From NCBI RefSeq assembly GCF_036507355.1, contig NZ_AP027877.1: a DNA stretch of 64,000 bases. One strand, given 5' to 3'. The notes under the pieces are model-generated. The model was given only the letters and a program-made list of their open reading frames with translations. It was not told the DNA's origin and ran no database searches. Each line of letters starts with the position of its first letter. Positions within the stretch are counted from its first letter, which is position 1. The position numbers were made by a program, and so were the translations under genes. This stretch comes from Escherichia coli. Its GTDB lineage: Bacteria; Pseudomonadota; Gammaproteobacteria; Enterobacterales; Enterobacteriaceae. Shown one piece after another: positions 1 through 64,000 of the stretch.

Positions 1-11765: not shown

Positions 11766-11793
11766 ATATCGACTTTGTAATAGGAGTCCATCC

Positions 11794-12714
11794 ATGAGCA
11801 CCTTAGGTCATCAATACGATAACTCACTGGTTTCCAACGCCTTTGGTTTTTTACGCCTGCCGATGAACTTCCAGCCGTATGACAGCGATGCCGACTGGGT
11901 GATCACCGGCGTGCCGTTCGACATGGCCACCTCTGGCCGTGCCGGTGGTCGTCACGGCCCGGCGGCGATTCGCCAGGTTTCGACTAACCTGGCCTGGGAA
12001 CACAACCGCTTCCCGTGGAATTTCGACATGCGCGAGCGTCTGAACGTGGTGGACTGCGGCGATCTGGTATATGCCTTCGGCGATGCCCGTGAGATGAGCG
12101 AAAAACTGCAGGCACACGCCGAGAAGCTGCTGGCTGCCGGTAAGCGTATGCTCTCCTTCGGTGGTGACCACTTTGTTACGCTGCCGCTGCTGCGTGCTCA
12201 TGCGAAGCATTTCGGCAAAATGGCGCTGGTACACTTTGACGCCCACACCGATACCTACGCGAACGGTTGTGAATTTGACCACGGCACCATGTTCTATACC
12301 GCGCCGAAAGAAGGTCTGATCGACCCGAATCATTCCGTGCAGATTGGTATTCGTACCGAATTTGATAAAGACAACGGCTTTACCGTGCTGGACGCCTGCC
12401 AGGTGAACGATCGCAGCGTGGATGACGTTATCGCCCAGGTGAAACAAATTGTGGGTGATATGCCGGTTTACCTGACCTTTGATATCGACTGCCTGGATCC
12501 TGCATTTGCGCCGGGAACCGGTACGCCGGTAATTGGCGGTCTGACCTCCGATCGCGCTATTAAACTGGTACGCGGCCTGAAAGATCTCAACATCGTTGGG
12601 ATGGACGTAGTGGAAGTGGCTCCGGCATACGATCAGTCGGAAATCACCGCTCTGGCAGCGGCAACGCTGGCGCTGGAAATGCTGTATATTCAGGCGGCGA
12701 AAAAGGGCGAGTAA
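11794..12714 (+). CDS. speB: agmatinase (agmatine ureohydrolase)
   Basis: 306-aa [55 protein letters not shown]... Confidence 0.95.
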
Positions 12715-12753
12715 GCACCAGATGCGATGCGCACGGGTAAAACGTGCCATTAA

Positions 12754-14007
<1,254 letters not shown>

Positions 14008-14008
14008 C

Positions 14009-14067
<59 letters not shown>

Positions 14068-14077
14068 GTTCGGCACC

Positions 14078-14178
14078 CGTAGGCCGGATAAGATGCGCCA
14101 GCATCGCATCCGGCAATGCGCACAAGGTAACAAATGTGCCATTCATGTCAGATGCGGGGTGAACGCCTTATCTGACCT
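14078..14178. repeat. REP/BIME cluster downstream of the IS621-like element (one inverted REP, one direct REP)
   Basis: CGTAGGCCGGATAAGATGCGCCAGCATCGCATCCGGC followed by GTGCCATTCATGTCAGATGCGGGGTGAACGCCTTATCTGACCT, a near-copy of the REP upstream of the element. Confidence 0.75.
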
Positions 14179-14198
14179 TCGTTCGACACCACCAGGCT

Positions 14199-14957
14199 TT
14201 ACTTTATCCCATCCGCGCTCATACGATCGCGAATATGCTGGGCGCGTTCGGCGGATGCAGGATGGTCGTCAAACATTGAGCTTTGGCGGCCTTCTTCCAG
14301 TTTCGCCAGTTTTTCAAAGCTGGTGGCAAGACCTGCCGGGCTGATGCCGCGTTGGCGCAGAAGATCGTAAGAATAATCATCGGCTTCTGCTTCCTGGCGC
14401 TGGGAGAATTGCGAATTAACTAATTTCTCGCCCAGATCACCGAGTTGTGATTGAGATAAACTGCCGACAATCCCGCCCGCAGAGGCCGCAGCTACTCGCA
14501 CGGCATTTGTACCAAGTGCCACCTGCATTCCTTTTTTCACATGGCCTAACGCCACGTGCCCCATTTCGTGACCGATCACCGCTTCGACTTCGTTATCCGT
14601 CATCATATCCATCAGCCCGCTATAGACACGGATACAGCCGTTAGCCATTGCAAAGGCGTTCACATCCTTCGCCATATACACTTTGTAATTTACCGGCTGA
14701 CCGTTGATATTGTTGCCTAGCGCATTGGCAATAGTTGTCAGACGTTTAGCGTATTCGCTATTGGCTGGCGCAATCGTCGCCTTACTGTCCATCTCCTGAC
14801 ATGCCTGATCGCTCAGGGTTTTCACCTGCGCATCACTCAAACTGTAAGCCTGAAAAGCTTCCGCTCCTGATGAGAGCAGTCCGTTGGAGTCCATATTCTG
14901 GCAACCGGTCAGTACCGTTGCCACGCTCATTGCTACCAATAAGGCGCGAATTTTCAT
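14199..14957 (-). CDS. loiP: M48-family metalloprotease LoiP (YggG)
   Basis: ORF 14199-15176; start at ATG 14957 gives the 252-aa lipoprotein MKIRALLVAMSVATVLTGCQNMDSNGLLSS... with HEMGH motif. Confidence 0.9.
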   Translation of the reverse strand: MKIRALLVAMSVATVLTGCQNMDSNGLLSSGAEAFQAYSLSDAQVKTLSDQACQEMDSKATIAPANSEYAKRLTTIANALGNNINGQPVNYKVYMAKDVNAFAMANGCIRVYSGLMDMMTDNEVEAVIGHEMGHVALGHVKKGMQVALGTNAVRVAAASAGGIVGSLSQSQLGDLGEKLVNSQFSQRQEAEADDYSYDLLRQRGISPAGLATSFEKLAKLEEGRQSSMFDDHPASAERAQHIRDRMSADGIK

Positions 14958-15234
14958 GTTTTTTCTTCCGCACAAGGTCAGGATTATTCTAAAAATGCGC
15001 CGTTTGCAGGTGAACCGACGCTCAGTCTCAGTATAAGGAAAAGCGCAGCGGACGGGCGAGTAGATTGCGCAACATGCGAGCATGATCCAGAGATTTCTGA
15101 AGCGGCAAAAGGATGTTCCATGTACATGACGCGCGGCTTGCGGTAAATTGTTGGCAAATTTTCCGGCGTAGCCCAAAACGCGCTGTCGTCAAGTCGTTAA
15201 GGGCGTGCCCTTCATCATCCGATCTGGAGTCAAA

Positions 15235-17226
15235 ATGTCCTCACGTAAAGAGCTTGCCAATGCTATTCGTGCGCTGAGCATGGACGCAGTACAGAAAGCC
15301 AAATCCGGTCACCCGGGTGCCCCTATGGGTATGGCTGACATTGCCGAAGTCCTGTGGCGTGATTTCCTGAAACACAACCCGCAGAATCCGTCCTGGGCTG
15401 ACCGTGACCGCTTCGTGCTGTCCAACGGCCACGGCTCCATGCTGATCTACAGCCTGCTGCACCTCACCGGTTACGATCTGCCGATGGAAGAACTGAAAAA
15501 CTTCCGTCAGCTGCACTCTAAAACTCCGGGCCACCCGGAAGTGGGTTACACCGCTGGTGTGGAAACCACCACCGGTCCGCTGGGGCAGGGTATTGCCAAC
15601 GCAGTAGGTATGGCGATTGCAGAAAAAACGCTGGCGGCGCAGTTTAACCGTCCGGGCCACGACATTGTCGACCACTACACCTACGCCTTCATGGGCGACG
15701 GCTGCATGATGGAAGGCATCTCCCACGAAGTTTGCTCTCTGGCGGGTACGCTGAAGCTGGGTAAACTGATTGCGTTCTACGATGACAACGGTATCTCTAT
15801 TGATGGTCACGTTGAAGGCTGGTTCACCGACGACACCGCAATGCGTTTCGAAGCTTACGGCTGGCACGTTATTCGCGACATCGACGGTCATGACGCAGCA
15901 TCCATCAAACGCGCAGTAGAAGAAGCGCGCGCAGTGACTGACAAACCGTCCCTGCTGATGTGCAAAACCATCATCGGTTTCGGTTCCCCGAACAAAGCCG
16001 GTACTCACGACTCCCACGGTGCGCCGCTGGGTGATGCAGAAATCGCTCTGACCCGCGAACAGCTGGGCTGGAAATACGCACCGTTCGAAATCCCGTCTGA
16101 AATCTATGCGCAGTGGGATGCGAAAGAAGCAGGCCAGGCGAAAGAAGCTGCCTGGAATGAGAAATTCGCGGCTTACGCCAAAGCCTTCCCGCAGGAAGCG
16201 GCTGAATTCACCCGTCGTATGAAAGGTGAAATGCCGTCTGACTTCGACGCGAAAGCGAATGAATTCATTGCGAAGCTGCAGGCTAACCCGGCGAAAATCG
16301 CCAGCCGTAAAGCGTCGCAGAATGCTATCGAAGCGTTCGGCCCGCTGTTGCCGGAATTCCTCGGCGGCTCCGCTGACCTGGCACCGTCTAACCTGACCCT
16401 GTGGTCTGGTTCTAAAGCAATCAACGAAGATGCTGCGGGTAACTACATCCACTACGGTGTTCGCGAGTTCGGTATGACCGCGATTGCTAACGGTATCTCC
16501 CTGCACGGTGGCTTCCTGCCGTACACCTCCACCTTCCTGATGTTTGTCGAATACGCACGTAACGCCGTACGTATGGCTGCGCTGATGAAACAGCGTCAGG
16601 TGATGGTTTACACCCACGACTCCATCGGTCTGGGCGAAGACGGCCCGACTCACCAGCCGGTTGAGCAGGTCGCTTCTCTGCGCGTGACCCCGAACATGTC
16701 TACATGGCGTCCGTGTGACCAGGTTGAATCTGCAGTAGCGTGGAAATACGGCGTTGAGCGTCAGGACGGCCCGACCGCGCTGATCCTCTCCCGTCAGAAC
16801 CTGGCGCAGCAGGAGCGTACTGAAGAGCAACTGGCAAACATCGCGCGCGGTGGTTATGTACTGAAAGACTGCGCCGGTCAGCCGGAACTGATTTTCATCG
16901 CTACCGGTTCAGAAGTTGAATTGGCGGTTGCTGCCTACGAAAAACTGACTGCTGAAGGCGTGAAAGCGCGCGTGGTGTCCATGCCGTCTACCGACGCATT
17001 TGACAAGCAGGATGCGGCTTACCGTGAATCCGTACTGCCGAAAGCGGTTACTGCACGCGTTGCTGTAGAAGCGGGTATTGCTGACTACTGGTACAAGTAT
17101 GTTGGCCTGAACGGTGCTATCGTCGGTATGACCACCTTCGGTGAATCTGCTCCGGCAGAGCTGCTGTTTGAAGAGTTCGGCTTCACTGTTGATAACGTTG
17201 TTGCGAAAGCAAAAGCGCTGCTGTAA
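15235..17226 (+). CDS. tktA: transketolase 1
   Basis: ORF 15205-17226; start at ATG 15235 gives the 663-aa product [52 protein letters not shown]... Confidence 0.96.
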
Positions 17227-17289
17227 TCAGTAAGACGTTTTGTGAGAAGGGCCGCGAAAGCGGCCCTTTAGATTATTGGTAAAGTGCGC

Positions 17290-17400
<111 letters not shown>

Positions 17401-17420
17401 TTGCTTTTGCCATCACTCTC

Positions 17421-17447
17421 AAGGGCCGCGAAAGCGGCCCTTTTTTT
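17421..17447 (+). terminator. rho-independent terminator (GC hairpin plus T7), second copy of the tktA-distal hairpin
   Basis: AAGGGCCGCGAAAGCGGCCCTTTTTTT; the stop codon of the convergent SPFH gene overlaps the T-run. Confidence 0.65.
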
Positions 17448-18354
17448 ACTTAGTAGAGATAAACGGAACTGTGCTGCCGGGGATCATGGTATCGGGCAGT
17501 TTACCGTCCCAACGTTCGGCAGTGGTGAGGGCTACAAGTCCGGGATTATCCCGCAGAGCTTCACCGCGCAGGCGGATTGCTTCTGCTTCAGCCGCACTTT
17601 TTAAACGAATAGTTTCAGCCTCTGCCGCGCCTCTTACGCGAATAGTTTCCGCTTCTGCTTTGGCTGCCGCCAGTTTACTGTCTGCTTCTGCCTGGGCCTG
17701 AGTTACCGCTATTTGCGCCTGGATTTTCTCTGTTTCCAGATTTTGCTTACGCGTGGCAATGGCGACTTCTGCTTTCATTCGGTCTTCAATCGACTTTTCA
17801 TAAGCGTCAGAAAAATCAATATTTTCAATCTGGACCCCGTCAATTACCACTGGCCCAACAACGGCTTTGCGCATGGCATTTTGCAGATCCTGAACCAGTT
17901 TTGTACGATCCTGTACAGCGCTGATGGCGGTATATTGGCCGAAAACGTTCTCCAGTTGAGTTGGCAACTGACGGACAATCAGACGATCTTTTAATGCTTC
18001 AATGGTGTTGTAGGTGGTATAAACCGCGCCTGCTTCTGAAGGTTTAATGTGGAAGCTGACTGATACTGTCATTTGTGCCGGTTGCTGGTCGCGGCTGTAG
18101 GCCTGTAATCCCTGATAGACCACAGCCTGATTACGCGTGGAAATTTTCTCCACGCTTTCCATAAACGGGATCTTAAAACCCAGACCCGGCTCGGCAACTT
18201 TTACGATTTTTCCGTAGCGCAGCAAAATGCCGCGTTCACCTTCATTAACGGTGTAATACGAGAGAAATGGCAGCACAACCACGGCAAGCACGCCAATGGC
18301 GATAGCAAGAGATTTTTGTGGGCGAAATGAGGTTAATGAAACAGGTGCTTTCAT
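17446..18354 (-). CDS. prohibitin-like SPFH/band-7 membrane protein (302 aa)
   Basis: ORF MKAPVSLTSFRPQKSLAIAIGVLAVVVLPFLSYYTVNEGERGILLRYGKIVKV...: N-terminal TM helix, PHB domain, C-terminal Ala/Glu-rich coiled coil with tandem AEAE[TA]IR[VL][RK] repeats; not one of the K-12 SPFH genes I know (hflK, hflC, qmcA, yqiK). Confidence 0.75.
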   Translation of the reverse strand: MKAPVSLTSFRPQKSLAIAIGVLAVVVLPFLSYYTVNEGERGILLRYGKIVKVAEPGLGFKIPFMESVEKISTRNQAVVYQGLQAYSRDQQPAQMTVSVSFHIKPSEAGAVYTTYNTIEALKDRLIVRQLPTQLENVFGQYTAISAVQDRTKLVQDLQNAMRKAVVGPVVIDGVQIENIDFSDAYEKSIEDRMKAEVAIATRKQNLETEKIQAQIAVTQAQAEADSKLAAAKAEAETIRVRGAAEAETIRLKSAAEAEAIRLRGEALRDNPGLVALTTAERWDGKLPDTMIPGSTVPFISTK

Positions 18355-18731
18355 GACAATCTTCCTTGAGTAAAGTGTGGGAATATGTCACATGAGATGA
18401 GGAGAAAACAGCCGACAGGTGAGAATTCAGAATCTATAAAGGGGTATAGCGAAAAAACATTGCATTAGAAAAGTATGTTTTCGAACATTCAATAAATAAA
18501 TAGAGATATGCATCACAAATACAATAACAAACAAAATGTTGATTTTGTGATAAATATAACAAATACAAAGTTGACTTTAAAAATATCAATTTCATATTGT
18601 TGTTATTTAAGGTTTTATTATTTTGGTTTATGGGGTTTTTCTTCTCGCGTACCCAATTGCTTTCATTAAACCGCACGAGTATTTTATTTTTACCGCCTGA
18701 CGGTACCCTAAAAATAAAATAAGGATAATTT

Positions 18732-19175
18732 ATGCGGCTTAGTGATTATTTTCCAGAATCATCAATCTCAGTTATACATTCAGCAAAAGATTGGCAGGAA
18801 GCTATCGATTTCTCGATGGTATCATTGCTGGATAAAAACTATATCAGCGAGAATTACATTCAGGCAATTAAAGATTCCACCATTAACAATGGCCCTTATT
18901 ATATTCTCGCACCAGGCGTGGCAATGCCTCATGCGCGACCGGAATGTGGGGCGCTTAAAACCGGGATGTCTTTGACATTACTTGAACAAGGTGTTTATTT
19001 TCCGGGGAATGACGAACCAATTAAATTACTCATCGGACTCTCTGCTGCCGATGCCGATTCGCACATTGGCGCTATTCAGGCGTTAAGTGAATTACTGTGC
19101 GAAGAAGAAATACTCGAACAACTCTTAACAGCATCATCAGAAAAACAATTAGCGGACATTATCAGCCGCGGATAA
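18732..19175 (+). CDS. cmtB: cryptic mannitol-type PTS enzyme IIA component
   Basis: 147-aa ORF MRLSDYFPESSISVIHSAKDWQEAIDFSMVSLLDKNYISENYIQAIKD... Confidence 0.9.
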   Translation: MRLSDYFPESSISVIHSAKDWQEAIDFSMVSLLDKNYISENYIQAIKDSTINNGPYYILAPGVAMPHARPECGALKTGMSLTLLEQGVYFPGNDEPIKLLIGLSAADADSHIGAIQALSELLCEEEILEQLLTASSEKQLADIISRG

Positions 19176-19202
19176 TTACTCTCTCCTCTACAGGATAATA
19201 TT

Positions 19203-20591
19203 ATGGAAAACAAGTCTGCTCGTGCAAAGGTCCAGGCTTTTGGGGGCTTTTTGACTGCAATGGTCATCCCCAATATTGGTGCTTTTATTGCCTGGGGTTT
19301 TATTACTGCGTTATTTATTCCCACCGGTTGGCTGCCTAACGAACATTTCGCCAAAATTGTCGGCCCGATGATTACCTATTTATTGCCCGTGATGATTGGT
19401 TCTACCGGTGGTCATCTGGTCGGCGGTAAACGCGGCGCGGTCATGGGCGGAATAGGTACTATTGGTGTGATCGTCGGCGCAGAGATCCCGATGTTCCTTG
19501 GCTCAATGATTATGGGGCCGCTCGGTGGTCTGGTCATAAAATATGTTGATAAGGCACTGGAAAAACGCATACCTGCCGGTTTTGAGATGGTTATCAATAA
19601 CTTCTCATTAGGTATCGCGGGGATGCTCCTTTGCCTGCTGGGTTTTGAAGTGATCGGCCCGGCGGTGTTAATTGCCAATACTTTCGTCAAAGAGTGTATT
19701 GAGGCGCTGGTACATGCGGGTTATCTGCCTCTGCTGTCAGTCATCAATGAACCGGCGAAAGTGCTTTTCCTTAATAATGCGATCGATCAGGGCGTCTATT
19801 ATCCGCTGGGAATGCAACAGGCTTCGGTTAACGGTAAATCCATCTTCTTTATGGTGGCCTCTAACCCAGGTCCGGGCCTGGGGCTGCTGCTGGCGTTTAC
19901 CTTGTTTGGTAAAGGGATGAGTAAACGTTCTGCGCCCGGGGCGATGATTATTCACTTCCTCGGTGGGATCCACGAACTGTATTTCCCATATGTGCTGATG
20001 AAGCCGCTGACTATTATTGCCATGATTGCGGGCGGTATGTCTGGCACCTGGATGTTTAACTTACTGGACGGTGGTCTGGTGGCTGGCCCAAGTCCGGGGT
20101 CTATCTTTGCTTACCTGGCGCTGACGCCGAAAGGTTCGTTCCTGGCGACAATTGCCGGTGTTACGGTAGGTACCCTGGTGTCCTTTGCTATCACTTCGCT
20201 GATACTGAAGATGGAAAAAACGGTGGAAACGGAGAGCGAAGATGAGTTTGCTCAGTCAGCCAATGCGGTTAAGGCGATGAAACAAGAGGGTGCATTCTCG
20301 TTAAGCAGGGTTAAGCGTATCGCCTTTGTTTGCGATGCGGGGATGGGCTCCAGTGCGATGGGCGCGACCACCTTCCGTAAACGCCTGGAAAAAGCGGGGC
20401 TGGCAATTGAAGTAAAACATTACGCCATAGAAAACGTGCCTGCGGATGCGGATATCGTCGTTACTCATGCCAGTCTGGAAGGGCGCGTGAAACGTGTGAC
20501 GGATAAACCACTGATATTGATTAACAACTATATTGGCGATCCAAAACTCGACACTTTATTTAATCAATTAACCGCCGAACATAAACACTGA
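19203..20591 (+). CDS. cmtA: cryptic mannitol-type PTS enzyme IICB component
   Basis: 462-aa ORF MENKSARAKVQAFGGFLTAMVIPNIGAFIAWGFITALFIPTGWLPNEHF... Confidence 0.9.
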   Translation: MENKSARAKVQAFGGFLTAMVIPNIGAFIAWGFITALFIPTGWLPNEHFAKIVGPMITYLLPVMIGSTGGHLVGGKRGAVMGGIGTIGVIVGAEIPMFLGSMIMGPLGGLVIKYVDKALEKRIPAGFEMVINNFSLGIAGMLLCLLGFEVIGPAVLIANTFVKECIEALVHAGYLPLLSVINEPAKVLFLNNAIDQGVYYPLGMQQASVNGKSIFFMVASNPGPGLGLLLAFTLFGKGMSKRSAPGAMIIHFLGGIHELYFPYVLMKPLTIIAMIAGGMSGTWMFNLLDGGLVAGPSPGSIFAYLALTPKGSFLATIAGVTVGTLVSFAITSLILKMEKTVETESEDEFAQSANAVKAMKQEGAFSLSRVKRIAFVCDAGMGSSAMGATTFRKRLEKAGLAIEVKHYAIENVPADADIVVTHASLEGRVKRVTDKPLILINNYIGDPKLDTLFNQLTAEHKH

Positions 20592-20605
20592 TTACAGAGG
20601 TAAAA

Positions 20606-21883
20606 ATGAAAACCAAAGTTGCTGCTATTTATGGCAAGCGGGATGTCCGTCTGCGCGAATTTGAACTGCCAGAAATTACCGATAATGAATTACTGGTGAG
20701 TGTGATTTCTGACAGCGTCTGTTTATCCACCTGGAAAGCGGCGTTACTCGGTAGTGAACATAAACGCGTACCCGACGATTTAGAAAATCATCCGGTCATT
20801 ACCGGGCATGAATGTGCCGGGGTTATTGTCGAAGTGGGTAAAAATCTCACTGGCAAATATAAAAAAGGCCAGCGTTTTGTATTGCAACCGGCGATGGGGT
20901 TACCAAGCGGATATTCAGCGGGCTACAGCTACGAATATTTTGGCGGCAATGCCACTTATATGATTATTCCCGAAATTGCCATTAATTTGGGCTGCGTATT
21001 ACCGTATCACGGCTCTTATTTTGCTGCGGCGTCGCTGGCAGAGCCTATGTGCTGCATTATTGGTGCTTATCATGCCAATTATCACACCACGCAATATGTT
21101 TATGAGCATCGCATGGGCGTCAAACCTGGCGGCAATATTGCACTGCTGGCGTGTGCAGGTCCGATGGGCATTGGCGCTATCGATTACGCCATTAACGGCG
21201 GCATACAACCGTCGCGGGTGGTGGTGGTCGATATCGACGACAAACGTCTGGCGCAGGTACAGAAGCTGCTGCCGGTGGAACTGGCGGCCAGTAAAGGCAT
21301 TGAGCTGGTGTATGTGAATACCAAAGGGATGAGCGATCCTGTCCAGATGCTGCGGGCGCTGACAGGAGATGCCGGGTTCGATGACATTTTTGTTTATGCG
21401 GCGGTGCCTGCTGTCGTTGAGATGGCTGATGAATTACTGGCGGAAGATGGCTGTCTGAACTTCTTTGCCGGGCCGACGGATAAAAACTTCAAAGTGCCGT
21501 TTAATTTCTACAACGTTCATTACAACAGCACGCACGTCGTCGGTACATCCGGCGGTTCAACGGACGACATGAAAGAGGCGATTGCCCTTAGCGCCACTGG
21601 GCAGTTACAGCCGTCGTTTATGGTCACGCATATCGGTGGGCTGGATGCGGTGCCTGATACCGTGCTCAATCTGCCGGACATCCCTGGCGGTAAAAAACTC
21701 ATTTATAACGGCGTCACCATGCCGCTCACCGCCATTGCCGATTTTGCCGAAAAAGGCAAAACCGATCCGCTGTTTAAAGAGCTGGCGCGGCTGGTTGAGG
21801 AAACGCACGGCATCTGGAATGAGCAGGCCGAGAAATATCTGCTGGCGCAATTTGGTGTTGATATTGGGGAGGCCGCGCAATGA
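20606..21883 (+). CDS. yggP: zinc-type alcohol/polyol-phosphate dehydrogenase-like protein YggP
   Basis: 425-aa ORF MKTKVAAIYGKRDVRLREFELPEITDNELLVSVISDSVCLSTWKAALLG... Confidence 0.88.
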   Translation: MKTKVAAIYGKRDVRLREFELPEITDNELLVSVISDSVCLSTWKAALLGSEHKRVPDDLENHPVITGHECAGVIVEVGKNLTGKYKKGQRFVLQPAMGLPSGYSAGYSYEYFGGNATYMIIPEIAINLGCVLPYHGSYFAAASLAEPMCCIIGAYHANYHTTQYVYEHRMGVKPGGNIALLACAGPMGIGAIDYAINGGIQPSRVVVVDIDDKRLAQVQKLLPVELAASKGIELVYVNTKGMSDPVQMLRALTGDAGFDDIFVYAAVPAVVEMADELLAEDGCLNFFAGPTDKNFKVPFNFYNVHYNSTHVVGTSGGSTDDMKEAIALSATGQLQPSFMVTHIGGLDAVPDTVLNLPDIPGGKKLIYNGVTMPLTAIADFAEKGKTDPLFKELARLVEETHGIWNEQAEKYLLAQFGVDIGEAAQ

Positions 21884-22845
21884 TGTCCCTGGCGTGGCCA
21901 TTATTTCGCGTTACGGAACAGGCAGCGTTGGCTGCCTGGCCGCAAACCGGATGTGGCGACAAAAATAAAATTGATGGCCTGGCGGTCACCGCGATGCGCC
22001 AGGCATTAAACGACGTCGCTTTTCGTGGACGAGTGGTTATCGGCGAAGGAGAAATTGACCATGCGCCGATGCTGTGGATTGGCGAAGAGGTGGGCAAAGG
22101 CGATGGGCCAGAAGTCGATATCGCGGTTGATCCCATTGAAGGCACGCGGATGGTGGCGATGGGGCAGAGCAATGCGCTGGCGGTCATGGCTTTCGCCCCT
22201 CGAGATAGCCTGTTACATGCGCCCGATATGTATATGAAAAAGCTGGTTGTTAATCGACTGGCTGCCGGGGCGATTGATCTGTCTTTGCCTCTGGCGGACA
22301 ACTTGCGTGACGTGGCGCGGGCGTTAGGTAAACCGCTGGACAAGCTGCGCATGGTTACGCTGGATAAACCGCGTCTGAGTGCCGCGATTGAGGAAGCAAC
22401 ACAGCTGGGGGTGAAAGTTTTTGCCCTGCCGGATGGCGATGTCGCCGCCAGCGTGCTGACCTGCTGGCAGGATAATCCTTACGACGTGATGTACACCATC
22501 GGCGGCGCGCCGGAAGGCGTGATTTCTGCCTGTGCAGTCAAAGCGTTAGGCGGAGATATGCAGGCGGAATTAATCGATTTTTGTCAGGCTAAAGGGGATT
22601 ACACGGAAAATCGGCAGATTGCAGAGCAGGAGCGCAAGCGTTGCAAGGCAATGGGCGTTGACGTTAACCGTGTGTACTCGCTCGACGAACTGGTGAGGGG
22701 GAACGATATCCTCTTTAGCGCTACGGGCGTGACGGGCGGTGAGCTGGTGAACGGTATCCAACAGACGGCGAATGGGGTGCGGACGCAGACATTACTGATC
22801 GGCGGCGCGGACCAAACGTGTAATATAATAGACTCCCTGCATTGA
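21880..22845 (+). CDS. yggF: class II (GlpX-type) fructose-1,6-bisphosphatase YggF
   Basis: 321-aa ORF MMSLAWPLFRVTEQAALAAWPQTGCGDKNKIDGLAVTAMRQALNDV...; 4-nt overlap with yggP. Confidence 0.88.
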   Translation: MMSLAWPLFRVTEQAALAAWPQTGCGDKNKIDGLAVTAMRQALNDVAFRGRVVIGEGEIDHAPMLWIGEEVGKGDGPEVDIAVDPIEGTRMVAMGQSNALAVMAFAPRDSLLHAPDMYMKKLVVNRLAAGAIDLSLPLADNLRDVARALGKPLDKLRMVTLDKPRLSAAIEEATQLGVKVFALPDGDVAASVLTCWQDNPYDVMYTIGGAPEGVISACAVKALGGDMQAELIDFCQAKGDYTENRQIAEQERKRCKAMGVDVNRVYSLDELVRGNDILFSATGVTGGELVNGIQQTANGVRTQTLLIGGADQTCNIIDSLH

Positions 22846-22866
22846 TGGTGATCTATCGGAAGACCA

Positions 22867-23376
22867 ATGGCGACGCTGACAGAAGATGATGTGCTTGAGC
22901 AACTGGATGCACAGGACAATTTATTTTCATTTATGAAAACTGCGCATTCTATTTTGCTCCAGGGGATACGCCAGTTTCTGCCGTCGCTGTTTGTCGATAA
23001 CGATGAAGAGATCGTGGAATATGCAGTGAAGCCGTTACTCGCCCAAAGCGGCCCGCTTGACGATATTGATGTTGCACTGCGTTTGATTTATGCGCTGGGA
23101 AAAATGGATAAATGGCTGTACGCCGATATCACCCATTTTTCCCAGTTCTGGCATTACCTGAACGAACAGGATGAAACGCCCGGATTTGCCGATGACATGA
23201 CCTGGGATTTTATCAGCAACGTCAATAGCATAACCTGCAATGCGACGCTCTATGACGCGTTGAAAGCGATGAAGTTCGCCGATTTCGCCGTCTGGTCAGA
23301 GGCGCGTTTTAGCGGGATGGTCAAAACGGCGCTGACGCTGGCAGTAACGACCACCTTAAAGGAATTAACGCCGTGA
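22867..23376 (+). CDS. yggD: MtlR-like regulatory protein YggD
   Basis: 169-aa ORF MATLTEDDVLEQLDAQDNLFSFMKTAHSILLQGIRQFLPSLFVDNDEEIVEYAV... Confidence 0.85.
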   Translation: MATLTEDDVLEQLDAQDNLFSFMKTAHSILLQGIRQFLPSLFVDNDEEIVEYAVKPLLAQSGPLDDIDVALRLIYALGKMDKWLYADITHFSQFWHYLNEQDETPGFADDMTWDFISNVNSITCNATLYDALKAMKFADFAVWSEARFSGMVKTALTLAVTTTLKELTP

Positions 23377-24086
23377 AAATTGAATTAACGGTGAATGGGC
23401 TGAACGTGCAAGCGCAGTACCATGATGAAGAGATAGAACGCGTGCATAAACCGTTGCTGCGTATGCTGGCGGCCTTACAGACGGTAAATCCGCAGCGCCG
23501 AACCGTGGTTTTTCTTTGCGCTCCGCCGGGGACGGGTAAATCTACCCTAACCACCTTCTGGGAATATCTCGCGCAACAAGACCCGGAGCTGCCCGCTATT
23601 CAGACGCTCCCGATGGATGGTTTTCACCATTACAATAGCTGGCTGGATGCGCATCAATTGCGCCCCTTCAAAGGCGCACCAGAGACATTTGACGTTGCGA
23701 AACTGGCGGAAAATCTGCGCCAGGTCGTGGAAGGGGATTGTACGTGGCCGCAGTACGATCGACAAAAGCATGATCCTGTTGAAGATGCGTTGCACGTTAC
23801 CGCACCACTCGTCATCGTCGAAGGAAACTGGTTGTTGCTGGACGACGAGAAGTGGTGCCAGCTTGCGCAATTTTGTGATTTCTCGATCTTTATCAATGCG
23901 CCAGCTACTGCGTTGCGGGAACGACTGGTGGGGCGCAAGCTGGCGGGAGGGTTATCGCTGGCAGACGCAGAAGCTTTTTATGACCGTACCGACGGGCCGA
24001 ATGTTCGCCGGGTGCTGGAAGAGAGTCTGCCTGCTAATTTGACTTTAATGATGACCGCTACGGGTGAATATCGTCTGGTTGATTAA
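23373..24086 (+). CDS. yggC: P-loop kinase-like protein YggC
   Basis: 237-aa ORF MKIELTVNGLNVQAQYHDEEIERVHKPLLRMLAALQTVNPQRRTVVFLCAPPGTGKSTL... with Walker A; 3' end overlapped convergently by the following ATPase gene. Confidence 0.85.
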   Translation: MKIELTVNGLNVQAQYHDEEIERVHKPLLRMLAALQTVNPQRRTVVFLCAPPGTGKSTLTTFWEYLAQQDPELPAIQTLPMDGFHHYNSWLDAHQLRPFKGAPETFDVAKLAENLRQVVEGDCTWPQYDRQKHDPVEDALHVTAPLVIVEGNWLLLDDEKWCQLAQFCDFSIFINAPATALRERLVGRKLAGGLSLADAEAFYDRTDGPNVRRVLEESLPANLTLMMTATGEYRLVD

Positions 24087-24735
24087 CGTTCCTGATTAGA
24101 CCATCTTCCAGTCGCACCACACGAGAGAAATGACGCCGGGTAAATGCGGCGTCATGACTGATTGCTACGACGCTCGTGCCTCGCTGGCGGCACTTCTCCA
24201 GCCAGCTTTCAAACACGCTCAACCAATTTTCGTCAAAATCCCGACTCGGCTCGTCCAGCAGCAATAGTGGCGGAGAGAGTGCTTCCAGGCAGGCGACGGC
24301 GACCATCCGTCGCTGCGCACTATGCAGATCCAACGGATGCGCGCTGGCAGTGTCTGCTAACTGACAACATTGCAGGGCAGCATGGGTACGTTGAGTGATT
24401 TCATCCGCCGGGCATTTTTGCAGTTTCAAACCAAATGCGATCTCGTCGGCGACGGTGCTATGAAAAAGCTGGTTTTCCGCTTCCTGAAACAGTACGCCAA
24501 TCTTTGCCGCGCGCTGGCGGTTTTTCAGGTTTTTCATCGCCTGTTGTTGCAGCATAACCGTACCGGCTGTGGGCGTAAGAAGACCTGCCATTACTCGTAA
24601 CAGCGTCGATTTCCCTGCGCCATTGTCGCCGGTCAGCGCCAACCATTCACCTTGTTTGAGTTGCAGAGAAATGTCGCAAAGACAATCCGTTGCCGCGCCA
24701 GGCCAGCGATAAGATATCTGATTTAACGTTAACAT
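24058..24735 (-). CDS. ECF/CbiO-type ABC transporter ATPase, second subunit, degenerate signature motif
   Basis: ORF 24058-24768; likely start MLTLNQISYRW at 24735; Walker A GDNGAGKST, Walker B LLLLDEP, H-loop SHD, signature LSGGQ replaced by LHSAQ. Confidence 0.75.
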   Translation of the reverse strand: MLTLNQISYRWPGAATDCLCDISLQLKQGEWLALTGDNGAGKSTLLRVMAGLLTPTAGTVMLQQQAMKNLKNRQRAAKIGVLFQEAENQLFHSTVADEIAFGLKLQKCPADEITQRTHAALQCCQLADTASAHPLDLHSAQRRMVAVACLEALSPPLLLLDEPSRDFDENWLSVFESWLEKCRQRGTSVVAISHDAAFTRRHFSRVVRLEDGLIRNVNQPDDIHP

Positions 24736-25412
24736 AGTGGCTGGAGTGCTCCGTTTTGCAATTGCCACGCTTGCTGGCAGTAGTTCAGGAAAGGTGTGCG
24801 ATGACGTTCAAAAAGAATAATCAGCGAACCACGTTCAAACGCCCAGTGTTGTAAGCGCTGCAACAGCATTTCGCTGGCCTGCGGCGTCAGGCGGCTAAAG
24901 GCTTCATCAAGAATTAATAGCTTTGGCTGCATCGCGATGGCGCAGGCGATGACCACGCGCTGTGTCTCTCCACCGGAGAGTGTTGCCGGGTGACGATGGC
25001 GCAACGGCTGGCACTCGGTCAGAGTCAGGGCGGCATCAATCCGCGCCATAATCTCTGCTTCAGCAAGACACAGATTTTCTGGCCCAAAGGCAACTTCTTC
25101 TTCCACGCTAAAGGTACAGCCGGAGAGCTGCAAATAAGGCGATTGCTGGACGAGCTGGATGGTGGCGGATTGTTCATTAAGCGGGAGATGCCCAATGGGC
25201 GTACCGAGGAGCGTCCCCGTGCCTGTTATCTCTCCTGGCAGAAAGTCCGGATACCAGCCCGCCATCAGCTGTGCCAGCGTACTTTTGCCACTGCCGTTGT
25301 CACCAAAGATGGCGACCATCCCCGGTTTGACATAGTGAAAGTCATAACAGAACGGAGGATGCGTTGAGTGTGTCGGGCAATAACGGAACTGTTCTAACGT
25401 AACCATATCCAC
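24729..25412 (-). CDS. ECF/CbiO-type ABC transporter ATPase, first subunit
   Basis: 227-aa ORF MDMVTLEQFRYC...; Walker A GDNGSGKST, signature LSGGETQRV, Walker B LLILDEA; overlaps the next ATPase gene by 7 nt. Confidence 0.78.
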   Translation of the reverse strand: MDMVTLEQFRYCPTHSTHPPFCYDFHYVKPGMVAIFGDNGSGKSTLAQLMAGWYPDFLPGEITGTGTLLGTPIGHLPLNEQSATIQLVQQSPYLQLSGCTFSVEEEVAFGPENLCLAEAEIMARIDAALTLTECQPLRHRHPATLSGGETQRVVIACAIAMQPKLLILDEAFSRLTPQASEMLLQRLQHWAFERGSLIILFERHRTPFLNYCQQAWQLQNGALQPLC

Positions 25413-26101
25413 GCTCCGAATTCTGTCAGCATCAGCAAGATCATGGTGTAACGCGCTACGCGTTGTAGGGTGCTATCGGCTGGTGCCCACAACGTTGTTC
25501 GTCGGTTGTGGATCCGAAATGCCCGCATATCCAGCGCCGCACCACGGACAGCAAGATCGTTTAGCGCATTGTGTGTTAGCGGAATAATTAACGCGGACAT
25601 CGCACGTAAACGCTGATACCAGCCCTCATCCAGCGGCACGCCGCGGGCACGCTGCGCTTCATGAATAATCGCTAATTGCCGTTTTAACTGCTCAACGACC
25701 AATAACGGCCCGGCAAACAGATAAGCGACGCCTGGCGGCAGGCGAGAAGCAAACAGAGTGCGGATAAAACATTGCACGGGGACGTACTGCATCCACAACT
25801 GTGAGGTTGAAACAATCGCCAGAATCCGCAACCAGAGCGTAATAGCATGCGTCCAACGCTCCGGCGAACGCGGCGTGCCGCTTAGCCATTCTGTTAGCCA
25901 GCCACCGTGTACCAGCCACAGCCCGGCTCCCAGCGAGAACATCAGCCAGGCGACATATTTTGCCCGCCGCCGCGTGGCCTTTAGCGCAATAAGGCAAAAA
26001 AAGGTCGCCGCGCTATAGATCGGCAAAATGGTCTGCGCGGGCAGGATAAGCGTGGTGCAGGCCGCCAATGCCCATAGTGTTAATGAGGTAAATGGATGCA
26101 T
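25394..26101 (-). CDS. ECF transporter transmembrane T component (CbiQ/EcfT-like)
   Basis: 235-aa polytopic ORF MHPFTSLTLWALAACTTLILPAQ... with Arg-rich ...EAQRARGVPL... segment typical of EcfT; its ATG directly abuts the stop of the upstream gene. Confidence 0.7.
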   Translation of the reverse strand: MHPFTSLTLWALAACTTLILPAQTILPIYSAATFFCLIALKATRRRAKYVAWLMFSLGAGLWLVHGGWLTEWLSGTPRSPERWTHAITLWLRILAIVSTSQLWMQYVPVQCFIRTLFASRLPPGVAYLFAGPLLVVEQLKRQLAIIHEAQRARGVPLDEGWYQRLRAMSALIIPLTHNALNDLAVRGAALDMRAFRIHNRRTTLWAPADSTLQRVARYTMILLMLTEFGAWIWLR

Positions 26102-26680
26102 TTAGCGCACGGCAGCCATTGCCGGAAAATGGCGCGTGGTGCGAATCGGCAGCTGGCGCAGTAAAAGCCAGACAATCACCGCTGTAAGAGTTTTATCGAC
26201 CAGGTTCGCGCCTATCACCGTAATCGCCACCGACTCCACCAGGTTTTGCCCCATCGAGTGCATCCAGGCAACGAACAAATCGGCTCCGCTACCGGTGACA
26301 CCGCCGAACAGCGCAGTACGCAGCGGTACAGCGACGACCGTTACCGCAAGCGTAATAATCACGCCGCTGACAACGACTTTTGGTAGGGTGCGAAACCAAC
26401 CCGCTCGCGCCAGCCAACCGGCGACCAGGCCGATGACCATCGCGACGGGTGCAAATGCGGCGGCGATCGGGTCGGTCAGCAATCCCCAGAGTAAATTGGT
26501 CAGTAAGCCGGTCAGCATTCCGATCACCGGACCAAGCAGTACCGCGCTAATAAGTGTGCCGATGGAGTCGAGAAATATAGGTAATTTGACCATGCTGGCC
26601 AGTTGCCCGCCGATCATATTGATGGCGATAGATATAACGATCAACACCAGTGCCTGACTGGAAAAGTGGCTACGCGCCAT
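26102..26680 (-). CDS. ECF transporter substrate-capture S component (predicted)
   Basis: ORF 26102-26779; likely start MARSHFSSQALVLIVISIAINMIGGQLASMVKLPIFLDSIGTLISAVLLGP... at 26680; about 6 TM helices; resembles ThiW/YkoE-type S components; substrate unknown. Confidence 0.6.
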   Translation of the reverse strand: MARSHFSSQALVLIVISIAINMIGGQLASMVKLPIFLDSIGTLISAVLLGPVIGMLTGLLTNLLWGLLTDPIAAAFAPVAMVIGLVAGWLARAGWFRTLPKVVVSGVIITLAVTVVAVPLRTALFGGVTGSGADLFVAWMHSMGQNLVESVAITVIGANLVDKTLTAVIVWLLLRQLPIRTTRHFPAMAAVR

Positions 26681-26702
26681 AAGAAAACCTCTCTGAAAGT
26701 AG

Positions 26703-27134
26703 TTATTTAACGGGGGAAATATGCAACTCGTCGTAACCAGAAAGCGCGCAAGGTTGGCGGCTAAACGCCAGTTCCTCAAAGCTACCGATCACCAGTTCAA
26801 GCGTGGTCCGCACGGTACAGCCGGGCATCATATGACCGCCAAGCATCGTGCCGTGTGGATCGGAAACGCAGAGATGAAGATGCTCACCACTCTGTTCCAA
26901 CGTGCCGTTTAGTGAGATCACTTCGAATGTACCGTTCAGGAGCGTGGTGCCTTCTTGCCCGGCATAGCGCAAGGCGATGTCAGTCAGGCTACCGGTACAG
27001 CCTGCAATCCAGGCGGCATGAAGTTGCTGCTGCTGTGCAAAAGCGTGTAGCTGGGAAAAAACTTCCTGCCCGGGGAGGAGGCGCAGTGCGTAAAAGCGTG
27101 CGGAGGAAGAATATGGGTAGGGCAATGTCATCAT
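26703..27134 (-). CDS. DUF296 / PPC-domain protein (143 aa), first gene of the ECF operon
   Basis: ORF MMTLPYPYSSSARFYALRLLPGQEVFSQLHAF...GEHLHLCVSDPHGTMLGGHMMPGCTVRTTLELVIGSF... fits the PPC/DUF296 pattern. Confidence 0.65.
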   Translation of the reverse strand: MMTLPYPYSSSARFYALRLLPGQEVFSQLHAFAQQQQLHAAWIAGCTGSLTDIALRYAGQEGTTLLNGTFEVISLNGTLEQSGEHLHLCVSDPHGTMLGGHMMPGCTVRTTLELVIGSFEELAFSRQPCALSGYDELHISPVK

Positions 27135-27262
27135 TGGAGTACTCCGAAACTCGGACGTATTGCGGATAATATCGACGCTGCATCAGTCATATTCTGATAT
27201 AAGTCAGGGTTTGTGACGGCACAACGAAAAGATTTTGCTACGCTTATTCGTGATTCTGCAAA

Positions 27263-27278
27263 GTGGAATAAATTCCAC
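27263..27278. promoter_or_regulatory. inverted repeat GTGGAAT-AA-ATTCCAC in the divergent ECF-operon / epd intergenic region (possible operator)
   Basis: 7-bp arms with 2-bp spacer; a second ATTCCAC half-site lies at about 27349-27355; binding factor unknown. Confidence 0.25.
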
Positions 27279-27505
27279 AGGGGCGGGGCTGAAAACGTGA
27301 CGTAAGTCAGATAATTGTTTTCTTTGACTGGACAATCATTCCTTTTATTCCACGTTTCGCTTATCCTAGCTGAAGCGTTTCAGTCGATTAAATGTTCGAC
27401 AATTAACCAATCAGTCGCAGTTTGCGACAGGTAAGGTTTCCCCGGACGATTTGCTGGATTACTCTGTCTGGCAAATTTGCTCAGGGAAAACCTTGCAGGA
27501 GATCT

Positions 27506-28525
27506 ATGACCGTACGCGTAGCGATAAATGGCTTCGGTCGCATCGGGCGTAATGTGGTTCGTGCTTTGTATGAATCCGGACGCCGGGCGGAAATTACCGT
27601 GGTGGCAATCAACGAACTGGCGGATGCTGCGGGCATGGCGCATTTGTTGAAATATGACACCAGCCATGGCCGTTTTGCATGGGAAGTACGACAGGAACGC
27701 GATCAACTTTTTGTTGGTGATGACGCCATCCGCGTATTGCATGAACGTTCACTGCAATCGCTCCCCTGGCGTGAACTTGGCGTTGATGTAGTCCTCGACT
27801 GCACCGGCGTATATGGCTCCCGCGAGCATGGCGAAGCGCATATTGCCGCCGGGGCCAAAAAAGTGCTCTTTTCACATCCTGGCAGTAACGATCTCGACGC
27901 GACCGTTGTTTACGGCGTCAATCAGGATCAACTTCGTGCGGAACACCGCATCGTTTCTAACGCTTCCTGTACCACGAATTGCATAATTCCCGTCATCAAA
28001 TTGTTAGATGATGCGTACGGTATTGAGTCCGGCACTGTGACCACAATTCACTCCGCCATGCACGATCAACAGGTTATTGATGCATACCATCCTGACCTGC
28101 GTCGCACCCGGGCAGCCAGCCAGTCGATCATTCCGGTCGATACTAAACTGGCCGCCGGTATCACACGATTTTTTCCGCAATTTAACGATCGCTTTGAAGC
28201 GATTGCGGTACGTGTGCCAACCATAAATGTGACGGCAATCGATTTAAGCGTGACGGTGAAGAAACCTGTAAAAGCCAATGAAGTCAACCTGTTGCTGCAA
28301 AAAGCAGCACAAGGTGCATTTCATGGTATAGTTGACTATACGGAATTGCCGTTGGTCTCTGTAGATTTTAACCACGATCCGCACAGTGCCATTGTCGATG
28401 GCACCCAAACCCGGGTCAGTGGCGCACACCTGATCAAAACGTTGGTCTGGTGCGATAACGAATGGGGCTTTGCTAACCGAATGCTCGACACGACGTTAGC
28501 TATGGCTACTGTTGCTTTCAGGTAA
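27506..28525 (+). CDS. epd: D-erythrose-4-phosphate dehydrogenase
   Basis: ORF 27422-28525; start at ATG 27506 gives the 339-aa product [55 protein letters not shown]... Confidence 0.95.
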
Positions 28526-28574
28526 GACGCAAGCAGCGTCTGCAAAACTTTTAGAATCAACGAGAGGATTCACC

Positions 28575-29738
28575 ATGTCTGTAATTAAGATGACCGATCT
28601 GGATCTTGCTGGGAAACGTGTATTTATCCGTGCGGATCTGAACGTACCAGTAAAAGACGGGAAAGTAACCAGCGACGCGCGTATCCGTGCTTCTCTGCCG
28701 ACCATCGAACTGGCCCTGAAACAAGGCGCAAAAGTGATGGTAACTTCCCACCTGGGTCGTCCTACCGAAGGCGAGTACAACGAAGAATTCTCTCTGCTGC
28801 CGGTTGTTAACTACCTGAAAGACAAACTGTCTAACCCGGTTCGTCTGGTTAAAGATTACCTCGACGGCGTTGACGTTGCTGAAGGTGAACTGGTTGTTCT
28901 GGAAAACGTTCGCTTCAACAAAGGCGAGAAGAAAGACGACGAAACCCTGTCCAAAAAATACGCTGCACTGTGTGACGTGTTCGTAATGGACGCATTCGGT
29001 ACTGCTCACCGCGCGCAGGCTTCTACTCACGGTATCGGTAAATTCGCTGACGTTGCGTGCGCAGGCCCGCTGCTGGCAGCTGAACTGGACGCGCTGGGTA
29101 AAGCACTGAAAGAACCTGCTCGCCCGATGGTGGCTATCGTTGGTGGTTCTAAAGTATCTACCAAACTGACCGTTCTGGACTCCCTGTCTAAAATCGCTGA
29201 CCAGCTGATTGTTGGTGGTGGTATCGCTAACACCTTTATCGCGGCACAAGGCCACGATGTGGGTAAATCCCTGTACGAAGCTGACCTGGTTGACGAAGCT
29301 AAACGTCTGCTGACCACCTGCAACATCCCGGTTCCGTCTGATGTTCGCGTAGCAACCGAGTTCTCTGAAACTGCACCGGCTACCCTGAAATCTGTTAACG
29401 ATGTGAAAGCTGACGAGCAGATCCTGGATATCGGTGATGCTTCCGCTCAGGAACTGGCTGAAATCCTGAAGAATGCGAAAACCATTCTGTGGAACGGTCC
29501 GGTTGGCGTGTTCGAATTCCCGAACTTCCGCAAAGGTACTGAAATCGTGGCTAACGCTATCGCAGACAGCGAAGCGTTCTCCATCGCTGGCGGCGGCGAC
29601 ACTCTGGCAGCAATCGACCTGTTCGGCATTGCTGACAAAATCTCCTACATCTCCACTGGCGGCGGCGCATTCCTCGAATTCGTGGAAGGTAAAGTACTGC
29701 CTGCAGTAGCGATGCTCGAAGAGCGCGCTAAGAAGTAA
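28575..29738 (+). CDS. pgk: phosphoglycerate kinase
   Basis: ORF 28512-29738; start at ATG 28575 gives the 387-aa product [56 protein letters not shown]... Confidence 0.96.
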
Positions 29739-29952
29739 AAAATCACAGGGCAGGGAAACCTGCCCTTGTTTCAGCGCGCTTTTAGAGCACGCATTTTTTC
29801 ATACTCTAAATAATTCGAGTTGCAGGAAGGCGACAAGAGAGTGAATCTCCAGGAGCTTACATAAGTAAGTGACTGGGGTGAGCGAACGCAGACGCAGCAC
29901 ATGCAACTTGAAGTATGACGAGTATAAGGCCCGACGATACAGGACAAGAGAC

Positions 29953-31032
29953 ATGTCTAAGATTTTTGATTTCGTAAAACCTGGCGTAATCACTGGTGAT
30001 GACGTACAGAAAGTTTTCCAGGTAGCAAAAGAAAACAACTTCGCACTGCCAGCAGTAAACTGCGTCGGTACTGACTCCATCAACGCCGTACTGGAAACCG
30101 CTGCTAAAGTTAAAGCGCCGGTTATCGTTCAGTTCTCCAACGGTGGTGCTTCCTTTATCGCTGGTAAAGGCGTGAAATCTGACGTTCCGCAGGGTGCTGC
30201 TATCCTGGGCGCGATCTCTGGTGCGCATCACGTTCACCAGATGGCTGAACATTATGGTGTTCCGGTTATCCTGCACACTGACCACTGCGCGAAGAAACTG
30301 CTGCCGTGGATCGACGGTCTGCTGGACGCGGGTGAAAAACACTTCGCTGCTACCGGCAAGCCGCTGTTCTCTTCTCACATGATCGACCTGTCTGAAGAAT
30401 CTCTGCAAGAGAACATCGAAATCTGCTCTAAATACCTGGAGCGCATGTCCAAAATCGGCATGACTCTGGAAATCGAACTTGGTTGCACCGGTGGTGAAGA
30501 AGACGGCGTGGACAACAGCCACATGGACGCTTCTGCACTGTACACCCAGCCGGAAGACGTTGATTACGCATACACCGAGCTGAGCAAAATCAGCCCGCGT
30601 TTCACCATCGCAGCTTCCTTCGGTAACGTACACGGTGTTTACAAGCCGGGTAACGTGGTTCTGACTCCGACCATCCTGCGTGATTCTCAGGAATATGTTT
30701 CTAAGAAACACAACCTGCCGCACAACAGCCTGAACTTCGTATTCCACGGTGGTTCCGGTTCTACTGCTCAGGAAATCAAAGACTCCGTAAGCTACGGCGT
30801 AGTGAAAATGAACATCGATACCGATACCCAATGGGCAACTTGGGAAGGCGTTCTGAACTACTACAAAGCGAACGAAGCTTATCTGCAGGGTCAGCTGGGT
30901 AACCCGAAAGGCGAAGATCAGCCGAACAAGAAATACTACGATCCGCGCGTATGGCTGCGTGCCGGTCAGACTTCGATGATCGCTCGTCTGGAAAAAGCAT
31001 TCCAGGAACTGAACGCGATCGACGTTCTGTAA
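29953..31032 (+). CDS. fbaA: class II fructose-bisphosphate aldolase
   Basis: ORF 29869-31032; start at ATG 29953 gives the 359-aa product MSKIFDFVKPGVITGDDVQKVFQVAKENNFALPAVNCVGTDSINAVLETAAKVK... Confidence 0.96.
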   Translation: MSKIFDFVKPGVITGDDVQKVFQVAKENNFALPAVNCVGTDSINAVLETAAKVKAPVIVQFSNGGASFIAGKGVKSDVPQGAAILGAISGAHHVHQMAEHYGVPVILHTDHCAKKLLPWIDGLLDAGEKHFAATGKPLFSSHMIDLSEESLQENIEICSKYLERMSKIGMTLEIELGCTGGEEDGVDNSHMDASALYTQPEDVDYAYTELSKISPRFTIAASFGNVHGVYKPGNVVLTPTILRDSQEYVSKKHNLPHNSLNFVFHGGSGSTAQEIKDSVSYGVVKMNIDTDTQWATWEGVLNYYKANEAYLQGQLGNPKGEDQPNKKYYDPRVWLRAGQTSMIARLEKAFQELNAIDVL

Positions 31033-31055
31033 GTCATTCCTTTCTGCTTATCTCA

Positions 31056-31081
31056 AGGCCCGCTCTGCGGGTCTTTTTTTC
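31056..31081 (+). terminator. rho-independent terminator downstream of fbaA
   Basis: Hairpin GGCCCGCTCTGCGGGTC followed by TTTTTTT. Confidence 0.6.
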
Positions 31082-31222
31082 GCCAAAAGCAAGGTGATAC
31101 AGATGAGAAATCTGTGATCTATTTGGCAAAATTATGCTTTATTGTTTACCCTTGTCAGACTGCCCGTCATAAGGCGGCGGAGTGTATTTCTCCATTTTGA
31201 GTCAGTTGAAAAGGAATATTGA

Positions 31223-32098
<876 letters not shown>

Positions 32099-32139
32099 TC
32101 ATGTGAAGCGCCCATGAAATTCATGGGCGCACTACCAAT

Positions 32140-33183
32140 TTAACGCATTGTTTCATCAAGTATATTGGCAACTTTTTGCATGACTTCCCCGGCATTATCC
32201 ACGCCTTCAGTTTTTTGCTGTTCTACCCACTGCGTTTGCTCTTGCTGATAACCAATCGCTTTCTGCCAGGCGTCCAGCTCTGATTTTTTCAAATAGCGAA
32301 CCTGTGCACCTTCCTGCTCAAGCGTTTTTACCATGCTGATCAGGTTGTTATCTAATGCCTTGCCCAGCGCTTTCTCGGTTGTAATGGCCGCTCGTTGAAT
32401 AGCCTCACGATCTCTGTTATCAAGGTTTTCCCACGTTTGTTTATTCATTACCAACAGATAAACATGACCAAGCCAGAGCGAAGGGGAGAGCAACACATTC
32501 GGCGCAGCACGTTCAGCATGGATGTCATATCCGCTATCAAGATTGACCATTAAGCCATCGAGTTGTCCGTCGCGGAGTGCTGTCGTAATTTGCTCATTCC
32601 ACGGTAAGGTTACGGTTTTTGCCCCCGTATGAGTTAAATAAGCCCGGTGCCAGAAACTGGCTGTTCGCCAGGTGGTTCCCTGAAGTGCAGTCAATTTATC
32701 AATGGGCCTGGTAGAGAAAAAGCCTACCGGGTAGCCAAGGAAAAACTGTAAATTCACGATATTGTTACGCTCAAGTTCAGCGTTAAACTCGGGAATTTCC
32801 GCATATACGCGACGAAAGAATTCTACCTGACTGGCTCCATGATCCGGGCCAATAGCAAAGCTCTTGAAGATTTGATGAAGCGGTAATTGTTTCGCTGTGT
32901 ATTCCGGTACCACTATACCCATATCAGCTTTGCTACCATCACTTATTGTCGTCAGAGCGTCATAGCTGATGGCGGTTTCACCGTTCCAGTGTGGTTCGAT
33001 TTTCAAACGCCCCTGCGACTCTTTTTCAATTTCTGCAAAAAATATCTCTTTAATTATTTGTGTACGCATTCCCCCGTAGGGTTCATGGTCTGTATAACGA
33101 AGAATTTTTTCAGCGGCAACGTTGTGGGAAGATATCAGAAGTAATCCTGATACCAGAGAAAGTAAAAAGTGTTTGAATGTCAT
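32140..33183 (-). CDS. periplasmic solute-binding protein, DctP/TRAP-like, no DctQ/DctM partner nearby
   Basis: ORF 32140-33216; likely start MTFKHFLLSLVSGLLLISSHNVAAEK at 33183 (signal peptide); mature part resembles DctP-family binding proteins; no permease genes adjacent. Confidence 0.6.
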   Translation of the reverse strand: MTFKHFLLSLVSGLLLISSHNVAAEKILRYTDHEPYGGMRTQIIKEIFFAEIEKESQGRLKIEPHWNGETAISYDALTTISDGSKADMGIVVPEYTAKQLPLHQIFKSFAIGPDHGASQVEFFRRVYAEIPEFNAELERNNIVNLQFFLGYPVGFFSTRPIDKLTALQGTTWRTASFWHRAYLTHTGAKTVTLPWNEQITTALRDGQLDGLMVNLDSGYDIHAERAAPNVLLSPSLWLGHVYLLVMNKQTWENLDNRDREAIQRAAITTEKALGKALDNNLISMVKTLEQEGAQVRYLKKSELDAWQKAIGYQQEQTQWVEQQKTEGVDNAGEVMQKVANILDETMR

Positions 33184-33237
33184 CTCAGTTCCATCTGTAA
33201 TTTTATTGGTCGTCATTAATATTAAAAACCGTGAACT

Positions 33238-34167
33238 TTAACAACTAAAATCGAACTTCATATTTTTAAAGTCCAGCCACGCATTGCCAGTACCAAAATT
33301 ATACCCGCCGAAGTATTCTTCAAATTCAATATAAAAAGGTGACATTCCATCTGATATAGATTGAAATGGAACCATTGAACCACCGAGATGATCGGGTTGA
33401 TGTGCACTATGCCACTGGTGAGTTTCACATTTACTCTTTCCCTCTGCATCTTTAGAAAAATAACGAATGGACTGATATTCCGTATTATTTCTTTCTGTGG
33501 GGCTAATTCCCGCATTAGGATCAAAAGCGCGCGGCTTACATGAAATCGCCAGATTGAAAGCCAGCGACTGCTCAGGAATGGTGCCCATTTTACGGTATAC
33601 AAAATTGCTTTCAGGCGTATCTTTTGGTCTGACGCTTGCCTGAAAATAACTAAACGCACTGCCGGTGGTCATCCATTCTGGTGTATCTTGCTGGTTGCGA
33701 TAGTGATTAGGTATAAGTTCAGGCGGTTCACAAAATGGGCCGTTGAACTCTTGCTGGGTGAGTAAAATCACCGCATAAGAACAACCTAATATATCTTCCA
33801 TCCGAAATAGCCGTGGATGTCGTTGCTTTTCTGCCAGCCAGAAAACATAAAGGTCTGGATCTTCGGGGGGGTTGCAGGACTCGAAACTCTCAAACACATC
33901 CAATATTTCTTCTGTACATGGTGTTCCGCCATCGTTGTGCTCGGGCGCAACAGCAAAGAAAGATAACGCGACAATCTCTGGCCCATAAATCCGATAATCT
34001 TCTGGCAACAATAGGGTAAATCCATGATTCAATGGGAAACCATTATTTGGATCCAGCGGCCACTGTTCGGGCGTTATGCCTGGCGGTAGGCCAAAGCACC
34101 AACCTTGTTGGCGCGGTATATTTTCGCGAATAGGATGGGGCAAGAGGGTAAGATCATAAGCATGCAT
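33238..34167 (-). CDS. hypothetical cytoplasmic protein, DUF1963/YwqG-like (309 aa)
   Basis: ORF MHAYDLTLLPHPIRENIPRQQGWCFGLPPGITPEQWPLDPNNGFPLNHGFTLLLPEDY... ending ...HLGGSMVPFQSISDGMSPFYIEFEEYFGGYNFGTGNAWLDF; both ends resemble DUF1963 motifs; assignment from memory only. Confidence 0.55.
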   Translation of the reverse strand: MHAYDLTLLPHPIRENIPRQQGWCFGLPPGITPEQWPLDPNNGFPLNHGFTLLLPEDYRIYGPEIVALSFFAVAPEHNDGGTPCTEEILDVFESFESCNPPEDPDLYVFWLAEKQRHPRLFRMEDILGCSYAVILLTQQEFNGPFCEPPELIPNHYRNQQDTPEWMTTGSAFSYFQASVRPKDTPESNFVYRKMGTIPEQSLAFNLAISCKPRAFDPNAGISPTERNNTEYQSIRYFSKDAEGKSKCETHQWHSAHQPDHLGGSMVPFQSISDGMSPFYIEFEEYFGGYNFGTGNAWLDFKNMKFDFSC

Positions 34168-34370
34168 TGTGTGAGTCCTTTATAAAGCGAGGCCGTAATG
34201 GCCGTAGCACGATTCCTGTGAGCGATATTGTTATCCAAAAAATAGCCACGCATCCTGACTGTTCGTTTTTTTATTAATATTATTAATATGCTATTAAAAA
34301 TATCCATTTCCGCTAATGATGCTCACACGCTATAGTCTGCAAATCAGATAATTAGCTCGGAATAAATTAC

Positions 34371-35006
34371 GTGATTTCTTATTACTTTCAAGGCCTTGCG
34401 CTTGGCGCAGCTATGATCCTACCGCTCGGTCCACAAAATGCTTTTGTGATGAATCAGGGCATTCGTCGTCAGTACCACATTATGATTGCCTTACTTTGCG
34501 CTATCAGCGATTTGGTCCTGATTTGCGCCGGGATTTTTGGTGGCAGCGCGTTATTGATGCAGTCGCCGTGGTTGCTGGCGCTGGTCACCTGGGGCGGCGT
34601 AGCCTTCTTGCTCTGGTATGGTTTTGGCGCTTTTAAAACAGCGATGAGCAGTAATATTGAGTTAGCCAGTGCCGAAGTCCTGAAGCAAGGAAGATGGAAA
34701 ATTATCGCCACCATGTTGGCAGTGACCTGGCTGAATCCGCATGTTTACCTGGATACTTTTGTTGTACTGGGCAGCCTTGGTGGGCAGCTTGACGTCGAAC
34801 CAAAACGTTGGTTTGCGCTCGGGACAATTAGCGCCTCTTTCCTGTGGTTCTTTGGTCTGGCTATTCTCGCAGCCTGGCTGGCACCGCGCCTGCGCACGGC
34901 AAAATCACAGCGCATTATCAATCTGGTAGTGGGATGTGTCATGTGGTTTATAGCCTTGCAGCTGGCGAGAGACGGTATTGCTCATGCACAAGCCTTGTTC
35001 AGTTAG
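34371..35006 (+). CDS. argO: arginine exporter (LysE family), GTG start
   Basis: 211-aa [55 protein letters not shown]... Confidence 0.93.
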
Positions 35007-35098
35007 GCGCTATCTGATGGAAAAATAAAACAGAGGCGCTAAGCTTGCCTCCAGAGGTCCTGAATTTTGGGCAAGTCAATTAACACGGAGAGACTAAC

Positions 35099-35839
35099 GT
35101 GAAGTTCAAAGTTATCGCCCTGGCGGCATTAATGGGTATTAGCGGGATGGCAGCGCAGGCTAACGAATTGCCGGATGGACCGCATATTGTCACCTCCGGT
35201 ACGGCAAGCGTGGATGCGGTGCCAGACATTGCCACTCTTGCGATTGAAGTCAACGTGGCCGCGAAGGATGCCGCTACTGCCAAGAAACAGGCAGATGAGC
35301 GCGTCGCACAATACATTTCCTTCCTTGAACTCAATCAGATCGCGAAAAAAGATATCAGCTCAGCGAACTTACGCACCCAGCCAGATTATGATTATCAGGA
35401 TGGTAAAAGTATCCTTAAAGGCTACCGCGCTGTGAGAACGGTGGAAGTCACGCTCCGTCAGTTAGACAAACTGAATTCCTTGCTGGATGGCGCGCTGAAG
35501 GCGGGTCTTAACGAAATTCGTTCTGTGTCGCTGGGCGTGGCGCAGCCGGATGCCTATAAAGACAAAGCGCGTAAGGCAGCGATTGATAACGCGATTCATC
35601 AGGCGCAGGAACTGGCGAACGGCTTTCATCGTAAACTGGGGCCGGTATATAGCGTGCGCTACCATGTTTCCAACTATCAGCCCAGCCCAATGGTGCGGAT
35701 GATGAAAGCCGATGCCGCGCCGGTCTCAGCCCAGGAAACTTACGAGCAGGCCGCTATTCAGTTTGATGATCAGGTCGATGTGGTCTTCCAGTTAGAACCT
35801 GTGGATCAACAACCCGCTAAAACACCTGCAGCACAATAA
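35099..35839 (+). CDS. yggE: periplasmic SIMPL-domain oxidative-stress protein YggE
   Basis: 246-aa ORF MKFKVIALAALMGISGMAAQANELPDGPHIVTSGTASVDAVPDIATLAIEVN... Confidence 0.9.
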   Translation: MKFKVIALAALMGISGMAAQANELPDGPHIVTSGTASVDAVPDIATLAIEVNVAAKDAATAKKQADERVAQYISFLELNQIAKKDISSANLRTQPDYDYQDGKSILKGYRAVRTVEVTLRQLDKLNSLLDGALKAGLNEIRSVSLGVAQPDAYKDKARKAAIDNAIHQAQELANGFHRKLGPVYSVRYHVSNYQPSPMVRMMKADAAPVSAQETYEQAAIQFDDQVDVVFQLEPVDQQPAKTPAAQ

Positions 35840-36006
35840 TACTTGTAGCCCGACGTATTCGTCGGGCTAATGCCTTTACCCGATATTGCCTCCTTTTTCT
35901 GTAATTTTCTGTAAAACCATGACGTAATCACCTATCTTTGCTCGCGGTTTCATCAAGGATAGGCTGACTGAAACGGTTAAGCGGACAAGGATGCGGGGGA
36001 GGGGGG

Positions 36007-36903
36007 ATGGACATTTTTATTTCGAAAAAGATGCGCAATTTCATTTTATTAGCGCAAACCAATAATATTGCCCGGGCGGCAGAAAAAATCCATATGACGG
36101 CTTCGCCATTTGGTAAAAGCATTGCCACGCTGGAAGAACAAATTGGCTATACGCTATTTACCCGCAAAGATAATAATATCAGCCTCAATAAAGCCGGACA
36201 GGAACTGTATCAAAAACTGTTCCCGGTTTATCAACGGCTTTCTGCGATTGATAATGAAATCCATAACTCAGGGCGTCGTTCACGAGAAATTGTGATTGGC
36301 ATAGATAATACTTATCCGACAATTATTTTCGATCAGTTGATTAGTCTCGGAGATAAGTATGAAGGCGTGACCGCCCAGCCAGTTGAGTTCAGCGAAAACG
36401 GCGTTATCGATAATCTTTTTGACCGCCAGTTAGATTTTATTATCTCCCCACAGCATGTATCTGCACGAGTTCAGGAACTGGAAAACCTGACTATCAGTGA
36501 ACTACCACCGCTGCGATTGGGCTTTCTCGTTTCTCGCCGTTATGAAGAGCGTCAAGAGCAAGAGCTGCTTCAGGAGCTGCCCTGGCTACAAATGCGCTTT
36601 CAAAACCGGGCTAACTTCGAAGCAATGATTGATGCGAATATGCGACCTTGTGGGATCAATCCAACCATTATTTATCGTCCCTACAGTTTTATGGCCAAAA
36701 TCAGCGCCGTGGAGCGCGGACATTTTCTGACGGTGATCCCGCATTTTGCCTGGCGACTGGTGAATCCGGCAACGCTGAAATATTTTGATGCGCCGCACAG
36801 GCCGATGTATATGCAGGAATATCTTTATTCAATCAGAAATCATCGTTATACCGCCACGATGCTTCAGCATATTGCTGAAGATCGTGACGGGACAAACCAT
36901 TAA
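36007..36903 (+). CDS. ygfI: LysR-family transcriptional regulator YgfI
   Basis: 298-aa ORF MDIFISKKMRNFILLAQTNNIARAAEKIHMTASPFGKSIATLEEQIGYTLFTRK... with N-terminal HTH. Confidence 0.85.
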   Translation: MDIFISKKMRNFILLAQTNNIARAAEKIHMTASPFGKSIATLEEQIGYTLFTRKDNNISLNKAGQELYQKLFPVYQRLSAIDNEIHNSGRRSREIVIGIDNTYPTIIFDQLISLGDKYEGVTAQPVEFSENGVIDNLFDRQLDFIISPQHVSARVQELENLTISELPPLRLGFLVSRRYEERQEQELLQELPWLQMRFQNRANFEAMIDANMRPCGINPTIIYRPYSFMAKISAVERGHFLTVIPHFAWRLVNPATLKYFDAPHRPMYMQEYLYSIRNHRYTATMLQHIAEDRDGTNH

Positions 36904-38378
36904 CCCAGCATCGAGCCGGTTGCAATTAAATTACGGTGTAAGTCGAAGACGTGGCTAAGATCGTGGTGAATATGTCCGCCAGGCGCATTTTCCAGATAGC
37001 GATGCAGATAATCCCGATACATAGGATGTGCACAATTATCAATGATCGTGCGGGCGCGTTGAAGCGGGGAAAGACCGCGCAGATCGGCGATCCCTTGTTC
37101 GGTGATGATCACTTTGACGCTGTGTTCGCTGTGATCAACATGGCTGCACATTGGCACGACGGTTGAGATCTTGCCTTCTTTAGCAATCGATGGGGCCATA
37201 AAGATCGACAGATACGCGTTGCGTTCAAAATCACCGCTGCCGCCGATGCCGTTCATCAGATCGACCCCGGCTACGTGCGTTGAGTTGGCATGCCCGTAAA
37301 TATCAAACTCCAGGCCGACGTTCAGAGCGATGACGCCCAGACGACGGATGATTTCCGGGTTATTGGAAATCTCCTGCGGACGCAACACAATGCGGCTGGC
37401 AAAGTAATCCATATTGTCGTAAATCTTGCGCAGGGAATCGGCCGAGATTGTCAGGCTGGAGGCGCTGGCCCCGCTGATTTTGCCGGTTTCCAGTAAATGC
37501 ACCACCGATTCCTGTAGCACTTCCGAATACATCATAAACGGAGGAATTTCCGGGTTTTCCCCCAGACGCGCCATTACCGCATTATTGATATTGCCCACGC
37601 CACTTTGCAGCGGCAGAAATTCCGGCGGAATACGCCCATGCGCCATTTCCTGCAATAAGAACGTGACCACGTTATCGGCAATCTGCTGGCACATGGGATT
37701 TTGCTTATCCAGCATATTACCGGCGTCAGGCAAGTTGGTTTCCACGACGGCGACAATCTTTTTCGGATCGATTTGCACATAGCGGGTACCGACGCGATCC
37801 ATTGCATGGAAGATCGACACGCTATTGCGCCGTGGTGGCGCGCCAGGAATCACAATATCTGCCAGTTCTGCAACGCGCGGATCGTGATAGTGATTGAGTT
37901 CAATGATCACTTTCTTCGCTCGCAGCAGCCAGGTCGGCGCATTACCGATCCCGCTGGTTAACCAGACTCGACCATCTGGTGCCAGTGCCGATGCTTCAAT
38001 GACGGCAACATCAATGTCGCCGAAGAAACCGTAATTGACCATTTGCGCCACTTCGCTCAAATGCAGGTCAACGAAACTCACCGCGCCCTGATTGATCTTT
38101 TTACGTAAACCGGACGATGTTTGATATGGCGCACGCCAGGAAACAGCATCAGCGTCAGAAAGTACATCGTCAGCGGCGGCGCTGATTGACGCACCCGTCA
38201 GCAGGCGAATTTGATACGGCTTTTTAGCCTCATGCTGTTCGTTAGCTCTGCGGGCAATCGCGGTGGGTAGGGCTTTCGGTGAACCCGCTGGGGTAAAGCC
38301 GCTAAATGCCACCATGTCGTTATGCTGGATAATTTCTGCCGCTTCATCGGCGGTCATCCTTGTCCACTGAGTTTCCAT
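36900..38378 (-). CDS. scpC: propionyl-CoA:succinate CoA-transferase
   Basis: 492-aa ORF METQWTRMTADEAAEIIQHNDMVAFSGFTPAGSPKALPTAIARRANEQHEAKKPYQ... Confidence 0.92.
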   Translation of the reverse strand: METQWTRMTADEAAEIIQHNDMVAFSGFTPAGSPKALPTAIARRANEQHEAKKPYQIRLLTGASISAAADDVLSDADAVSWRAPYQTSSGLRKKINQGAVSFVDLHLSEVAQMVNYGFFGDIDVAVIEASALAPDGRVWLTSGIGNAPTWLLRAKKVIIELNHYHDPRVAELADIVIPGAPPRRNSVSIFHAMDRVGTRYVQIDPKKIVAVVETNLPDAGNMLDKQNPMCQQIADNVVTFLLQEMAHGRIPPEFLPLQSGVGNINNAVMARLGENPEIPPFMMYSEVLQESVVHLLETGKISGASASSLTISADSLRKIYDNMDYFASRIVLRPQEISNNPEIIRRLGVIALNVGLEFDIYGHANSTHVAGVDLMNGIGGSGDFERNAYLSIFMAPSIAKEGKISTVVPMCSHVDHSEHSVKVIITEQGIADLRGLSPLQRARTIIDNCAHPMYRDYLHRYLENAPGGHIHHDLSHVFDLHRNLIATGSMLG

Positions 38379-38401
38379 TTTTACTCCTTCGTTCGCAGGG
38401 A

Positions 38402-39187
38402 TTAATGACCAACGAAATTAGGTTTACGTTTTTCGAGGAAAGCGTTCATCCCTTCCTGGTAATCTTCGCTGTCATAAACCGCGCGGCGCATCCCCTGAAT
38501 ACGTTCAAATTCATCGGAGTTCATGGTGTGTGCTTCGCCCAGTACACGCAGCTCTTCTTTGATAACGGCAATGGCTAACGGCGCTTTCTCAGAGATGTGG
38601 TGCGCCATTTGTAAGGTGAAATCTTCCAGTTCTTCCACTTCCACAACATGGTTGAGGATGCCGACAGCCAGCGCGCGCTGGGCGGTGATTGGCGAAGCGG
38701 TAAAAATCAGCTCTTTGACAATGTGGAAGCCCGCGTCGCGGGTCAGGTTGTGAATGCCGACCAGGTTATACGGGACGCCGAGGTTTACAGGCGTCATTGA
38801 GAAGGTTGAGGTACTGGCGGCGATGATCAGATCGGAACTCATGATCATTTCAAATGCGCCACCCCAAACACTACCTTCCACCATCGAAATGATCGGTTTC
38901 GGGAATTTTTGGATCATGCGGGTGATTTGACGCAATGGATCATCATAGGAGAGCGGATCGCGACCGCCAGACGGCAGTTCGTGAATATCGTGACCTGCGG
39001 AGAAGACTTTGGATCCACTCGGCGCGCGCAAAATGATACAGCGAATTTCCGGCCGGTTGAGATCGCTTAACGCCTGCATAAGATCATCAATAAAGACTTT
39101 ACTTAAGGCATTAAGTTTTCGGCCATAGTTAAACTCAATGACCGCCACTTTGTTGATAGTGGCAACGTTCACATACTGATAAGACAT
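38402..39187 (-). CDS. scpB: methylmalonyl-CoA decarboxylase (crotonase fold)
   Basis: ORF 38402-39229; start at ATG 39187 gives the 261-aa product MSYQYVNVATINKVAVIEFNYGRKLNALSKVFIDDLMQALSDLNRPEIRC... Confidence 0.92.
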   Translation of the reverse strand: MSYQYVNVATINKVAVIEFNYGRKLNALSKVFIDDLMQALSDLNRPEIRCIILRAPSGSKVFSAGHDIHELPSGGRDPLSYDDPLRQITRMIQKFPKPIISMVEGSVWGGAFEMIMSSDLIIAASTSTFSMTPVNLGVPYNLVGIHNLTRDAGFHIVKELIFTASPITAQRALAVGILNHVVEVEELEDFTLQMAHHISEKAPLAIAVIKEELRVLGEAHTMNSDEFERIQGMRRAVYDSEDYQEGMNAFLEKRKPNFVGH

Positions 39188-39197
39188 AACAATTCCT

Positions 39198-40193
39198 TTA
39201 ATCAAAATATTGCGTCTGGATAAATTCACTGAGCTGCCGCAGGCCGGTGCGCGGTGAGAGCGTATTGTTTTTGACCGCTAAAAGCGTCTGGCGGTAATAG
39301 CGATCGAAATCTTCATTCGCGAACAGGTGATTCAGTACTTCTTCTTCGGTCTGCTTACGCAGCCATTCCACCGATTGTTGTTGCCGCACTTGTTGTAAAC
39401 GACCACTGGCAGTTAGCGCGGTTTTGAAGTCGATGATGGCGTGCCAGATCTCATCGATTCCACGTTTTTCCAGTGCGCTACAAGTCAGAACCCGTGGCTG
39501 CCATTCGTCGTATTTACGTCGCAGAATACGCAGGGCACTCTCGTACATATGCCGGGCAATGGCGACATTGGTATGGTTATCGCCATCGTCTTTGTTGATA
39601 ACGATCAGATCAGCCACTTCCATCAGCCCTTTTTTAATGCCCTGCAGATCATCGCCGCCACCGGCAATTTGCAACGAGATAAAACAGTCCACCATGCGGG
39701 CGACTTCCGTTTCCGACTGCCCGACGCCAACCGTTTCGACAATCACTACGTCATAACCCGCCGCTTCGCATAACAGCATTAATTCCCGCGCTCGCTGACT
39801 GGCACCGCCCAGATGACCGGAGGATGGTACCGGGCGAATAAACGCCGTCTCGGCACGCGCCAGGTCATTCATGCGGGTTTTATCCCCGAGAATGCTACCG
39901 CCAGTGACCGGACTGCTGGGATCGACCGCAATAACCGCAACCTTTAATCCATCACGAATCAACAACATGCCAAAAGCTTCAAGAAAGGTACTTTTCCCCG
40001 CGCCGGGTGTGCCGGTAACGCCCAGTCGCAGGGCGTTACCGCAGTACGGCATAATGGCATCAAGCAGTTGCGTACTTAGCGCCTGATGACGCGGGTGACG
40101 GCTTTCCACCAGCGTCATGGCCTGGGCGAGTGTGGCACGCTCACCCTGACGTAAGCGGCGAATACTTTCTGCCAGCGTGGCTTCATTAATCAT
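39198..40193 (-). CDS. argK: methylmalonyl-CoA mutase-associated GTPase (MeaB-like)
   Basis: 331-aa [55 protein letters not shown]... with P-loop GTPGAGKST. Confidence 0.92.
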
Positions 40194-42330
40194 GATGCTG
40201 GCTTATCAGATTCAGTACGTCGCGCACACTGTCGAGCATAGGTGTACCTGGACCATAAATCGCCGCCACGCCGCGCTCTTGCAGGAAGGCGTAATCCTGC
40301 GGTGGAATGACGCCACCGGCGACTACGCAGATATCTTCGCGTCCCCATTTTTTCAGCGCTTCGACCAGTTCCGGGATCAGCGTTTTATGACCGGCAGCCA
40401 GTGAGGATGCGCCCACTACGTGAACGTCATTTTCTACTGCCAGGCGGGCGATCTCTTCAGGTGTAGAGAACATCGGGCTTAAATCTACGTCGAAACCGAG
40501 ATCGGAATAGGCGCTGGCGATCACTTTCGCGCCGCGATCGTGCCCATCCTGGCCCATTTTGGCGATCAGAATGCGCGGGCGACGACCATTGTCGGCAAGG
40601 AACTGCTCCGTTTGCGCAACAATGGCATCGAACTCGGAGGCCGATTTCTCAGATTGATGATAGCTTTGCGCAATCACGCCGGTAACACACTGGCTTGGCA
40701 CCAGATAACGGTCGAAAGCGGCTTCCAGCGCATCGGAAATTTCACCCAGGGTGGCGCGAACGCGAGCGGCATTAACAGCGGCAGCCAGCAGGTTTTCGTT
40801 ATGCTGGGCGGCGTGAGTCAGGGCGTTCAACGCGGCGGTTACGGCGGCATTATCACGGGTGGCGCGAATGCGTTCCAGCGAAGCAATTTGCTCGTTACGC
40901 ACCATCACGTTGTCGATCTCAAGTACATCGGTTTCGTCTTCGTGATCCAGTTTGTACTTGTTGACACCAACGATGACACGCTTGCCCTGGTCGATCAGCG
41001 ACTGTTCGCGCGCTGAGGCCTCTTCGATCATTCGTTTTGGCAGACCTGCTTCGATCGCTTTCGCCATGCCACCGGCTTCGTCGATCTGTTGGATAATAGC
41101 TCTGGCTTGTTTGACGATTTGATCGGTCAGCGACTCAATGTAATAGGATCCGGCCAGTGGATCGACGGTGCGGCAGAGTTCTGATTCTTCCTGGATGATG
41201 ATCTGGGTGTTGCGGGCAATGCGTGCTGAGAAATCGGTAGGCAAACCAAGCGCTTCGTCAAAGGCGTTGGTATGCAGTGACTGAGTACCGCCCAGCGTCG
41301 CAGCCAGTGCTTCAATGGTGGTGCGGATAACGTTGTTATACGGATCCTGTTCAGTCAGGCTCCAGCCTGAGGTCTGGCAGTGGGTACGCAGCGCCAGTGA
41401 TTTCGGGTCCTGTGCGCCAAATCCACTGACCGCTTCGCTCCATAAATAACGTGCCGCACGCAACATGGCGACGTTCATAAACAGATCCATGCCGATGCCG
41501 AAGAAGAACGACAGGCGAGGAGCGAAGTCATCAATTTTCAGTCCGGCAGAGATTGCTGCTTTGATGTACTCAATCCCATCAGCGAGCGTAAATGCTACCT
41601 GCTGCACGCAGTTGGCACCCGCTTCACCCATGTGGTAACCGCTGATACTGATGGTATTAAATCGCGGCATGTTGCCGGAACACCAGGCGATGATGTCGGC
41701 GATAATGCGCATTGACGGTTTTGGCGGGTAAATATAGGTGTTGCGGCAGAGGTACTCTTTGAGGATATCGTTCTGAATGGTGCCGGTCAGTTTATCAGGT
41801 GTAACACCTTGCTCTTCCGCGGCGACGATATAAAACGCCAGTACTGGTAGCACTGCGCCATTCATGGTCATCGAAACCGACATTTTATCCAGCGGGATCT
41901 GGTCGAACAGGACTTTCATATCTTCCACGGTGTCGATAGCGACGCCCGCTTTGCCGACGTCGCCCGCCACGCGCGGGTTATCGGAGTCGTAGCCTCGGTG
42001 GGTGGCAAGGTCAAACGCAACGGAAAGACCTTTTTGCCCGGCGGCCAGGTTACGGCGATAAAAAGCGTTGGACTCTTTTGCTGTTGAAAAACCAGCATAC
42101 TGACGGATGGTCCACGGTTGGGCGGTATACATAGTGGCACGCGGGCCACGAACGTAGGGCGGCAAACCAGGAAGGGTACCTGTCACCTCCAGATTATCGA
42201 GATCGGCTTCGGTATACAGCGGCTTGATGGCGATCCCTTCCGCGGTTTGCTGAACCAGCGAGTCGACAGTTTTCTCCCGACGGCTCAATTCCTTGTTGGC
42301 AAGCTGTTGCCACTCCTGCACGTTAGACAT
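40186..42330 (-). CDS. scpA: B12-dependent methylmalonyl-CoA mutase (Sbm)
   Basis: ORF 40186-42351; start at ATG 42330 gives the 714-aa product [49 protein letters not shown]...; 8-nt overlap with argK. Confidence 0.93.
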
Positions 42331-42533
42331 TATTTGCTCCGTAAAACGCAATCAAAATGAGGGTATTTGCGCCTACGGTGAGCTTTTTACGTGGGTTTGT
42401 CGCCAGCAAAAAAAATGCATTCAGACGTCGTTTTTTGCCGCCTGAGATTTGTCTATTTTGTGATGTGATTCAAGGAATACAAAAAGAAGTGAGGACAACG
42501 CCTGATATGTGCTATCAGGCATTATTTGATGGA

Positions 42534-43427
42534 TTAATCCTGACGAAGGACTTTGTGACCATAATCGAGTAACGCATCAGTGACTTTACGCATCATGCGG
42601 CTTTCAGGAGCAAAGCGGTGCCAGTAGAGCATCCGTCGTTGAAATAGCCCAGGCGTTAAGTCAATCAGTTTACCGCTGGCCAGCTCTTTCTCGATTTGCA
42701 GGTGCGGGATCATACAGCAGGTGGTGCCCTGGCGAGCAAGTTGTACGAACGCTTCTGAAGAATTAACGATATGGCAGGGCACGCTGCCTGGAGGCAGATC
42801 GAAGTTTTGCTGCAAAAAGGCCTGGTGCATATCGTCAAGATGGTCAAACGCGACCACTGGCGCTTTCAGTAATGCCGAACGCGTTACGCCGTTAGGGAAA
42901 TATTTTTCGGCAAAGGGTTTTGAGCTGACGAACAGATAGTCGAGCGCACCAAGTTTATCGACAAGACAACTCGGCAGCGCCTGATGTTGAATACTCACCG
43001 CGCCGACCACTTCGCCGCGACGCAGACGTTCCTGAGTGCGGGTTTCATCTTCTACCTGCAAGTTGAGGCGGATAGGCGAATCAGCCAACACAGGAGCCAG
43101 TGCAGGAAGCAACCACGTCGCCAGACTGTCGGCGTTGACCGCCAGTGAAAGCAGCAGCGGAGTCGAACCGGTTTGTTCATCGCCCAGCCACTCTTCTTCC
43201 AGCAACTCCACCTGGCGCAGCAGTGCCAGCAGTTTTTGCCCTTGTTCCGTCGGGCGCGGCGGTACGGTACGCACCAACAGCGGCTGCCCGAACATATTTT
43301 CCAGTTGCTTAATGCGCTGTGAGACGGCTGATTGTGTAATGCACAGCTTTTGTGCCGCGCGCTCAAATCCTCGTTCACGTATCACCGCATCCAGTGCCTG
43401 TAATGTTCTGTAGTCCGGGCGTTTCAT
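42534..43427 (-). CDS. argP: LysR-type regulator ArgP (IciA)
   Basis: ORF 42534-43493; start at ATG 43427 gives the 297-aa product [48 protein letters not shown]... Confidence 0.92.
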
Positions 43428-43568
43428 TGCTGTTGTCTGCTCCTGGTAAATGCTTTTTCCTGCACTATGACACAATTTTGTGTCAGGTTGCATATACCGA
43501 AGCCGTCGGCGGGTAACATTTGTATTCGTGGTTAAACGCGCAGCTTAAAAGATCAGGGATTTGCGCTA

Positions 43569-43799
43569 ATGCATTTCGCTCAGCGAGTTCGCGCCCTGGT
43601 TGTGTTGAATGGCGTGGCGTTATTGCCTCAATTTGCCTGTAAACAGGGGCTTGCGAACGGTGAATTGGTGCGCCTGTTTGCACCGTGGAGCCGCATACCC
43701 AGACCATTGTATGCTTTATTTGCGGGGCGAAAGGGGATGCCCGCCATTGCGCGATATTTTATGGATGAGTTAACCACGCGGCTTGCCAACGGGGTCTGA
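43569..43799 (+). pseudogene. yqfE: LysR-family regulator remnant (C-terminal fragment only), yqfE-like
   Basis: 76-aa ORF MHFAQRVRALVVLNGVALLPQFACKQGLANGELVRLFAPWSRIPRPLYALFAGRKGMPAIARYF... resembles the C-terminus of a LysR substrate-binding domain; no HTH-bearing N-terminus. Confidence 0.55.
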
Positions 43800-43854
43800 A
43801 TCGCTTTTTTTGTATATAATGCGTGTGAAATTTCATACCACAGGCGAAACGATC

Positions 43855-44514
43855 ATGACGCAGGATGAATTGAAAAAAGCAGTAGGATGGGCGGCACTTC
43901 AGTATGTTCAGCCCGGCACCATTGTTGGTGTAGGTACAGGTTCCACCGCCGCACACTTTATTGACGCGCTCGGTACAATGAAAGGCCAGATTGAAGGGGC
44001 CGTTTCCAGTTCAGATGCTTCCACTGAAAAACTGAAAAGCCTCGGCATTCACGTTTTTGATCTCAACGAAGTCGACAGCCTTGGCATCTACGTTGATGGC
44101 GCAGATGAAATCAACGGCCACATGCAAATGATCAAAGGCGGCGGCGCGGCGCTGACCCGTGAAAAAATCATTGCTTCGGTTGCAGAAAAATTTATCTGTA
44201 TTGCAGACGCTTCCAAGCAGGTTGATATTCTGGGTAAATTCCCGCTGCCAGTAGAAGTTATCCCGATGGCACGTAGTGCAGTGGCGCGCCAGCTGGTGAA
44301 ACTGGGCGGTCGTCCGGAATACCGTCAGGGCGTGGTGACCGATAATGGCAACGTGATCCTCGACGTCCACGGCATGGAAATCCTTGACCCGATAGCGATG
44401 GAAAACGCCATAAATGCGATTCCTGGCGTGGTGACTGTTGGCTTGTTTGCTAACCGTGGCGCGGACGTTGCGCTGATTGGCACACCTGACGGTGTCAAAA
44501 CCATTGTGAAATGA
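43855..44514 (+). CDS. rpiA: ribose-5-phosphate isomerase A
   Basis: ORF 43783-44514; start at ATG 43855 gives the 219-aa product [53 protein letters not shown]... Confidence 0.95.
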
Positions 44515-44769
44515 TCTGACGGGGGAACCTCCCCCGTTAAAAAAATTCTCTTCATTAAATTTGGTGACATGTGTCACGTTTTTACCTGGCTATTGTCGAT
44601 TGCTCTAAATAAATCCTCTAAACCAGCATATTCATCCAAGAATTACCTTTGCGTGATATTTCCTCAACATCGCGATGCAAACGTTCATATTGCCGCAATA
44701 TTATTTTTTGATATGTTGAAAGGCGGACGCAAATCCGCACACAACATTTCAAAAGACAGGATTGGGTAA

Positions 44770-46002
44770 ATGGCAAAGGTATCGCTGGAGAAAGACAAGA
44801 TTAAGTTTCTGCTGGTAGAAGGCGTGCACCAAAAGGCGCTGGAAAGCCTTCGTGCAGCTGGTTACACCAACATCGAATTTCACAAAGGCGCGCTGGATGA
44901 TGAACAATTAAAAGAATCCATCCGCGATGCCCACTTCATCGGCCTGCGATCCCGTACCCATCTGACTGAAGACGTGATCAACGCCGCAGAAAAGCTGGTC
45001 GCTATTGGCTGTTTCTGTATAGGAACAAACCAGGTTGATCTGGATGCGGCGGCAAAGCGCGGGATCCCGGTATTTAACGCACCGTTCTCAAATACGCGCT
45101 CTGTTGCGGAGCTGGTGATTGGCGAACTGCTGCTGCTATTGCGCGGCGTGCCGGAAGCCAATGCTAAAGCGCACCGTGGCGTGTGGAACAAACTGGCGGC
45201 GGGTTCTTTTGAAGCGCGCGGCAAAAAGCTGGGTATCATCGGCTACGGTCATATTGGTACGCAATTGGGCATTCTGGCTGAATCGCTGGGAATGTATGTT
45301 TACTTTTATGATATTGAAAATAAACTGCCGCTGGGCAACGCCACTCAGGTACAGCATCTTTCTGACCTGCTGAATATGAGCGATGTGGTGAGTCTGCATG
45401 TACCAGAGAATCCGTCCACCAAAAATATGATGGGCGCGAAAGAAATTTCACTAATGAAGCCCGGCTCGCTGCTGATTAATGCTTCGCGCGGTACTGTGGT
45501 GGATATTCCGGCGCTGTGTGATGCGCTGGCGAGCAAACATCTGGCGGGGGCGGCAATCGACGTATTCCCGACGGAACCAGCGACCAATAGCGATCCATTT
45601 ACCTCTCCGCTGTGTGAATTCGACAACGTCCTTCTGACGCCACACATTGGCGGTTCGACTCAGGAAGCGCAGGAGAATATTGGCCTGGAAGTTGCGGGTA
45701 AATTGATCAAGTATTCTGACAATGGCTCAACGCTCTCTGCGGTGAACTTCCCGGAAGTCTCGCTGCCACTGCACGGTGGGCGTCGTCTGATGCACATCCA
45801 CGAAAACCGTCCGGGCGTGCTAACTGCGCTGAACAAAATCTTCGCCGAGCAGGGCGTCAACATCGCCGCGCAATATCTACAAACTTCCGCCCAGATGGGT
45901 TATGTTGTTATTGATATTGAAGCCGACGAAGACGTTGCCGAAAAAGCGCTGCAGGCAATGAAAGCTATTCCGGGTACCATTCGCGCCCGTCTGCTGTACT
46001 AA
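44770..46002 (+). CDS. serA: D-3-phosphoglycerate dehydrogenase
   Basis: 410-aa ORF MAKVSLEKDKIKFLLVEGVHQKALESLRAAGYTNIEFHKGALDDEQLKES... Confidence 0.96.
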   Translation: MAKVSLEKDKIKFLLVEGVHQKALESLRAAGYTNIEFHKGALDDEQLKESIRDAHFIGLRSRTHLTEDVINAAEKLVAIGCFCIGTNQVDLDAAAKRGIPVFNAPFSNTRSVAELVIGELLLLLRGVPEANAKAHRGVWNKLAAGSFEARGKKLGIIGYGHIGTQLGILAESLGMYVYFYDIENKLPLGNATQVQHLSDLLNMSDVVSLHVPENPSTKNMMGAKEISLMKPGSLLINASRGTVVDIPALCDALASKHLAGAAIDVFPTEPATNSDPFTSPLCEFDNVLLTPHIGGSTQEAQENIGLEVAGKLIKYSDNGSTLSAVNFPEVSLPLHGGRRLMHIHENRPGVLTALNKIFAEQGVNIAAQYLQTSAQMGYVVIDIEADEDVAEKALQAMKAIPGTIRARLLY

Positions 46003-46022
46003 TTCCCCTTCTCTGAAAATCA

Positions 46023-46053
46023 ACGGGCAGGTCACTGACTTGCCCGTTTTTTT
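46023..46053 (+). terminator. rho-independent terminator of serA
   Basis: Hairpin ACGGGCAGGTCACTGACTTGCCCGT followed by TTTTTTT. Confidence 0.7.
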
Positions 46054-46164
46054 ATCCCTTCTCCACACCGTTGCGCATTCTACTTTGCGAGTATGCTCCA
46101 GAAAATAAATCAAAGTCAGATCAATGCGTTGTGTTTATTTAATGGGGATTTACGATGGCAGGGC

Positions 46165-46310
46165 AGCATGGGGCTGTAACGGTAAAGCCCTCACCGAAGC
46201 GAGGGCTTGAAGGAGAAGGGTTATGATGCGACTTGTCATCATACTGATTGTACTGTTACTCATAAGTTTCCCAGCTTATTAACAGTCAGTCTCAGGGGAG
46301 GAGTAATCCT
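46165..46310 (-). ncRNA. sibC: SibC-type antisense sRNA (antitoxin of ibsC); boundaries approximate
   Basis: The ibsC toxin ORF lies in the serA-ygfA intergenic region where Sib antisense RNAs are known; the RNA itself is inferred from that context, ends not determinable here. Confidence 0.45.
46223..46282 (+). CDS. ibsC: type I toxin IbsC (19-aa hydrophobic peptide)
   Basis: ATG 46223 to TAA 46280-46282 encodes MMRLVIILIVLLLISFPAY; I recall the K-12 peptide with SAY rather than PAY at the end. Confidence 0.7.
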   Translation: MMRLVIILIVLLLISFPAY

Positions 46311-46382
46311 CCCTTACCCTTACTCACTAAATTAGGTTAAAGAATCAACGATGTCAATCAGGGCGATGCAGGTGTGTCGCCC

Positions 46383-46931
46383 TTACCACTCCCAGACTTT
46401 CGACGGTGTAACCACCGCAGGAAGAGGGATATCCCACTCTTCAACGGGAAGTTTTTCCACTAACTGACAATCATGCGCATAACCCACCGGTTGCATTTTA
46501 TAGTGCTGCCAGTTTTGTAAAGTCCGATCATAAAAACCACCGCCCATTCCCAGGCGCTGGCCGTACTCATCAAAGGCGACCAGCGGTGTGATCAACACGT
46601 CTAATCGGGAAAGGGGTAGCACGTCACGCACATCCAATTTTGGCTCATGGATCTTCAACCTGTTCATCACCAGTTCGCTTTGCGGATGGTAATTCAGGAA
46701 CAGCAAATTACCGGCACTAAAGGGATGCAAAACTGGAAGATATACGCGCTTACCGGCGCGCCAGAGTTGTTCTATAAGCGGCTGGGTGTCGAGTTCTCCA
46801 TCAAAAGAGAGGAATACAGCGACCGTATGTGCCATCACCACCGGGGGATAAGTCATCATCCGGGTAGCGGCTTGTTGACCCATTTCCTGCTGTTGTTCCG
46901 GCGTTAACGCACGACGACGTTGCCGAATCAT
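46383..46931 (-). CDS. ygfA: 5-formyltetrahydrofolate cyclo-ligase
   Basis: ORF 46383-47129; 182-aa product from ATG 46931 (MIRQRRRALTPEQQQEMGQQAATRMMTYPPVVMAHTVAVFLSFDG...); an alternative in-frame ATG at 46985 (MTHLPELSL...) lies 19 nt past the 6S RNA 3' end. Confidence 0.85.
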   Translation of the reverse strand: MIRQRRRALTPEQQQEMGQQAATRMMTYPPVVMAHTVAVFLSFDGELDTQPLIEQLWRAGKRVYLPVLHPFSAGNLLFLNYHPQSELVMNRLKIHEPKLDVRDVLPLSRLDVLITPLVAFDEYGQRLGMGGGFYDRTLQNWQHYKMQPVGYAHDCQLVEKLPVEEWDIPLPAVVTPSKVWEW

Positions 46932-47003
46932 TTTGCGGATTTCTTGTCGGGATAATGTCAGTGAGAGTTCTGGTAGATGCGTCATGGCTGGTGCCAGATA
47001 AGA

Positions 47004-47189
47004 AGGGAATCTCCGAGATGCCGCCGCAGGCTGTAACCCTTGAACCCTTGGTTCAAGGTGAATGTGTCGTCGCAGTTTTAAGGCTTCTCGGACGGACCGA
47101 GCATGCTCACCAACCGCGGAGCGCCACATTCTTGTGGTATGAAATATCGGCTCAGGGGACTGGCCCGCTTGCGAACACCTCAGAGAAAT
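47004..47189 (-). ncRNA. ssrS: 6S RNA
   Basis: Reverse complement reads ATTTCTCTGAGGTGTTCGCAAGCGGGCCAGTCCCCTGAGCCGATATTTCATACCACAAGAATGTGGCGCTCCGCGGTTGGTGAGCATGC...GGCATCTCGGAGATTCCCT, the 6S RNA sequence; lies between zapA and ygfA as in E. coli. Confidence 0.9.
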
Positions 47190-47230
47190 TTTGTCTTCAC
47201 GGTTACTCTACCACAGTAAACCGAAAAGTG

Positions 47231-47626
<396 letters not shown>

Positions 47627-47727
47627 CTATAGCTACCCTGATGAGAAGAGACAAGCCCTTTTCTGGTCCACCAGGGCCCAAAGTGGTAGCATATCATGAA
47701 TATTCCTCCCTTTGACGACGAATGCTT

Positions 47728-48306
47728 ATGTCTATACAGAACGAAATGCCTGGTTACAACGAAATGAACCAGTATCTGAACCAACAAGGGACGGGTCTGA
47801 CCCCTGCTGAGATGCATGGTTTAATCAGTGGGATGATATGTGGCGGTAACGATGACAGCTCATGGCTGCCGCTACTTCACGACCTGACGAACGAAGGCAT
47901 GGCTTTCGGTCATGAGCTGGCACAGGCACTGCGTAAAATGCACTCTGCCACCAGCGATGCCCTGCAGGATGACGGCTTCCTTTTTCAGCTTTATCTGCCT
48001 GATGGCGATGATGTCAGCGTTTTCGATAGGGCTGATGCGCTGGCAGGTTGGGTCAATCACTTCCTGCTTGGTCTTGGCGTTACGCAACCGAAGCTGGACA
48101 AAGTGACCGGAGAAACCGGTGAAGCTATCGACGATCTGCGTAACATCGCGCAGCTGGGCTACGACGAAGACGAAGATCAGGAAGAGCTTGAAATGTCGCT
48201 TGAAGAGATCATCGAATACGTTCGTGTTGCCGCGCTGTTATGCCACGACACCTTTACTCATCCGCAACCGACCGCGCCAGAAGTACAAAAACCGACTCTA
48301 CACTAA
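47728..48306 (+). CDS. ygfB: UPF0149 family protein YgfB
   Basis: ORF 47722-48306; ATG 47728 gives the 192-aa product [49 protein letters not shown]... Confidence 0.88.
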
Positions 48307-48331
48307 AAACAAAAAACGTAAGGAGAGTGTT

Positions 48332-49657
48332 ATGAGTGAGATATCCCGGCAAGAGTTTCAGCGTCGCCGTCAGGCCCTGGTGGAGCAAATGCAACCCGGC
48401 AGCGCCGCGCTGATTTTTGCTGCACCAGAAGTAACACGTAGCGCCGACAGCGAATACCCCTATCGTCAGAACAGTGACTTCTGGTACTTCACCGGCTTTA
48501 ACGAACCGGAAGCGGTGCTGGTGCTGATTAAAAGCGATGACACTCATAACCACAGCGTTCTGTTTAACCGCGTTCGCGACCTGACGGCGGAGATCTGGTT
48601 TGGCCGTCGTTTAGGTCAGGATGCCGCGCCAGAGAAACTGGGCGTTGACCGCGCACTGGCATTCAGCGAAATTAATCAGCAACTTTATCAACTACTTAAT
48701 GGTCTGGATGTGGTTTACCACGCCCAGGGCGAATATGCATATGCTGATGAAATCGTGAACAGCGCGCTTGAGAAACTGCGTAAAGGTTCGCGGCAAAATC
48801 TCACCGCGCCGGCAACGATGATCGACTGGCGTCCCATTGTTCATGAAATGCGCCTGTTCAAATCACCAGAAGAGATTGCCGTACTTCGCCGCGCGGGGGA
48901 AATCACCGCCCTGGCGCATACCCGGGCGATGGAAAAATGCCGTCCTGGGATGTTCGAGTACCATCTGGAAGGCGAAATTCACCACGAATTTAACCGCCAC
49001 GGCGCGCGCTATCCTTCCTATAACACCATTGTCGGCAGCGGTGAAAACGGCTGCATTCTGCATTACACCGAAAACGAGTGTGAACTGCGCGACGGCGATC
49101 TGGTGTTGATTGACGCGGGTTGCGAATACAAAGGTTACGCTGGCGATATTACCCGCACCTTCCCGGTCAACGGCAAATTCACTCAGGCTCAGCGTGAAAT
49201 CTACGACATTGTGCTGGAGTCTCTCGAAACTAGCCTGCGCCTGTATCGTCCGGGAACTTCCATTCAGGAAGTCACCGGTGAAGTGGTGCGCATCATGGTT
49301 AGCGGCCTGGTAAAACTCGGCATCCTGAAAGGTGATGTTGATGAACTGATCGCTCAGAACGCCCATCGTCCTTTCTTTATGCATGGCCTTAGCCACTGGT
49401 TAGGACTGGATGTCCATGACGTTGGCGTTTATGGCCAGGATCGCTCGCGCATTCTGGAACCGGGCATGGTACTGACCGTAGAGCCAGGGCTGTATATTGC
49501 GCCGGATGCAGAAGTGCCAGAACAATATCGCGGTATCGGCATTCGTATTGAAGACGACATTGTGATTACCGAAACCGGTAACGAAAACCTCACCGCCAGC
49601 GTGGTGAAAAAGCCGGAAGAAATCGAAGCGTTGATGGCAGCTGCGAGAAAGCAATGA
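48332..49657 (+). CDS. pepP: Xaa-Pro aminopeptidase
   Basis: ORF 48119-49657; start at ATG 48332 gives the 441-aa product MSEISRQEFQRRRQALVEQMQPGSAALIFAAPEVTRSADSEYPYRQNSDFWYF... Confidence 0.95.
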   Translation: MSEISRQEFQRRRQALVEQMQPGSAALIFAAPEVTRSADSEYPYRQNSDFWYFTGFNEPEAVLVLIKSDDTHNHSVLFNRVRDLTAEIWFGRRLGQDAAPEKLGVDRALAFSEINQQLYQLLNGLDVVYHAQGEYAYADEIVNSALEKLRKGSRQNLTAPATMIDWRPIVHEMRLFKSPEEIAVLRRAGEITALAHTRAMEKCRPGMFEYHLEGEIHHEFNRHGARYPSYNTIVGSGENGCILHYTENECELRDGDLVLIDAGCEYKGYAGDITRTFPVNGKFTQAQREIYDIVLESLETSLRLYRPGTSIQEVTGEVVRIMVSGLVKLGILKGDVDELIAQNAHRPFFMHGLSHWLGLDVHDVGVYGQDRSRILEPGMVLTVEPGLYIAPDAEVPEQYRGIGIRIEDDIVITETGNENLTASVVKKPEEIEALMAAARKQ

Positions 49658-50832
49658 GCGTAATCATCGTCGGTGGCGGCATGGCGGGCGCGACGCTGGC
49701 GCTGGCTATTTCCCGGTTAAGTCACGGGGCGCTGCCGGTACATTTGATTGAAGCGACCGCGCCAGAGTCACATGCTCATCCGGGCTTTGATGGGCGAGCG
49801 ATTGCGCTGGCGGCGGGTACCTGTCAGCAACTGGCGCGCATTGGCGTCTGGCAATCTCTGGCGGATTGCGCAACCGCCATCACTACCGTGCATGTCAGCG
49901 ATCGTGGTCATGCCGGATTCGTCACCCTCGCCGCAGAAGATTACCAACTGGCGGCGCTGGGGCAGGTTGTCGAATTGCACAATGTCGGGCAACGGCTGTT
50001 TGCATTGCTGCGCAAAGCACCTGGCGTAACGCTGCATTGCCCGGATCGCGTGGCTAACGTTGCCCGTACTCAGAGTCATGTTGAAGTGACGCTGCAGTGT
50101 GGCGAGACGCTGACGGGCCGCGTGCTGGTAGCCGCTGATGGCACCCATTCAGCGTTAGCCACTGTGTGCGGCGTTGACTGGCAGCAGGAGCCTTACGAAC
50201 AACTGGCTGTGATTGCCAACGTTGCGACTTCCGTTGCGCATGAAGGGCGCGCTTTTGAACGCTTTACGCAACATGGCCCGCTGGCGATGTTGCCGATGTC
50301 TGACGGACGCTGTTCGCTGGTCTGGTGTCATCCACTGGAACGGCGCGAAGAGGTGCTGTCGTGGAGCGACGAGAAGTTTTGCCGTGAACTCCAGTCGGCC
50401 TTTGGCTGGCGACTTGGGAAAATTACCCACGCTGGTAAACGCAGTGCTTATCCGCTGGCGTTAACCCACGCCGCCAGATCTATTACCCATCGTACCGTGC
50501 TGGTGGGCAATGCGGCGCAAACCCTGCACCCGATTGCCGGGCAAGGGTTCAACCTCGGTATGCGAGATGTCATGAGTCTTGCGGAAACCCTGACTCAGGC
50601 GCAGGAGCGCGGAGAAGACATGGGTGATTACGGCGTATTGTGTCGTTATCAGCAGCGTCGACAGAGCGATCGCGAAGCAACCATTGGCGTCACGGACAGC
50701 CTTGTACATCTTTTTGCCAACCGTTGGACGCCACTGGTTGTCGGGCGCAACATCGGGCTGATGACGATGGAATTATTCACCCCGGCACGCGATGTGCTGG
50801 CGCAGCGCACCCTCGGTTGGGTGGCGCGTTGA
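49654..50832 (+). CDS. ubiH: 2-octaprenyl-6-methoxyphenol hydroxylase (FAD monooxygenase)
   Basis: 392-aa ORF MSVIIVGGGMAGATLALAISRLSHGALPVHLIEATAPESHAHPGFDGRAIALA...; ATGA overlap with the pepP stop. Confidence 0.94.
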   Translation: MSVIIVGGGMAGATLALAISRLSHGALPVHLIEATAPESHAHPGFDGRAIALAAGTCQQLARIGVWQSLADCATAITTVHVSDRGHAGFVTLAAEDYQLAALGQVVELHNVGQRLFALLRKAPGVTLHCPDRVANVARTQSHVEVTLQCGETLTGRVLVAADGTHSALATVCGVDWQQEPYEQLAVIANVATSVAHEGRAFERFTQHGPLAMLPMSDGRCSLVWCHPLERREEVLSWSDEKFCRELQSAFGWRLGKITHAGKRSAYPLALTHAARSITHRTVLVGNAAQTLHPIAGQGFNLGMRDVMSLAETLTQAQERGEDMGDYGVLCRYQQRRQSDREATIGVTDSLVHLFANRWTPLVVGRNIGLMTMELFTPARDVLAQRTLGWVAR

Positions 50833-50854
50833 AGGCGGTTTTAAGGAATAAACA

Positions 50855-52057
50855 ATGCAAAGTGTTGATGTAGCCATTGTTGGCGGCGGCATGGTGGGGC
50901 TGGCGGTTGCCTGCGGCTTACAGGGGAGCGGCTTACGCGTTGCCGTACTGGAGCAGCGCGTACCGGAACCTCTGGCGGTGGATGCACCACCACAACTGCG
51001 CGTTTCGGCTATCAATGCCGCCAGCGAAAAATTACTCACCCGTCTTGGCGTCTGGCAAGACATTCTCTCTCGTAGGGCCAGTTGCTATCACGGTATGGAA
51101 GTGTGGGACAAAGACAGTTTTGGTCACATTTCGTTTGACGATCAAAGCATGGGCTATAGCCATCTTGGGCATATCGTTGAAAACTCAGTGATTCACTACG
51201 CGCTGTGGAACAAAGCGCAGCAGTCGTCAGATATCACTCTGTTGGCCCCCGCAGAATTACAGCAGGTCGCCTGGGGAGAAAACGAAACCTTCCTGACGCT
51301 GAAAGATGGCAGTATGTTAACGGCGCGTCTGGTGATTGGCGCGGACGGCGCTAATTCCTGGTTGCGCAACAAAGCCGATATTCCGCTGACTTTCTGGGAT
51401 TATCAGCATCACGCGCTGGTAGCGACCATACGCACGGAAGAACCGCATGATGCGGTGGCGCGGCAGGTTTTCCATGGCGAAGGCATTCTGGCCTTTTTAC
51501 CGCTTAGCGATCCGCATCTTTGCTCGATTGTCTGGTCACTGTCGCCAGAGGAAGCGCAGCGGATGCAGCAGGCAAGTGAAGACGAATTTAATCGCGCGTT
51601 AAATATCGCTTTTGATAATCGCCTGGGCTTATGCAAGGTTGAGAGCGAGCGTCAGGTGTTCCCGCTGACGGGGCGTTATGCGCGCCAGTTTGCCGCACAT
51701 CGTCTGGCGCTGGTGGGCGACGCCGCGCATACCATTCACCCACTGGCGGGGCAGGGAGTTAATCTCGGCTTTATGGACGCCGCAGAGCTGATTGCTGAAC
51801 TGAAACGGTTGCATCGTCAGGGTAAAGACATCGGGCAGTACATTTACCTGCGCCGCTATGAACGTAGCCGCAAGCACAGCGCGGCGCTGATGCTGGCTGG
51901 TATGCAGGGATTCCGCGATCTGTTTTCCGGTACCAATCCGGCGAAAAAACTGCTGCGTGATATTGGTTTGAAACTGGCCGACACGCTTCCTGGCGTTAAG
52001 CCACAACTTATCCGTCAGGCAATGGGATTAAACGATTTGCCTGAATGGCTGCGTTAA
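50855..52057 (+). CDS. ubiI: 2-octaprenylphenol hydroxylase UbiI (VisC)
   Basis: 400-aa ORF MQSVDVAIVGGGMVGLAVACGLQGSGLRVAVLEQRVPEPLAVDAPPQLRVSAINAASE... Confidence 0.94.
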   Translation: MQSVDVAIVGGGMVGLAVACGLQGSGLRVAVLEQRVPEPLAVDAPPQLRVSAINAASEKLLTRLGVWQDILSRRASCYHGMEVWDKDSFGHISFDDQSMGYSHLGHIVENSVIHYALWNKAQQSSDITLLAPAELQQVAWGENETFLTLKDGSMLTARLVIGADGANSWLRNKADIPLTFWDYQHHALVATIRTEEPHDAVARQVFHGEGILAFLPLSDPHLCSIVWSLSPEEAQRMQQASEDEFNRALNIAFDNRLGLCKVESERQVFPLTGRYARQFAAHRLALVGDAAHTIHPLAGQGVNLGFMDAAELIAELKRLHRQGKDIGQYIYLRRYERSRKHSAALMLAGMQGFRDLFSGTNPAKKLLRDIGLKLADTLPGVKPQLIRQAMGLNDLPEWLR

Positions 52058-52504
52058 AAATTTCTCCTCTGTTGTTTATTTGATACCCATCACACTTTCA
52101 TCTCCCGGTTTTTTCGCCGGGAGATTTTCCTCATTTGAAATAAACTAATTTCACCTCCGTTTTCGCATTATATTTTCTAATGCCATGATTTTTTGATTTA
52201 GTGTTTTTTGACATTTTTTTAGCTCTTAATATTGTCTTATTCAAATTGACTTTCTCATCACATCATCTTTGTATAGAAACTGGTGTATTTTTTGGTTTTT
52301 TATTCTGTCGCGATTTTTGCATTTTTTAACCATAAGCTAATGTGATGATCAATTTTACCTTATGGTTAACAGTCTGTTTCGGTGGTAAGTTCAGGCAAAA
52401 GAGAACGATTGCGTTGGGGACCGGGAGTGGCTCCGATGCTGGGTTTTGTGGTGATAATTTCACCATGAAAAAGTTGTCAGCCCCGCTTATTCAATGAGGA
52501 CAAG
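52058..52504 (+). promoter_or_regulatory. gcvTHP promoter/leader region (AT-rich)
   Basis: 447-bp AT-rich untranslated region upstream of gcvT with long T/A tracts; in E. coli this region carries the gcv promoter and regulator binding sites; individual sites not resolved here. Confidence 0.5.
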
Positions 52505-53599
52505 ATGGCACAACAGACTCCTTTGTACGAACAACACACGCTTTGCGGCGCTCGCATGGTGGATTTCCACGGCTGGATGATGCCGCTGCATTACGGTTCG
52601 CAAATCGACGAACATCATGCGGTACGTACCGATGCCGGAATGTTTGATGTGTCGCATATGACCATCGTCGATCTCCGCGGCAGCCGCACCCGGGAGTTTC
52701 TGCGTTATCTGCTGGCGAACGATGTGGCGAAGCTCACCAAAAGCGGCAAAGCCCTTTACTCGGGGATGTTGAATGCCTCTGGCGGTGTGATAGATGATCT
52801 CATCGTCTACTACTTTACTGAAGATTTCTTCCGCCTCGTTGTTAACTCCGCCACCCGCGAAAAAGACCTCTCCTGGATTACCCAACACGCTGAACCTTTC
52901 GGCATCGAAATTACCGTTCGCGATGACCTTTCCATGATTGCCGTGCAAGGGCCGAATGCGCAGGCAAAAGCTGCCACACTGTTTAATGACGCCCAGCGTC
53001 AGGCGGTGGAAGGGATGAAACCGTTCTTTGGCGTGCAGGCGGGGGATCTGTTTATTGCCACCACTGGTTATACCGGTGAAGCGGGCTACGAAATTGCGCT
53101 GCCCAATGAAAAAGCGGCGGATTTCTGGCGCGCGCTGGTGGAAGCGGGCGTTAAGCCATGCGGCCTGGGCGCGCGTGACACGCTGCGTCTGGAAGCTGGC
53201 ATGAATTTGTATAGTCAGGAGATGGACGAAACCATCTCTCCTTTAGCCGCCAATATGGGCTGGACTATCGCCTGGGAACCGGCAGATCGTGACTTTATCG
53301 GTCGTGAAGCTCTGGAAGCGCAGCGTGAACATGGCACAGAAAAACTGGTTGGTCTGGTGATGACCGAAAAAGGCGTGCTGCGTAATGAACTGCCGGTACG
53401 TTTTACCGATGCGCAGGGCAACCAGCATGAAGGCATTATCACCAGCGGGACTTTCTCCCCGACGCTGGGTTACAGCATTGCGCTGGCGCGCGTGCCGGAA
53501 GGTATTGGTGAAACAGCGATTGTGCAAATTCGCAACCGTGAAATGCCGGTTAAAGTGACGAAACCTGTTTTTGTGCGTAACGGCAAAGCCGTCGCGTGA
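52505..53599 (+). CDS. gcvT: glycine cleavage system T protein (aminomethyltransferase)
   Basis: 364-aa [58 protein letters not shown]... Confidence 0.96.
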
Positions 53600-53622
53600 T
53601 TTACTTTTTTGGAGATTGATTG

Positions 53623-54012
53623 ATGAGCAACGTACCAGCAGAACTGAAATACAGCAAAGAACACGAATGGCTGCGTAAAGAAGCCGACGGCACTTATACC
53701 GTTGGCATCACCGAACACGCTCAGGAGTTGTTGGGCGATATGGTGTTTGTTGACCTGCCGGAAGTGGGCGCGACGGTTAGCGCGGGCGATGACTGCGCGG
53801 TTGCCGAATCGGTAAAAGCGGCGTCAGACATTTATGCGCCAGTAAGCGGTGAAATCGTGGCGGTAAACGACGTACTGAGCGATTCCCCGGAACTGGTGAA
53901 CAGCGAACCGTATGCAGGCGGCTGGATTTTCAAAATCAAAGCCAGCGATGAAAGCGAACTGGAATCACTGCTGGATGCGACCGCATACGAAGCATTGTTA
54001 GAAGACGAGTAA
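53623..54012 (+). CDS. gcvH: glycine cleavage system H protein (lipoyl carrier)
   Basis: ORF 53620-54012; ATG 53623 gives the 129-aa product [49 protein letters not shown]... Confidence 0.95.
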
Positions 54013-54129
54013 CGGCTTTATTCCTCTTCTGCGGGAGAGGATCAGGGTGAGGAAATTTACGCCTCACCCTCACTCTCTTCGTAAGGAGAGAGGTTCACAA
54101 TTCACTGCACGTTTCAGGAACCATCGCTC

Positions 54130-57003
54130 ATGACACAGACGTTAAGCCAGCTTGAAAATAGCGGCGCTTTTATTGAACGCCATATCGGACCGGACGCCGC
54201 GCAACAGCAAGAAATGCTGAATGCCGTTGGCGCGCAATCGTTAAACGCGCTGACCGGCCAGATTGTACCGAAAGATATTCAGCTTGCGACCCCGCCGCAG
54301 GTTGGCGCACCGGCGACCGAATACGCCGCGCTGGCGGAACTCAAGGCTATTGCCAGTCGCAATAAACGCTTCACGTCTTACATCGGCATGGGTTACACCG
54401 CCGTGCAGTTACCGCCGGTTATCCTGCGTAACATGCTGGAAAATCCGGGCTGGTATACCGCGTATACTCCGTATCAACCTGAAGTCTCGCAGGGCCGCCT
54501 TGAGGCACTGCTCAATTTCCAGCAGGTAACGCTGGATTTAACCGGGCTGGATATGGCCTCTGCTTCTCTTCTTGACGAAGCCACCGCTGCCGCCGAAGCA
54601 ATGGCGATGGCGAAACGCGTCAGCAAACTGAAAAATGCCAACCGCTTCTTCGTGGCTTCCGATGTGCATCCGCAAACGCTGGATGTGGTCCGTACTCGTG
54701 CCGAAACCTTTGGTTTTGAAGTGATTGTCGATGATGCGCAAAAAGTGCTCGACCATCAGGACGTCTTCGGCGTGCTGTTACAGCAGGTTGGCACTACCGG
54801 TGAAATTCACGACTACACTGCGCTTATCAGCGAACTGAAATCACGCAAAATTGTGGTCAGCGTTGCCGCTGATATTATGGCGCTGGTGCTGTTAACTGCG
54901 CCGGGTAAACAGGGCGCGGATATTGTTTTTGGTTCGGCGCAACGCTTTGGCGTACCGATGGGTTACGGTGGCCCACACGCGGCATTCTTTGCGGCGAAAG
55001 ACGAATACAAACGCTCAATGCCAGGCCGTATTATCGGTGTATCGAAAGATGCAGCTGGCAATACCGCGCTGCGCATGGCGATGCAGACTCGCGAGCAACA
55101 TATTCGTCGTGAGAAAGCGAACTCCAACATTTGTACTTCCCAGGTGCTGCTGGCAAACATCGCCAGCCTGTATGCCGTTTATCACGGCCCGATTGGCCTG
55201 AAACGTATCGCTAACCGCATTCACCGTCTGACCGATATCCTGGCGGCAGGCCTGCAACAAAAAGGTCTGAAGCTGCGCCATGCGCACTATTTCGACACTC
55301 TGTGTGTGGAAGTGGCCGACAAGGCGGGCGTACTGGCGCGTGCCGAAGCGGCTGAAATCAACCTGCGTAGCGATATCCTGAACGCGGTTGGGATCACCCT
55401 TGATGAAACCACCACGCGCGAAAACGTGATGCAGCTTTTCAGCGTACTACTGGGGGATAATCACGGGCTGGACATCGACACGCTGGACAAAGACGTGGCT
55501 CACGACAGCCGCTCTATCCAGCCTGCGATGCTGCGCGACGACGAAATCCTCACCCATCCGGTGTTTAATCGCTACCACAGCGAAACCGAAATGATGCGCT
55601 ATATGCACTCGCTGGAGCGTAAAGATCTGGCGCTGAATCAGGCGATGATCCCGCTGGGTTCCTGCACCATGAAACTGAACGCCGCCGCCGAGATGATCCC
55701 AATCACCTGGCCGGAATTTGCCGAACTGCATCCGTTCTGCCCGCCGGAGCAGGCCGAAGGTTATCAGCAGATGATTGCGCAGCTGGCTGACTGGCTGGTG
55801 AAACTGACCGGTTACGACGCCGTTTGTATGCAGCCGAACTCTGGCGCACAGGGCGAATACGCGGGCCTGTTGGCGATTCGTCATTATCATGAAAGCCGCA
55901 ACGAAGGGCATCGCGATATCTGCCTGATCCCGGCTTCTGCGCACGGCACTAACCCTGCTTCTGCACATATGGCAGGAATGCAGGTGGTGGTTGTGGCATG
56001 TGATAAAAACGGCAACATCGATCTGGCTGATCTGCGCGCGAAAGCGGAACAGGCGGGCGATAACCTCTCCTGTATCATGGTGACCTATCCTTCCACCCAC
56101 GGCGTGTATGAAGAAACGATCCGTGAAGTGTGTGAAGTCGTGCATCAGTTCGGCGGTCAGGTTTACCTTGATGGCGCGAACATGAACGCCCAGGTTGGCA
56201 TCACCTCGCCGGGCTTTATTGGTGCGGACGTTTCACACCTTAACCTACATAAAACTTTCTGCATTCCGCACGGCGGTGGTGGGCCGGGTATGGGACCGAT
56301 CGGTGTGAAAGCGCATCTGGCTCCGTTTGTACCGGGTCATAGCGTGGTGCAAATCGAAGGCATGTTAACCCGTCAGGGCGCGGTTTCTGCGGCACCGTTC
56401 GGTAGCGCCTCTATCCTGCCAATCAGCTGGATGTACATCCGCATGATGGGCGCAGAAGGGCTGAAAAAAGCAAGCCAGGTGGCAATCCTCAACGCCAACT
56501 ATATTGCCAGCCGCCTGCAGGATGCCTTCCCGGTGCTGTATACCGGTCGCGACGGTCGCGTGGCGCACGAATGTATTCTCGATATTCGCCCGCTGAAAGA
56601 AGAAACCGGCATCAGCGAGCTGGATATTGCCAAGCGCCTGATCGACTACGGTTTCCACGCGCCGACGATGTCGTTCCCGGTGGCGGGTACGCTGATGGTT
56701 GAACCGACTGAATCTGAAAGCAAAGTGGAACTGGATCGCTTTATCGACGCGATGCTGGCTATCCGCGCAGAAATTGACCAGGTGAAAGCCGGTGTCTGGC
56801 CGCTGGAAGATAACCCGCTGGTGAACGCGCCGCACATTCAGAGCGAACTGGTCGCCGAGTGGGCGCATCCGTACAGCCGTGAAGTTGCGGTATTCCCGGC
56901 AGGCGTGGCAGACAAATACTGGCCGACGGTGAAACGTCTGGATGATGTTTACGGCGACCGTAACCTGTTCTGCTCCTGCGTACCGATTAGCGAATACCAG
57001 TAA
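54130..57003 (+). CDS. gcvP: glycine dehydrogenase (decarboxylating), P protein
   Basis: 957-aa [55 protein letters not shown]... Confidence 0.96.
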
Positions 57004-57026
57004 TTCACTGATTCGACTATCTTCTA

Positions 57027-57047
57027 AAGGCGCTTCGGCGCCTTTTT
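57027..57047 (+). terminator. rho-independent terminator of the gcvTHP operon
   Basis: Hairpin AAAGGCGCTTCGGCGCCTTT with T-run. Confidence 0.7.
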
Positions 57048-57166
57048 AGCTTGTTAATAAAGTGCGCTTTGTGTGTCGGATGAAGCGTAAATATAAAATC
57101 CTGGAGTTCAATATATGACAGGAGCGCCAGGCCTGATGAGCGGGGCGCATCAGGCACAGCGGGTAA

Positions 57167-58627
<1,461 letters not shown>

Positions 58628-58644
58628 TTACAGGAAATAGTACC

Positions 58645-58956
58645 ATGCAGCCAAACGACATCACTTTTTTTCAACGTTTCCAGGATGACATTCTGGCTGG
58701 GCGTAAAACCATCACCATCCGCGACGAGTCTGAATCGCACTTCAAAACGGGTGATGTGCTTCGTGTCGGGCGTTTTGAAGATGACGGTTATTTTTGCACG
58801 ATTGAAGTCACCGCAACCTCAACCGTAACGCTGGATACGCTGACGGAAAAACATGCAGAGCAGGAAAATATGACCCTGACTGAACTGAAAAAGGTCATTG
58901 CCGACATCTATCCCGGTCAGACACAGTTTTATGTGATTGAATTTAAATGTCTTTAA
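58645..58956 (+). CDS. yqfB: ASCH-domain protein YqfB
   Basis: 103-aa [53 protein letters not shown]... Confidence 0.9.
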
Positions 58957-59116
58957 ATTGAACTCACGCCTGTTAGTTGAAATTTCGCATTTAATTTCAT
59001 GATTTTTAGGAGATTAGTCTCAAATCAGAATTTATTTTAGCTAACAGGTGTTCACTGGAACTATTCTCAGTTACGCTGGAGAGGTATACATGTGCGTGTA
59101 CGTTTCTCCGGAGTAA

Positions 59117-59779
<663 letters not shown>

Positions 59780-59789
59780 TGGGTATGCC

Positions 59790-59850
59790 TTTGTAGGCCT
59801 GATAAGACGCGCCAGCGTCGCATCAGGCGATAAATGCCTGATGCGACACA
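59790..59850. repeat. REP element between yqfA and ygfZ
   Basis: GCCTTTGTAGGCCTGATAAGACGCGCCAGCGTCGCATCAGGCGATAAATGCCTGATGCGACACAGAG contains REP consensus blocks. Confidence 0.7.
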
Positions 59851-59855
59851 GAGAT

Positions 59856-60836
59856 TTACTCTTCGAGCGAATACGGCAGCGGCTCGATATGCAATGTATT
59901 CGCATCGTCACGCACGCGGAAGATGCTGTCCGGTTCCATATCGTTATTCATGACGACCTGTACCACGACCTGACCATCTTCCAGTTTTACCGCAGCCAGC
60001 ACCGTACCGGTGCGACGCCAGTTCTCGCCCATTTTCAGCTCTAAATCTTCACCAGCTTCCGGCAGTCGGCTGGCGCTACCTGCCAGCAACCAGAGCGCAC
60101 GTTTATTGGCACCACGGAATTTTGCTCGCGCCACCATCTCTTGTCCGGTATAACAGCCTTTCTTAAAGCTGATACCGCCCAGCGCCTGGAGATTGGTCGC
60201 CTGTGGGATAAACTGCCCGCTGTTCGCGGCATCAATCACCGGGAAACCCGCTTCAATGTTTAATGCCAGCCACTGTTGGCTATTGTTCAGTTCCGCTTCA
60301 CCGCGCAGTTTATCGGTCAGCATATTGGCAGTAGCTTCATCGGTTACGATCAGGAAACGTTCTGCCGGGTGTTCAAACCATAGCAAAGTGGTCGCGCCTT
60401 CTTTAACTACCTGTTTTTCTCTCGAAGGTAGTTCACTAAAGAGATTGGCCAGTGCGGCGCGCGCCTGAAAACCGGCAACACCAAGCAGCACACGCTCGTC
60501 GTCTGGCGCGATGGTCACTTTAGAGAATACCGCATATTTTTTCAGTTCAGTCAGCTGCGGTTCACGCACGCTGCGCCGTTCAATCCACGCAAAGCCATCG
60601 CCGTCGCGGAACAGACGTAAATTGCTCCACATTTTACCTTTGGCGTCGCAATGGGCGGCGAGCAGGTGCTGATTTTCTGTCATCTGGCTGACATCTGCTG
60701 TCACCTGGCCCTGCATATATTTTTCGCTGTCCGCGCCAGTAATGGTGGCAAGCGCCCAGTCATCAAGCGTCATCAGCGTCAGCGGTAAACGGGCAGAAGC
60801 CGTAGGCTGACGGGGAGGAAAAGGTGTAAAAGCCAT
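59856..60836 (-). CDS. ygfZ: folate-binding Fe-S cluster repair protein YgfZ
   Basis: 326-aa [54 protein letters not shown]... Confidence 0.93.
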
Positions 60837-61066
60837 AATAGAGTCCTGAGTTGCTTAACGGCGTATTAATAACTAATGGTAAAAGAGCTATGAGGCAATG
60901 CAAGTGCTTTCACTACGCGATCTGTGCCTTCTGCGAGGCGACTTCCAAAAAAATGAAGCCCTTGAATTGTTGTGAATTAATTTCGCGATCGCGATTGTGT
61001 TTACTGATATTCCCGTAAAAGAAGTCGAAAAACACGTTACAATAGCGGGGTACTGGATTTTCGTGA

Positions 61067-61733
<667 letters not shown>

Positions 61734-61772
61734 AGATGACGGCAAAGCATATGCGCTAAGCCGTCAGTGAGA

Positions 61773-62294
61773 TCAGGCGTAATGCTCTGCCATTTCGTTG
61801 AGGATTTGCTCGCACCAGCTCTGAATACGCTCGTCGCTAAGGTCATACTGGTTAGTTTCATCCAGCGCCAGACCCACGAACAGTTGCCCGTCAGCAATCA
61901 CCGGTTTCGGGCTGGTAAATTCATATCCTTCCGTTGGCCAGTAGCCGACGAACTTCACGCCTTTGGTAGAAAGTTTGTCATGCAGCATCCCTAGCGCATC
62001 GAGGAACCATTCACCGTACCCGAGTTGATCGCCAAGCCCATACAGCGCAACAATTTTACCTTCGAGGTTCAGGTCGTCGAGCTGATCCCAGACGGCTTCC
62101 CAGTCTTCCTGGATTTCGCCAAAATCCCAGGTCGGGATACCCAGAATGAGCACATCGTACTGCTCCATTAATTTCGGGGAGTCGTCCTTGAGGTTATGTA
62201 AGGTCACCAGTTCTGGGCCGATAATATCGCGGATTTTTTCTGCCGCCATTTCGGTGTAACAGGTGCTGGAACCGTAAAAAAGACCCATATTCAT
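61773..62294 (-). CDS. fldB: flavodoxin 2
   Basis: 173-aa [61 protein letters not shown]... Confidence 0.94.
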
Positions 62295-62405
62295 AACGTA
62301 AGCTTCTCGATTCTGCTGTGGCTTTTGCGGCTAGTGTATCAGAATCGCTTTAGTCACGGCACAATAAGGCATAATGGATCAAATGAGTGACCATAAGGGG
62401 CGCAA

Positions 62406-63302
62406 GTGAAACAGGATCTGGCACGCATCGAGCAGTTTCTTGATGCTCTGTGGCTGGAAAAAAATCTGGCTGAAAATACGTTGAACGCTTACCGTCGCGA
62501 TCTGTCAATGATGGTGGAGTGGTTGCATCACCGCGGGTTGACGCTGGCGACGGCGCAAAGTGACGATTTGCAGGCATTACTGGCAGAACGGCTGGAGGGC
62601 GGGTATAAAGCCACCAGCTCAGCGCGTTTGCTGAGTGCAGTGCGCCGATTGTTCCAGTATCTTTATCGCGAAAAGTTTCGTGAAGATGATCCCAGTGCGC
62701 ATCTCGCTTCACCGAAATTGCCCCAGCGTTTGCCAAAAGATTTAAGCGAAGCGCAGGTCGAACGTTTATTACAGGCACCATTAATTGATCAGCCACTGGA
62801 GCTACGCGATAAAGCCATGCTTGAAGTGTTGTATGCTACCGGGCTGCGTGTCTCTGAACTGGTCGGGCTGACAATGAGTGATATCAGCCTGCGTCAGGGC
62901 GTAGTGCGGGTCATTGGTAAAGGCAACAAAGAGCGCCTGGTGCCGTTAGGTGAAGAGGCGGTTTACTGGCTGGAAACCTATCTGGAACATGGGCGTCCGT
63001 GGCTGTTGAATGGTGTGTCAATTGACGTGTTGTTTCCCAGCCAGCGTGCGCAGCAGATGACGCGACAGACCTTCTGGCACCGTATTAAACATTATGCCGT
63101 GCTGGCGGGTATCGACAGCGAAAAGCTGTCACCGCATGTGTTGCGTCACGCTTTTGCCACTCATTTATTAAATCATGGTGCGGATTTACGCGTGGTGCAG
63201 ATGCTACTGGGCCACAGCGATCTTTCCACCACGCAAATTTATACGCATGTCGCTACCGAGCGTCTGCGGCAACTTCATCAACAGCATCACCCGCGGGCGT
63301 GA
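62406..63302 (+). CDS. xerD: site-specific tyrosine recombinase XerD
   Basis: 298-aa ORF MKQDLARIEQFLDALWLEKNLAENTLNAYRRDLSMMVEWLHHRGLTLATAQ... with C-terminal ...LGHSDLSTTQIYTHV... Confidence 0.95.
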   Translation: MKQDLARIEQFLDALWLEKNLAENTLNAYRRDLSMMVEWLHHRGLTLATAQSDDLQALLAERLEGGYKATSSARLLSAVRRLFQYLYREKFREDDPSAHLASPKLPQRLPKDLSEAQVERLLQAPLIDQPLELRDKAMLEVLYATGLRVSELVGLTMSDISLRQGVVRVIGKGNKERLVPLGEEAVYWLETYLEHGRPWLLNGVSIDVLFPSQRAQQMTRQTFWHRIKHYAVLAGIDSEKLSPHVLRHAFATHLLNHGADLRVVQMLLGHSDLSTTQIYTHVATERLRQLHQQHHPRA

Positions 63303-63326
63303 TGTCTGAAAAGAACGGGAAGATTT

Positions 63327-64000
63327 ATGAAGAAAGGTTTTATGTTGTTTACTTTGTTAGCGGCGTTTTCAGGCTTTGCTCAGGCTGATGACGCGGCAAT
63401 TCAACAAACGTTAGCCAAAATGGGCATCAAAAGCAGCGATATTCAGCCCGCGCCCGTAGCTGGCATGAAGACAGTTCTGACTAACAGCGGTGTGTTGTAC
63501 ATCACCGATGATGGTAAACATATCATTCAGGGGCCAATGTATGACGTTAGCGGCACGGCTCCGGTCAATGTCACCAATAAGATGTTGTTAAAGCAGTTGA
63601 ATGCGCTTGAAAAAGAGATGATCGTTTATAAAGCGCCGCAGGAAAAACACGTCATCACCGTGTTTACTGATATTACCTGTGGTTACTGCCACAAACTGCA
63701 TGAGCAAATGGCAGACTACAACGCGCTGGGGATCACCGTGCGTTATCTTGCTTTCCCGCGCCAGGGGCTGGATAGCGATGCTGAGAAAGAAATGAAAGCT
63801 ATCTGGTGTGCGAAAGACAAAAACAAAGCGTTTGATGATGTGATGGCAGGTAAAAGCGTCGCACCAGCCAGTTGCGACGTGGATATTGCCGACCATTACG
63901 CACTTGGCGTCCAGCTTGGCGTTAGCGGTACTCCGGCAGTTGTGCTGAGCAATGGCACACTTGTTCCGGGTTACCAGCCGCCGAAAGACATGAAAGAATT
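63327..64000 (+). CDS. dsbC: thiol:disulfide interchange protein DsbC, 5' portion (gene runs off the right edge)
   Basis: ATG 63327 translates MKKGFMLFTLLAAFSGFAQADDAAIQQTLAKMGIKSSDIQPAPVAGMKTVL... with CGYC active site (TDITCGYCHKLHEQ); absent from the ORF track because no stop lies inside the window. Confidence 0.9.
   Translation, partial: MKKGFMLFTLLAAFSGFAQADDAAIQQTLAKMGIKSSDIQPAPVAGMKTVLTNSGVLYITDDGKHIIQGPMYDVSGTAPVNVTNKMLLKQLNALEKEMIVYKAPQEKHVITVFTDITCGYCHKLHEQMADYNALGITVRYLAFPRQGLDSDAEKEMKAIWCAKDKNKAFDDVMAGKSVAPASCDVDIADHYALGVQLGVSGTPAVVLSNGTLVPGYQPPKDMKE

Follow-up and report, generated by a model that had tools for sequence, protein, structure and literature searches.

An accessory, probably prohibitin-type SPFH gene beside tktA in one third of sequenced Escherichia coli strains

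In the 64,000-nucleotide stretch of Escherichia coli DNA analyzed here (the window), a gene encoding a protein of the SPFH class is located between tktA and cmtB. In K-12 MG1655, these two genes are adjacent, separated by a spacer of 313 bp, and the SPFH gene is absent, as the first-pass annotation of the window had stated. The locus therefore raises the question of what kind of protein the additional gene encodes, whether it was gained or lost within the species, and whether the tandem repeats in its 3' part represent a length-variable region. Based on profile searches, structure prediction and comparative genomics, the open reading frame is interpreted, with a probability of about 70%, as a functional, stand-alone bacterial prohibitin-type SPFH gene. 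It would belong to the subfamily SPFH4 ('p-prohibitins'), defined by Hinderhofer et al. 2009 (PMC2636767), and its product would fit the cage model of SPFH proteins. Coordinates of all features are summarized in Table 1.

Table 1. Features of the tktA-cmtB region, given as positions in the window.
Feature	Position	Strand	Basis or remark
tktA	15235-17226	+	Flanking gene, tail-to-tail with the SPFH gene
174-bp unit between tktA and SPFH gene (hairpin duplicate plus REP/BIME pair)	17247-17420		Direct repeat D1; Rfam
GC-rich hairpin immediately past the SPFH stop codon, T-run on + strand	17421-17442		Terminator scan
CDS, 302-aa prohibitin-type SPFH protein	17446-18354	-	ORF list; ATG start; stop codon 17446-17448
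Short helix (aa 272-281) and conserved extended C-terminal tail (ERWDGKLPxTMxPGxxVPF)	17449-17547	-	AlphaFold; conservation
Continuous 87-residue alpha-helix, aa 183-269	17548-17808	-	AlphaFold DSSP, pLDDT >90 to approximately residue 260
Three tandem 11-residue (33-bp) hendecad units, aa 233-265	17560-17658	-	Protein 7-8/11, DNA 18-26/33 identical
Fourth, degenerate unit (AEADSKLAAAK)	17659-17691	-	Adjoins the three-unit array
SPFH (Band 7) globular domain, aa 33-181	17812-18258	-	Pfam; AlphaFold pLDDT 95-98; Foldseek
Predicted N-terminal membrane anchor, aa 12-31	18262-18321	-	AlphaFold helix; hydrophobic stretch LAIAIGVLAVVVLPFL
AT-rich divergent spacer between SPFH gene and cmtB, 377 bp	18355-18731		GC 0.30, core 0.23
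Last 78 bp before cmtB, sole spacer part in common with the K-12-type allele	18654-18731	+	blastn, K-12 region against window
cmtB	18732-19175	+	Flanking gene, divergent from the SPFH gene across the 377-bp spacer

Architecture and family placement of the SPFH protein

The assignment of a 302-aa SPFH gene to this site was borne out by the open reading frame and by the Pfam search that had been proposed as a check. In this search, PF01145 (Band_7) matched residues 35-210 over profile positions 2-176 of 176 (E=5.6e-32), and the score of 111.6 bits (gathering score 23.6) indicates a complete SPFH domain. A Shine-Dalgarno-like AAGGAAG (18361-18367, - strand) is present 6 nt 5' of the ATG. In RefSeq, the protein is named "prohibitin family protein" (WP_000646940.1), and an identical 302-aa protein is annotated in strain PapM-32-1. 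The existing annotation is correct, and this accessory gene is an unremarkable, as yet unstudied representative of an established family; a literature search found no publication on the tktA-linked SPFH protein. The lack of an NfeD-type partner gene, likewise noted before, was confirmed: five open reading frames in the 1.5-kb tktA-cmtB gap, screened for a hidden NfeD or other small genes, gave zero Pfam matches, and the gene was solitary in the five other chromosomal contexts inspected as well. Since genes of the prohibitin and HflK/C subfamilies generally lack an NfeD partner (PMC2636767), this is no anomaly.

The AlphaFold monomer model (pLDDT 91.7) consists of a helix at residues 12-31, the SPFH domain at 33-181 and helices at 183-269 and 272-281. 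The hydrophobic stretch LAIAIGVLAVVVLPFL is preceded by three K/R and no D/E, and followed by two K/R and two D/E. It is probably a signal-anchor with a cytoplasmic N-terminus. The predicted periplasmic orientation of the SPFH domain is based on the positive-inside rule, given the three K/R before the anchor, and on collinear homology to HflC, where the alignment of anchor and SPFH domain begins at residue 5. The same orientation is implied by the conserved GERG...PGL..K.PF motif that follows the anchor, as in HflK/C. According to the model, the 87-residue helix corresponds to the CC1 helix that forms the wall of SPFH cages. Among 98 family members, W282, G284 and P287 of the C-terminal tail are invariant, and L286, P292 and P297 are conserved in at least 90%, which is consistent with a cap-forming segment. 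The modelled protomer plan (anchor, SPFH domain, long helix, tail) is that of HflK/C and prohibitin cages.

Regarding family placement, a profile built from the 98 family sequences ranked prohibitins first among solved structures (E=7e-30 and 1e-29, with a range of 7e-30 to 3e-26 for PHB1/PHB2), followed by HflC (1.6e-23), HflK (5e-21) and QmcA (1.6e-17), with stomatin also behind the prohibitins. The single-sequence search of the PDB gave another order, namely HflC (2.4e-13), HflK (9e-11), QmcA (9e-7) and prohibitin (3.6e-5). The term 'prohibitin-type' therefore rests on the profile result and the RefSeq name, because the single sequence scores nearer to HflC; the earlier description as prohibitin-like agrees with the profile ranking. 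In Foldseek, HflC (7vhq_G, 3.9e-17) and human PHB1/PHB2 (8rrh, about 2e-15) were on top, followed by erlin, HflK and QmcA, all of these matches falling between E 1e-12 and 4e-17. Scores against NCBIfam equivalog models remained below the cut-offs for HflC (60.5 vs 134.4 bits) and HflK (37.4 vs 159.4), and the FloT model gave 17 bits vs a cut-off of 700. Moreover, 253 clusters at 50% identity were matched end to end with E<=1e-30.

Eukaryotic PHB1/PHB2 (8rrh, 9o9z, 9unl, 9urz) resemble the window protein in the order of anchor, SPFH domain, coiled-coil helix and C-terminal segment, in size (272-299 aa) and in the lack of NfeD, but identity in the structural alignment is only 15-20%. They form a hetero-oligomer in the mitochondrial inner membrane, whereas the window protein is assigned to the bacterial inner membrane and, being encoded by a single gene at its locus, is implied to form a homo-oligomer. 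Furthermore, its wall helix is longer than that of prohibitin and carries an Escherichia-specific extra hendecad. HflK/HflC (7vhp, 7wi3, 9cz1) include the best single-sequence and Foldseek match, HflC. In contrast to these, the window protein lacks HflC's large SPFH-domain insertion (65 gap positions in the alignment) as well as HflK's 80-residue N-terminal extension, and the gene is solitary and co-exists with hflKC, whereas hflK-hflC is an adjacent paralogue pair. QmcA-YbbJ and YqiK-YqiJ (8z5g) likewise combine an SPFH domain with a coiled coil of 11-residue A/E-rich repeats in a cage-forming protomer fold (Foldseek 1.4e-12). However, their SPFH domains are cytoplasmic and an NfeD gene is adjacent, and the sequence match of QmcA is weaker. 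Features in common with the SPFH4 p-prohibitins are a sequence that is prohibitin-like by the profile ranking, the monocistronic gene, the lack of NfeD and the predicted periplasmic orientation. No member of SPFH4 had been studied experimentally, and SPFH4 and HflK/C were described as rarely occurring in one genome (PMC2636767); the roughly 1830 E. coli genomes carrying both the SPFH4-type gene and hflKC contrast with this.

By analogy to the solved HflK/C, prohibitin, QmcA, erlin, stomatin and flotillin assemblies, with the present model covering the monomer, the N-terminus would be cytoplasmic and the remainder periplasmic, as in HflK/C. Many copies side by side could form a closed ring or cage, in which the SPFH domains would rest on the inner membrane's outer leaflet, the long helices would build the wall and the C-terminal tails the cap. 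Such a cage would fence off a membrane patch and a client inside it; a membrane protease such as FtsH as the client is a guess based on precedent.

Hendecad repeats in the wall helix

The first-pass annotation had described three tandem repeats of about 11 residues (AEAETIRVRGA / AEAETIRLKSA / AEAEAIRLRGE). At the protein level these are significant: pairwise identities between units are 8/11, 7/11 and 8/11, autocorrelation peaks at lag-11 and lag-22, and 15 of 22 positions are identical at lag-11, compared with a mean of 4.6 and a maximum of 11 in 20,000 shuffles. The accompanying 33-bp period of the DNA is real but weak. The DNA units are identical at 26/33, 18/33 and 21/33 positions (55-79%), their longest exact common run is 11 nt, and the same codon is used at just 6 of 15 conserved residues. 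Tandem Repeats Finder reported no period-33 array, the only match being a weak 11-bp one at 17618-17640. The divergence of the DNA units is too great for slippage.

The suggestion that this region varies in length did not hold within E. coli, since all 46 alleles inspected, a sample composed of 40 evenly spaced out of 1830 and six fetched loci, are exactly 909 bp long. Copy number among homologues, which had been proposed for comparison, is thus fixed in these E. coli alleles and differs over evolutionary time: orthologues from Kluyvera, Klebsiella, Kosakonia and Erwinia have two units, those from E. coli, E. albertii and Shigella three. Deletions of 11 or 22 aa that keep the reading frame are rare among homologues; examples are P0011, a metagenomic sequence with two units, and P0014, an allele of E. 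albertii from which 22 aa are missing. The 90% cluster of the 302-aa protein comprises 2037 members, and the listed length variants are clusters of one to few sequences. Over 98 relatives, the wall helix measures 59, 63, 70, 74, 81 or 85 residues; these quantised lengths indicate indels of 11, 7 or 4 residues at sites differing by lineage. The 'tandem repeats' are therefore normal coiled-coil hendecad units of the wall helix and a fixed lineage trait, not a contingency repeat. The third unit in Escherichia probably arose from an old 33-bp duplication of the first, and the extra hendecad would add three helical turns, corresponding to about 1.6 nm of wall height.

Distribution, ancestry and possible roles

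A survey of E. coli genomes, also proposed earlier, revealed a dimorphism: the SPFH gene is present in 1830 of 5426 complete genomes, including ST131-type lineages, and 3595 carry an unrelated 235-bp K-12-type spacer instead. The gene order is tktA-SPFH-cmtB in E. albertii and tktA-SPFH-epd-pgk-fbaA in Kluyvera, and the Klebsiella gene has the same epd-pgk-fbaA flank. Because E. albertii, Kluyvera and Klebsiella possess the gene at the same tktA-linked site, it is ancestral at this locus in Enterobacteriaceae, which rules out an insertion, and the K-12 form is a derived loss. A deletion scar was considered for the K-12 spacer and rejected, since the 235 bp reached a local score of 28 against the window, with a shuffle maximum of 30; judged from this alignment, they represent a replacement rather than a simple deletion.

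Strong purifying selection acts on the gene: between E. coli alleles differing by about 3%, 22-23 synonymous vs 3 non-synonymous differences were counted (dN/dS 0.03-0.04). The reading frame is intact in 1818 of the 1830 carriers, with partial copies only in the remaining 12, and protein identity is 83-97% in E. albertii, Kluyvera and Klebsiella. The E. albertii protein has 305 aa owing to an internal 3-aa difference. The hflKC operon, located elsewhere, was found in 5425 of 5426 genomes; a role of the protein as a mere substitute for HflKC is therefore excluded. Moreover, with two thirds of the strains lacking the gene, any function must be dispensable.

The literature on SPFH proteins of E. 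coli is based on K-12 and counts four, HflK, HflC, QmcA and YqiK (PMC6788730, PMC10434171). The window gene appears to encode a fifth, prohibitin-type SPFH protein, present in one third of sequenced strains and apparently unstudied. Because a third of the strains carry this fifth gene, conclusions on SPFH redundancy drawn from K-12 quadruple mutants may not hold for carrier strains. Furthermore, prohibitin-like assembly could be studied here in a simple bacterial system with one gene, for which wall helices of two and three units exist in nature.

Close relatives also recur on mobile elements, which provides a concrete lead to function. In three of three inspected Enterobacter/Kosakonia MOBF/MPF_F plasmids, relatives with 71-74% identity are located between traB and traV of the F-type tra operon, and on an IncFII-type contig from Salmonella, a relative with 64% identity is found immediately upstream of virB1-virB4. 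Others are part of ICE backbones and of Pseudomonas IncP plasmid backbones. In total, a homologue was found on 103 plasmids, 48 of them typed as conjugative; the literature search yielded no paper that connects SPFH proteins with tra operons. A match on the E. coli 'plasmid' CP088472.1 was not used, since loiP beside the match and an almost complete lack of annotation point to chromosomal DNA or a noisy assembly. In a neighbor-joining tree (no support values), the tktA-linked clade is nested inside a grade rich in mobile elements. It is conceivable, though rather improbable, that the clade consists of homo-oligomeric cages of prohibitin type that face the periplasm and belong primarily to the backbones of conjugative plasmids and ICEs. 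The tktA copy would then have been captured by the chromosome long ago and would still influence envelope or conjugation physiology in about one third of E. coli strains, ST131 among them. If so, these cages would provide a scaffold or a shield for the inner membrane at the F-type and VirB-type T4SS channel, and the height of the cage would be adjusted to a particular client by the extra hendecad found only in Escherichia.

Several more specific roles were weighed against this background. A second FtsH modulator, in which a homo-oligomeric HflK/C analogue would cage the periplasmic domain of FtsH and tune proteolysis in carriers, is unlikely. It would agree with HflC and HflK as best single-sequence PDB matches over anchor and SPFH domain, with an identity of 24% to HflC of E. 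coli along almost the entire protein, and with the eukaryotic prohibitins, the best profile matches, being partners of the m-AAA FtsH homologue; such a role was also proposed for SPFH4 (PMC2636767). However, the HflC and HflK equivalog scores are far under their cut-offs, no paired paralogue gene exists, and all carriers already possess hflKC. Somewhat more doubtful is a domesticated conjugative-element gene from a family that acts alongside the machinery for type IV secretion or conjugation, either as a scaffold or by protecting the inner membrane around the channel, the chromosomal copy retaining a conjugation-related envelope function, e.g., helping or hindering plasmid transfer. The relatives in tra operons, near virB1-virB4, in ICEs and in IncP backbones, together with the tree topology, speak for it. 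On the other side, T4SS genes are absent from the neighbourhood of the chromosomal gene, which has resided beside tktA since before the split of Escherichia, Kluyvera and Klebsiella, the tree lacks support values, and operon position is suggestive of a role rather than its demonstration.

A silent, decaying remnant, H-NS-silenced together with the cmt operon, which is regarded as cryptic in K-12, and heading for loss as in that strain, is very unlikely. The upstream spacer (23-30% GC) could be silenced, the gene has been lost in 66% of genomes, and partial copies and one strain with an IS1 insertion in the spacer occur, but the low dN/dS, the nearly universal intact frame and the conservation in other genera argue against decay. 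The chances of a single-gene anti-phage or abortive-infection membrane protein are slimmer still: the patchy strain distribution and the frequent location of relatives on plasmids and ICEs would suit such a system, yet PADLOC models gave zero families at E<=0.01 for the window protein, no effector domain is present, and the ancestral site lies between core metabolic genes and not in a defence island. Equally improbable, and largely refuted, is a contingency function in which slipped-strand changes in the C-terminal repeats alter protein length between clones. Three tandem 33-bp units and the rare in-register variants P0011 and P0014 are what it would predict, but the divergence of the units, the missing array and the uniform allele length contradict it. 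The preferred reading remains that of a functional prohibitin-type SPFH4 protein.

Intergenic regions on either side of the gene

Upstream of the SPFH gene, about 380 bp of AT-rich DNA in common with the cmtB promoter region had been noted, and the measured 377 bp with a GC content of 0.30, compared with 0.52 for the whole window, match this description. Spacer length is steady (376-377 bp among E. coli alleles, 369 bp in E. albertii), with conserved blocks. By alignment with the K-12 region, the final 78 bp before cmtB mark the right breakpoint of the E. coli dimorphism. Promoter-like hexamers of consensus level are found near 18553-18600; since the scan for sigma-70 consensus sites returned 3 vs 2.6 expected from shuffles, no promoter is claimed. 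The Rfam scan of 17000-19000 revealed zero structured RNA in the AT-rich spacer.

In the tktA-proximal spacer, Rfam matches to REP-derived ES036 (53.5 bits) and naRNA4 were obtained. The hairpin at 17421-17442 is, from its sequence features, a predicted common terminator for tktA and the SPFH gene, which are convergent. In strains that lack the BIME unit, the gap between tktA and the SPFH gene is 45 bp, and this hairpin is the only one there. The 174-bp unit itself occurs in 0, 1 or 2 copies in other strains.

Gene, predicted structure and family placement

The SPFH gene, a 909-bp ORF encoding a prohibitin-like protein of 302 aa, starts with ATG and carries AAGGAAG 6 nt 5' of the start codon. 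A Pfam search, the HMM check proposed in the first-pass annotation, yielded a single match, namely Band_7/SPFH (E=5.6e-32), which spans the entire 176-position profile and confirms the band-7/prohibitin-like gene described there, at the coordinates given. The spacer towards cmtB, previously noted as approximately 380 bp of AT-rich DNA shared with the region upstream of cmtB, measures 377 bp and features a GC content of 30% (23% in its core), compared with 52% for the whole window. An identical protein is deposited in RefSeq (WP_000646940.1, "prohibitin family protein") for strain PapM-32-1 and others. No paper on this protein was found in the published literature. The gene, already annotated at family level, belongs to a known family but is itself uncharacterised.

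The structure was predicted with AlphaFold2 based on a 98-sequence family alignment (mean pLDDT 91.7). Searching the model against the PDB with Foldseek returned protomers of SPFH cages only, namely HflC (3.9e-17) and human PHB1/PHB2 (about 2e-15), and furthermore erlins, HflK, stomatin, QmcA, flotillins and the major vault protein. In single-sequence searches, HflC (2.4e-13) and HflK (9e-11) were nearest; the family profile placed prohibitins on top (7e-30, 1e-29, 3e-26), followed by HflC (1.6e-23), HflK (5e-21), QmcA (1.6e-17) and stomatin (about 6e-13). The protein scored far below the NCBIfam equivalog thresholds for HflC, HflK and FloT. Invariant residues are located in the SPFH domain (G57, P63, D89, Q91) and in the tail (W282, G284, P287). 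With 253 representative clusters at E<=1e-30, the family is large, and its members vary little in length, most of them matching end to end at 270-310 aa.

Most likely, it represents SPFH4, the subfamily of p-prohibitins that Hinderhofer et al. (PMC2636767) described as monocistronic, devoid of an NfeD partner, probably periplasmic and unstudied. The lack of an NfeD-type gene recorded earlier holds, since none of the ORFs in the tktA-cmtB gap matched Pfam; however, it is not unusual but expected for SPFH4 (PMC2636767). Moreover, SPFH4 and HflK/C were reported to occur seldom in one genome (PMC2636767). E. coli carriers differ from this rule, since all but one of the 5426 E. coli genomes (5425) contain hflKC and carriers of the SPFH gene therefore possess both.

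Features of the tktA-cmtB region, the SPFH protein and comparison loci
Feature	Sequence	Position	Strand	Remark
tktA	window	15235-17226	+	convergent with SPFH gene
Mosaic parts of tktA	window	about 16035-16335 and 16635-17226		
174-bp unit	window	17247-17420		hairpin plus REP/BIME pair
Second hairpin copy	window	17421-17442		
SPFH CDS	window	17446-18354	-	
Three 11-residue units	window	17658-17560	-	aa 233-265
SPFH-cmtB spacer	window	18355-18731		equivalent of IS1 site
Stretch shared with K-12	window	18654-18731		78 bp
Inverted repeat	window	18680-18692 / 18709-18721		
cmtB	window	18732-19175	+	divergent from SPFH gene
Membrane helix	SPFH protein	12-31		AlphaFold2
SPFH domain	SPFH protein	33-181		AlphaFold2
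Continuous long helix	SPFH protein	183-269		AlphaFold2
Short helix	SPFH protein	272-281		AlphaFold2
Extended tail	SPFH protein	282-302		AlphaFold2
235-bp segment	L001 (MG1655)	5410-5644		
IS1	L007 (FMU073332)	3756-4453		
Conjugation-cluster homologue	L022 (plasmid)	5905-6789		
Conjugation-cluster homologue	L024 (plasmid)	5923-6789		
Conjugation-cluster homologue	L030 (plasmid)	4905-5789		
Conjugation-cluster homologue	L027	5001-5885		
Conjugation-cluster homologue	L013			
Conjugation-cluster homologue	L016			

C-terminal repeats and proposed assembly

The three tandem repeats noted in the C-terminus (AEAETIRVRGA / AEAETIRLKSA / AEAEAIRLRGE) constitute the final third of the long helix and are directly preceded by a degenerate fourth unit, AEADSKLAAAK. 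Protein autocorrelation peaked at lags 11 and 22. The periodicity is far above chance, with lag-11 identities at 15/22 positions compared to a mean of 4.6 and a maximum of 11 in 20,000 shuffles. The mirrored 33-bp periodicity of the DNA is visible as pairwise identities of 26/33, 18/33 and 21/33. However, the longest run common to the units is 11 nt, the same codon is used at only six of 15 conserved residues, and Tandem Repeats Finder reported no period-33 array in this region. The periodicity of the DNA thus reflects a constraint on the protein, and the 33-bp repeat is neither recent nor slippage-prone.

The suggestion that the region is length-variable was not supported by the E. coli alleles sampled: each of the 40 drawn in even steps through the ranking of 1830 carriers was a single 909-bp match, and the CDS measured 909 bp in all six fetched loci. 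Differences in copy number appeared across genera, with three units in Escherichia (E. coli, E. albertii, Shigella) and two, AEAETIRL[KR]GA and AEAEAIRLRG[EA], in Kluyvera, Klebsiella, Kosakonia, Erwinia and others. Units 1 and 2 of E. coli therefore arose when the ancestral first unit was duplicated long ago. In-register deletions are rare, represented by P0011, a metagenomic two-unit form, and by P0014, an E. albertii allele that lacks 22 aa. Within the 98-sequence alignment, which covers the wider family, the helix segment matching residues 195-275 adopts lengths of only 59, 63, 70 (the mode), 74, 81 and 85 residues, and most other 81-residue lineages carry the extra 11 residues at another site. 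Indels of 11, 7 and 4 residues keep the register of a hendecad/heptad coiled coil, as would be expected for such a structure. Accordingly, the repeats are coiled-coil hendecads, three of which are fixed in E. coli, and not a variable tract.

Three K/R and no acidic residues precede the membrane anchor. Together with collinear homology to HflC, the positive-inside rule would place the N-terminus in the cytoplasm and the SPFH domain in the periplasm. By analogy with the solved assemblies of all structural neighbours, many protomers may assemble into a ring or cage that sits on the periplasmic side of the inner membrane, with the 87-residue helices as wall and the conserved tails as cap, enclosing a membrane patch. 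From geometry, the extra Escherichia hendecad would raise this wall by three turns, about 1.6 nm. More speculatively, FtsH could be the client, following the precedent of HflK/C and prohibitins.

Alleles of the tktA-cmtB site and relatives on conjugative elements

As anticipated, the SPFH gene is absent from this site in K-12. In MG1655, tktA adjoins cmtB with a spacer of 313 bp; homology to the window is lost 1 bp past the stop codon of tktA and regained over the last 78 bp ahead of cmtB. The proposed survey across E. coli disclosed an almost perfect two-allele polymorphism: among 5426 complete genomes, 1830 harbor the SPFH gene (12 of them as partial copies only) and 3595 the K-12-type 235-bp segment. 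Carriers include ST131 and O145:H28 strains, and O157:H7 possesses the K-12 form.

Gain of the gene by the window strain is contradicted by gene order, which is tktA-SPFH-cmtB in E. albertii and tktA-SPFH-epd-pgk-fbaA in Kluyvera intermedia; a Klebsiella orthologue is likewise flanked by epd-pgk-fbaA. The gene is ancestral and K-12 is the loser. Since no significant similarity links the K-12 segment with the SPFH allele, the loss represents a replacement. Alleles diverged by about 3% at the DNA level differ by 22-23 synonymous versus three non-synonymous changes (dN/dS 0.03-0.04), indicating strongly purifying selection.

In Pseudomonas, Erwinia and an uncultured bacterium, the chromosomal relatives stand alone, without conserved neighbours. 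Many relatives (57-74% identical) reside in backbones of conjugative elements, and a homologue was detected on 103 PLSDB plasmids. Relatives sharing 60-74% identity with the E. coli protein occur in conjugative transfer clusters, namely between traB and traV of the F-type tra operon in all three inspected Enterobacter and Kosakonia MOBF/MPF_F plasmids, directly 5' of virB1-virB4 on a Salmonella IncFII-replicon contig, and in ICE-like regions of K. oxytoca and Testudinibacter. On Pseudomonas IncP plasmids, the neighbours are yejK, HU and sppA genes. No account of SPFH genes in tra operons was found in the published literature. In a neighbour-joining tree, the chromosomal clade linked to tktA falls within this MGE-rich grade; the tree carries no support values, and the nesting of the clade among MGE-borne relatives is therefore a lead only. 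A frameshifted copy was also found on CP088472.1 (32.8 kb, E. coli 'plasmid' pE17EC0383-4, locus L029), where loiP is located about 2.5 kb away and CTX-M calls are fragmented; it was set aside as probably chromosomal DNA or a noisy assembly.

The E. coli SPFH literature deals with the K-12 set of four proteins. The modest interest of the gene rests on its encoding a fifth SPFH protein, so far overlooked, in many pathogenic E. coli, and on the unexplained location of close relatives within conjugation operons. For nine SPFH proteins of P. aeruginosa, a 2026 study reported subtle phenotypes only, which makes a strong single-gene phenotype in E. coli less to be expected.

Flanking sequences

On the cmtB side, ETEC strain FMU073332 carries an IS1 in the AT-rich spacer, with both flanking genes intact. 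A perfect 13-nt inverted repeat (TATTTTATTTTTA ... TAAAAATAAAATA) surrounds a GC-rich core 10-50 nt 5' of the cmtB start, within the 78 bp shared with K-12. It is largely kept in E. albertii and is a possible regulatory element for the cmt operon.

On the tktA side, a 174-bp unit consists of the terminator hairpin AAGGGCCGCGAAAGCGGCCCTT and a REP/BIME pair, followed by a second hairpin copy; Rfam assigned ES036 (53.5 bits) and weak naRNA4 matches. The K-12 segment features its own, different tktA terminator hairpin. In contrast to the SPFH coding repeats, this tandem unit varies in copy number between strains (0, 1 or 2, giving gaps of 45, 219 or 393 bp), and one strain with a 207-bp gap has an internal 12-bp deletion. 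Furthermore, recombination has made tktA of the window strain a mosaic: over a patch of about 300 bp it differs by roughly 10% from K-12 and from two other strains and is near-identical to PapM-32-1, and the 3' 600 bp differ from PapM-32-1 by 6-8% and are nearer to K-12.

Follow-up and report, generated by a model that had tools for sequence, protein, structure and literature searches.

The PTS permeases for mannitol and fructose form one family. The enterobacterial mtlA-mtlD-mtlR operon shares a mannitol-class PTS permease, an MtlR-family protein, and CRP control with the cmtBA-yggPFDC cluster of Escherichia coli, while the cmt cluster encodes its EIIA separately (CmtB) and lacks MtlD, carrying a SorE-type zinc dehydrogenase, a P-loop kinase, and a fructose bisphosphatase (FBPase) in its stead. 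A SorE-family enzyme downstream of a PTS (45% identity over the full length, with the active-site motifs) is also a feature of the Klebsiella pneumoniae sor operon (sorC-sorD-sorFBAM-sorE), which, unlike cmtBA-yggPFDC, has a mannose-class four-component PTS, the SDR SorD as second step, and the SorC regulator, and has neither kinase nor bisphosphatase. Two other systems resemble the route proposed below: in fruBKA, the PTS product passes via ketose-1-phosphate to a 1,6-bisphosphate by means of a dedicated kinase, and in glpFKX, a pathway-linked GlpX-type FBPase provides hexose-6-phosphate when carbon enters at or below fructose-1,6-bisphosphate (FBP). YggC, the candidate kinase of the cmt route, differs from these in being a P-loop enzyme with no relation to FruK of the PfkB family, and YggF is a paralogue of GlpX. 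The closest counterpart of all is the K-12 cluster cmtB-cmtA-yggP-yggF-fumE(yggD)-yggC (b2934-b2928), with which the locus described here agrees in gene order, lengths, junctions, and start codons, five of the proteins being 97.6 to 100% identical.

The window analyzed is a 64,000-nucleotide stretch of E. coli DNA (contig NZ_AP027877.1), the plus strand of which carries six open reading frames at 18732-24086: cmtB, cmtA, yggP, yggF, yggD/fumE, and yggC. The first-pass annotation had recognized this region as the cmtBA-yggPFDC cluster, with six co-oriented genes and intact reading frames, and the ORF listing, domain matches, and K-12 comparison bear it out on each count, as none of the ORFs from cmtB to yggC contains an internal stop and all six have exactly the K-12 lengths. 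Amino acid identity to K-12 is 100% for CmtB and CmtA, 99.5% for YggP, 99.1% for YggF, 97.6% for YggD, and 84.9% for YggC. Three 4-nt overlap junctions had also been claimed; two were found, at yggP/yggF (ATGA) and yggD/yggC (GTGA), and the other three junctions are gaps of 27 nt (cmtB/cmtA), 14 nt (cmtA/yggP), and 21 nt (yggF/yggD). Because two junctions are 4-nt overlaps, translational coupling at these positions is suggested. Downstream, the end of yggC overlaps the convergent ECF ATPase gene by 29 nt; no further overlap occurs nearby. The flanks differ from those of K-12 in a prohibitin-family gene between tktA and cmtB (present in 33% of E. coli genomes) and an ECF-transporter island between yggC and epd (61%). 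The locus is a long-annotated, near-universal, and already known E. coli cluster of a mannitol-type importer with four sugar-phosphate enzymes or regulators, and there is nothing unusual in its occurrence in this genome.

Across 5426 complete E. coli genomes, the cluster was matched in 5425; IS insertions occur in a few genomes. In comparisons with E. albertii, Salmonella arizonae, Citrobacter, and others, each of the six genes had a dN/dS of 0.02-0.16, comparable to that of tktA; purifying selection acts on every one of these intact genes. The whole frames seen here represent the majority state, although not a universal one, since yggF has an internal deletion in about 10% of the complete genomes, in which the remaining five genes persist. 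YggF is also missing from the Rahnella and Budvicia clusters, so the core function does not depend on it.

The family assignments made at first pass all hold, with Pfam and NCBIfam matches far beyond chance. CmtB (18732-19175, + strand, 147 aa) is a PTS EIIA of the mannitol/fructose class (PTS_EIIA_2 match, 1.9e-29), and its gene is identical to that of K-12 at 444/444 nucleotides. CmtA (19203-20591, + strand, 462 aa) is a mannitol-class EIICB with PTS_EIIC (PF02378) and PTS_IIB (PF02302) domains and an NCBIfam mannitol IICBA match of 5.6e-178; it clears the mannitol-subfamily models narrowly, scoring 480 against a cut-off of 468.4 for TIGR00851 (mtlA) and 592.9 against 589 for NF011663. Relative to K-12, cmtA has 19 synonymous and no nonsynonymous differences. 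CmtA is approximately 52% identical to the cluster-adjacent MtlA of Rahnella and 56-68% identical to cluster-linked EIICBs of Vibrio and Clostridia. Cys377 of the CmtA EIIB domain lies within CDAGMGSS and His67 of CmtB within an MPH motif; judged by these motifs, the two residues are candidate phosphorylation sites.

YggP (20606-21883, + strand, 425 aa) is a zinc-type medium-chain dehydrogenase with ADH_N and ADH_zinc_N matches, and is 44-46% identical to annotated SorE (L-sorbose-1-phosphate reductase) across 97-98% of its length. The Klebsiella SorE used for comparison is encoded within a genuine sor operon. Residues C39, H68, E69, E146, H52-K53, and K363-K364 are invariant in the YggP/SorE family, and both proteins carry the zinc ligands and the basic HK(R/K) and GGKK motifs unchanged. 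The operon context of SorE is absent: the PTS in the window is mannitol-class rather than sorbose-type, and neither an SDR nor SorC was found there, so YggP is a SorE paralogue and not SorE itself. An exact copy of a sigma-54 binding motif, CTGGCGGCAATATTGCA, which has been mapped by ChIP within K-12 yggP, lies inside the gene at 21126-21142 (+ strand).

YggF (21880-22845, + strand, 321 aa) is a class II (GlpX-type) fructose-1,6-bisphosphatase paralogue (FBPase_glpX PF03320, 5.4e-121), matching the GlpX equivalog TIGR00330 over its full length (584.7, cut-off 259.3) and the solved GlpX structure 1ni9 with a phmmer E of 8.4e-111. Its homologues include the GlpX-type bifunctional FBP/SBPases of PDB entries 3roj and 5a5l. 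FBPase activity has been demonstrated for K-12 YggF, 99.1% identical to the protein here, in Brown 2009 as cited in PMC8719807, where YggF is reported as less efficient than GlpX and its deletion as slowing fermentative growth on glycerol (PMC8719807).

YggD (22867-23376, + strand, 169 aa) is an all-helical protein of the MtlR family, matching MtlR (PF05068, 1.8e-52) over its full length and the NF007455 equivalog at 335.8 against a cut-off of 167. Its structural relatives are 3c8g, which is YggD itself deposited as a "putative transcriptional regulator," and MtlR 6kcr; identity to the Rahnella MtlR homologue is approximately 29%. The database name is now fumarase E (fumE), a name traced to an in vitro metabolomics study (Sevin 2017). 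Pfam and NCBIfam searches gave MtlR-type models only, with no match to the known fumarases of either the class I Fe-S or the class II lyase type, and by ChIP-exo in K-12, YggD was without DNA binding. The fumarase E annotation and the absent ChIP-exo signal count against the pathway considered below.

YggC (23373-24086, + strand, 237 aa, GTG start) is a P-loop kinase of the PRK/uridine-kinase/PanK-like group (NF006742, 2.6e-158, 524.4 against a cut-off of 402) with a Walker A motif, GTGKST, at residue 53. No Pfam model matched above threshold, PRK matches being weak. The nearest solved structure is 3c8u, deposited as a "fructokinase" (1.6e-22), with PanK structures at approximately 1e-9; RefSeq labels YggC a nucleoside/nucleotide kinase family protein, and it has been independently predicted to be a sugar/polyol kinase. 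The 3' third of yggC is mosaic relative to K-12, and the allelic difference in this part explains why YggC is only 85% identical.

Between the prohibitin gene and cmtB lies an AT-rich regulatory region (18355-18731, + strand, 30% GC), of which the final ~78 nt ahead of the cmtB ATG are near-identical to K-12 and the part farther upstream is homologous but diverged. Scanning and alignment located a CRP-like site, AGAGATATGCATCACA (18502-18517, + strand, 8/10 match), which aligns with the K-12/ETEC CRP site CGTGTTGTAGATCACA upstream of cmtB, and 44 bp downstream of it a second, TGTGATAAATATAACA (18546-18561, + strand, 9/10 match), which aligns with the second CRP-like site of K-12. CRP occupancy of the K-12/ETEC site has been seen by ChIP-seq, where it is listed as TGTGATCTACAACACG (PMC4287617). 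Sigma-70 promoter-like hexamers at 18571-18600 (+ strand), TTGACT followed after 16 nt by CATATT or after 18 nt by TATTGT, match by consensus only; sigma-70-like matches in the cmtB upstream region were no more numerous than in shuffles. The K-12-type cmtB promoter is bound and activated by CRP. In a screen of 198 carbon sources, uridine raised a cmtA promoter reporter fusion approximately 6-fold, the best response and above any polyol; 13 other transporters shared the uridine response. That the best inducer is uridine rather than a polyol counts against a polyol route. Deletion of cmtA gives a higher tobramycin MIC, and cmtB expression rises 2-3 fold in the contents of the bovine gut.

The first-pass annotation had called the cluster cryptic and without an established substrate. 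The latter stands insofar as no transport substrate for CmtA/CmtB was found in the searchable literature, although activities are reported for parts of the cluster, namely FBPase for YggF and the fumarase E annotation for YggD. The word cryptic is misleading. A cryptic operon has no wild-type expression or phenotype, and here purifying selection is accompanied by a published CRP-dependent promoter, uridine induction, induction in the gut, and phenotypes of cmtA and yggF deletions. Given the conservation, dN/dS, promoter, and deletion phenotypes, "cryptic" can thus describe only a cluster lacking an assigned substrate, rather than one that is silent or in decay.

Gene neighborhoods of YggP-type loci were surveyed in 82 species. 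Beside YggP, a YggC-type kinase was found in 56 loci, the 1-phosphofructokinase FruK in nine (TIGR03828, 334 bits against a cut-off of 292), and a sorbitol-6-phosphate-dehydrogenase-like SDR in eight; these three never co-occurred in the survey. Adjacency of YggC and YggP spans Proteobacteria and Firmicutes with differing gene orders, and the SDR-linked YggP homologues (55-58% identity) were never found with YggC. YggF (20 loci) and a PHP phosphatase (14 loci, Vibrionaceae) each occurred solely alongside YggC, and never together in any of the 82 species. A PPi-dependent phosphofructokinase lies near three clostridial loci, and in Anaerostipes, a class II FBP aldolase directly follows YggC-YggP, with no PTS genes within 5 kb. 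The latter loci would also suit YggC as a kinase of the first step, acting on the polyol. Of the loci surveyed, 58 include a mannitol-type EIICB, and the regulator slot is occupied by YggD in Proteobacteria (38 loci) and by PRD-type (23) or DeoR (13) proteins in Firmicutes. Transketolase adjoins the module in three lineages, as tktA in Enterobacteriaceae, tal-tkt in Vibrionaceae, and a split tkt in two clostridial loci, an adjacency left unexplained by a hexose-to-FBP route.

The cmtBA-yggPFDC cluster is a conserved and functional operon of the E. coli core genome. We favor, with about even confidence, the reading that its genes most likely work together in the breakdown of a mannitol-like polyol. 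On the evidence of these neighborhoods, CmtB (EIIA) and CmtA (EIICB) would take up and phosphorylate the substrate to an alditol phosphate. YggP would oxidize the carbon adjoining the phosphate ester to give a ketose-1-phosphate (fructose-1-phosphate from mannitol-1-phosphate), which YggC would phosphorylate to the 1,6-bisphosphate, the task of FruK in clostridial versions of the module. The bisphosphate would join glycolysis via class II aldolase, and YggF may meet the biosynthetic need for hexose-6-phosphate, the part played by GlpX in the glycerol operon. YggD, as an MtlR paralogue, would regulate the pathway, probably via protein contacts and not direct DNA binding. K-12 mtlA and fruK mutants are not known to be rescued by the cmtBA-yggPFDC cluster, a point against this route.

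A different account is that no single pathway exists, and that inherited synteny alone holds together an orphan mannitol-like PTS, an independent third FBPase isozyme, fumarase E, a nucleoside/nucleotide-type kinase, and an unrelated dehydrogenase. Stand-alone activities of YggF and YggD, the RefSeq label of YggC, the sigma-54 site inside yggP, the genomes (~10%) that drop yggF while its neighbors stay, and uridine induction of the promoter are all consistent with such an assemblage. We nevertheless consider it unlikely, as YggC adjoins YggP in 56/82 species of two phyla in varied gene orders, the kinase and phosphatase slots are substituted in mutually exclusive fashion, two junctions are 4-nt overlaps, and the fumarase domain is undetectable in YggD. 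It is very improbable that the cluster is truly cryptic, a silent and decaying remnant of no use to the cell. The historical name, reportedly "cryptic mannitol" and due to Sprenger in 1993, the still unassigned substrate, the yggF pseudogenes, and the occasional IS insertions would accord with decay, but low dN/dS in each gene across genera, near-universal presence, and an active, CRP-regulated promoter with deletion phenotypes on record already contradict it.

Two further alternatives keep a single pathway and change its chemistry. By analogy with SorE acting on L-sorbose-1-phosphate, CmtAB might import a ketose as ketose-1-phosphate for YggP to reduce to an alditol phosphate. SorE, the sole named relative of YggP, is indeed a reductase in a PTS pathway, fructose-class permeases, of one family with those for mannitol, make ketose-1-phosphate, and the eight clostridial loci pairing a YggP-like gene with an SDR follow a sorE plus sorD logic. 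This direction appears doubtful, however: clusters of the E. coli type lack a further dehydrogenase to act on the alditol phosphate, their kinase and bisphosphatase would have no role, and the SDR-linked homologues keep apart from YggC. The substrate might instead be a pentitol or heptitol (e.g., volemitol, arabitol, or a sedoheptulose-type ketose), converted from alditol-1-phosphate via ketose-1-phosphate to a 1,5- or 1,7-bisphosphate, from which YggF, as a sedoheptulose-bisphosphatase-like enzyme, would release a monophosphate for transketolase/transaldolase and the pentose-phosphate pathway. The transketolase genes beside the module, the bifunctional FBP/SBPases among GlpX-type enzymes, and the placement of YggC in a phosphoribulokinase-like fold group by weak Pfam PRK matches point this way. 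The substituting enzymes, on the other hand, are equivalogs of hexose-specific 1-phosphofructokinase and class II FBP aldolase, the tktA adjacency in two gammaproteobacterial families may be mere inherited synteny, and no known link connects E. coli with heptitol use, making this substrate class improbable.

If the polyol route is as proposed, the sequence from alditol-1-phosphate through ketose-1-phosphate to ketose-1,6-bisphosphate would be undescribed. We suggest tentatively, and with less than even confidence, that YggP is a SorE-type alditol-phosphate 2-dehydrogenase, that YggC may found a class of P-loop ketose-1-phosphate kinases replacing the PfkB-type FruK, and that the module may have spread as a unit among Firmicutes, Vibrionaceae, and Enterobacterales.

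All six genes of the cmtBA-yggPFDC cluster lie on the + strand and fill 18732-24086, with open reading frames at 18732-19175 (cmtB), 19203-20591 (cmtA), 20606-21883 (yggP), 21880-22845 (yggF), 22867-23376 (yggD, fumE in databases) and 23373-24086 (yggC, which has a GTG start). The co-orientation and intact frames described in the first-pass annotation were confirmed: none of the six frames contains an internal stop, and their lengths are exactly those of the K-12 counterparts (amino acid identity 100% for cmtB and cmtA, 99.5% for yggP, 99.1% for yggF, 97.6% for yggD, and 84.9% for yggC). The three 4-nt overlaps proposed in that annotation reduce to two, ATGA at yggP/yggF and GTGA at yggD/yggC. 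The remaining three junctions are gaps of 27, 14, and 21 nt; a third overlap was sought, alternative starts at the yggF/yggD junction included, and none exists. The 3′ end of yggC overlaps a convergent ECF ATPase gene by 29 nt. A scan of 17200-24400 returned nine promoter-like sites as compared to 8.4 in shuffled sequence (no enrichment) and no terminator-like site 3′ of yggC, and therefore neither internal promoters nor an operon end are claimed. An Rfam search of the whole window placed no RNA family within the cluster.

In K-12 this cluster is known as b2934-b2928; the present strain carries two additional islands on its flanks. As it stands in the window, the finding is already known and ordinary, and by itself of minor importance: a core-genome locus, well annotated and intact as usual. 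A 5.9-kb region was matched in 5425 of 5426 complete E. coli genomes (80% or more of the region being covered in 5381), with strain TUM13936 as the top match (99.3%); RefSeq gene coordinates there agree with the genes of the window. Most genomes, though not all, have the cluster intact: a full-length yggF is present in 4854, and approximately 560 (∼10% of complete E. coli), including Nissle 1917 (retrieved locus L086, 6580-6895), carry an internal yggF deletion of ∼650 bp, annotated as a RefSeq pseudogene, with the other five genes intact. Both flanking islands are absent from K-12. A prohibitin/SPFH gene (302 aa, Band_7; 17446-18354, - strand; 1816 of 5426 genomes) separates tktA from cmtB, and an ECF island (24058-27134, - strand; 3319 of 5426 genomes) lies between yggC and epd, convergent to yggC, encoding a four-gene ECF transporter (two ABC ATPases, T component, and S component) and a PPC-domain DNA-binding protein. 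The ECF island is also found downstream of yggC in E. albertii, Citrobacter, Salmonella arizonae, and Superficieibacter. The spacer 3′ of tktA (17227-17445) is REP-like, with Rfam ES036/CssrF matches at 17333-17375, and the hairpin AAGGGCCGCGAAAGCGGCCCTT occurs twice, at ∼17249-17270 and 17421-17442, flanking the REP stretch. Upstream of cmtB, the last ∼78 nt match K-12 near-perfectly and the sequence farther upstream is only loosely alignable; the 3′ third of yggC (23780-24086) represents another allele, 99% nucleotide identity to K-12 giving way to 54% across the last 300 nt. cmtB is identical to K-12 at 444 of 444 positions, and neighboring cmtA carries 19 differences, all synonymous; CmtB of another E. 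coli (retrieved locus L006) is just 89% identical. These mosaic alleles suggest recombination breakpoints at both cluster ends.

Elsewhere in the window, two insertions relative to TUM13936 were observed. One, at 5392-6817 between galP and metK, carries a 442-aa transposase reading frame (5405-6733, - strand); its length (∼1426 bp) and a 13-bp overlap between the alignments on either side would fit IS4. The other, ∼1277 bp at 12787-14063 between speB and loiP, carries a 326-aa transposase frame (12978-13958, + strand) and is presumably an IS110-family element of the IS621 type. At ∼43480-43607, between argP and rpiA, the window lacks ∼3.1 kb present in TUM13936 (43649-46763 of its retrieved locus, L089), encoding a ferredoxin reductase family protein, a YdgH/BhsA-like protein, an FMN azoreductase, and part of a LysR regulator. 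Rfam matches at the gathering threshold, 6S RNA (ssrS; 47006-47189, - strand) and a Sib antitoxin RNA (46207-46357, - strand), are ordinary E. coli features.

Every family assignment of the first-pass annotation was upheld by Pfam and NCBIfam. CmtB is an EIIA_2 protein, CmtA joins EIIC to EIIB and passes the mannitol-subfamily models narrowly, and YggP is a zinc-type medium-chain dehydrogenase. YggF matches the GlpX equivalog (584.7 bits, cut-off 259.3), and fructose bisphosphatase (FBPase) activity has been reported for it (Brown 2009, as cited in PMC8719807). YggC matches a P-loop kinase equivalog (524.4, cut-off 402); its closest solved relative is 3c8u, deposited as a “fructokinase” (1.6e-22), followed by pantothenate kinases, and a comparative-genomics list carries it, as a prediction only, as a sugar/polyol kinase (PMC3223725). 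RefSeq and EcoCyc-derived annotation now call YggD fumarase E, a name originating, according to citing papers, in an in vitro metabolomics screen (Sevin 2017). MtlR-type models are the sole Pfam and NCBIfam matches to its sequence, the deposition of its structure (3c8g) labels it a putative regulator, and no DNA was bound by YggD in ChIP-exo. A ChIP-mapped intragenic sigma-54 motif lies inside yggP (PMC4591121), and an exact copy is present in the window at 21126. Our search of the literature on the six genes found no biochemical work on either YggP or YggC.

The cluster had been called cryptic and without an established K-12 substrate. The latter holds, as no paper assigning a transport substrate was found in the literature search. 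Crypticity in the sense of a silent or decaying cluster does not, given purifying selection, a CRP-activated promoter, and deletion phenotypes. True decay is very improbable, being contradicted by dN/dS values of 0.02-0.16 in all six genes, the same range as neighboring tktA (comparison with E. albertii, Salmonella arizonae, Citrobacter, Superficieibacter, and Buttiauxella). The cmtB promoter is activated by cAMP-CRP, as detected by genomic SELEX and a lacZ fusion (PMC3105977), and ChIP-seq in ETEC identified a CRP-bound site, TGTGATCTACAACACG, at cmtB (PMC4287617). This site is also present in K-12 and aligns with 18502-18517 of the window; a second, better CRP-like site is predicted at 18546-18561. 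The 44-bp spacing of the two CRP-like sites and their position shortly ahead of a TTGAC motif are common to both diverged promoter alleles. In a 2025 study, a PcmtA-gfp fusion was CRP-dependent and induced ∼6-fold by uridine, which, rather than a polyol, was the best inducer among 198 carbon sources and also induced 13 other transporters; deletion of cmtA, alone among 26 transporter deletions, raised the tobramycin MIC (PMC12412646). A tie between uridine induction and the uridine-kinase-like fold of YggC was set aside in view of those 13 transporters. The reported potentiation of aminoglycosides by uridine, cytidine, and adenosine recalls, speculatively, the CytR/CRP regulon. Deletion of yggF lowers growth in fermentative glycerol use (PMC8719807), and growth of EHEC in bovine gut contents raises cmtB expression 2-3 fold (PMC6199705). 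Considering the selection data together with published expression and phenotypes, “cryptic” can here describe only the substrate, for which no assignment was found in the literature.

YggP homologues of E. coli, Vibrio, and Lachnospiraceae share 64-67% mutual identity, and genes annotated as sorE, retrieved by tblastn from plasmid records, are 44-46% identical to YggP over its full length. The Klebsiella sorE follows a SorC-type regulator, an SDR, and four mannose-class PTS genes, which together with it form a complete sor operon. Alignment revealed zinc ligands (C39, H68, E69, and E146), an NAD-fold motif with D209, and invariant basic motifs (H52-K53, K363-K364, H305, and H310) common to YggP and SorE, and YggP is therefore, as judged by alignment, a SorE-family enzyme. 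In the sorbose pathway, SorE reduces the keto group adjacent to the phosphate ester of a ketose-1-phosphate.

To survey gene neighborhoods, loci around YggP homologues were retrieved from one genome per species and neighbors were classified (n = 82). A mannitol-class EIICB is present in 58 loci. YggP is adjoined by a YggC-type kinase in 56 loci, by a 1-phosphofructokinase (FruK) in nine (TIGR03828, 334 bits versus a cut-off of 292), and by a sorbitol-6-P-dehydrogenase-like short-chain enzyme (SDR) in eight, and no two of these three co-occur in the 82 loci. Likewise, YggF (20/82, in Enterobacteriaceae and relatives) and a PHP-family phosphatase (14/82, in Vibrionaceae) never co-occur, and both are found solely alongside YggC. 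Three clostridial loci encode a PPi-dependent phosphofructokinase, a reversible enzyme, and the Rahnella and Budvicia loci are without a phosphatase. A class II FBP aldolase (398 bits versus 343) comes immediately after YggC-YggP in Anaerostipes. The regulator position is occupied by YggD in Proteobacteria (38 loci) and by PRD-type (23) or DeoR (13) proteins in Firmicutes. CmtA is 56-68% identical to cluster-linked EIICBs of Vibrio and Clostridia and 52% identical to the MtlA adjoining the cluster in Rahnella; with CmtA closer to the former, the module appears to have an ancestry separate from the mtl operon. YggP had been considered as an MtlD replacement in clostridial mtlA-mtlR-mtlF operons; the gene between EIIA and YggP is a 1-phosphofructokinase, and the pathway model was accordingly changed to a fructose-1-P route.

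A further arrangement recurs in seven loci from Clostridia, Oscillospiraceae, and Eubacteriales MAGs (L066, L069, L070, L073, L080, L083, and L085), in the order DeoR regulator, YggP-like dehydrogenase, SDR, E2 acyltransferase, E3 dihydrolipoyl dehydrogenase, and a ∼822-aa protein, presumably a fused E1, that groups with transketolase hits; some of these loci add lipoate ligase or LipA/LipB and an FSA/transaldolase-like protein. A reading of the “TktA” hits beside clostridial YggP-like genes as transketolase was rejected: most are 822-aa fused proteins adjoining E2 and E3 genes, and hence part of a separate system. The arrangement has the look of a 2-oxoacid-dehydrogenase-like complex linked with enzymes of sugar phosphates, and we know of no described function for it.

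The transporter and MtlR-like protein of the cluster recall the mtl operon, its dehydrogenase recalls the sor operon, and its logic that of the fru and glp operons; the cluster belongs to none of these systems. Beyond its gene content, conservation, CRP control, and YggF FBPase activity, which are established, we infer the following steps. CmtB and CmtA would take up and phosphorylate a mannitol-like polyol, and YggP would oxidize the carbon adjacent to the phosphate to yield a ketose-1-phosphate (fructose-1-P in the case of mannitol-1-P). YggC would add a second phosphate, the task of FruK in the clostridial variant, and the bisphosphate would be split by a class II aldolase; fbaA lies three genes past the ECF island. 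YggF would play the part that GlpX has in the glycerol operon, providing biosynthesis with fructose-6-P, and YggD would regulate the pathway, possibly by contact with HPr as in the analogous case of MtlR.

The chances of this import-oxidation-phosphorylation scheme as a whole are evenly balanced, and confidence in mannitol as the true substrate is much lower; the proposed pathway should be read as a lead and not as a finding. To our knowledge, mtlA or fruK mutants are not rescued by the cluster, which counts against the scheme, as do the preference for uridine over polyols as inducer, the dispensability of YggF in many strains, and the transketolase adjoining the module in three lineages, which the scheme leaves unexplained. 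Transketolase adjacency, together with the FBP/SBPase relatives of GlpX, suggests instead a pentitol or heptitol route into the pentose-phosphate pathway, which we nevertheless regard as quite unlikely. A reductive, sorbose-like direction, the one taken by SorE itself, is unlikely, and there is a small chance that the six genes have unrelated functions kept together by synteny.

Four of the six cluster genes belong to the E. coli gene set that is still uncharacterized, and CmtAB has recently been linked to aminoglycoside uptake, giving the locus some applied interest. With YggC, FruK, and SDR excluding one another, and YggF and the PHP phosphatase likewise, the neighborhood pattern narrows the substrate question to a few enzyme assays.

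Follow-up and report, generated by a model that had tools for sequence, protein, structure and literature searches.

Between epd and yggC, on the 64,000-nucleotide stretch of Escherichia coli DNA analyzed here (contig NZ_AP027877.1; the window), lie five intact minus-strand genes, and both the ORF listing and the sequence bore out the coordinates and the five-gene DUF296/ECF operon of the original prediction. The first gene (26703-27134) encodes a PCC/DUF296 protein of 143 amino acids, whose sole Pfam domain, PF03479, is matched across 116 of 117 model positions (E = 1.8e-28). It is followed, after a gap of 22 nucleotides, by a predicted ECF S component (26102-26680; 192 amino acids from ATG, in a reading frame that stays open upstream to a TTG at 26779) that matches ECF_trnsprt (PF12822; E = 8e-8). 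The T component (25394-26101; 235 amino acids), named EcfT in RefSeq, adjoins the S gene without a gap (TAAATG); it has a weak match to Pfam CbiQ (PF02361; E = 7.5e-5), none to any NCBIfam model, and the coupling arginine motifs QRARG (150-154) and DMRAF (191-195). The last two genes encode the ABC_tran ATPases A1 (24729-25406; 225 amino acids in RefSeq, or 227 if started at GTG 25412) and A2 (24058-24735; 225 amino acids, or 236 from GTG 24768). The predicted 19-nucleotide overlap of T and A1 holds from the GTG start and amounts to 13 nucleotides from the ATG, A1 and A2 overlap by 7 nucleotides, and the 3' end of A2 overlaps the convergent yggC (23373-24086) by 29 bp, the last two as predicted. 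RefSeq annotates the same five genes in a strain that is 99.6% identical, and neither the ORF listing nor the RefSeq annotation contains a solute-binding protein gene in or beside the operon.

[quoted passage not shown]

Transporter components and the ATPase pair

The Pfam assignments (PF03479, PF12822, CbiQ, and twice ABC_tran) agree with the predicted identity of a DUF296 protein plus S, T, and two ATPases. Its sequence marks the cluster as an operon for a dedicated ("group I") ECF-type ABC importer, complete in itself, for which ATP-dependent uptake is predicted. Features in common with the group I systems BioMNY and CbiMNQO are the grouping of the S, T, and ATPase genes in one operon without a solute-binding protein, an S fold similar to that of solved S components, and two arginine motifs in the T component; in contrast to these systems, the operon has two different ATPases, one site of which is degenerate, and a conserved PCC/DUF296 gene alongside. 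The S component would act as the membrane-embedded substrate binder and the T component as the scaffold.

The best NCBIfam model for the S component is NF045596 (134 bits; E = 3.6e-39), the "CD3073 family putative ECF transporter S component," a family that is itself uncharacterized. The same model scores highest for its relatives (127 to 156 bits), and since all of these scores fall below the curated cut-off of 180 bits, the S components here form a sister group rather than part of that family. Near one true NF045596 member (P0137) there are genes with IF-2B and APH domains; MtnA and MtnK, enzymes of methylthioribose salvage, belong to these Pfam families. For the AF2 model of the S component (pLDDT 85), the nearest solved folds are RibU, FolT, PanT, ThiT, and BioY (Foldseek probability, 1.0). 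A homologous ECF system whose substrate is proven, which the original prediction had named as grounds for its refutation, was not found.

The best NCBIfam matches of A1 and A2 are ECF_ATPase_1/2 and cbiO, all below their equivalog cut-offs, and in Enterobacteriaceae both proteins lack the C-terminal extension of ~50 to 60 amino acids typical of EcfA. The proposal that these short ATPases form an asymmetric pair was upheld, with LSGGE in A1 (143-147), LHSAQ in A2 (137-141), and the pattern kept in 20 orthologs. A1 combines a canonical Walker A and signature with a D-loop SRLT and an H-loop in which the histidine is replaced (FERHR); this histidine is absent across the 20 orthologs, and Walker B reads LDQ in Aeromonas, Ferrimonas, and Laribacter. 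A2 has canonical Walker A, Walker B, and H-loop (ISHD) motifs with a degenerate signature, LH[ST]AQ or LDAGQ across the 20 orthologs in place of the canonical LSGGQ. The competent site would thus combine Walker A, Walker B, and H-loop of A2 with the LSGGE of A1, and the degenerate site would combine the Walker A of A1, without its H-loop histidine, with the LHSAQ of A2. These motifs describe a predicted A1/A2 heterodimer with one consensus and one degenerate ATP site, conserved family-wide and newly described here. The same pattern, a signature defect in one subunit and an H-loop or catalytic defect in its partner that fall into one composite site, is found in TM287/288, TAP1/2, and CFTR, heterodimeric ABC systems with one degenerate site; these function as exporters or channels, and their transmembrane domains are fused. 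We know of no description of such asymmetry as a hallmark of ECF importers, and a conserved ATPase pair with a single active site would be an unusual ECF motor design.

Ancestry of the operon and its upstream region

The original prediction placed the operon as an insertion between yggC and epd, a reading that did not hold. The arrangement epd–PCC-S-T-A1-A2–yggC recurs in E. albertii, E. whittamii, Citrobacter, Silvania, Superficieibacter, and Phytobacter, and the PCC protein is 83% identical to its Salmonella ortholog (PDB 2HX0/2NMU; E = 2e-74). Because this synteny is common to many genera and the Salmonella ortholog is so similar, the operon-plus state is read as ancestral to Enterobacteriaceae; on these comparisons the operon, present in 3,319 of 5,426 complete E. 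coli genomes, was lost from ~39% of E. coli, including K-12. The stated adjacency of yggC and epd in K-12 was correct, in that a K-12-type genome has a 284-bp spacer there and no operon. Inside yggC, a sliding-identity comparison shows DNA identity between the operon-plus and K-12 haplotypes falling from 100% to ~62% at window position ~23835, and K-12 therefore has a replaced segment rather than an empty insertion site. Together with megablast, this places the differing segment at 23835..27284, comprising the 3' third of yggC, the operon, and its promoter; its right break is set by the alignment and by K-12-type genomes matching only query positions 3228-3448 (megablast). The K-12 haplotype thus has the appearance of a replacement in which the 3' third of yggC was exchanged as well. 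Between genera, the S component is 86 to 91% identical compared with 66 to 73% for YggC, a difference that points to strong purifying selection on the operon.

The order PCC–S–T–A1–A2 has been retained at about 70 of 80 genome loci (Enterobacterales, Aeromonas, Ferrimonas, Neisseriales, Rhizobiales, and Paracoccus), and among 35 closer metagenome loci the PCC gene lies immediately upstream of S in 33; in Anaerolineae it adjoins the ECF genes but is convergent. This synteny across several phyla is newly described here.

Upstream of the operon, an alignment of 17 Enterobacteriaceae regions revealed a conserved CRP/FNR-type palindrome on the minus strand (CTGAC-TTAT-ATCAG, 27194..27207; CTGAT...ATCAG in most genera), a candidate site, newly described here, whose center lies 41.5 bp upstream of the inferred transcription start. 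Taken alone, the E. coli palindrome departs from the FNR consensus at three positions, a match that is common and not significant, and it has C/G at the discriminating outer positions; in Morganellaceae and Aeromonas, no palindrome was found. All further elements lie on the minus strand as well. The inferred -10 hexamer TATTAT (27166..27171), part of the conserved block (G)ATATTATC, was missed by a consensus promoter scan because the -35 is poor. A conserved 5'-UTR hairpin (TCCGA-GTT-TCGGA, 27143..27155) takes in part of the Shine-Dalgarno GGAG and has one compensatory variant (TCCGG...CCGGA in Superficieibacter), with an unexceptional folding energy (z = -1.18). A further conserved block (CAGAAT..CGAATAAGCGTAGCAA.ATCTTTTCGTTG, 27222..27258) has no counterpart in K-12. 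The original prediction had noted no TPP-riboswitch-like motif upstream, and the Rfam search likewise gave no riboswitch: with E values up to 10 allowed, a chance snoRNA match was the sole result for the operon and its surroundings.

Transcription of the operon would start at a weak sigma-70 promoter and depend on a CRP/FNR-family activator at -41.5. The likeliest candidate is FNR, so that the operon is proposed to be switched on anaerobically. The position of the conserved palindrome fits the SalComMac data for the Salmonella five-gene operon, which suggest anaerobic activation (PMC11481890).

The PCC protein and the cargo

The PCC product goes under RefSeq and UniRef names such as "PPC domain-containing DNA-binding protein" or "putative regulator of transporter operon," which would make it a transcription factor autoregulating the operon. 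Its place as the first gene and the conserved upstream blocks without an assigned role agree with such a function, which we nevertheless consider very improbable. The PPC name comes from the AT-hook proteins of plants, where contact with DNA is made by the AT-hook and not by the PPC domain, and this origin of the label counts against DNA binding by the domain. The plant AHL proteins share the Pfam family and fold of the PCC protein, as do PDB 2HX0, 2NMU, 2P6Y, 2DT4, 2H6L, 3HTN, and 3HWU, but the AT-hook of the plant proteins is absent here, and the Pfam search gave PCC alone, with no helix-turn-helix or other DNA-binding domain. Moreover, in the distant branch the PCC gene is convergent and downstream of the operon, and in Fretibacterium it adjoins a TAXI-TRAP transporter instead.

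The structure points elsewhere: it is a beta-sandwich whose nearest counterpart is an enzyme, and it carries an invariant histidine triad. The PCC model matches 2HX0 and 2NMU with a TM score of 0.86 to 0.87; none of the structural-genomics PCC/DUF296 proteins has an assigned function, and one family member, 2H6L, bears the title "metal-containing protein." Within the invariant motif E84-H85-x-H87 ... G99-G100-H101, the histidines H85, H87, and H101 are conserved without exception across 16 diverse homologs; no cysteine is invariant. The best structural match outside the family is to acetolactate decarboxylases (ALDC, BudA/AlsD; Foldseek E ~1e-3, TM 0.5), which share the motif G-x-H-L-H ... G-G-H and whose histidines bind zinc. 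A weak hhalign alignment (E = 0.027 over 83 columns) sets the three PCC histidines on the invariant ALDC HxH...H. The PCC protein covers about half of the enzyme with marginal sequence similarity. Membership in the alpha-acetolactate decarboxylase family itself was rejected: 143 amino acids face a two-domain enzyme of ~250, the target-normalized TM score is ~0.33, and only the histidine triad motif is common to both. Because its invariant HxH...H aligns with the three conserved ALDC histidines, we newly propose that the PCC protein is probably a metalloprotein and not a DNA binder. It would act in the cytoplasm as a metal-dependent enzyme or ligand-binding protein on the imported compound.

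A probable metal site, together with the 2H6L title, could also be reconciled with the current database and literature label, that is, an importer of cobalt or another divalent metal with the PCC protein as metal acceptor, chaperone, or metal-sensing regulator. PMC11481890 refers to a 2018 thesis by Piotrowska in which Co2+ import is suggested, along with a regulatory function of the PCC protein STM3071; the locus was historically annotated as cbiQ/cbiO (PMC3032704), and anaerobic induction would match Salmonella B12 synthesis and parallel nik. The label arises because the T component and ATPases resemble those of CbiMNQO/NikMNQO. In contrast to these metal transporters, none of the five proteins matched a CbiM/NikM-type or CbiN model (NCBIfam at E ≤ 0.01, Pfam), CbiM structures are absent from the Foldseek matches of the S model, and the S family alignment has no invariant His, Cys, or Met. 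Neither for the window region nor for any of 26 related loci did Rfam give a cobalamin riboswitch, and the neighbors are epd and yggC, with no linkage to a cob operon. In addition, the operon is kept both in E. coli, which cannot make B12 de novo, and in Salmonella, which already has CbiMNQO, and its distant relatives sit inside nucleoside hydrolase/ribokinase operons. We therefore regard a metal cargo as rather unlikely, and both the "cobalt transport" and the "DNA-binding protein" labels look like annotation carry-over.

These distant relatives provide the main clue to the substrate. Genes for RihA/RihC-like nucleoside hydrolases stand next to those of the ECF system at 31 of 42 distant metagenome loci, often together with a ribokinase (above the curated cut-off) and a convergent PCC gene, and the link recurs with a different gene order in Anaerolineae and three alphaproteobacterial genomes. 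None of the 38 close and middle-branch metagenome loci has a nucleoside hydrolase beside the operon, nor do Enterobacteriaceae or other closer relatives, which is why the substrate assignment relies on distant homologs (36 to 47% S identity). These may differ in specificity from the enterobacterial system, and the hydrolase-linked loci may stem from few lineages. Still, the gene neighborhoods suggest that the cargo is more likely a nucleoside-like compound than cobalt; it would belong to the small organic micronutrients, with a nucleoside or similar molecule as its most likely identity.

It is tempting to speculate that this compound carries sulfur or selenium, for instance a thio- or seleno-modified nucleoside, with the PCC protein and DsrE-like carriers releasing the element and passing it on, and with anaerobic Se/S demand as the need met in enterics. 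DsrE/DsrF-family genes of two subfamilies flank the PCC-ECF operon in nine loci, in two positions, with selD following one, and a putative 2-thiouracil desulfurase follows the ATPases in L005/L006. The nucleoside hydrolases and ribokinase of the distant branch fit such a cargo too, and anaerobic induction would coincide with the demand for selenoprotein formate dehydrogenase. However, this is guilt by association throughout, and it comes from lineages other than E. coli. Beside the enterobacterial operon there is neither a DsrE-like gene nor selD (window ORFs, genome loci), the PCC cysteines are not invariant, and the desulfurase link comes from one organism with a weak Pfam match. We consider this version distinctly unlikely.

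A known system with some likeness is the queuosine salvage cluster queK-qrtT-queL of Clostridioides difficile (PMC11477304, PMC11130926), which, like the distant branch, combines an S component assigned to PF12822 and an IU-type nucleoside hydrolase. Unlike that cluster, the operon here has its own T component and ATPases, and no preQ1 riboswitch was found in related loci (Rfam); no QueL radical-SAM gene was seen in the loci examined. A QPTR/YhhQ-family gene adjoins PCC in three loci, all from distant relatives.

Significance for enterobacteria and the PCC family

Taken as a whole, the best explanation, which we hold tentatively and at a little under an even chance, is an ancestral group I ECF importer with asymmetric ATPases, FNR-type anaerobic control, a metal-dependent PCC protein, and a nucleoside-like cargo other than Co2+. 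Most E. coli, Salmonella, and many other enterics thus carry an ECF transporter that K-12 lacks; to our knowledge, K-12, the usual ECF-free host, has no ECF transporter at all. The reported anaerobic switch-on of the operon corresponds to gut conditions.

For the bacterial PCC/DUF296 proteins, structures have been solved since 2006 with function still unassigned, and the linkage to an importer, nucleoside hydrolases, ribokinase, and DsrE-like carriers, together with the ALDC-like metal site, narrows the question of function to direct experiments. As a long shot, the PCC-ECF module could be an unrecognized salvage system for modified nucleosides (possibly thio-, seleno-, or queuosine-type), in which the ECF transporter imports the nucleoside, the hydrolases and ribokinase strip and recycle the ribose, the PCC protein, as a new His3-metal enzyme family, processes the modified base, and sulfur or selenium goes to DsrE-like carriers. 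If true, this would give the bacterial PPC domain its first biochemical function and would reveal an anaerobically induced micronutrient route that is missing from K-12.

Genes, synteny, and the K-12 haplotype

The minus strand of the window carries, between 24058 and 27134, five genes that are all intact according to the ORF listing and the sequence. They encode a PCC/DUF296 protein (26703-27134, 143 amino acids [aa]; Pfam PCC, 1.8e-28), the substrate-specific (S) component of an ECF transporter (26102-26680, 192 aa; ECF_trnsprt, 8e-8), its scaffold (T) component (25394-26101, 235 aa; CbiQ, 7.5e-5), and two ABC ATPases of 225 aa each, A1 (24729-25406) and A2 (24058-24735), both matching ABC_tran. 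A 22-nt gap separates PCC from S, S and T meet at TAAATG, A1 runs 7 nt into A2, and the 3' end of A2 reaches 29 bp into the convergent yggC. The original prediction had described gene content, order, junctions, and overlaps correctly in all details checked, and the HMM comparison that it proposed bears out all five domain assignments; its 19-nt overlap between T and A1 holds for a GTG start, an ATG start giving 13 nt. Among NCBIfam models, the S component is nearest to the uncharacterized CD3073 family (NF045596; 134 bits versus a cut-off of 180), and both ATPases are nearest to ECF ATPase models. We class the operon as an ECF transporter of the dedicated type. The same five genes are annotated by RefSeq in a 99.6% identical strain, and the locus is mentioned in the literature; our literature search found no paper linking DUF296 to ECF transporters and no description of this kind of ECF nucleoside system.

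The whole cluster is present in 3,319 of 5,426 complete E. coli genomes, while in the remainder, K-12 and B derivatives among them, the match is limited to the last ~220 bp before epd. As stated in the original prediction, yggC adjoins epd in a K-12-type genome, with a spacer of 284 bp and no operon. The accompanying idea that the operon had been inserted there is reversed: the order pgk–epd–[PCC-S-T-A1-A2]–yggC–fumE is common to E. whittamii, E. albertii, Silvania, several Citrobacter, Superficieibacter, and Phytobacter, and Salmonella holds a PCC ortholog of 83% identity (crystal structures 2HX0/2NMU), so that the operon is ancestral and was lost in K-12 rather than gained in the window strain.

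Comparing the yggC C terminus with that of K-12, as had been suggested, did reveal a difference, but one that points to a replaced segment and not to an insertion. K-12 yggC (window counterpart, 23373-24086) is a mosaic, matching the window at 100% up to ~23835, where identity falls sharply to ~62% and does not recover before the stop codon; its first ~100 bp are also just 81 to 90% identical. Over its C-terminal 67 residues, K-12 YggC is 61% identical to the proteins of E. albertii and E. whittamii and equally far from those of other genera. Because of this break and this uniform distance, the operon-minus allele looks as if a short foreign segment had taken the place of ~3.4 kb (23835-27284); it represents neither a clean deletion nor an empty insertion site.

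Where the operon is retained, the S protein is 86 to 91% identical between genera versus 66 to 73% for YggC, which argues for strong purifying selection on S and against decay. In E. albertii NBRC 107761 (locus L011, 9720-10403), two ORFs take the place of the A1 gene, probably because of a frameshift, and the other four genes are intact. In Buttiauxella sp. B2 (locus L034), epd adjoins yggC as in K-12 and the operon lies ~5 kb away, so in some genera the module has changed its place in this region. A role of YggC as partner kinase was discarded, given that the operon lies away from yggC in many genera and that K-12 retains yggC without it.

The conserved module, its ATPases, and the PCC protein

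A PCC alignment, run against one genome of each species, yielded 80 loci, in ~70 of which S, T, A1, and A2 follow PCC directly or, in Anaerolineae, PCC is adjacent but convergent. The module occurs in Enterobacteriaceae, Morganellaceae, Budviciaceae, Aeromonas, Ferrimonas, Neisseriales, Rhizobiales, and Paracoccus. Clustering of flanking ORFs from 35 diverse genome loci revealed no universally kept neighbor besides the five genes; pyrD, selD, xthA, and RND pumps are lineage-specific flanks. A metagenome scan with a narrower S alignment, a 30-sequence alignment being too diverse, added 80 further loci, and among the 35 closer relatives with sufficient upstream sequence, 33 have PCC immediately 5' of S. 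Judged from these sequences, the conserved traits that distinguish the system are an obligatory PCC/DUF296 partner with a predicted three-histidine site like that of α-acetolactate decarboxylase (ALDC), an ATPase heterodimer with a single predicted competent site, and, in enterics, a predicted CRP/FNR-type class II promoter. Among the homologs, S-like membrane domains are also fused to the N terminus of sensor histidine kinases of 447 to 935 aa (the S homologs P0211, P0218, and P0230, as well as P0155 and P0164), which suggests that these kinases have adopted the ECF S fold for ligand sensing; separate from them are S-T fusion proteins of ~480 aa.

The motif pattern of the ATPases was compared in 20 orthologs. 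In A1, Walker A is retained and the signature is canonical (LSGGE/Q); the H-loop histidine is missing, with FER[HNTA] at the position of A2's ISHD, and the D-loop is SRLT. Three genera (Aeromonas, Ferrimonas, and Laribacter) have LDQ in the A1 Walker B. The Walker A, Walker B (LLLDEP), and H-loop (SHD) motifs of A2 are retained, with LH[ST]AQ or LDAGQ as signature. Since each ATP site of an ABC dimer is composed of the Walker side of one subunit and the signature of its partner, the defects of A1 and A2 fall into one and the same site. The second site is fully canonical and the motor would be asymmetric, which supports and extends the asymmetric heterodimer that had been proposed from the E. 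coli sequence. The shortness of the ATPases is an enterobacterial feature; the Proteus ATPases bear C-terminal extensions (~59 aa in A1 and ~50 aa in A2) that are missing in E. coli.

The PCC protein carries no Pfam domain besides PCC. Its AF2 model (pLDDT 88) superposes on 2HX0/2NMU, 2P6Y, 3HTN, 2DT4, and 3HWU, as well as on 2H6L, titled "Metal-containing Protein AF0104," and the next-best structural matches are ALDCs (E of ~1e-3, probability 1.0, TM score 0.5). Residues invariant in 16 homologs, the most distant of 35% identity, are H85, H87, H101, D92, E71, E113, R18, R56, and R126; the two cysteines vary. ALDC sequences from plasmids feature an invariant G-F-H-L-H ... G-G-G-H, and in the hhalign alignment each PCC histidine falls exactly on its ALDC counterpart, with a weak score (E of 0.027). 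In ALDC, the three histidines are the ligands of the catalytic zinc. From model and residue pattern, PCC is probably a metalloprotein and not a DNA binder. The "DNA-binding" label, which originates from plant AT-hook proteins, is unsupported by the defining features tested.

Gene order bears on the role of PCC as well. In the distant branch, i.e., S homologs of low identity to that of the window, the PCC gene lies downstream of the operon and convergent to it (9 of the 13 loci with sufficient downstream sequence), and in a Fretibacterium genome it stands beside a TAXI-TRAP transporter instead. These two arrangements favor a PCC tied to the cargo over a repressor or an ECF subunit. The TAXI-TRAP binding-protein and fused-permease families that adjoin the lone Fretibacterium PCC (locus L064) are also found just downstream of the PCC-ECF operon of Proteus cibi (locus L040).

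Candidate cargo

Metal, namely cobalt, is a minority reading of the cargo, against which several observations stand: the five proteins include no CbiM/NikM or CbiN by NCBIfam and Pfam; Rfam reveals no B12 riboswitch in the window region or in 26 related loci; the S family is devoid of invariant His, Cys, or Met; and the nearest matches of the S model are RibU, FolT, PanT, ThiT, an S component from 4HUQ, and BioY. The "cobalt" label is thus unsupported by the defining features tested. At an E value of ≤10, Rfam matched window positions 23000-28000 only by a chance snoRNA hit, in agreement with the earlier remark that no TPP-riboswitch-like motif was seen upstream; at the gathering threshold, the 26 related loci gave two tRNAs only and no riboswitch that would reveal the ligand.

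Neighborhoods of relatives point elsewhere. In the distant S branch (36 to 44% identity), 31 of 42 metagenome loci harbor one or two RihA/RihC-like nucleoside hydrolase (NH) genes, usually directly 5' of S; 10 of these also hold a ribokinase gene, two examples exceeding the curated TIGR02152 cut-off. Locus L142 reads PCC-NH-S-T-A1-A2 on one strand, and the hydrolase link recurs in two Anaerolineae genomes and, as PCC-S-T-A1-A2-NH, in three alphaproteobacterial genomes. Five metagenome loci have a DsrE/DsrF-family, sulfur-carrier-like gene upstream of PCC; such a gene lies downstream of A2 in Ferrimonas (L069, followed by selD) and three Neisseriales genomes. These flanking proteins come from two subfamilies (loci L112, L120, L123, L125, L127, L062, L065, L066, and L069). 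A putative 2-thiouracil desulfurase gene follows in one relative, and a QPTR/YhhQ-family gene adjoins PCC in three. None of these neighbors is found in Enterobacteriaceae. All S branches score similarly on the CD3073 model (127 to 156 bits); the branches could differ in specificity, and the hydrolase-linked contigs may come from few lineages. By analogy, we tentatively place a nucleoside or nucleoside-like organic micronutrient first among the predicted cargo classes, at a probability well below even; a thio-, seleno-, or queuosine-type nucleoside is the most novel of the readings and has a low probability. A true CD3073-family member, P0137 (loci L088/L089; 374 aa), has the S component duplicated in tandem and lies near genes with IF-2B and APH Pfam domains, families that include MtnA and MtnK of methylthioribose salvage.

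The enteric promoter region

Aligning 17 enterobacterial upstream regions revealed, in the operon-specific part and on the minus strand, a conserved palindrome, CTGAT-TTAT-ATCAG (CTGAC in E. coli; 27194-27207), and, 29 nt past it, a conserved −10-like TATTAT (27166-27171). A conserved hairpin, TCCGA-GTT-TCGGA (27143-27155, minus strand), takes in part of the Shine-Dalgarno sequence and has an ordinary folding energy (z of −1.18). The spacing to TATTAT puts the palindrome center at −41.5, the classic class II position of activators of the CRP/FNR family; no good −35 element is present, and a consensus promoter scan was empty at the operon promoter. The palindrome shares 7 of 10 positions with TTGAT-N4-ATCAA in E. 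coli, or 8 of 10 in most genera, and equally good matches are common across the window, so the case for CRP/FNR leans on conservation, position, and anaerobic activation of the Salmonella operon, the last of these suggested by SalComMac data in a Salmonella paper that mentions a putative five-gene ECF operon (PMC11481890). Together these fit a predicted CRP/FNR-type class II promoter of the enteric operon, compatible with anaerobic induction. The palindrome is not detectable outside Enterobacteriaceae, and for the operons of Morganellaceae, Aeromonas, and Neisseriales the upstream sequence yielded no FNR-type boxes (8 of 24 loci versus 4 expected by chance).

Another candidate operator, GTGGAATTTATTCCAC (27263-27278), is a perfect 7-2-7 palindrome 7 bp within the right K-12 breakpoint. 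It is perfect in E. coli and has one mismatch in E. whittamii and E. albertii; it was dropped as a family-wide site because the other genera keep only its right half (TTTATTCCAY). Nearer to epd, conserved and shared with K-12, are a CRP-like box, TCTGA-N6-TCACG (27296-27311; TCACA in most other genera), and a Cra-like box, GCTGAAGCGTTTCAG (27369-27383), both of which probably belong to the epd-pgk-fbaA promoter.

While its mechanism class is ordinary, the operon encodes an uncharacterized importer that would be induced under conditions like those of the gut and that the laboratory strain K-12 lacks, and the locus gives experimenters a direct way to ask what the bacterial PPC domain does.

Follow-up and report, generated by a model that had tools for sequence, protein, structure and literature searches.

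A perfect inverted repeat upstream of epd in Escherichia coli as a candidate lineage form of an ancestral epd-pgk-fbaA control element

A perfect inverted repeat, GTGGAAT-AA-ATTCCAC, is located upstream of epd in the analysed window, i.e., the whole stretch of 64,000 nucleotides of Escherichia coli DNA. The palindrome may be the Escherichia-lineage form of an ancestral upstream control element of epd-pgk-fbaA and not a part of the neighbouring transporter cluster; we give this reading a probability of about 0.5. The constrained unit is a single left-arm box, and the dyad symmetry is not conserved. The box is probably a protein-binding site for a host factor, because it is otherwise hard to explain why a short sequence with saturated flanks stays invariant and keeps its distance from CRP. 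The repeat would be at most a modest regulatory site rather than a switch of the transporter genes beside it. Antagonism of CRP and Cra at the epd-pgk-fbaA promoter, worked out in K-12, is a textbook example, and the invariant boxes found there go beyond what CRP or Cra explains. If a factor binds these boxes, the control of a core glycolytic operon has a new input that differs between E. coli lineages.

The repeat lies in a spacer of 371 bp. On one side is a minus-strand operon of five genes, encoding a PPC/DUF296 protein (ATG at 27134), an ECF S component, a T component, and two ATPases. The other side, on the opposite strand, holds epd-pgk-fbaA (epd ATG at 27506), so the earlier note placed the repeat correctly between two divergent transcription units. 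The transporter gene cluster is referred to below as the islet, the term of that note. The features of the repeat and of the first two operon genes are as follows.

26703-27134, minus strand: PPC/DUF296 protein gene, first gene of the five-gene operon
26102-26680, minus strand: ECF S component gene, with the CD3073 family as best model but below cutoff (134.9 bits, cutoff 180)
27263-27278, no strand: perfect 7-2-7 inverted repeat GTGGAAT-AA-ATTCCAC, read from the window sequence
27264-27272, minus strand: conserved box TTTATTCCA (TGGAATAAA on the plus strand), constrained core of the repeat
27273-27278, no strand: distal right arm TTCCAC, weakly constrained or unconstrained
27344-27352, plus strand: second copy of TTTATTCCA, in the core promoter of epd (-30 to -22), invariant across genera

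The window sequence confirmed the inverted repeat, and its full pattern has one perfect match only. The extra ATTCCAC described at about 70 bp from it was also found, at 27347-27353, with a gap of 69 bp. A perfect 7-bp palindrome alone is slight evidence. Perfect inverted repeats with arms of 7 bp or more, separated by 0-4 bp, number 41 in the window, compared with 23 +/- 5 in simulation, and 11% of simulated 371-bp spacers of like size and composition contained at least one. The ATTCCAC 7-mer was not enriched in the window (12 found vs 8.4 expected). The 9-mer TTTATTCCA has only two copies in the 64 kb (expected 0.49), both in the PPC-epd spacer and in inverted orientation. The link between the repeat and the distant half-site is therefore sturdier than the palindrome itself. 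No other copy of the dyad was detected in the approximately 0.75 Mb searched, i.e., the window and 93 loci. The site is covered by no annotated feature or Rfam family, the dyad matched no known motif, and a literature search for its sequence returned no relevant paper.

The transcription start of epd was published at 132 nt 5' of the ATG, together with the promoter sequence (PMC2759082). The promoter elements were assigned in the window as follows.

27374, plus strand: epd transcription start, mapped from PMC2759082
27362-27367, plus strand: epd -10 hexamer TATCCT (-12 to -7), mapped from PMC2759082
27369-27385, plus strand: Cra (FruR) box GCTGAAGCGTTTCAGTC, overlapping the start, assigned from sequence and invariant across genera
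27296-27311, plus strand: CRP box cGTGAcgtaagTCAgA, centred at -70.5 (class I position), read from sequence

These CRP, Cra, and -10 assignments agree with ChIP-exo data, in which epd is activated by CRP in the class I manner and Cra lies over both the -10 and the start site (PMC5888115). The CRP box scores 9/10 against the consensus in most genera. A sigma-70 promoter consensus scan of 27000-27600 made no promoter call. The repeat centre, 27270.5, is at -103.5 from the epd start, and the CRP-box centre is 33.0 bp further downstream. The third half-site, ATTCCAC, occupies -27 to -21, within the second TTTATTCCA copy in the core-promoter spacer of epd. It had been taken as part of an islet operator, and its place inside the mapped epd core promoter speaks against that.

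Two variations were observed in this promoter. Escherichia has TATCCT as the -10 hexamer of epd, and most genera have TATTCT. Islet-type and K-12-type haplotypes of E. coli differ at numerous positions across 27279-27337, among them the CRP box (CGTGA vs TGTGA) and TTGACT vs TCGGCT at 27324-27329, and agree fully downstream. Since the haplotypes differ in the CRP box among other positions, the CRP dependence of epd may vary by E. coli lineage.

The conservation of the two arms was compared in about 45 Enterobacteriaceae genomes. The footprint alignment comprised 34 spacers, 29 of them from outside Escherichia, and identity was counted against the window. In these 29 genomes the left arm at 27264-27271 (TGGAATAA) showed 86-100% identity. 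The right-arm positions 27273-27278 showed 66/52/38/45/10/66%, and the bases past the arm were approximately random. Of 34 islet-bearing spacers, 31 have GGAATAA 35.5 or 36.5 bp upstream of the CRP-box centre, as does Salmonella. Thus the two half-sites expected of a dimeric operator were not both conserved in the orthologous promoters; the left arm alone was kept. Complete complementarity of the arms (7/7) was limited to E. coli and Kluyvera georgiana among islet-bearing genomes. E. whittamii followed with 6/7, two Klebsiella species, one Silvania, and Salmonella had 5/7, and the remaining genomes had 1-4/7. The repeat as such is therefore mostly missing from other copies of the gene cluster, with complementarity of 1-5/7 in 27 of 29 scorable non-Escherichia genomes. 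An identical 30-mer occurs in 3019 E. coli genomes. Within Escherichia, the palindrome varies at 3 of its 16 positions and is no less variable than its flanks. The variants are TGAAAT in E. albertii, the outermost base in E. whittamii, and the right arm ATTCCG in E. coli strain A4, a possum isolate.

The box shares its hexamer with other sites of the same promoter. All TTATTC hexamers were mapped by their distance from the CRP centre, and the following copies were distinguished.

27244-27249, plus strand: TTATTC within CGCTTATTCG (27243-27252), -57 from the CRP centre, conserved in islet-bearing genera
-35 from the CRP centre, minus strand: TTATTC of the left arm of the palindrome, conserved in islet-bearing genera
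+44 from the CRP centre, plus strand: TTATTC of the core-promoter spacer, conserved in islet-bearing genera
+60 from the CRP centre, plus strand: TTATTC of the -10 region (CGCTTATTCT), present in most genera, TATCCT in Escherichia

Three TTATTC boxes in 151 bp are the sole such cluster in the window (P ~2.5e-4, simulation). In most of the islet-less genera that have the box, direct copies are placed at -51, -20, and +44 from the CRP centre. The 9-mer CGCTTATTC is common to the box at 27243-27251 and, in most genera, the -10 region of epd. Because the boxes resemble the -10 region of the promoter itself (CGCTTATTCT), they could be promoter-like duplications, not factor sites.

From these observations we infer that the control element would work through one box of 8-9 bp, TGGAATAA(A), or TTTATTCCA on the opposite strand. 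The box would be recognised by a host DNA-binding protein that modulates CRP-dependent transcription of epd. It would act with its spacing to the class I CRP site kept constant (the dyad centre is 33 bp, approximately three helical turns, upstream of that site) and as a member of the TTATTC cluster that includes the invariant copy in the core-promoter spacer. In E. coli, a second, inverted copy makes up a dyad that would suit a dimer, but most genera dispense with this second arm. It is awkward for a single fixed architecture that the orientation and distance of the box differ between two groups of genera.

The symmetry itself allows two other readings. It is doubtful, but worth weighing, that the repeat is a genuine two-fold symmetric operator, i.e., that a dimeric IclR-type HTH regulator binds TGGAAT-N2-ATTCCA and needs both arms in E. 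coli. The dyad is a perfect 7-2-7 in E. coli, full dyads occur in separate lineages (Kluyvera georgiana; Franconibacter and Cronobacter), and two species of the Klebsiella oxytoca group have a 5+5 core, GGAAT-AA-ATTCC. The cross-genus consensus of the right arm remains ATTCC, and the dyad centre is 33 or 22 bp from the CRP centre, i.e., on the same helical face. However, the right arm is gone in Citrobacter, Silvania, Leclercia, Atlantibacter, and others, the arm sequences are polymorphic in Escherichia, and a second copy of the dyad is missing from the 0.75 Mb searched. Complementarity was no higher than in shifted registers. The four outer pairs scored 1.14/4 at the true register and 0.4-1.4 at shifted registers, in a control that leaves the phylogeny intact, and no excess was found.

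It is unlikely that the palindrome was made by chance or mutation. The box would then be functional and the right arm neutral sequence that complements it by accident. Quasi-palindrome correction by template switching is a possible origin of such an arm. The abundance of 7-bp perfect repeats given above fits this reading, as does a right arm that is unconstrained across genera and polymorphic in Escherichia and whose inner ATT extends an A/T run. Perfect outer matches (CCA with TGG) nevertheless recur in at least three lineages with saturated flanking bases. This recurrence exceeds approximately 1/64 per lineage, unless template switching or shared ancestry accounts for it.

The nearest known arms are those of the IclR family. 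The E. coli IclR operator is TGGAAATNATTTCCA and the AllR operator is KTTGGAAWAWTWTTCCAAC (PMC8222616). The repeat, TGGAATAAATTCCA, has the same TGGAA/TTCCA half-sites as both, an A/T-rich centre, and two-fold symmetry (PMC8222616, Table 1), which supports a symmetric operator. Some members of the family use an extra external half-site, as the extra TTATTC boxes might be. The spacing is different: TGGAA and TTCCA are 4 bp apart here, whereas IclR and AllR have a gap of 5 bp, and this counts against the symmetric operator as well. The gap is 4 bp in every dyad-bearing species and 6 bp in the degenerate K-12 form. A further difference is that only one arm of the epd-upstream repeat is conserved. 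The examined neighbourhood showed no gene of the IclR family, and no reports were found of epd as a target of IclR or AllR, or of IclR-family binding at the repeat. A tentative possibility is that an unrecognised regulator, perhaps of the IclR family with 4-bp arm spacing, binds a TTATTCC array at epd-pgk-fbaA across Enterobacteriaceae. Just as tentatively, the array would extend around the CRP site and inside the core promoter. If true, a central operon of glycolysis and vitamin B6 would answer to a third regulator besides CRP and Cra, and K-12, with its degenerate dyad, would have concealed this input.

The association of the ancestral control element with epd was examined at loci where epd and the ECF genes are separated. 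At 41 ECF operons distant from epd, including those of Buttiauxella, Budvicia, Proteus, Providencia, Morganella, Aeromonas, and Hafnia, the box was found at the equivalent upstream position in none (0/41). The few isolated GGAATAA/TTATTCC matches among them were inside the gene or at approximately -245/-285. The element thus does not go wherever the operon goes. In genomes without the operon at epd, the box was present. K-12-type E. coli, which has no ECF genes, keeps cTGGAATAAAgc at the same distance from CRP. The islet-less Intestinirhabdus has AGAATAA approximately 36 bp from the CRP centre. Six genera that are islet-less at epd (Buttiauxella, Cedecea, Dryocola, Siccibacter, Cronobacter, and Franconibacter) have TTATTCC at a distance of 19.5 bp from the CRP centre, on the strand of epd. 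Cronobacter has the dyad GTGGAAT-TT-ATTCCAA (6/7), and two Franconibacter species have ATGGAAT-TT-ATTCCAT (a perfect 7/7 in the islet-less form). Both are centred 22.0 bp from the CRP centre, i.e., exactly 11 bp, or approximately one helical turn, closer to CRP than that of E. coli. Absence from the 41 distant ECF operons and presence at epd without the operon tie the element to epd.

The earlier note had proposed an operator for a regulator that the islet does not encode, and this was weighed as an operator of the PPC-ECF operon. The site is in the shared divergent spacer, 129 bp 5' of the PPC start codon. It would, however, be at about -110 from the predicted ECF start, the box does not accompany the operon elsewhere, and the operon carries a travelling control module of its own. 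This reading is very improbable as a whole and largely refuted by the comparison. Judged by the refuting conditions that the note itself named, it fails, the repeat being absent from most other cluster copies and part of the ancestral epd promoter. The suggested comparison with the yggC-epd region of K-12 pointed the same way, with the conserved half present there despite the missing ECF genes. What can be kept is that the putative binder would not come from the transporter genes.

The control module of the ECF operon consists of the following features.

27194-27207, minus-strand operon: palindrome CTGAyTTATATCAG with an FNR-like core TGAT-N4-ATCA (27195-27206), near-invariant
27171 to 27166, minus strand: TAnnnT -10 hexamer TATTAT, predicted ECF promoter
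27141-27158, minus strand: invariant leader ACGTCCGAGyyTCGGAGT with a 5-bp hairpin, the 3' arm of which holds the PPC Shine-Dalgarno GGAG

The operator-like element of this operon is likely the palindrome at 27194-27207 and not the repeat at 27263-27278. Its centre precedes that of the TAnnnT hexamer by exactly 32.0 bp in 32 of 34 species. The module of palindrome, hexamer, and leader hairpin travels with the operon in Buttiauxella and one Enterobacter species (ENT03). Because the 32.0-bp geometry is that of a CRP/FNR-family activator at -41.5, a class II promoter is predicted, with the start of the ECF operon near 27158 and a leader of approximately 25 nt. Class II sites of the FNR/CRP family are the nearest likeness for this palindrome, and the E. 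coli form has 3 mismatches to TTGAT-N4-ATCAA. The repeat differs from such sites (TTGAT-N4-ATCAA, -41.5) in sequence and lacks a promoter-proximal position. Far better conserved than the repeat, the 27194-27207 palindrome predicts regulation of ECF by an FNR-type protein. The leader hairpin shows one compensatory change, A-U to G-C, in Superficieibacter, and its loop length varies in Buttiauxella. Because of this change and the variation in the loop, an RNA element is favoured for 27141-27158; the fold energy of the hairpin alone was not significant (z -1.3).

The PPC gene is annotated as 'PPC domain-containing DNA-binding protein' and is an ortholog of PDB 2HX0/2NMU ('putative DNA-binding protein'). 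A 2018 thesis, as cited in PMC11481890, deals with the ortholog in Salmonella, STM3071, and its possible role in regulating the transport of cobalt. A sigma-54 ChIP site was reported inside the neighbouring Salmonella gene STM3072 (PMC3844500), which is apparently the ortholog of the ECF S component gene at 26102-26680.

The islet itself was found to be old. From reference genomes fetched with relatives of the PPC protein, 33 genomes, also Salmonella, showed PPC-ECF divergent to epd with a spacer of approximately 370 bp. The genera include Escherichia, Citrobacter, Klebsiella, Kluyvera, Leclercia, Silvania, Atlantibacter, Superficieibacter, Trabulsiella, and Pseudescherichia. The islet, 24058-27134, is syntenic with epd in about 35 species and is missing from approximately 2,100 of 5,426 complete E. 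coli genomes. Since the arrangement extends across many genera of Enterobacteriaceae, the transporter genes are ancestral to the family and were lost in K-12-type strains; the word islet does not describe them well, and the repeat is not a feature of them. The epd-proximal part of the spacer was found in 5425 of 5426 complete E. coli genomes and the palindrome-bearing part in only 3329. K-12-type genomes align only from about 27285 on, with yggC directly upstream of epd, and the palindrome is degenerate in them. The loss was a replacement, i.e., the 3' end of yggC and about 100 bp were exchanged for DNA without similarity to the islet. The K-12 yggC-epd spacer showed no similarity to islet DNA besides the box.

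The K-12-type spacer has further repeats. An extra TTTATTCCAG is placed right after the yggC stop codon (locus L002, 4938-5000), and it forms a 10-bp inverted repeat with CTGGAATAAA, 31 bp apart. ATTATTCCTG was found upstream of the CRP box in Buttiauxella, Mangrovibacter, and Pantoea, at a similar distance in the first two. Because ATTATTCCTG occurs in these genera, the K-12 spacer looks like a mosaic of two arrangements.

A role of the repeat as an RNA hairpin, i.e., a leader or terminator, or a wholly functionless repeat, is also very remote in our estimate. A 32-nt test segment folds into a 6-bp stem with a tetraloop at -10.5 kcal/mol (z -3.4), but this fold follows trivially from the palindrome, and other genomes do not keep the hairpin. 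Unlike an intrinsic terminator, it has an A/T-rich stem, then AGGGGCGGGG, and no U-run. A terminator scan of 27000-27600 found nothing at the repeat and one unrelated terminator-like site inside epd. An Rfam scan of 26900-27700 gave only two chance-level matches (E ~4), away from the repeat. The known transcripts miss the site, the mapped epd start being 96 bp downstream. Absence of any function is hard to reconcile with the invariance of GGAATAA amid saturated flanks.

Other known systems were compared with the repeat. CytR-CRP complexes at deoP2 are an example of auxiliary regulator sites beside CRP. The epd promoter is similar in that a conserved element of protein size lies whole helical turns (22 or 33 bp) upstream of CRP in a class I promoter. 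The motif, however, is unlike the CytR octamer GTTGCATT, epd has a single CRP site, and cooperativity would be conjectural. As a CRP site itself (TGTGA-N6-TCACA), the repeat reached 6-7/10 in its best register by manual alignment, and its GTG...CAC spacing is 2 bp too long. An FlhDC SELEX peak, i.e., in vitro binding, was reported in the K-12 spacer (PMC9962212); the box, compared manually, does not agree with the FlhDC consensus AAYGSSNNAAATAGCG. A literature search for Lrp at epd found nothing. The DnaA box, ARG box, mar box, NarL 7-2-7, CytR octamer, sigma-54 and sigma-E promoters, and an extended -10 reading of TGGAATAAA were rejected for mismatches at critical positions when their consensuses were compared by eye.

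GalR/GalS operators such as GTGTAAACGATTCCAC belong to the LacI family, which requires a central CG step. The repeat resembles them in its palindromic form, its length of 16 bp, the GTG...CAC at its ends, and the TTCCAC of one arm. Its centre is AA, with no CG, and its arms are not conserved across genera, which sets it apart from this family. Elsewhere in the window, GTGTAATCGATTACAC at 5063-5078 beside galP is a perfect LacI-family palindrome with a central CG, presumably a GalR/GalS operator. In some genomes, an IS4-like transposase is annotated under 4700-5500 of the window.

Follow-up and report, generated by a model that had tools for sequence, protein, structure and literature searches.

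An intact scpA-argK-scpB-scpC (sbm) operon in an Escherichia coli strain and its comparison with K-12

Fermentation of succinate to propionate in Propionigenium modestum and Veillonella involves a biotin-dependent, Na+-pumping methylmalonyl-CoA decarboxylase. The overall chemistry, from succinate through succinyl-CoA, methylmalonyl-CoA, and propionyl-CoA to propionate, is shared with Escherichia coli, but ScpB of the latter is soluble, biotin-independent, and of the crotonase fold (PDB 1EF8), so that its activity builds up no ion gradient; the E. coli operon has no gene for an epimerase. In Propionibacterium shermanii, Methylobacterium extorquens, and human mitochondria, as in E. coli, the methylmalonyl-CoA mutase is paired with a G3E GTPase (MeaB/MMAA), and the DxHxxG motif and the substrate-site blocks are held in common. 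The P. shermanii mutase is an alpha/beta heterodimer, whereas that of E. coli has one subunit type; its genetic partners are a decarboxylase of the crotonase type and a CoA-transferase, in place of an epimerase and a carboxyltransferase. The closest described system is the K-12 operon scpA-argK-scpB-scpC (sbm-ygfD-ygfG-ygfH, b2917-b2920); the biochemistry of its Scp proteins was reportedly described by Haller et al. in 2000, the source of the proposed succinate-to-propionate mechanism.

We conclude, with a probability of roughly 0.94, that a locus within the window (the whole 64,000-nucleotide stretch of E. coli DNA that was analysed) is the orthologue of the K-12 sbm operon in a different E. 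coli strain and that its four genes are all intact. No observation spoke against this identification. From argP to srsR, 7,421 bp were colinear with K-12 MG1655, with 66 substitutions and no indels. The two operons share gene order, gene lengths, an 8-nt overlap, 10- and 23-nt gaps, the argP flank, a 4-nt convergent overlap with srsR, and a 203-bp upstream region; nucleotide identity per gene was 98.5 to 99.5%. Inside the four genes 53 substitutions led to 10 amino acid changes, and one further substitution lay in the argK-scpB spacer. RefSeq has the same gene order and annotation for thousands of E. coli genomes, and all four exact protein sequences are present in public databases under the same names. 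The sbm operon is already well described, being textbook knowledge with biochemical and structural characterisation, and this copy adds nothing new; without a structural difference from K-12, it has little discovery value and is useful as an annotation check.

On the basis of the open reading frame listing and the comparison with MG1655, four genes were placed on the minus strand: scpA (sbm) at 40186-42330 (2145 nt, 714 residues), argK (ygfD, meaB) at 39198-40193 (996 nt, 331 residues), scpB (ygfG) at 38402-39187 (786 nt, 261 residues), and scpC (ygfH) at 36900-38378 (1479 nt, 492 residues). Each begins with ATG, ends with TAA, contains no internal stop, and has the length of its K-12 orthologue. 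They run in one direction, in the order scpA-argK-scpB-scpC, between argP and srsR, joined by overlaps or short gaps: the scpA and argK frames share 8 nt (40186-40193, ATGATTAA), argK and scpB are separated by 10 nt, and scpB and scpC by 23 nt. The preliminary description had reported four full-length, tightly linked genes at 36900-42330 with an 8-nt scpA/argK overlap, and these coordinates proved exact. The longest mechanical reading frames begin farther upstream for scpA (TTG at 42351) and scpB (GTG at 39229); we chose the ATG codons at 42330 and 39187, which are preceded by GGAG and AGGA, respectively, and agree with the K-12 annotation, that of scpB agreeing as well with the crystallised 261-residue protein 1EF8. 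Internal terminators between the genes were considered and rejected, as the 15 hairpins found against 9.1 ± 3.2 expected were not clearly enriched and none fell in the 10- and 23-nt gaps. The four reading frames are not a chance set, since all of their products scored above curated NCBIfam equivalog or subfamily cut-offs.

ScpA matched the equivalog model NF006944 for adenosylcobalamin-dependent methylmalonyl-CoA mutase over residues 5-713 (1252.2 bits, cut-off 876), with TIGR00641 covering the N-terminal acyl-CoA mutase barrel (28-547) and TIGR00640 the C-terminal B12-binding domain (583-713). It aligned over nearly its whole length with the solved structures of the human and P. shermanii mutases (E about 1e-270). 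The B12-binding DxHxxG motif reads DGHDRG at 595-600; the histidine of this motif, here His597, is the lower axial ligand to cobalt. In the structure-based alignment Tyr78, Arg196, and His233 lay within conserved blocks identical to those of the human and P. shermanii enzymes, for the latter of which we take Tyr89, Arg207, His244, and His610 to be the substrate-site and cobalt residues. The gene was 99.1% identical to b2917, and 3 of the 714 residues differed from K-12 (H27Q, D494N, and V537A; 99.6% amino acid identity). A protein this close to the K-12 enzyme would be expected to interconvert succinyl-CoA and (R)-methylmalonyl-CoA with adenosylcobalamin, K-12 ScpA having been described as an (R)-specific mutase (PMC5512728).

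ArgK was assigned to the MeaB/ArgK G3E-family GTPases (NF006958, 494.3 bits, cut-off 329) and aligned end to end (residues 1-331) with E. coli YgfD (PDB 2P67). It carries a P-loop, GTPGAGKS, at 61-68, ETVGVGQ at 153-159, and NKDD at 200-203, and differs from K-12 at four positions (T54A, E81D, A116T, and H222R). The same preliminary description had counted all four genes as belonging to the B12-dependent succinate-to-propionate pathway; their identities, order, and integrity stood, but argK could not be kept as a pathway step, because its product is a G-protein chaperone of the mutase and not a pathway enzyme. A physical and functional interaction of ArgK with ScpA is suggested by the overlap of their genes, which may couple their translation, and by the title that PMC3850637 gives in citing Froese et al. 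2009.

ScpB was identified as a biotin-independent methylmalonyl-CoA decarboxylase of the crotonase fold (NF008506, 486.8 bits, cut-off 257) and aligned over residues 1-261 with PDB 1EF8 (E. coli MMCD) and 6N92. It differs from K-12 by a single residue, V9A, and retains His66 and Tyr140, which presumably have an active-site role in the 1EF8 enzyme. ScpC matched both the propionyl-CoA:succinate CoA-transferase subfamily (TIGR03458, 754.5 bits, cut-off 658.7) and the ScpC model NF053853 (601.8 bits, cut-off 500), and its nearest solved homologues were acetyl-CoA hydrolase/transferase family proteins and succinyl-CoA:acetate CoA-transferases. Class I CoA-transferases have their catalytic glutamate in a (Y)SE motif and carry in addition a GxGGxxD motif; ScpC has YSE at 284-286 and GIGGSGD at 377-383. 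It differs from K-12 at two positions (N11D and V277E) and is identical to the scpC products of strains ES5, A16, and L1_E925 (all WP_000449941.1).

These assignments predict the following cycle. ScpC would move CoA from propionyl-CoA onto succinate. The resulting succinyl-CoA would be isomerised to methylmalonyl-CoA by ScpA, with adenosylcobalamin as its cofactor and the help of the GTPase ArgK/MeaB, and ScpB would decarboxylate the methylmalonyl-CoA to propionyl-CoA, from which ScpC would free propionate as it recharged the cycle, for a net conversion of succinate to propionate and CO2. Activity would require imported cobalamin; E. coli does not synthesise B12 de novo. The activity of the enzymes in this strain and any physiological flux through them are inferred. 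Closure of the cycle is another matter. The operon has been called an incomplete pathway, since ScpA yields (R)-methylmalonyl-CoA, ScpB is said to use the (S) form, and no epimerase is encoded; when expressed in minimal medium, it yielded propionate from glucose only after a methylmalonyl-CoA epimerase had been supplied (PMC5512728). The cycle as drawn may thus not close in vivo, and the operon, though intact, might by itself achieve no conversion of succinate to propionate because the (R)-methylmalonyl-CoA from ScpA cannot feed ScpB. Its true role could then be auxiliary, for example in handling propionyl- or methylmalonyl-CoA from amino acid or odd-chain catabolism, or it might run only given another source of (S)-methylmalonyl-CoA. 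In keeping with such a role, expression of the operon raised amino acid degradation to propionate and permitted isoleucine degradation, whereas glucose-derived propionate needed the heterologous epimerase (PMC5512728), and we found no epimerase gene within or adjoining the operon. Other engineering studies, however, obtained propionate or 1-propanol from glucose with the sbm genes alone (PMC3850637), and the stereospecificity of ScpB was argued from other decarboxylases and is not settled (PMC5512728). The sequence is equally compatible with a complete cycle, and we give the epimerase-limited alternative a chance not far short of even.

The region between argP and scpA (42331-42533, minus strand), which comprises the operon promoter and 5' leader, was 100% identical to that of MG1655 over its 203 bp; this was the promoter comparison that had been proposed for the locus, and it rules out a strain-specific promoter change. 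A terminator scan located a GC-rich hairpin at 42500-42520, directly after the argP stop codon and upstream of the scpA leader, with an 8-pair stem (GCCTGATA...TATCAGGC) that is unchanged in K-12 and is likely the argP terminator. No sigma-70 consensus-like promoter was detected by the promoter scan of the 203 bp, and the idea that the leader holds a cobalamin riboswitch, or a structured RNA of another kind, was rejected after a search of 35900-43600 on both strands gave no Rfam match at E ≤ 1. In K-12 a ChIP-seq peak of sigma-S RNA polymerase is listed upstream of scpA (PMC4447067), and the operon might be expressed from a sigma-S promoter. The K-12 operon has been termed silent or hardly expressed (PMC5512728, PMC3850637), in agreement with the earlier remark that expression is poor in laboratory E. 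coli. Because the upstream region is that of K-12, we expect this operon to share the weak, condition-dependent expression of its K-12 counterpart, and the native control region gives no grounds to expect better.

The full operon is present in about 79% of 5,425 complete E. coli genomes; intactness is therefore the majority state and not remarkable in itself. About 21% of these genomes carry one recurrent deletion of 4,273 bp that leaves scpA fused with the end of scpC, and unlike them this strain is genetically fully equipped for B12-dependent methylmalonyl-CoA metabolism. The breakpoints, defined by blastn of two loci (L003 and L004) against the window and by the junction sequence, fall in an imperfect 15-nt repeat on the minus strand, with the left one in scpA (41312-41326, CCGCACCACCATTGA) and the right one in scpC (37039-37053, CCGCACGATCATTGA, 13 of 15 positions identical). 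The deletion carriers are apparently mostly human extra-intestinal isolates. A search of the searchable library for literature linking the operon or its loss to phylogroup returned nothing relevant.

Among the intact alleles compared, the operon is under purifying selection. With six alleles compared, dN/dS between this strain and the five other intact ones was 0.04 to 0.10, and synonymous changes outnumbered non-synonymous ones by 94 to 12 against L1_E925 and by 88 to 11 against M114. We estimate values in this range to be typical for functional E. coli genes, and these alleles are accordingly not decaying. An operon described as silent or hardly expressed, and missing 4,273 bp in about one-fifth of genomes, could nevertheless be an evolutionary relic that merely happens to be intact in this strain, goes unused, and is heading to decay, and further independent lesions have arisen in strain MB51 (an IS1-associated deletion) and in the O145 strain RM12522-C8 (a scpA frameshift and an internal stop in meaB). 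The excess of synonymous changes speaks against such a fate, as do the colinearity with K-12 over 7.4 kb and the full length retained in most genomes; the remnant of the deletion lineage, by contrast, has gained extra gaps of 31 and 53 bp. We consider a relic unlikely. Purifying selection where the operon is intact, together with a single recurrent or shared deletion in about one-fifth of genomes, would instead mean a real, niche-dependent function in nature, for example in B12-dependent succinate or propionate metabolism in the gut, with one major lineage able to do without it or under selection against it. This reading is tentative, and we would sooner expect it to fail than to hold.

A substitution particular to this strain might also disable the system silently despite the open frames, the candidates being ArgK H222R and ScpA D494N, neither of which occurs in the other five intact alleles compared. 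Residue 222 of ArgK is arginine here and histidine in both K-12 YgfD (2P67) and M. extorquens MeaB, but none of the GTPase motifs G1 to G4 includes it, and ScpA position 494 is variable among mutases (Gln in human, Glu in M. tuberculosis, and Pro in P. shermanii). Moreover, the exact ScpA protein occurs on 978 public contigs and the exact ArgK protein on 40, a spread hardly to be expected of a dead allele given the purifying selection observed. We regard a disabling substitution as very improbable.

Downstream of the operon, srsR (ygfI; 36007-36903, plus strand) encodes a LysR-family regulator (NF047842, 634 bits, cut-off 425) and is convergent with scpC, the two overlapping by 4 nt. An internal stop in srsR was found in the SA186/EC-TO143 clone and in RM12522-C8, and decay of srsR along with the operon was considered as a hint of regulation. 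It was rejected, as four further carriers of the deletion (HH45, MS7163, VTB97074v, and 201609) have an intact srsR; this, with the scp genes going unmentioned in the SrsR target paper, supports no general link between srsR and the operon. An ECF transporter island at 24.0-27.3 kb was likewise considered as a cobalamin importer tied to the operon, and no link could be made; its S component matched only the CD3073 family, for which the substrate is undefined, and did so below the cut-off (134 versus 180 bits). The flanks also differ from those of K-12 in that a TRAP-binding-protein gene and a hypothetical gene lie between mscS and argO here, while the K-12 region is without both.

In the six-frame ORF list, the minus strand has four large ORFs, all in one direction, within 36900-42351. 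With the K-12 MG1655 annotation as a guide, these were assigned to scpA (40186-42330, 714 aa), argK/meaB (39198-40193, 331 aa), scpB (38402-39187, 261 aa), and scpC (36900-38378, 492 aa). Each gene matches its K-12 counterpart exactly in length, begins with ATG, ends with TAA, and is free of internal stops; the end of scpA shares 8 nt (ATGATTAA) with argK, and spacers of 10 and 23 nt separate argK from scpB and scpB from scpC, respectively. The preliminary description of four full-length, closely linked genes with an 8-nt scpA/argK overlap was borne out, and its coordinates were exact when compared with the ORF list and the MG1655 annotation. The LysR gene srsR (ygfI; 36007-36903, plus strand) is convergent to scpC and overlaps it by 4 nt. 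The longest mechanical ORFs start farther upstream for scpA (TTG, 42351) and scpB (GTG, 39229); GGAG and AGGA precede the ATG starts of these two genes, and with its ATG start scpB agrees with the crystallised protein of 261 residues.

All four proteins scored above the curated cut-offs of NCBIfam models: ScpA with NF006944 (methylmalonyl-CoA mutase; 1252 bits, cut-off 876), ArgK/MeaB with NF006958 (494 bits, cut-off 329), ScpB with NF008506 (methylmalonyl-CoA decarboxylase; 487 bits, cut-off 257), and ScpC with both TIGR03458 (754.5 bits, cut-off 658.7) and NF053853 (601.8 bits, cut-off 500). The human, M. tuberculosis, and P. shermanii mutases align to almost the full length of ScpA (E ~1e-270), PDB entry 2P67 (E. 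coli YgfD) aligns with ArgK residues 1-331, and 1EF8 and 6N92 align with ScpB residues 1-261. ScpA keeps the cobalamin-binding DGHDRG motif at 595-600 and has Tyr78, Arg196, and His233 within conserved blocks; the P-loop GTPGAGKS and NKDD motifs are kept in ArgK, His66 and Tyr140 in ScpB, and YSE and GIGGSGD in ScpC. The roles of these motif residues would be those described for the published structures. The accepted succinate-to-propionate scheme reportedly originates with Haller et al. in 2000: ScpC would move CoA from propionyl-CoA onto succinate, ScpA with adenosylcobalamin would rearrange succinyl-CoA to methylmalonyl-CoA, ScpB would decarboxylate the latter to propionyl-CoA, and ScpC would set propionate free. 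ArgK is a chaperone GTPase with no pathway step of its own, and E. coli depends on exogenous corrinoid. The pathway has been argued to be incomplete, in that the ScpA product is the (R)-enantiomer and the decarboxylase is thought to act on the (S)-enantiomer, with propionate from glucose seen only once an epimerase was added (PMC5512728); another study reported products without epimerase (PMC3850637).

Between the argP and srsR start codons (7,421 bp), the window differs from MG1655 by 66 substitutions and no indels. The promoter comparison with K-12 that the preliminary description had suggested showed 100% identity across the 203-bp argP-scpA intergenic region; outside the genes, only a single base differs, in the argK-scpB spacer. 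A scan of the scpA leader found no sigma-70 consensus-like promoter, and the operon region gave no match to any Rfam family, cobalamin riboswitches among them; a ChIP-seq study (PMC4447067) includes a site upstream of scpA among its putative binding sites for sigma-S RNA polymerase. On the basis of the identical upstream region, the operon would be expected to behave in this strain as in K-12. The amino acid changes relative to K-12 are H27Q, D494N, and V537A in ScpA, T54A, E81D, A116T, and H222R in ArgK, V9A in ScpB, and N11D and V277E in ScpC. The exact proteins are already public under the expected names on 978 (ScpA), 40 (ArgK), and at least 1,000 contigs each (ScpB and ScpC); these alleles circulate and are not sequencing errors. 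The observation is real and its reading correct, and it is wholly ordinary: the operon, its position, and its architecture were already known, the control region is that of K-12, and the protein alleles were previously deposited. Only one by-product is of mild interest, a population pattern of which we found no discussion in the searchable literature: intact operons are under purifying selection, set against one widespread repeat-bounded deletion.

For the four concatenated genes, Nei-Gojobori dN/dS was 0.04-0.10 against five other intact alleles, a range based on few pairwise comparisons and not on a tree; versus the allele of strain L1_E925, 94 synonymous and 12 non-synonymous differences were counted. 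The low ratios fit the complete lack of indels and speak against neutral decay. Two substitutions, ScpA D494N and ArgK H222R, were absent from all five comparators. Position 494 of ScpA is variable among solved mutases, and at position 222 of ArgK, K-12 YgfD and M. extorquens MeaB both have His.

Among 5,426 complete E. coli genomes, the operon was matched in 5,425. In 4,275 (79%) the match spans 80% or more of the operon, so the intact form is the majority state, and in ~1,150 it spans less; loss is lineage-specific. In 1,114 genomes, 80% or more of the junction segment of one deletion allele (locus L003) was matched, and counting one-place versus two-place matches of a junction probe gave ~1,143 carriers. 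The deletion removes 4,273 bp bounded by imperfect 15-nt repeats (13/15 identical), CCGCACCACCATTGA in scpA (left repeat, 41312-41326) and CCGCACGATCATTGA in scpC (right repeat, 37039-37053), and joins the first ~1.0 kb of scpA to the final 153 nt of scpC. Its common form is ~97% identical to the window and has two more gaps of 31 and 53 bp. Several sampled carriers came from human urine, and our guess is that the lineage lies in phylogroup B2. Comparison of the junctions in loci L003, L004, and L011-L014 placed the same 4,273-bp junction on two backgrounds, one with ~97% identity to the window, in roughly 1,100 genomes, and one with ~99% identity, in HH45 and one other genome, which suggests either recurrence at the 13/15 repeat or transfer by recombination. 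The SA186/EC-TO143 clone, a deletion carrier, also has an internal stop in the adjoining srsR. Strain MB51 has a separate lesion, an IS1-associated deletion. In E. coli O145 RM12522-C8 the operon DNA is near full length, scpA is frameshifted with ~62 bp missing, and both meaB and srsR contain internal stops, an independent route of decay; the share of genomes whose operon is functional is therefore overestimated by DNA coverage alone.

The closest scp operons, those of ES5 and A16 (99.7-99.8%), both have a ~3-kb argP-rpiA insert with ferredoxin reductase, DUF1471, azoreductase, and LysR genes. At this place the window has a short K-12-like arrangement, where K-12 annotates the LysR remnant yqfE. 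The neighbourhood is mosaic at 43428-43855 in comparison with loci L001 and L006. Two genes between mscS and argO (32140-34167, minus strand) are missing from the K-12 region. One encodes a TRAP-type substrate-binding protein of 358 aa (TRAP_S1, 61.5 bits), and the ORF list shows no genes for a TRAP permease next to it; the product of the other, a hypothetical protein of 309 aa, matched no NCBIfam model. GC content is low (36%) at 33000-33499. A 3.3-kb accessory island between yggC and epd (24017-27285; genes 24058-27134, minus strand) is missing in A16. It comprises genes for two ECF-type ATPases and for a candidate CD3073-family ECF S component (134 bits, under the 180 cut-off), together with two genes whose positions correspond to those annotated in strain TUM13936 as the T component and as a PPC-domain DNA-binding protein. 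No link of this island to cobalamin supply was found, its S component matching only the CD3073 family and only below the cut-off. Downstream of tkt, the segment 17284-18654 contains a prohibitin/HflC-like ORF (17446-18354, minus strand, 302 aa) that is missing in A16 and annotated as 'prohibitin family protein' in TUM13936. A ~1.28-kb insertion relative to A16 (~12787-14063) contains an ORF (12978-13958, plus strand, 326 aa) for an IS110-family RNA-guided transposase (NF033542, 256 bits), whose best matches are labeled 'IS110-like element IS621 family transposase' in RefSeq; the element was matched in 2,245 of 5,426 genomes, at a median of 5 places per matching genome.

Follow-up and report, generated by a model that had tools for sequence, protein, structure and literature searches.

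Between argP and rpiA, the window (the whole 64-kb stretch of DNA that was analysed) carries an ATG-to-TGA open reading frame (ORF) of 76 codons, placed exactly at 43569-43799 on the plus strand, and the locus raises the question of whether so short a frame is a gene in its own right or the end of a gene whose remainder has gone. A sequence-only reading had described it as a yqfE-like remnant rather than a functional regulator. The region of the window corresponds to scpA-argP-yqfE-rpiA-serA of E. coli; the ORF begins 138 nt from the argP start codon and ends 55 nt before rpiA. Its length is of little weight because chance ORFs of about 76 codons are numerous in the same stretch, according to the program-made ORF list, and the evidence lies in homology.

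This homology is observed directly. In a Pfam search, ORF residues 15-72 matched positions 151-208 of the 209 in the LysR_substrate profile (PF03466; E 4.2e-7, 30 bits with a cut-off of 28), and no match to HTH_1 (PF00126) was found in the 76-codon ORF. A tblastn search of the 64-kb window with an intact 298-residue orthologue returned residues 236-298 at 43608-43796 (96.8% identity, E 3e-36). The LysR-derived part of the ORF amounts to its C-terminal 63-64 codons (43607-43796), equivalent to residues 235/236-298 of the 298-residue regulator, or its last ~21%. Six-frame tblastn, run with permissive settings on 43380-43900 and with standard settings on the whole window, found no other piece of the intact LysR gene. 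The earlier claims that a LysR substrate-binding domain is represented by its C-terminal end alone, and that the HTH-bearing N-terminus is missing, both hold, with no piece of residues 1-235 in the window. The suggested TBLASTN search with full-length LysR protein uncovered no degraded coding sequence upstream, and a full-length LysR homologue cannot be rebuilt from the adjacent sequence, residues 236-298 being all that the 64 kb contain.

In the MG1655 record (NC_000913.3), the corresponding 231 nt, at 3059381-3059611 on the minus strand, are annotated as yqfE, b2915, and carry a pseudogene flag. The copy in the window differs from K-12 yqfE by four nucleotides and one amino acid (G42R), and its G42R allele is rare: the stretch that contains the change, 43612-43692, is at least 99% identical to the window in only 80 genomes. 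What had been called yqfE-like is yqfE itself, identified by position and by its 231-nt length, and is in this sense already known and ordinary. In the searchable literature, yqfE or b2915 appears only as a list entry, with nothing on function. The pseudogene flag is found only in the curated K-12 record; the PGAP labels in the RefSeq E. coli genomes sampled were "LysR substrate-binding domain-containing protein", "type 2 periplasmic-binding domain-containing protein", "hypothetical protein", or no call.

With the 76-residue product as query, a close-homologue search matched only E. coli and Shigella fragments of 43-110 residues, and an exhaustive representative search with the ORF gave one full-length relative together with generic LTTR C-termini. 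The intact locus was found through a 92-residue variant (P0019), more LysR-like and with a different N-terminus, whose contig holds extra genes between argP and rpiA. In E. coli PapRG-06-5 (locus L005), the order is argP (minus strand), a 441-residue protein labelled "ferredoxin reductase family" (minus), an 86-residue DUF1471 protein (minus), a 209-residue FMN-dependent NADH-azoreductase (minus), the 298-residue LysR regulator (plus) and rpiA (plus), so that the intact arrangement of E. coli loci reads argP, FRD, DUF1471, azoR, LysR, rpiA, with azoR and LysR divergent. The L005 LysR stop codon lies 55 nt from rpiA, a distance equal to that in the window. Pfam searches placed HTH_1 at residues 4-63 and LysR_substrate at residues 88-294 of the intact regulator, assigned the azoreductase to Flavodoxin_2/FMN_red and the small protein to YdgH_BhsA-like, and found Ferric_reduct, FAD_binding_8 and NAD_binding_1 in the 441-residue protein, which is a NOX-like architecture. 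The regulator reached no equivalog cut-off in NCBIfam, where the nearest models were PRK14997, YafC and AaeR, and its nearest solved structures, 3t1b and 3szp, are deposited only as "Transcriptional regulator, LysR family".

The island of ~3 kb between argP and rpiA is carried by 233 of 5,426 complete E. coli genomes, and 247 of the 5,426 have the 704-nt LysR segment that the window has lost, a share of about 4-5% in either case. All 12 E. coli copies of the LysR gene that were sampled are open over 298 codons (eight translated, four annotated as 897-nt CDSs). A separate observation concerns the island itself: the products of L005 2213-4506, a segment absent from the window, are a membrane flavocytochrome of NOX-like type, a DUF1471 protein resembling BhsA and a second azoreductase of the AzoR type, which together look like a redox-stress module under the LysR regulator. 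Within the island, the ferric-reductase gene has been split or has lost part of its length in several E. coli strains and Escherichia species.

The comparison with genomes holding an intact copy, which had been proposed alongside the remnant claim, thus found such copies in E. coli, and it also found them in other Escherichia, Pseudocitrobacter and Citrobacter. The LysR gene with at least part of the island occurs at the same locus in E. whittamii, Escherichia sp. E1V33 and Escherichia sp. MOD1-EC7003, the LysR gene being frameshifted in the last. A Pseudocitrobacter genome has the LysR gene between argP and rpiA without the azoreductase, Citrobacter portucalensis has the order argP, azoR, LysR, rpiA, and in Salmonella enterica the four genes of the module stand together elsewhere in the genome. 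The presence of the LysR gene and part of the island at the same locus in other taxa implies that the long form is ancestral and that the form in the window is a deletion.

Side-by-side alignment of the window with the intact loci resolved the interval between argP and rpiA into the following features, given by window position and strand.

42537-43430, minus strand: argP (iciA), the left neighbour, an intact and unrelated LysR-family regulator (tblastn, 99.7% identity to ArgP).
43431-43488, no strand: argP upstream region, homologous to island-carrying genomes (blastn, 93% to L005 2146-2203 and 95% to locus L006).
43489-43527, no strand: filler of 39 nt in the place of the ferric-reductase-like and DUF1471 genes of intact loci, with no significant match to any long-form island.
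43528-43606, minus strand: what is left of an FMN-dependent NADH-azoreductase paralog, namely ~26 codons from its 3' end (residues 182-207 of 209), without the former stop codon.
43606-43607, no strand: deletion junction between the azoR 3' remnant and LysR codon 235, seen in side-by-side sequences and equal to the loss of L005 3965-5310 (1,346 bp).
43607-43799, plus strand: LysR-derived remnant, from the third base of codon 235 to codon 298 and the stop, in the native frame (99% DNA identity to L005 5311-5503).
43569-43799, plus strand: annotated ORF yqfE, chimeric, in which the first 12 codons, ATG included, are antisense azoR, the next spans the junction and the last 63 are LysR.
43800-43854, plus strand: 55-nt spacer to rpiA, of the same length as in intact loci, holding TTTTTGTATATAAT, with TATAAT at 43815-43820.
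43855-44514, plus strand: rpiA, the right neighbour of the scar.

The junction at 43606|43607 is directly visible in these alignments, and a comparison of the breakpoint sequences showed no microhomology. To its left, the azoreductase remnant was recovered by tblastn at 43605-43528 (77% protein identity, E 1e-8 against the whole window), and its DNA is 88-91% identical by blastn to the azoR 3' ends of intact loci. To its right, the frame opened by the ATG at 43569 coincides with the native LysR frame, 43607 being the third base of codon 235. The ATG sits in a palindromic ATGCAT that reads Asn-Ala on the azoreductase strand and occurs in intact azoR genes too; 9 nt before the ATG there is an AGGGA. 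The remnant claim therefore stands as regards truncation and needs refinement as regards simple truncation, since the ATG and the first 12 codons of yqfE are the antisense strand of an azoreductase remnant.

DNA alignment to intact loci showed that the first 704 nt of the LysR gene were deleted and did not decay in place. An LTTR typically has its own promoter in a divergent intergenic region that it shares with its target operon. The corresponding azoR-LysR intergenic region (L005 4507-4606) falls within the 1,346-bp deletion, and the native LysR promoter region, ribosome-binding site and start codon are missing because they lie inside it. The 138 nt between the ORF and argP consist of argP upstream DNA, the 39-nt filler and the antisense remnant of the last 26 azoreductase codons; tblastn found no remnants of the ferric-reductase or DUF1471 genes. 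The filler (43489-43527) had no match by blastn at word size 7 against the E. coli, E. whittamii, E1V33, MOD1-EC7003, Pseudocitrobacter, Citrobacter and Salmonella loci. Scans of the region gave no Rfam families and no terminators.

Taken with the intact loci, this anatomy makes it very probable that yqfE is a non-functional relic left by deletion. The ancestral argP-rpiA interval would have held a four-gene module in which a LysR-type regulator (298 residues, plus strand) was divergent from an operon for an AzoR-like FMN azoreductase, a DUF1471/BhsA-like protein and a NOX-like ferric-reductase flavocytochrome. The lineage of the window lost about 3 kb. A 1,346-bp deletion cut ~540 nt from the 5' end of azoR and 704 nt from the start of the LysR gene, together with the divergent promoter region; the ferric-reductase and DUF1471 genes have gone as well, and the 39-nt filler stands in their place. 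By chance, the junction links an ATG on the antisense strand of the azoR remnant to LysR codons 235-298 in a single reading frame, yielding the 76-codon ORF. Its product would have neither wHTH nor linker helix and would be missing about three quarters of the effector-binding domain.

Because the DNA-binding part, most of the effector domain, the promoter, the ribosome-binding site and the start codon are gone, yqfE cannot act as a LysR regulator. The earlier view of a remnant rather than a functional regulator is upheld in this respect, the HTH, the complete effector domain and the gene's own promoter all being absent. As a protein, yqfE is most likely inactive, with a probable lack of expression or function.

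The junction and the left-hand remnant are identical in all short-form alleles that can be aligned across 43606|43607, and because they are common to all of these alleles, they point to a single origin of the deletion. A single deletion from a Citrobacter-like ancestor with the order argP, azoR, LysR, rpiA was considered and rejected, the DNA downstream of azoR in Citrobacter being unlike the filler of the window. In Citrobacter portucalensis, the DNA at and past the azoR end (L025 4214-4345) has its homologue in the 3' end of the ferric-reductase gene of E. coli, a resemblance that implies independent loss of the ferric-reductase and DUF1471 genes there.

Later decay of the scar is seen directly in the E. 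coli population. Positions 43400-43900 were matched in one piece in 5,157 genomes, and 43612-43692 is missing from 1,620 of the 5,426 complete genomes (~30%). In the alleles examined, this loss is due to an in-frame deletion of 45 bp (43629-43673), at a cost of 15 residues, and the lineages with it include O157:H7, O55:H7 and ST38. The O157:H7 allele combines this deletion with an ATG-to-TTG change and several private changes, and has no CDS called. Strain E09 has larger deletions within yqfE, and database variants include frameshifted forms, one of them a Shigella sonnei form on 375 contigs, as well as others fused to unrelated sequence. The gene is also dispensable, since the genome-reduced strain DGF-298 is viable with a 10.4-kb deletion that includes yqfE (PMC10652928).

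Two of these alleles show further peculiarities. In O157:H7 PNUSAE146743, the equivalent of 43500-43602 has seven private substitutions, including ATG-to-TTG, in ~100 nt of remnant-only DNA, a load far above that of every other allele sampled, for which a divergent import or a mutational cluster is possible. In strain E09, an insertion of ~126 nt between yqfE and rpiA carries an ERIC/IRU-like palindromic element, followed by a repeat copy of the TATAAT-containing stretch that precedes rpiA.

The pattern of substitutions in the ORF could be read differently. Pairwise dN/dS over the LysR-derived codons of six short-form alleles was 0.13, with 0.12 for the full length of intact genes and 0.09 for the same codons in them. 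Across 14 short-form alleles, 21 of 193 nt were segregating, distributed 15:4:2 over third, first and second codon positions, and this synonymous bias, on its own, suggests a resemblance to purifying selection on the ORF. Many of the variants are nevertheless not private to the remnant: at least 9 of the 21 also occur in 12 sampled intact E. coli alleles, and when four further intact alleles were added, one more "private" variant dropped out. Over its full 193 nt, the remnant in K-12 does not differ from the intact gene of O157:H16 Santai, the CFT073-type remnant matches the intact allele of TUM13936, and the remnant of the window/EC1515 type is 1-2 nt from the intact alleles of A16, ES5 and ECNB21-M121. 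Variants outside the sampled intact alleles number ~4 non-synonymous against ~9 synonymous, which are small counts, and some residual constraint on the ORF may be present.

Remnant-only DNA to the left of the junction cannot take variation from intact genes and serves as a neutral reference. It had 13 segregating sites in 118 nt, or 6-7 when the atypical O157:H7 allele was set aside. The density of third-position variants in the LysR-derived remnant (15/64, 23%) is 2-4 times that of this DNA (5-11%), whereas the density at first and second positions together (6/128, 4.7%) is about the same. Recombination is favoured over selection because of the shared variants and haplotypes, the third-position excess and the neutral density at first and second positions; exchange with intact alleles would plausibly account for the synonymous bias and explain most of the pattern, in counts that are small. 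Deleted alleles and the intact alleles L005-L036 were also seen to have lineage-specific haplotypes in common over 43607-43799, which implies repeated recombination between short and long forms right up to the junction. The comparable diversity on the remnant-only side further suggests an early date for the deletion in relation to the diversification of E. coli.

Against this background, other readings of the scar can be weighed. The chimeric ORF might be expressed and selectively kept as a 76-residue micro-protein, for example one that interferes with other LysR-type regulators through its C-terminal dimerisation surface, a scenario that we regard as very improbable. The skew of polymorphism towards synonymous and third-position sites would fit it, as would an ORF that is open in most genomes and the weak Shine-Dalgarno-like AGGGA upstream of the ATG, but much of the synonymous excess is common to intact alleles, at least 15 ORF residues are missing in ~30% of genomes, where the 45-bp deletion takes 15 of the 63-64 LysR residues, the ATG is lost in O157:H7, and frameshifted forms are common in Shigella sonnei. 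By analogy with LTTR structures generally, the strands and helices of the fragment would pack onto parts of the domain that are missing, making it unlikely to fold alone; the native promoter is deleted, and no function has been reported in the searchable literature. Equally improbable is the specific proposal that an antisense azoreductase ATG, fused in frame to the last 64 LysR codons, gave an ORF that would be translated and held under purifying selection as a small protein, with the synonymous excess as its mark; were it true, yqfE would be a natural gene-fragment micro-protein born from a deletion scar. A regulator split or rearranged so that its HTH-bearing part is encoded nearby has practically no probability, and nothing was found in its favour. 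It is refuted by the tblastn search of the 64-kb window with the intact 298-residue protein, which recovered residues 236-298 alone, and the 138 nt between the ORF and the argP start codon are all other remnants.

The DNA of the relic could instead be kept for cis-regulation, as upstream or spacer sequence for the rpiA and argP promoters, so that only deletions stopping short of these survive. We consider this unlikely, with a much better chance than a micro-protein; it is compatible with the pseudogene reading, and the scar may persist in this way between the argP and rpiA control regions. On the rpiA side, the spacing of 55 nt from the LysR stop codon and the TTTTTGTATATAAT block are invariant in alignments of intact and deleted loci from three genera, Escherichia, Citrobacter and Pseudocitrobacter, and the last 21 nt of the remnant have no variant among the 14 short-form alleles aligned. 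A variant count for the spacer 43800-43854 was left out, as it was an alignment artefact from one truncated locus. The TATAAT at 43815-43820 is likely the -10 element of the rpiA promoter; a consensus promoter scan of the region reported none by its -35 criteria, which counts against the cis-regulatory reading. The 45-bp and larger deletions within the remnant, tolerated in many lineages, also weigh against it and imply that at most the extreme 3' end of the remnant can matter. On the argP side, the left breakpoint falls 58 nt upstream of the argP ATG, just past a palindrome, as would be expected if deletions stop short of a control region.

This palindrome, TGACACAATTTTGTGTCA, is a perfect 18-bp repeat at 43468-43485, 38-55 nt upstream of the argP start codon. 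It stands at the edge of homology with island-bearing genomes and is imperfect there (TGACATAATTTTGCGTTG in L005), and it could be an argP operator or promoter element that differs between deleted and intact loci. Control of argP by PhoB is disputed by ChIP-seq (PMC10294691). The yqfE_argP intergenic region of K-12 (window 43431-43568) scored 0.64 in InvenireSRNA, a computational machine-learning screen (PMC8144298), which placed it in its top 16 of CsrB/C-like candidates; no Rfam match was found in the yqfE-argP intergenic region.

The reading of yqfE as a deletion relic adds to the existing record where intact copies are found, exactly where the junction lies, how the chimeric ORF came by its start codon and how often the scar has decayed further; these points are useful for annotation and unsurprising. 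The mapping gives the scar a concrete origin, reveals an accessory redox-type module lost by most E. coli, and identifies strains with the intact regulator for study, such as PapRG-06-5 and PCN033. The locus may also serve as a worked example of how a chimeric ORF can arise by deletion and borrow its start codon, and of how recombination with intact alleles can make the polymorphism of a pseudogene look constrained.

Among known systems, the closest is yqfE b2915 of MG1655, which has the same locus, argP-yqfE-rpiA-serA, and the same 231-nt ORF, with no difference of substance. The pseudogene assignment agrees with this position and identity, with a full-length orthologue at the locus, and with a missing part that is absent rather than diverged. 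The intact orthologue (WP_000568126.1, PapRG-06-5, 298 residues) is 96.8% identical over its residues 236-298 to residues 14-76 of the window ORF, and its stop codon and 55-nt spacing to rpiA are as in the window; it differs in having HTH_1 and the full LysR_substrate domain and in facing a divergent azoR-DUF1471-ferric-reductase operon, which the window does not have. Related copies of this orthologue occur in E. whittamii, Citrobacter portucalensis and Salmonella enterica. Compared with LTTRs generally, yqfE is homologous to the C-terminal end of the effector-binding domain and, unlike them, is without the wHTH, the linker helix and ~150 of the ~209 effector-domain positions. Homology is thus the one LTTR feature that it retains, the HTH, the complete effector domain and its own promoter being lacking, and despite that homology yqfE is not a functional member of the LTTR family.

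What the first reader, a model, noticed from the sequence alone, without database searches (positions are those of the whole stretch)
46165..46310. Type I toxin-antitoxin locus ibsC/sibC between serA and ygfA, with a variant toxin C-terminus
A 19-codon hydrophobic ORF MMRLVIILIVLLLISFPAY, too short for the ORF track, sits in the serA-ygfA intergenic region where the Ibs/Sib module is known. The peptide here ends PAY where I recall SAY in K-12; a proline near the end of a membrane-toxic peptide might alter toxicity.
Basis: partly seen in the sequence, partly recalled or inferred. Interest (0 to 1): 0.35.

Follow-up and report, generated by a model that had tools for sequence, protein, structure and literature searches.

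The report
Known ibsC/sibC toxin-antitoxin, common allele
This is the well-known ibsC/sibC small-toxin/antisense-RNA pair of E. coli; its "variant" proline ending is the common, ancestral form and the laboratory strain K-12 is the odd one out, so the finding is real but ordinary.

Summary
A 19-codon ORF (window 46223-46282, +) encodes MMRLVIILIVLLLISFPAY, and K-12 MG1655 encodes ...SFSAY at the same serA-fau(ygfA) locus. The opposite strand matches Rfam SIB_RNA at 138 bits (gathering score 56), and RefSeq annotates the ORF as ibsC. The allele is not unusual. The identical 60-nt ORF is in 1,199 of 5,422 complete E. coli genomes (22%), including Nissle 1917, as RefSeq protein WP_071525914.1. Pro17 is present in 24 of 25 serA/fau-flanked modules from other Enterobacteriaceae and in 48 of 78 unique family ORFs; Ser17 is in 2. 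PAY is therefore ancestral and K-12's SAY is derived.

The more useful point is at the RNA level. Codon 17 (CCA here, AGC in K-12; all three bases differ) is the antisense of SibC nt 49-51. Han et al. 2010 mutated exactly this triplet (G49CU51) to retarget SibC to ibsD. It lies in the apical loop of hairpin P5, inside target-recognition domain 1. Both alleles fold identically, and cognate pairing is preserved automatically because the antitoxin is cis-encoded. Nothing found here supports altered toxicity; the indirect evidence argues against it. Already known; low interest.

The parts
46223..46282 (+). ibsC ORF, 19 codons plus stop: MMRLVIILIVLLLISFPAY
   Evidence: Translation. Identical ORF annotated as ibsC, WP_071525914.1, in strains D8, Nissle and others.
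46271..46273 (+). Codon 17, CCA (Pro). It is the antisense of SibC nt 49-51 (UGG), the TRD1 discriminator triplet. K-12 has AGC/GCU.
   Evidence: Alignment to K-12. SibC numbering anchored on Han 2010's G49CU51 and cross-checked with C107UCCUUC113.
46163..46321 (+). ibsC mRNA, 159 nt (coordinates transferred from K-12 mapping)
   Evidence: Han 2010 reports a 159-nt mRNA with an 18-nt 5' overhang beyond the SibC 3' end. G50, G51 and G53 fall on G at 46212, 46213 and 46215, opposite SibC C110, C109 and C107. MFE -63.1 kcal/mol, z = -4.2.
46129..46156 (+). Candidate ibsC promoter: TTGTGT (46129-46134), 16 nt, TACGAT (46151-46156), 6 nt before +1. Inferred only.
   Evidence: Read from the sequence relative to the transferred +1. 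Han 2010 reports conserved promoter elements upstream of the mapped start. The consensus scan did not call it. This stretch is identical to K-12.
46210..46215 (+). Shine-Dalgarno AAGGAG, 7 nt before the ATG; lies inside the TRD2 target
   Evidence: Sequence. Identical to K-12.
46181..46321 (-). SibC antitoxin RNA, 141 nt, fully overlapping the ibsC SD and ORF
   Evidence: Rfam RF00113 at 138.3 bits. Ends set by Han 2010 numbering. MFE -55.3 kcal/mol, z = -5.2, same structure as K-12.
46329..46357 (-). SibC promoter: -35 TTGACA (46357-46352), 17 nt, -10 TAATTT (46334-46329)
   Evidence: Both hexamers are identical to K-12; one T/C difference lies in the spacer. The K-12 sibC promoter region is bound by sigma-S RNA polymerase and SibC is seen on northern blots.
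46254..46276 (-). TRD1 (SibC +46..+68); nt 48-55 form the apical loop of hairpin P5
   Evidence: Han 2010 definition. Coordinates. Loop 48-55 unpaired in the MFE, mean unpaired probability 0.90.
46207..46223 (-). TRD2 (SibC +99..+115), including single-stranded J1/7 (107-113, CUCCUUC), antisense to the ibsC SD and start codon
   Evidence: Han 2010.. Unpaired probability 0.99. Identical to K-12.
46185..46208 (-). SibC terminator hairpin P7 (nt 114-137), followed by UUUACC
   Evidence: 10-bp G+C-rich stem in the MFE structure. The simple terminator scan did not call it because the U-tract is short.

Best explanation
This is an intact, single-copy ibsC/sibC type I toxin-antitoxin module in its ancestral configuration. 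The + strand makes a ~159-nt mRNA (46163-46321) encoding the 19-aa hydrophobic inner-membrane toxin IbsC. The - strand makes the 141-nt SibC RNA (46321-46181), which is complementary to the whole SD and ORF. SibC contacts the mRNA first through two accessible elements: the P5 apical loop (TRD1, opposite codons 11-18) and single-stranded J1/7 (TRD2, opposite the SD and start codon). Pairing then spreads, which blocks translation and leads to RNase III-dependent decay. The PAY ending is the ancestral allele at this locus, and K-12's SAY is a derived substitution of the whole codon. That codon is also the TRD1 specificity triplet (SibC 49-51: UGG here, GCU in K-12). Because the antitoxin is cis-encoded, both partners change together and cognate repression is kept. 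Shown here: the sequence, the Rfam and synteny membership, allele frequencies, outgroup states, the position of the triplet in the RNA, and identical predicted folds. Inferred from K-12 experiments: transcript ends, the pairing pathway and toxicity.
For: Rfam SIB_RNA 138.3 bits against a gathering score of 56. RefSeq ibsC annotation and serA-ibsC-fau-ssrS synteny in K-12 and D8. The ORF, SD, TRD2 and SibC promoter hexamers are identical to K-12; only 4 SibC positions differ (G18A, G49U, C50G, U51G), and all lie in apical loops. Both SibC alleles give the same MFE structure at -55.3 kcal/mol, matching the P1/P2/P5/P6/J1-7/P7 architecture probed by Han 2010. Han 2010 changed G49CU51 to UGC to retarget SibC to ibsD. 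The identical ORF is in 1,199 of 5,422 genomes, as protein WP_071525914.1 in D8, Nissle and IMT5155. Pro17 is in 24 of 25 serA/fau-flanked modules of other genera, all with single-module spacers of 367-483 nt and SIB_RNA hits in 5 of 5 tested. Pro17 is in 48 of 78 unique family ORFs and Ser17 in 2. R3 and L11 are retained; the matching positions were the only ones whose alanine substitution abolished toxicity in Salmonella IbsA.
Against: There are no expression or toxicity data for this strain or this allele. The primary IbsC mutagenesis paper (Mok 2010) and Fozo 2008 could not be read. Reviews say the C-terminal part (residues 6-19) is needed for toxicity, so an effect of S17P on potency is not excluded. 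The predicted mRNA hairpin loop around codon 17 is tighter here (4 nt, UCCC) than in K-12 (6 nt). SibC nt 49-51 are also slightly less accessible (0.81 against 0.99), which could alter pairing kinetics. Transcript ends are transferred from K-12, not measured.
Confidence: 0.9

Rival explanations
1. The proline at position 17 materially weakens or changes the toxicity of IbsC. The window would then carry an attenuated toxin.
For: Reviews of Mok 2010 state that the C-terminal and central residues (6-19) are required for IbsC toxicity. Proline is a helix breaker and the change is non-conservative.
Against: Pro17 is the majority state of the family (48 of 78) and nearly fixed at this locus in other genera (24 of 25), which is not what a damaging residue would show. 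K-12 IbsB and IbsE have Pro at the same position. The alanine scan of Salmonella IbsA lost activity only at residues 3 and 11. IbsC is reported to tolerate extensive mutation. Position 17 is 3 residues from the C-terminus, beyond most of the membrane-spanning stretch.
Confidence: 0.08
2. The single PAY module is not a retained ancestral state. It would be a secondary collapse of the tandem ibsC pair seen in about a third of E. coli genomes, by unequal crossing-over that joined the serA-side flank of copy 1 to the body of copy 2.
For: The window's first 160 nt match O157 copy 1 (157/160). Its 5'-UTR/TRD2 segment is identical to copy 2 (60/60, against 57/60 for copy 1). Codon 17 (CCA) and the downstream flank also match copy 2 best.
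Against: K-12 and Nissle show the same mosaic, so it is a property of all single-copy alleles. It is equally expected if the tandem arose by duplication and the new serA-side copy then diverged. All 23 outgroup loci with both flanks have single-module spacers and Pro17. This makes single copy with Pro17 the parsimonious ancestor.
Confidence: 0.12
3. The module is a decaying, non-functional remnant.
For: No expression data here. The simple promoter and terminator scans did not call the SibC promoter or terminator.
Against: The ORF, SD, both promoter regions and the terminator hairpin are intact and virtually identical to the experimentally active K-12 locus. There is a full-length Rfam match. 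The exact ORF is conserved in 1,199 genomes.
Confidence: 0.02

Closest known systems
ibsC/sibC of E. coli K-12 MG1655 (Fozo et al. 2008; Han et al. 2010, PMC2943612)
   Same: Same locus (serA-fau), same architecture, and 155 of 159 nt of the transcript span identical. TRD2, SD and promoter hexamers are identical, and the predicted SibC fold is the same.
   Different: Codon 17 is CCA (Pro) instead of AGC (Ser), so SibC 49-51 is UGG instead of GCU. There is also G18A in the P2 loop, one T/C change in the SibC promoter spacer, and an 8-bp deletion upstream near 46068.
IbsB and IbsE of K-12 (paralogs at yegL-mdtA and yqiK-hldE)
   Same: Same family and length class. Pro at the equivalent position: IbsB ...SFPAY, IbsE ...SFPTY.
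   Different: Different loci and different N-terminal residues (K3). Their TRD1 and TRD2 sequences are 4-8 mismatches away from the window's, so they are non-cognate.
Tandem ibsC modules of E. coli O157:H7 and many B1/E-type strains
   Same: The fau-proximal copy carries CCA at codon 17 (…SLPAY in O157, …SFPAY plus V5A in 2013C-4081), and its UTR is identical to the window's.
   Different: Those genomes have a second, serA-proximal copy (…SFGAY, codon GGA, plus one TRD2 change). The window has one module in a 380-nt spacer against 781 nt.
Salmonella Typhimurium IbsA/SibA (bioRxiv 10.1101/2025.05.26.656083)
   Same: A 19-aa Ibs toxin with a cis-antisense Sib RNA, a basic residue at position 3 and Leu11.
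   Different: It is at the yqiK-rfaE(hldE) locus. Binding to FoF1 ATP synthase a/b subunits was shown for that protein only; whether IbsC does the same is untested.

Membership tests
Ibs/Sib type I toxin-antitoxin (Rfam RF00113 SIB_RNA; NCBI 'type I toxin-antitoxin system toxin IbsC') | Antisense RNA matching the SIB_RNA covariance model above its gathering score | tested here: met
   138.3 bits against 56, model positions 1-147 of 147, minus strand 46357-46207. The hit includes the promoter.
Ibs/Sib type I toxin-antitoxin | An 18-19-codon highly hydrophobic ORF on the opposite strand, with SD and ORF wholly covered by the sRNA | tested here: met
   ORF 46223-46282 and SD 46210-46215 lie inside SibC 46181-46321.
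Ibs/Sib type I toxin-antitoxin | Family sequence signature MM-(basic)-x-V-I-I-L...L11...S/A-x-x-A-Y | tested here: met
   MMRLVIILIVLLLISFPAY compared with 78 unique family ORFs. R3 and L11 are present (for their importance).
ibsC/sibC orthologue specifically | Position between serA and fau(ygfA), upstream of ssrS | tested here: met
   serA 44770-46002, fau 46383-46985, 6S RNA 47189-47006. The order is the same in K-12 and D8.
ibsC/sibC orthologue specifically | Two accessible target-recognition domains (TRD1 in the P5 loop, TRD2 in J1/7) in the SibC fold | tested here: met
   The predicted MFE reproduces P1, P2, P5, P6, J1/7 and P7. Unpaired probability is 0.90 for loop 48-55 and 0.99 for 107-113. 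This is in silico only.
Ibs/Sib type I toxin-antitoxin | Own promoter and terminator for the sRNA | tested here: met
   TTGACA-17 nt-TAATTT with hexamers identical to K-12, and the P7 hairpin followed by UUU. The generic scan did not call either. K-12 promoter activity is documented.
Ibs/Sib type I toxin-antitoxin | Peptide is toxic when over-expressed, and toxicity is repressed by the cognate Sib RNA | not testable with these tools
   Known for K-12 IbsC/SibC. Not tested for the P17 allele.

The most novel reading that the evidence does not exclude
Codon 17 of ibsC, equivalent to SibC nt 49-51, may behave as a within-species 'address' polymorphism. E. coli lineages carry different TRD1 triplets at the same locus (CCA, CCG, AGC, GGA). 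Tandem copies always differ there. The alleles may co-vary with which other ibs modules the genome holds. For example, strain D8, which matches the window exactly, lacks ibsD, the paralog whose TRD1 target is closest to this SibC. Under this reading the toxin's residue 17 is largely a by-product of selection on antitoxin RNA orthogonality rather than on the peptide.
Probability: 0.2. Interest if true: 0.4.

Novelty: already known. Interest (0 to 1): 0.12.

Why it matters
It matters little for discovery. The locus, its mechanism and this exact peptide (RefSeq WP_071525914.1) are already catalogued. The useful corrections are these. K-12 is not the reference state for IbsC; PAY is. The S/P difference should be read first as a change in the antitoxin's TRD1 recognition loop and only second as a peptide change. 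Anyone using K-12 SibC or ibsC constructs (reporters, cloning-selection cassettes, artificial sRNA scaffolds) in non-K-12 strains should expect a 3-nt mismatch in the TRD1 loop against the resident allele.

Tried and rejected
(1) Gene conversion from a K-12 paralog as the source of CCA. No K-12 paralog has CCA in the same context (ibsB CCC, ibsE CCG, ibsD GCA, ibsA CAG), and the outgroups make CCA ancestral, so I rejected this.

(2) Reading the primary papers. Fozo 2008 and Mok 2010 are not held, and neither is Fozo's MMBR review. I relied on Han 2010 and on secondary statements.

(3) An ungapped clustering test of variable sites was invalid because one allele has a 1-nt indel. I redid it on a MAFFT alignment.

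(4) Testing whether PAY genomes lack ibsD. The totals are similar: about 1,193 genomes without an ibsD-type module against 1,199 with the exact PAY ORF. No per-genome join is possible with these tools. Two guesses at the hldE-locus coordinates, in Nissle and strain 746, landed in genomic islands, so I abandoned this.

(5) Pfam, NCBIfam and PDB searches need at least 20 residues and cannot take the 19-aa peptide, so I did not attempt them.

(6) The generic promoter/terminator scan found only the serA terminator (46022-46048) and neither Sib nor ibs signals. I placed those signals by homology to K-12 mapping instead.

Full report
**1. What is there.** Window 46223-46282 (+) is a 19-codon ORF encoding MMRLVIILIVLLLISFPAY. 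It sits in the 380-nt spacer between serA (44770-46002, +) and fau/ygfA (46383-46985, -), followed by 6S RNA (47189-47006, -) and zapA. K-12 MG1655 and strain D8 have the same gene order, and RefSeq annotates the ORF as ibsC in both. The opposite strand matches Rfam SIB_RNA over the full model at 138.3 bits (gathering score 56, E = 6e-30). It is the only Sib hit in the 64-kb window. The K-12 peptide ends SFSAY.

**2. Anatomy in window coordinates.** Han et al. 2010 (PMC2943612) retargeted SibC to ibsD by changing "G49CU51 to UGG... UGC" — specifically G49CU51 to UGC — and C107UCCUUC113.
- GCU is the reverse complement of the K-12 Ser17 codon AGC. Anchoring nt 49-51 on codon 17 puts SibC +1 at 46321 and its 3' end at 46181 (141 nt). 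Nt 107-113 then read CUCCUUC, exactly as published, which validates the numbering.
- The SibC promoter is TTGACA (46357-46352), 17 nt, TAATTT (46334-46329). Both hexamers are identical to K-12. In K-12 that promoter region is bound by sigma-S RNA polymerase, and the RNA is seen on northern blots.
- Han et al. report a 159-nt ibsC mRNA with an 18-nt 5' overhang beyond the SibC 3' end. That gives 46163-46321. The check holds: mRNA G50, G51 and G53 fall on G residues 46212, 46213 and 46215, opposite SibC C110, C109 and C107.
- TRD1 (+46..+68) is 46276-46254, and TRD2 (+99..+115) is 46223-46207, covering the SD (AAGGAG, 46210-46215) and the A of the start codon.

**3. The difference from K-12.** Across the 159-nt transcript span only four positions differ, and all are in SibC apical loops.
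- They are G18A in the P2 loop and G49U, C50G, U51G in the P5 loop.
- Both SibC alleles give the same MFE structure at -55.3 kcal/mol (z about -5.2 and -5.5). It shows P1, P2, the P5 hairpin with an 8-nt loop at 48-55, the P6 hairpin with loop 86-93, single-stranded J1/7 (107-113), and the P7 terminator. This is the architecture Han et al. probed.
- The triplet is predicted mostly unpaired in both alleles, 0.81 here and 0.99 in K-12.
- On the mRNA side codon 17 also lies in a hairpin apical loop. The predicted loop is 4 nt (UCCC) here and 6 nt (UUCAGC) in K-12.
- The amino-acid change is thus the coding-strand image of a change in the TRD1 recognition loop. Because SibC is cis-encoded, complementarity to its own mRNA is preserved by construction.

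**4. How common, and which state is ancestral.**
- The identical 60-nt ORF is present in 1,199 of 5,422 complete E. coli genomes, or 22%. The protein is RefSeq WP_071525914.1 in D8, Nissle 1917 and, with the synonymous CCG, APEC IMT5155.
- The exact K-12 60-mer around the codon is in 1,546 genomes.
- About 1,867 genomes show two places, meaning a tandem pair of modules in a 781-nt spacer. I verified this in three genomes. The serA-side copy ends SFGAY (GGA). The fau-side copy ends SLPAY or SFPAY (CCA). This fits the seven ibs genes reported for O157:H7 Sakai.
- One scan of GTDB species representatives used a pattern built only from the conserved N-terminal codons. It gave 25 serA/fau-flanked modules outside E. 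coli, from Citrobacter, Kluyvera, the Klebsiella oxytoca group, Pseudocitrobacter and Escherichia sp. E1V33. Of these, 24 have Pro17, mostly CCA, and one has Ala.
- All 23 loci with both flanks have spacers of 367-483 nt, which fits one module. Five of five tested have a SIB_RNA hit above the gathering score.
- Family-wide, Pro17 is in 48 of 78 unique ORFs and Ser17 in 2.
- A single copy with Pro17 is therefore the ancestral state. The window retains it, K-12's Ser17 is derived, and the tandem is a derived duplication.
- A "collapsed tandem" origin cannot be formally excluded. The mosaic that suggests it (serA-side flank like copy 1, UTR identical to copy 2) is shared by K-12 and Nissle. It is equally expected if copy 1 diverged after a duplication.

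**5. Variation concentrates in the RNA contact elements.**
- In a MAFFT alignment of 10 distinct ibsC-type alleles, 16 SibC positions vary. Ten of them lie in the 27 nt of the P2, P5 and P6 loops plus J1/7 (hypergeometric P = 5e-5). The only run of four adjacent variable columns is SibC 49-52 (permutation P = 0.03).
- Two caveats apply. The alleles were picked by identity class rather than at random. Loops also vary more than stems in any structured RNA.
- At the peptide level, non-conservative variation is confined to residues 3-4 (antisense of the P6 loop) and 16-17 (the P5 loop).
- In other genera at this locus Pro17 is fixed and residue 16 varies instead (Y, W, C, L, F, T).
- This extends to natural alleles what Han et al. 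noted for the five K-12 paralogs. A search of the held literature after 2010 found no paper addressing it. That shows only that none is held, not that none exists.

**6. Cross-talk.**
- Against K-12 paralogs, the window's TRD1 is closest to ibsD, with 2 mismatches in 23 nt and a longest perfect run of 14. K-12 SibC has 4 mismatches and a run of 12.
- TRD2 remains 6-8 mismatches from ibsA, B, D and E.
- Strain D8, the only genome identical to the window over the whole spacer, has no ibsD module. About 22% of genomes lack one. I could not test whether this is linked to the PAY allele.

**7. Toxicity.** There is no direct evidence on S17P.
- Indirect evidence against an effect is as follows. Pro17 is prevalent and conserved (section 4). 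IbsB and IbsE have Pro at this position. In Salmonella IbsA only H3A and L11A abolished toxicity in an alanine scan, and the window peptide keeps R3 and L11 (a preprint on a different paralog). IbsC is reported to tolerate extensive mutation.
- Evidence that keeps the question open is that residues 6-19 are reported as the required region. I could not read the primary mutagenesis paper.

**8. Verdict.** The finding is a correctly identified, already catalogued type I toxin-antitoxin module carrying the common ancestral allele. Novelty: already known. Interest: low (0.12). The one point worth keeping is that the S/P difference is the TRD1 discriminator triplet of the antitoxin RNA.

Noticed in passing
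window 46068/46069 (between the serA terminator 46022-46048 and the ibsC promoter): The window lacks 8 bp (CGTTGCCG) that K-12 and O157 have, where the sequence reads as an imperfect 8-bp tandem (CGTTGCCG CGTTGCGC). Only 6 of 5,425 genomes are at least 99% identical over the whole 380-nt spacer, and only strain D8 (river water, Panama) is 100% identical. This deletion, not the PAY codon, is the rare feature of the locus.
   Followed up: partly
serA-fau spacer in other E. coli: L012 1053-1833 (O157:H7 FRIK944), L005, L008, L045: About a third of complete E. coli genomes (about 1,867 of 5,422) carry two tandem ibs/sib modules here. The copies differ mainly at the TRD1 triplet (GGA against CCA, plus TTC/TTG at codon 16) and by one base in TRD2.
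   Followed up: yes
L134 (strain D8, yqiK-hldE spacer); L044 (E. coli SCPM-O-B-8794): The genome that matches the window exactly has only ibsE and no ibsD between yqiK and hldE. About 1,193 of 5,417 genomes likewise have only an ibsE-type best match. This total is close to the 1,199 genomes with the exact PAY ibsC ORF, but I could not test whether they are the same genomes.
   Followed up: partly
L013-L130, serA/fau-flanked modules of Citrobacter, Kluyvera and Klebsiella: In other genera Pro17 is fixed, and the hypervariable residue is position 16 (Tyr, Trp, Cys, Leu, Phe, Thr). Within E. coli, residue 17 varies. The variable box therefore shifts by one codon but stays in the SibC P5 loop.
   Followed up: partly
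window 47006-47189 (-): 6S RNA (ssrS), Rfam RF00013 at 139.3 bits, immediately upstream of fau on the minus strand, as in K-12. The longest mechanical ORF for fau (46383-47129) runs into it, whereas the RefSeq fau is 603 nt.
   Followed up: no
window 17333-17375 (+): Rfam RF02751 ES036 (CssrF) sRNA match at 53.5 bits (gathering score 37.6). It is the only other Rfam hit in the window. No tRNA genes are present in the 64 kb.
   Followed up: no
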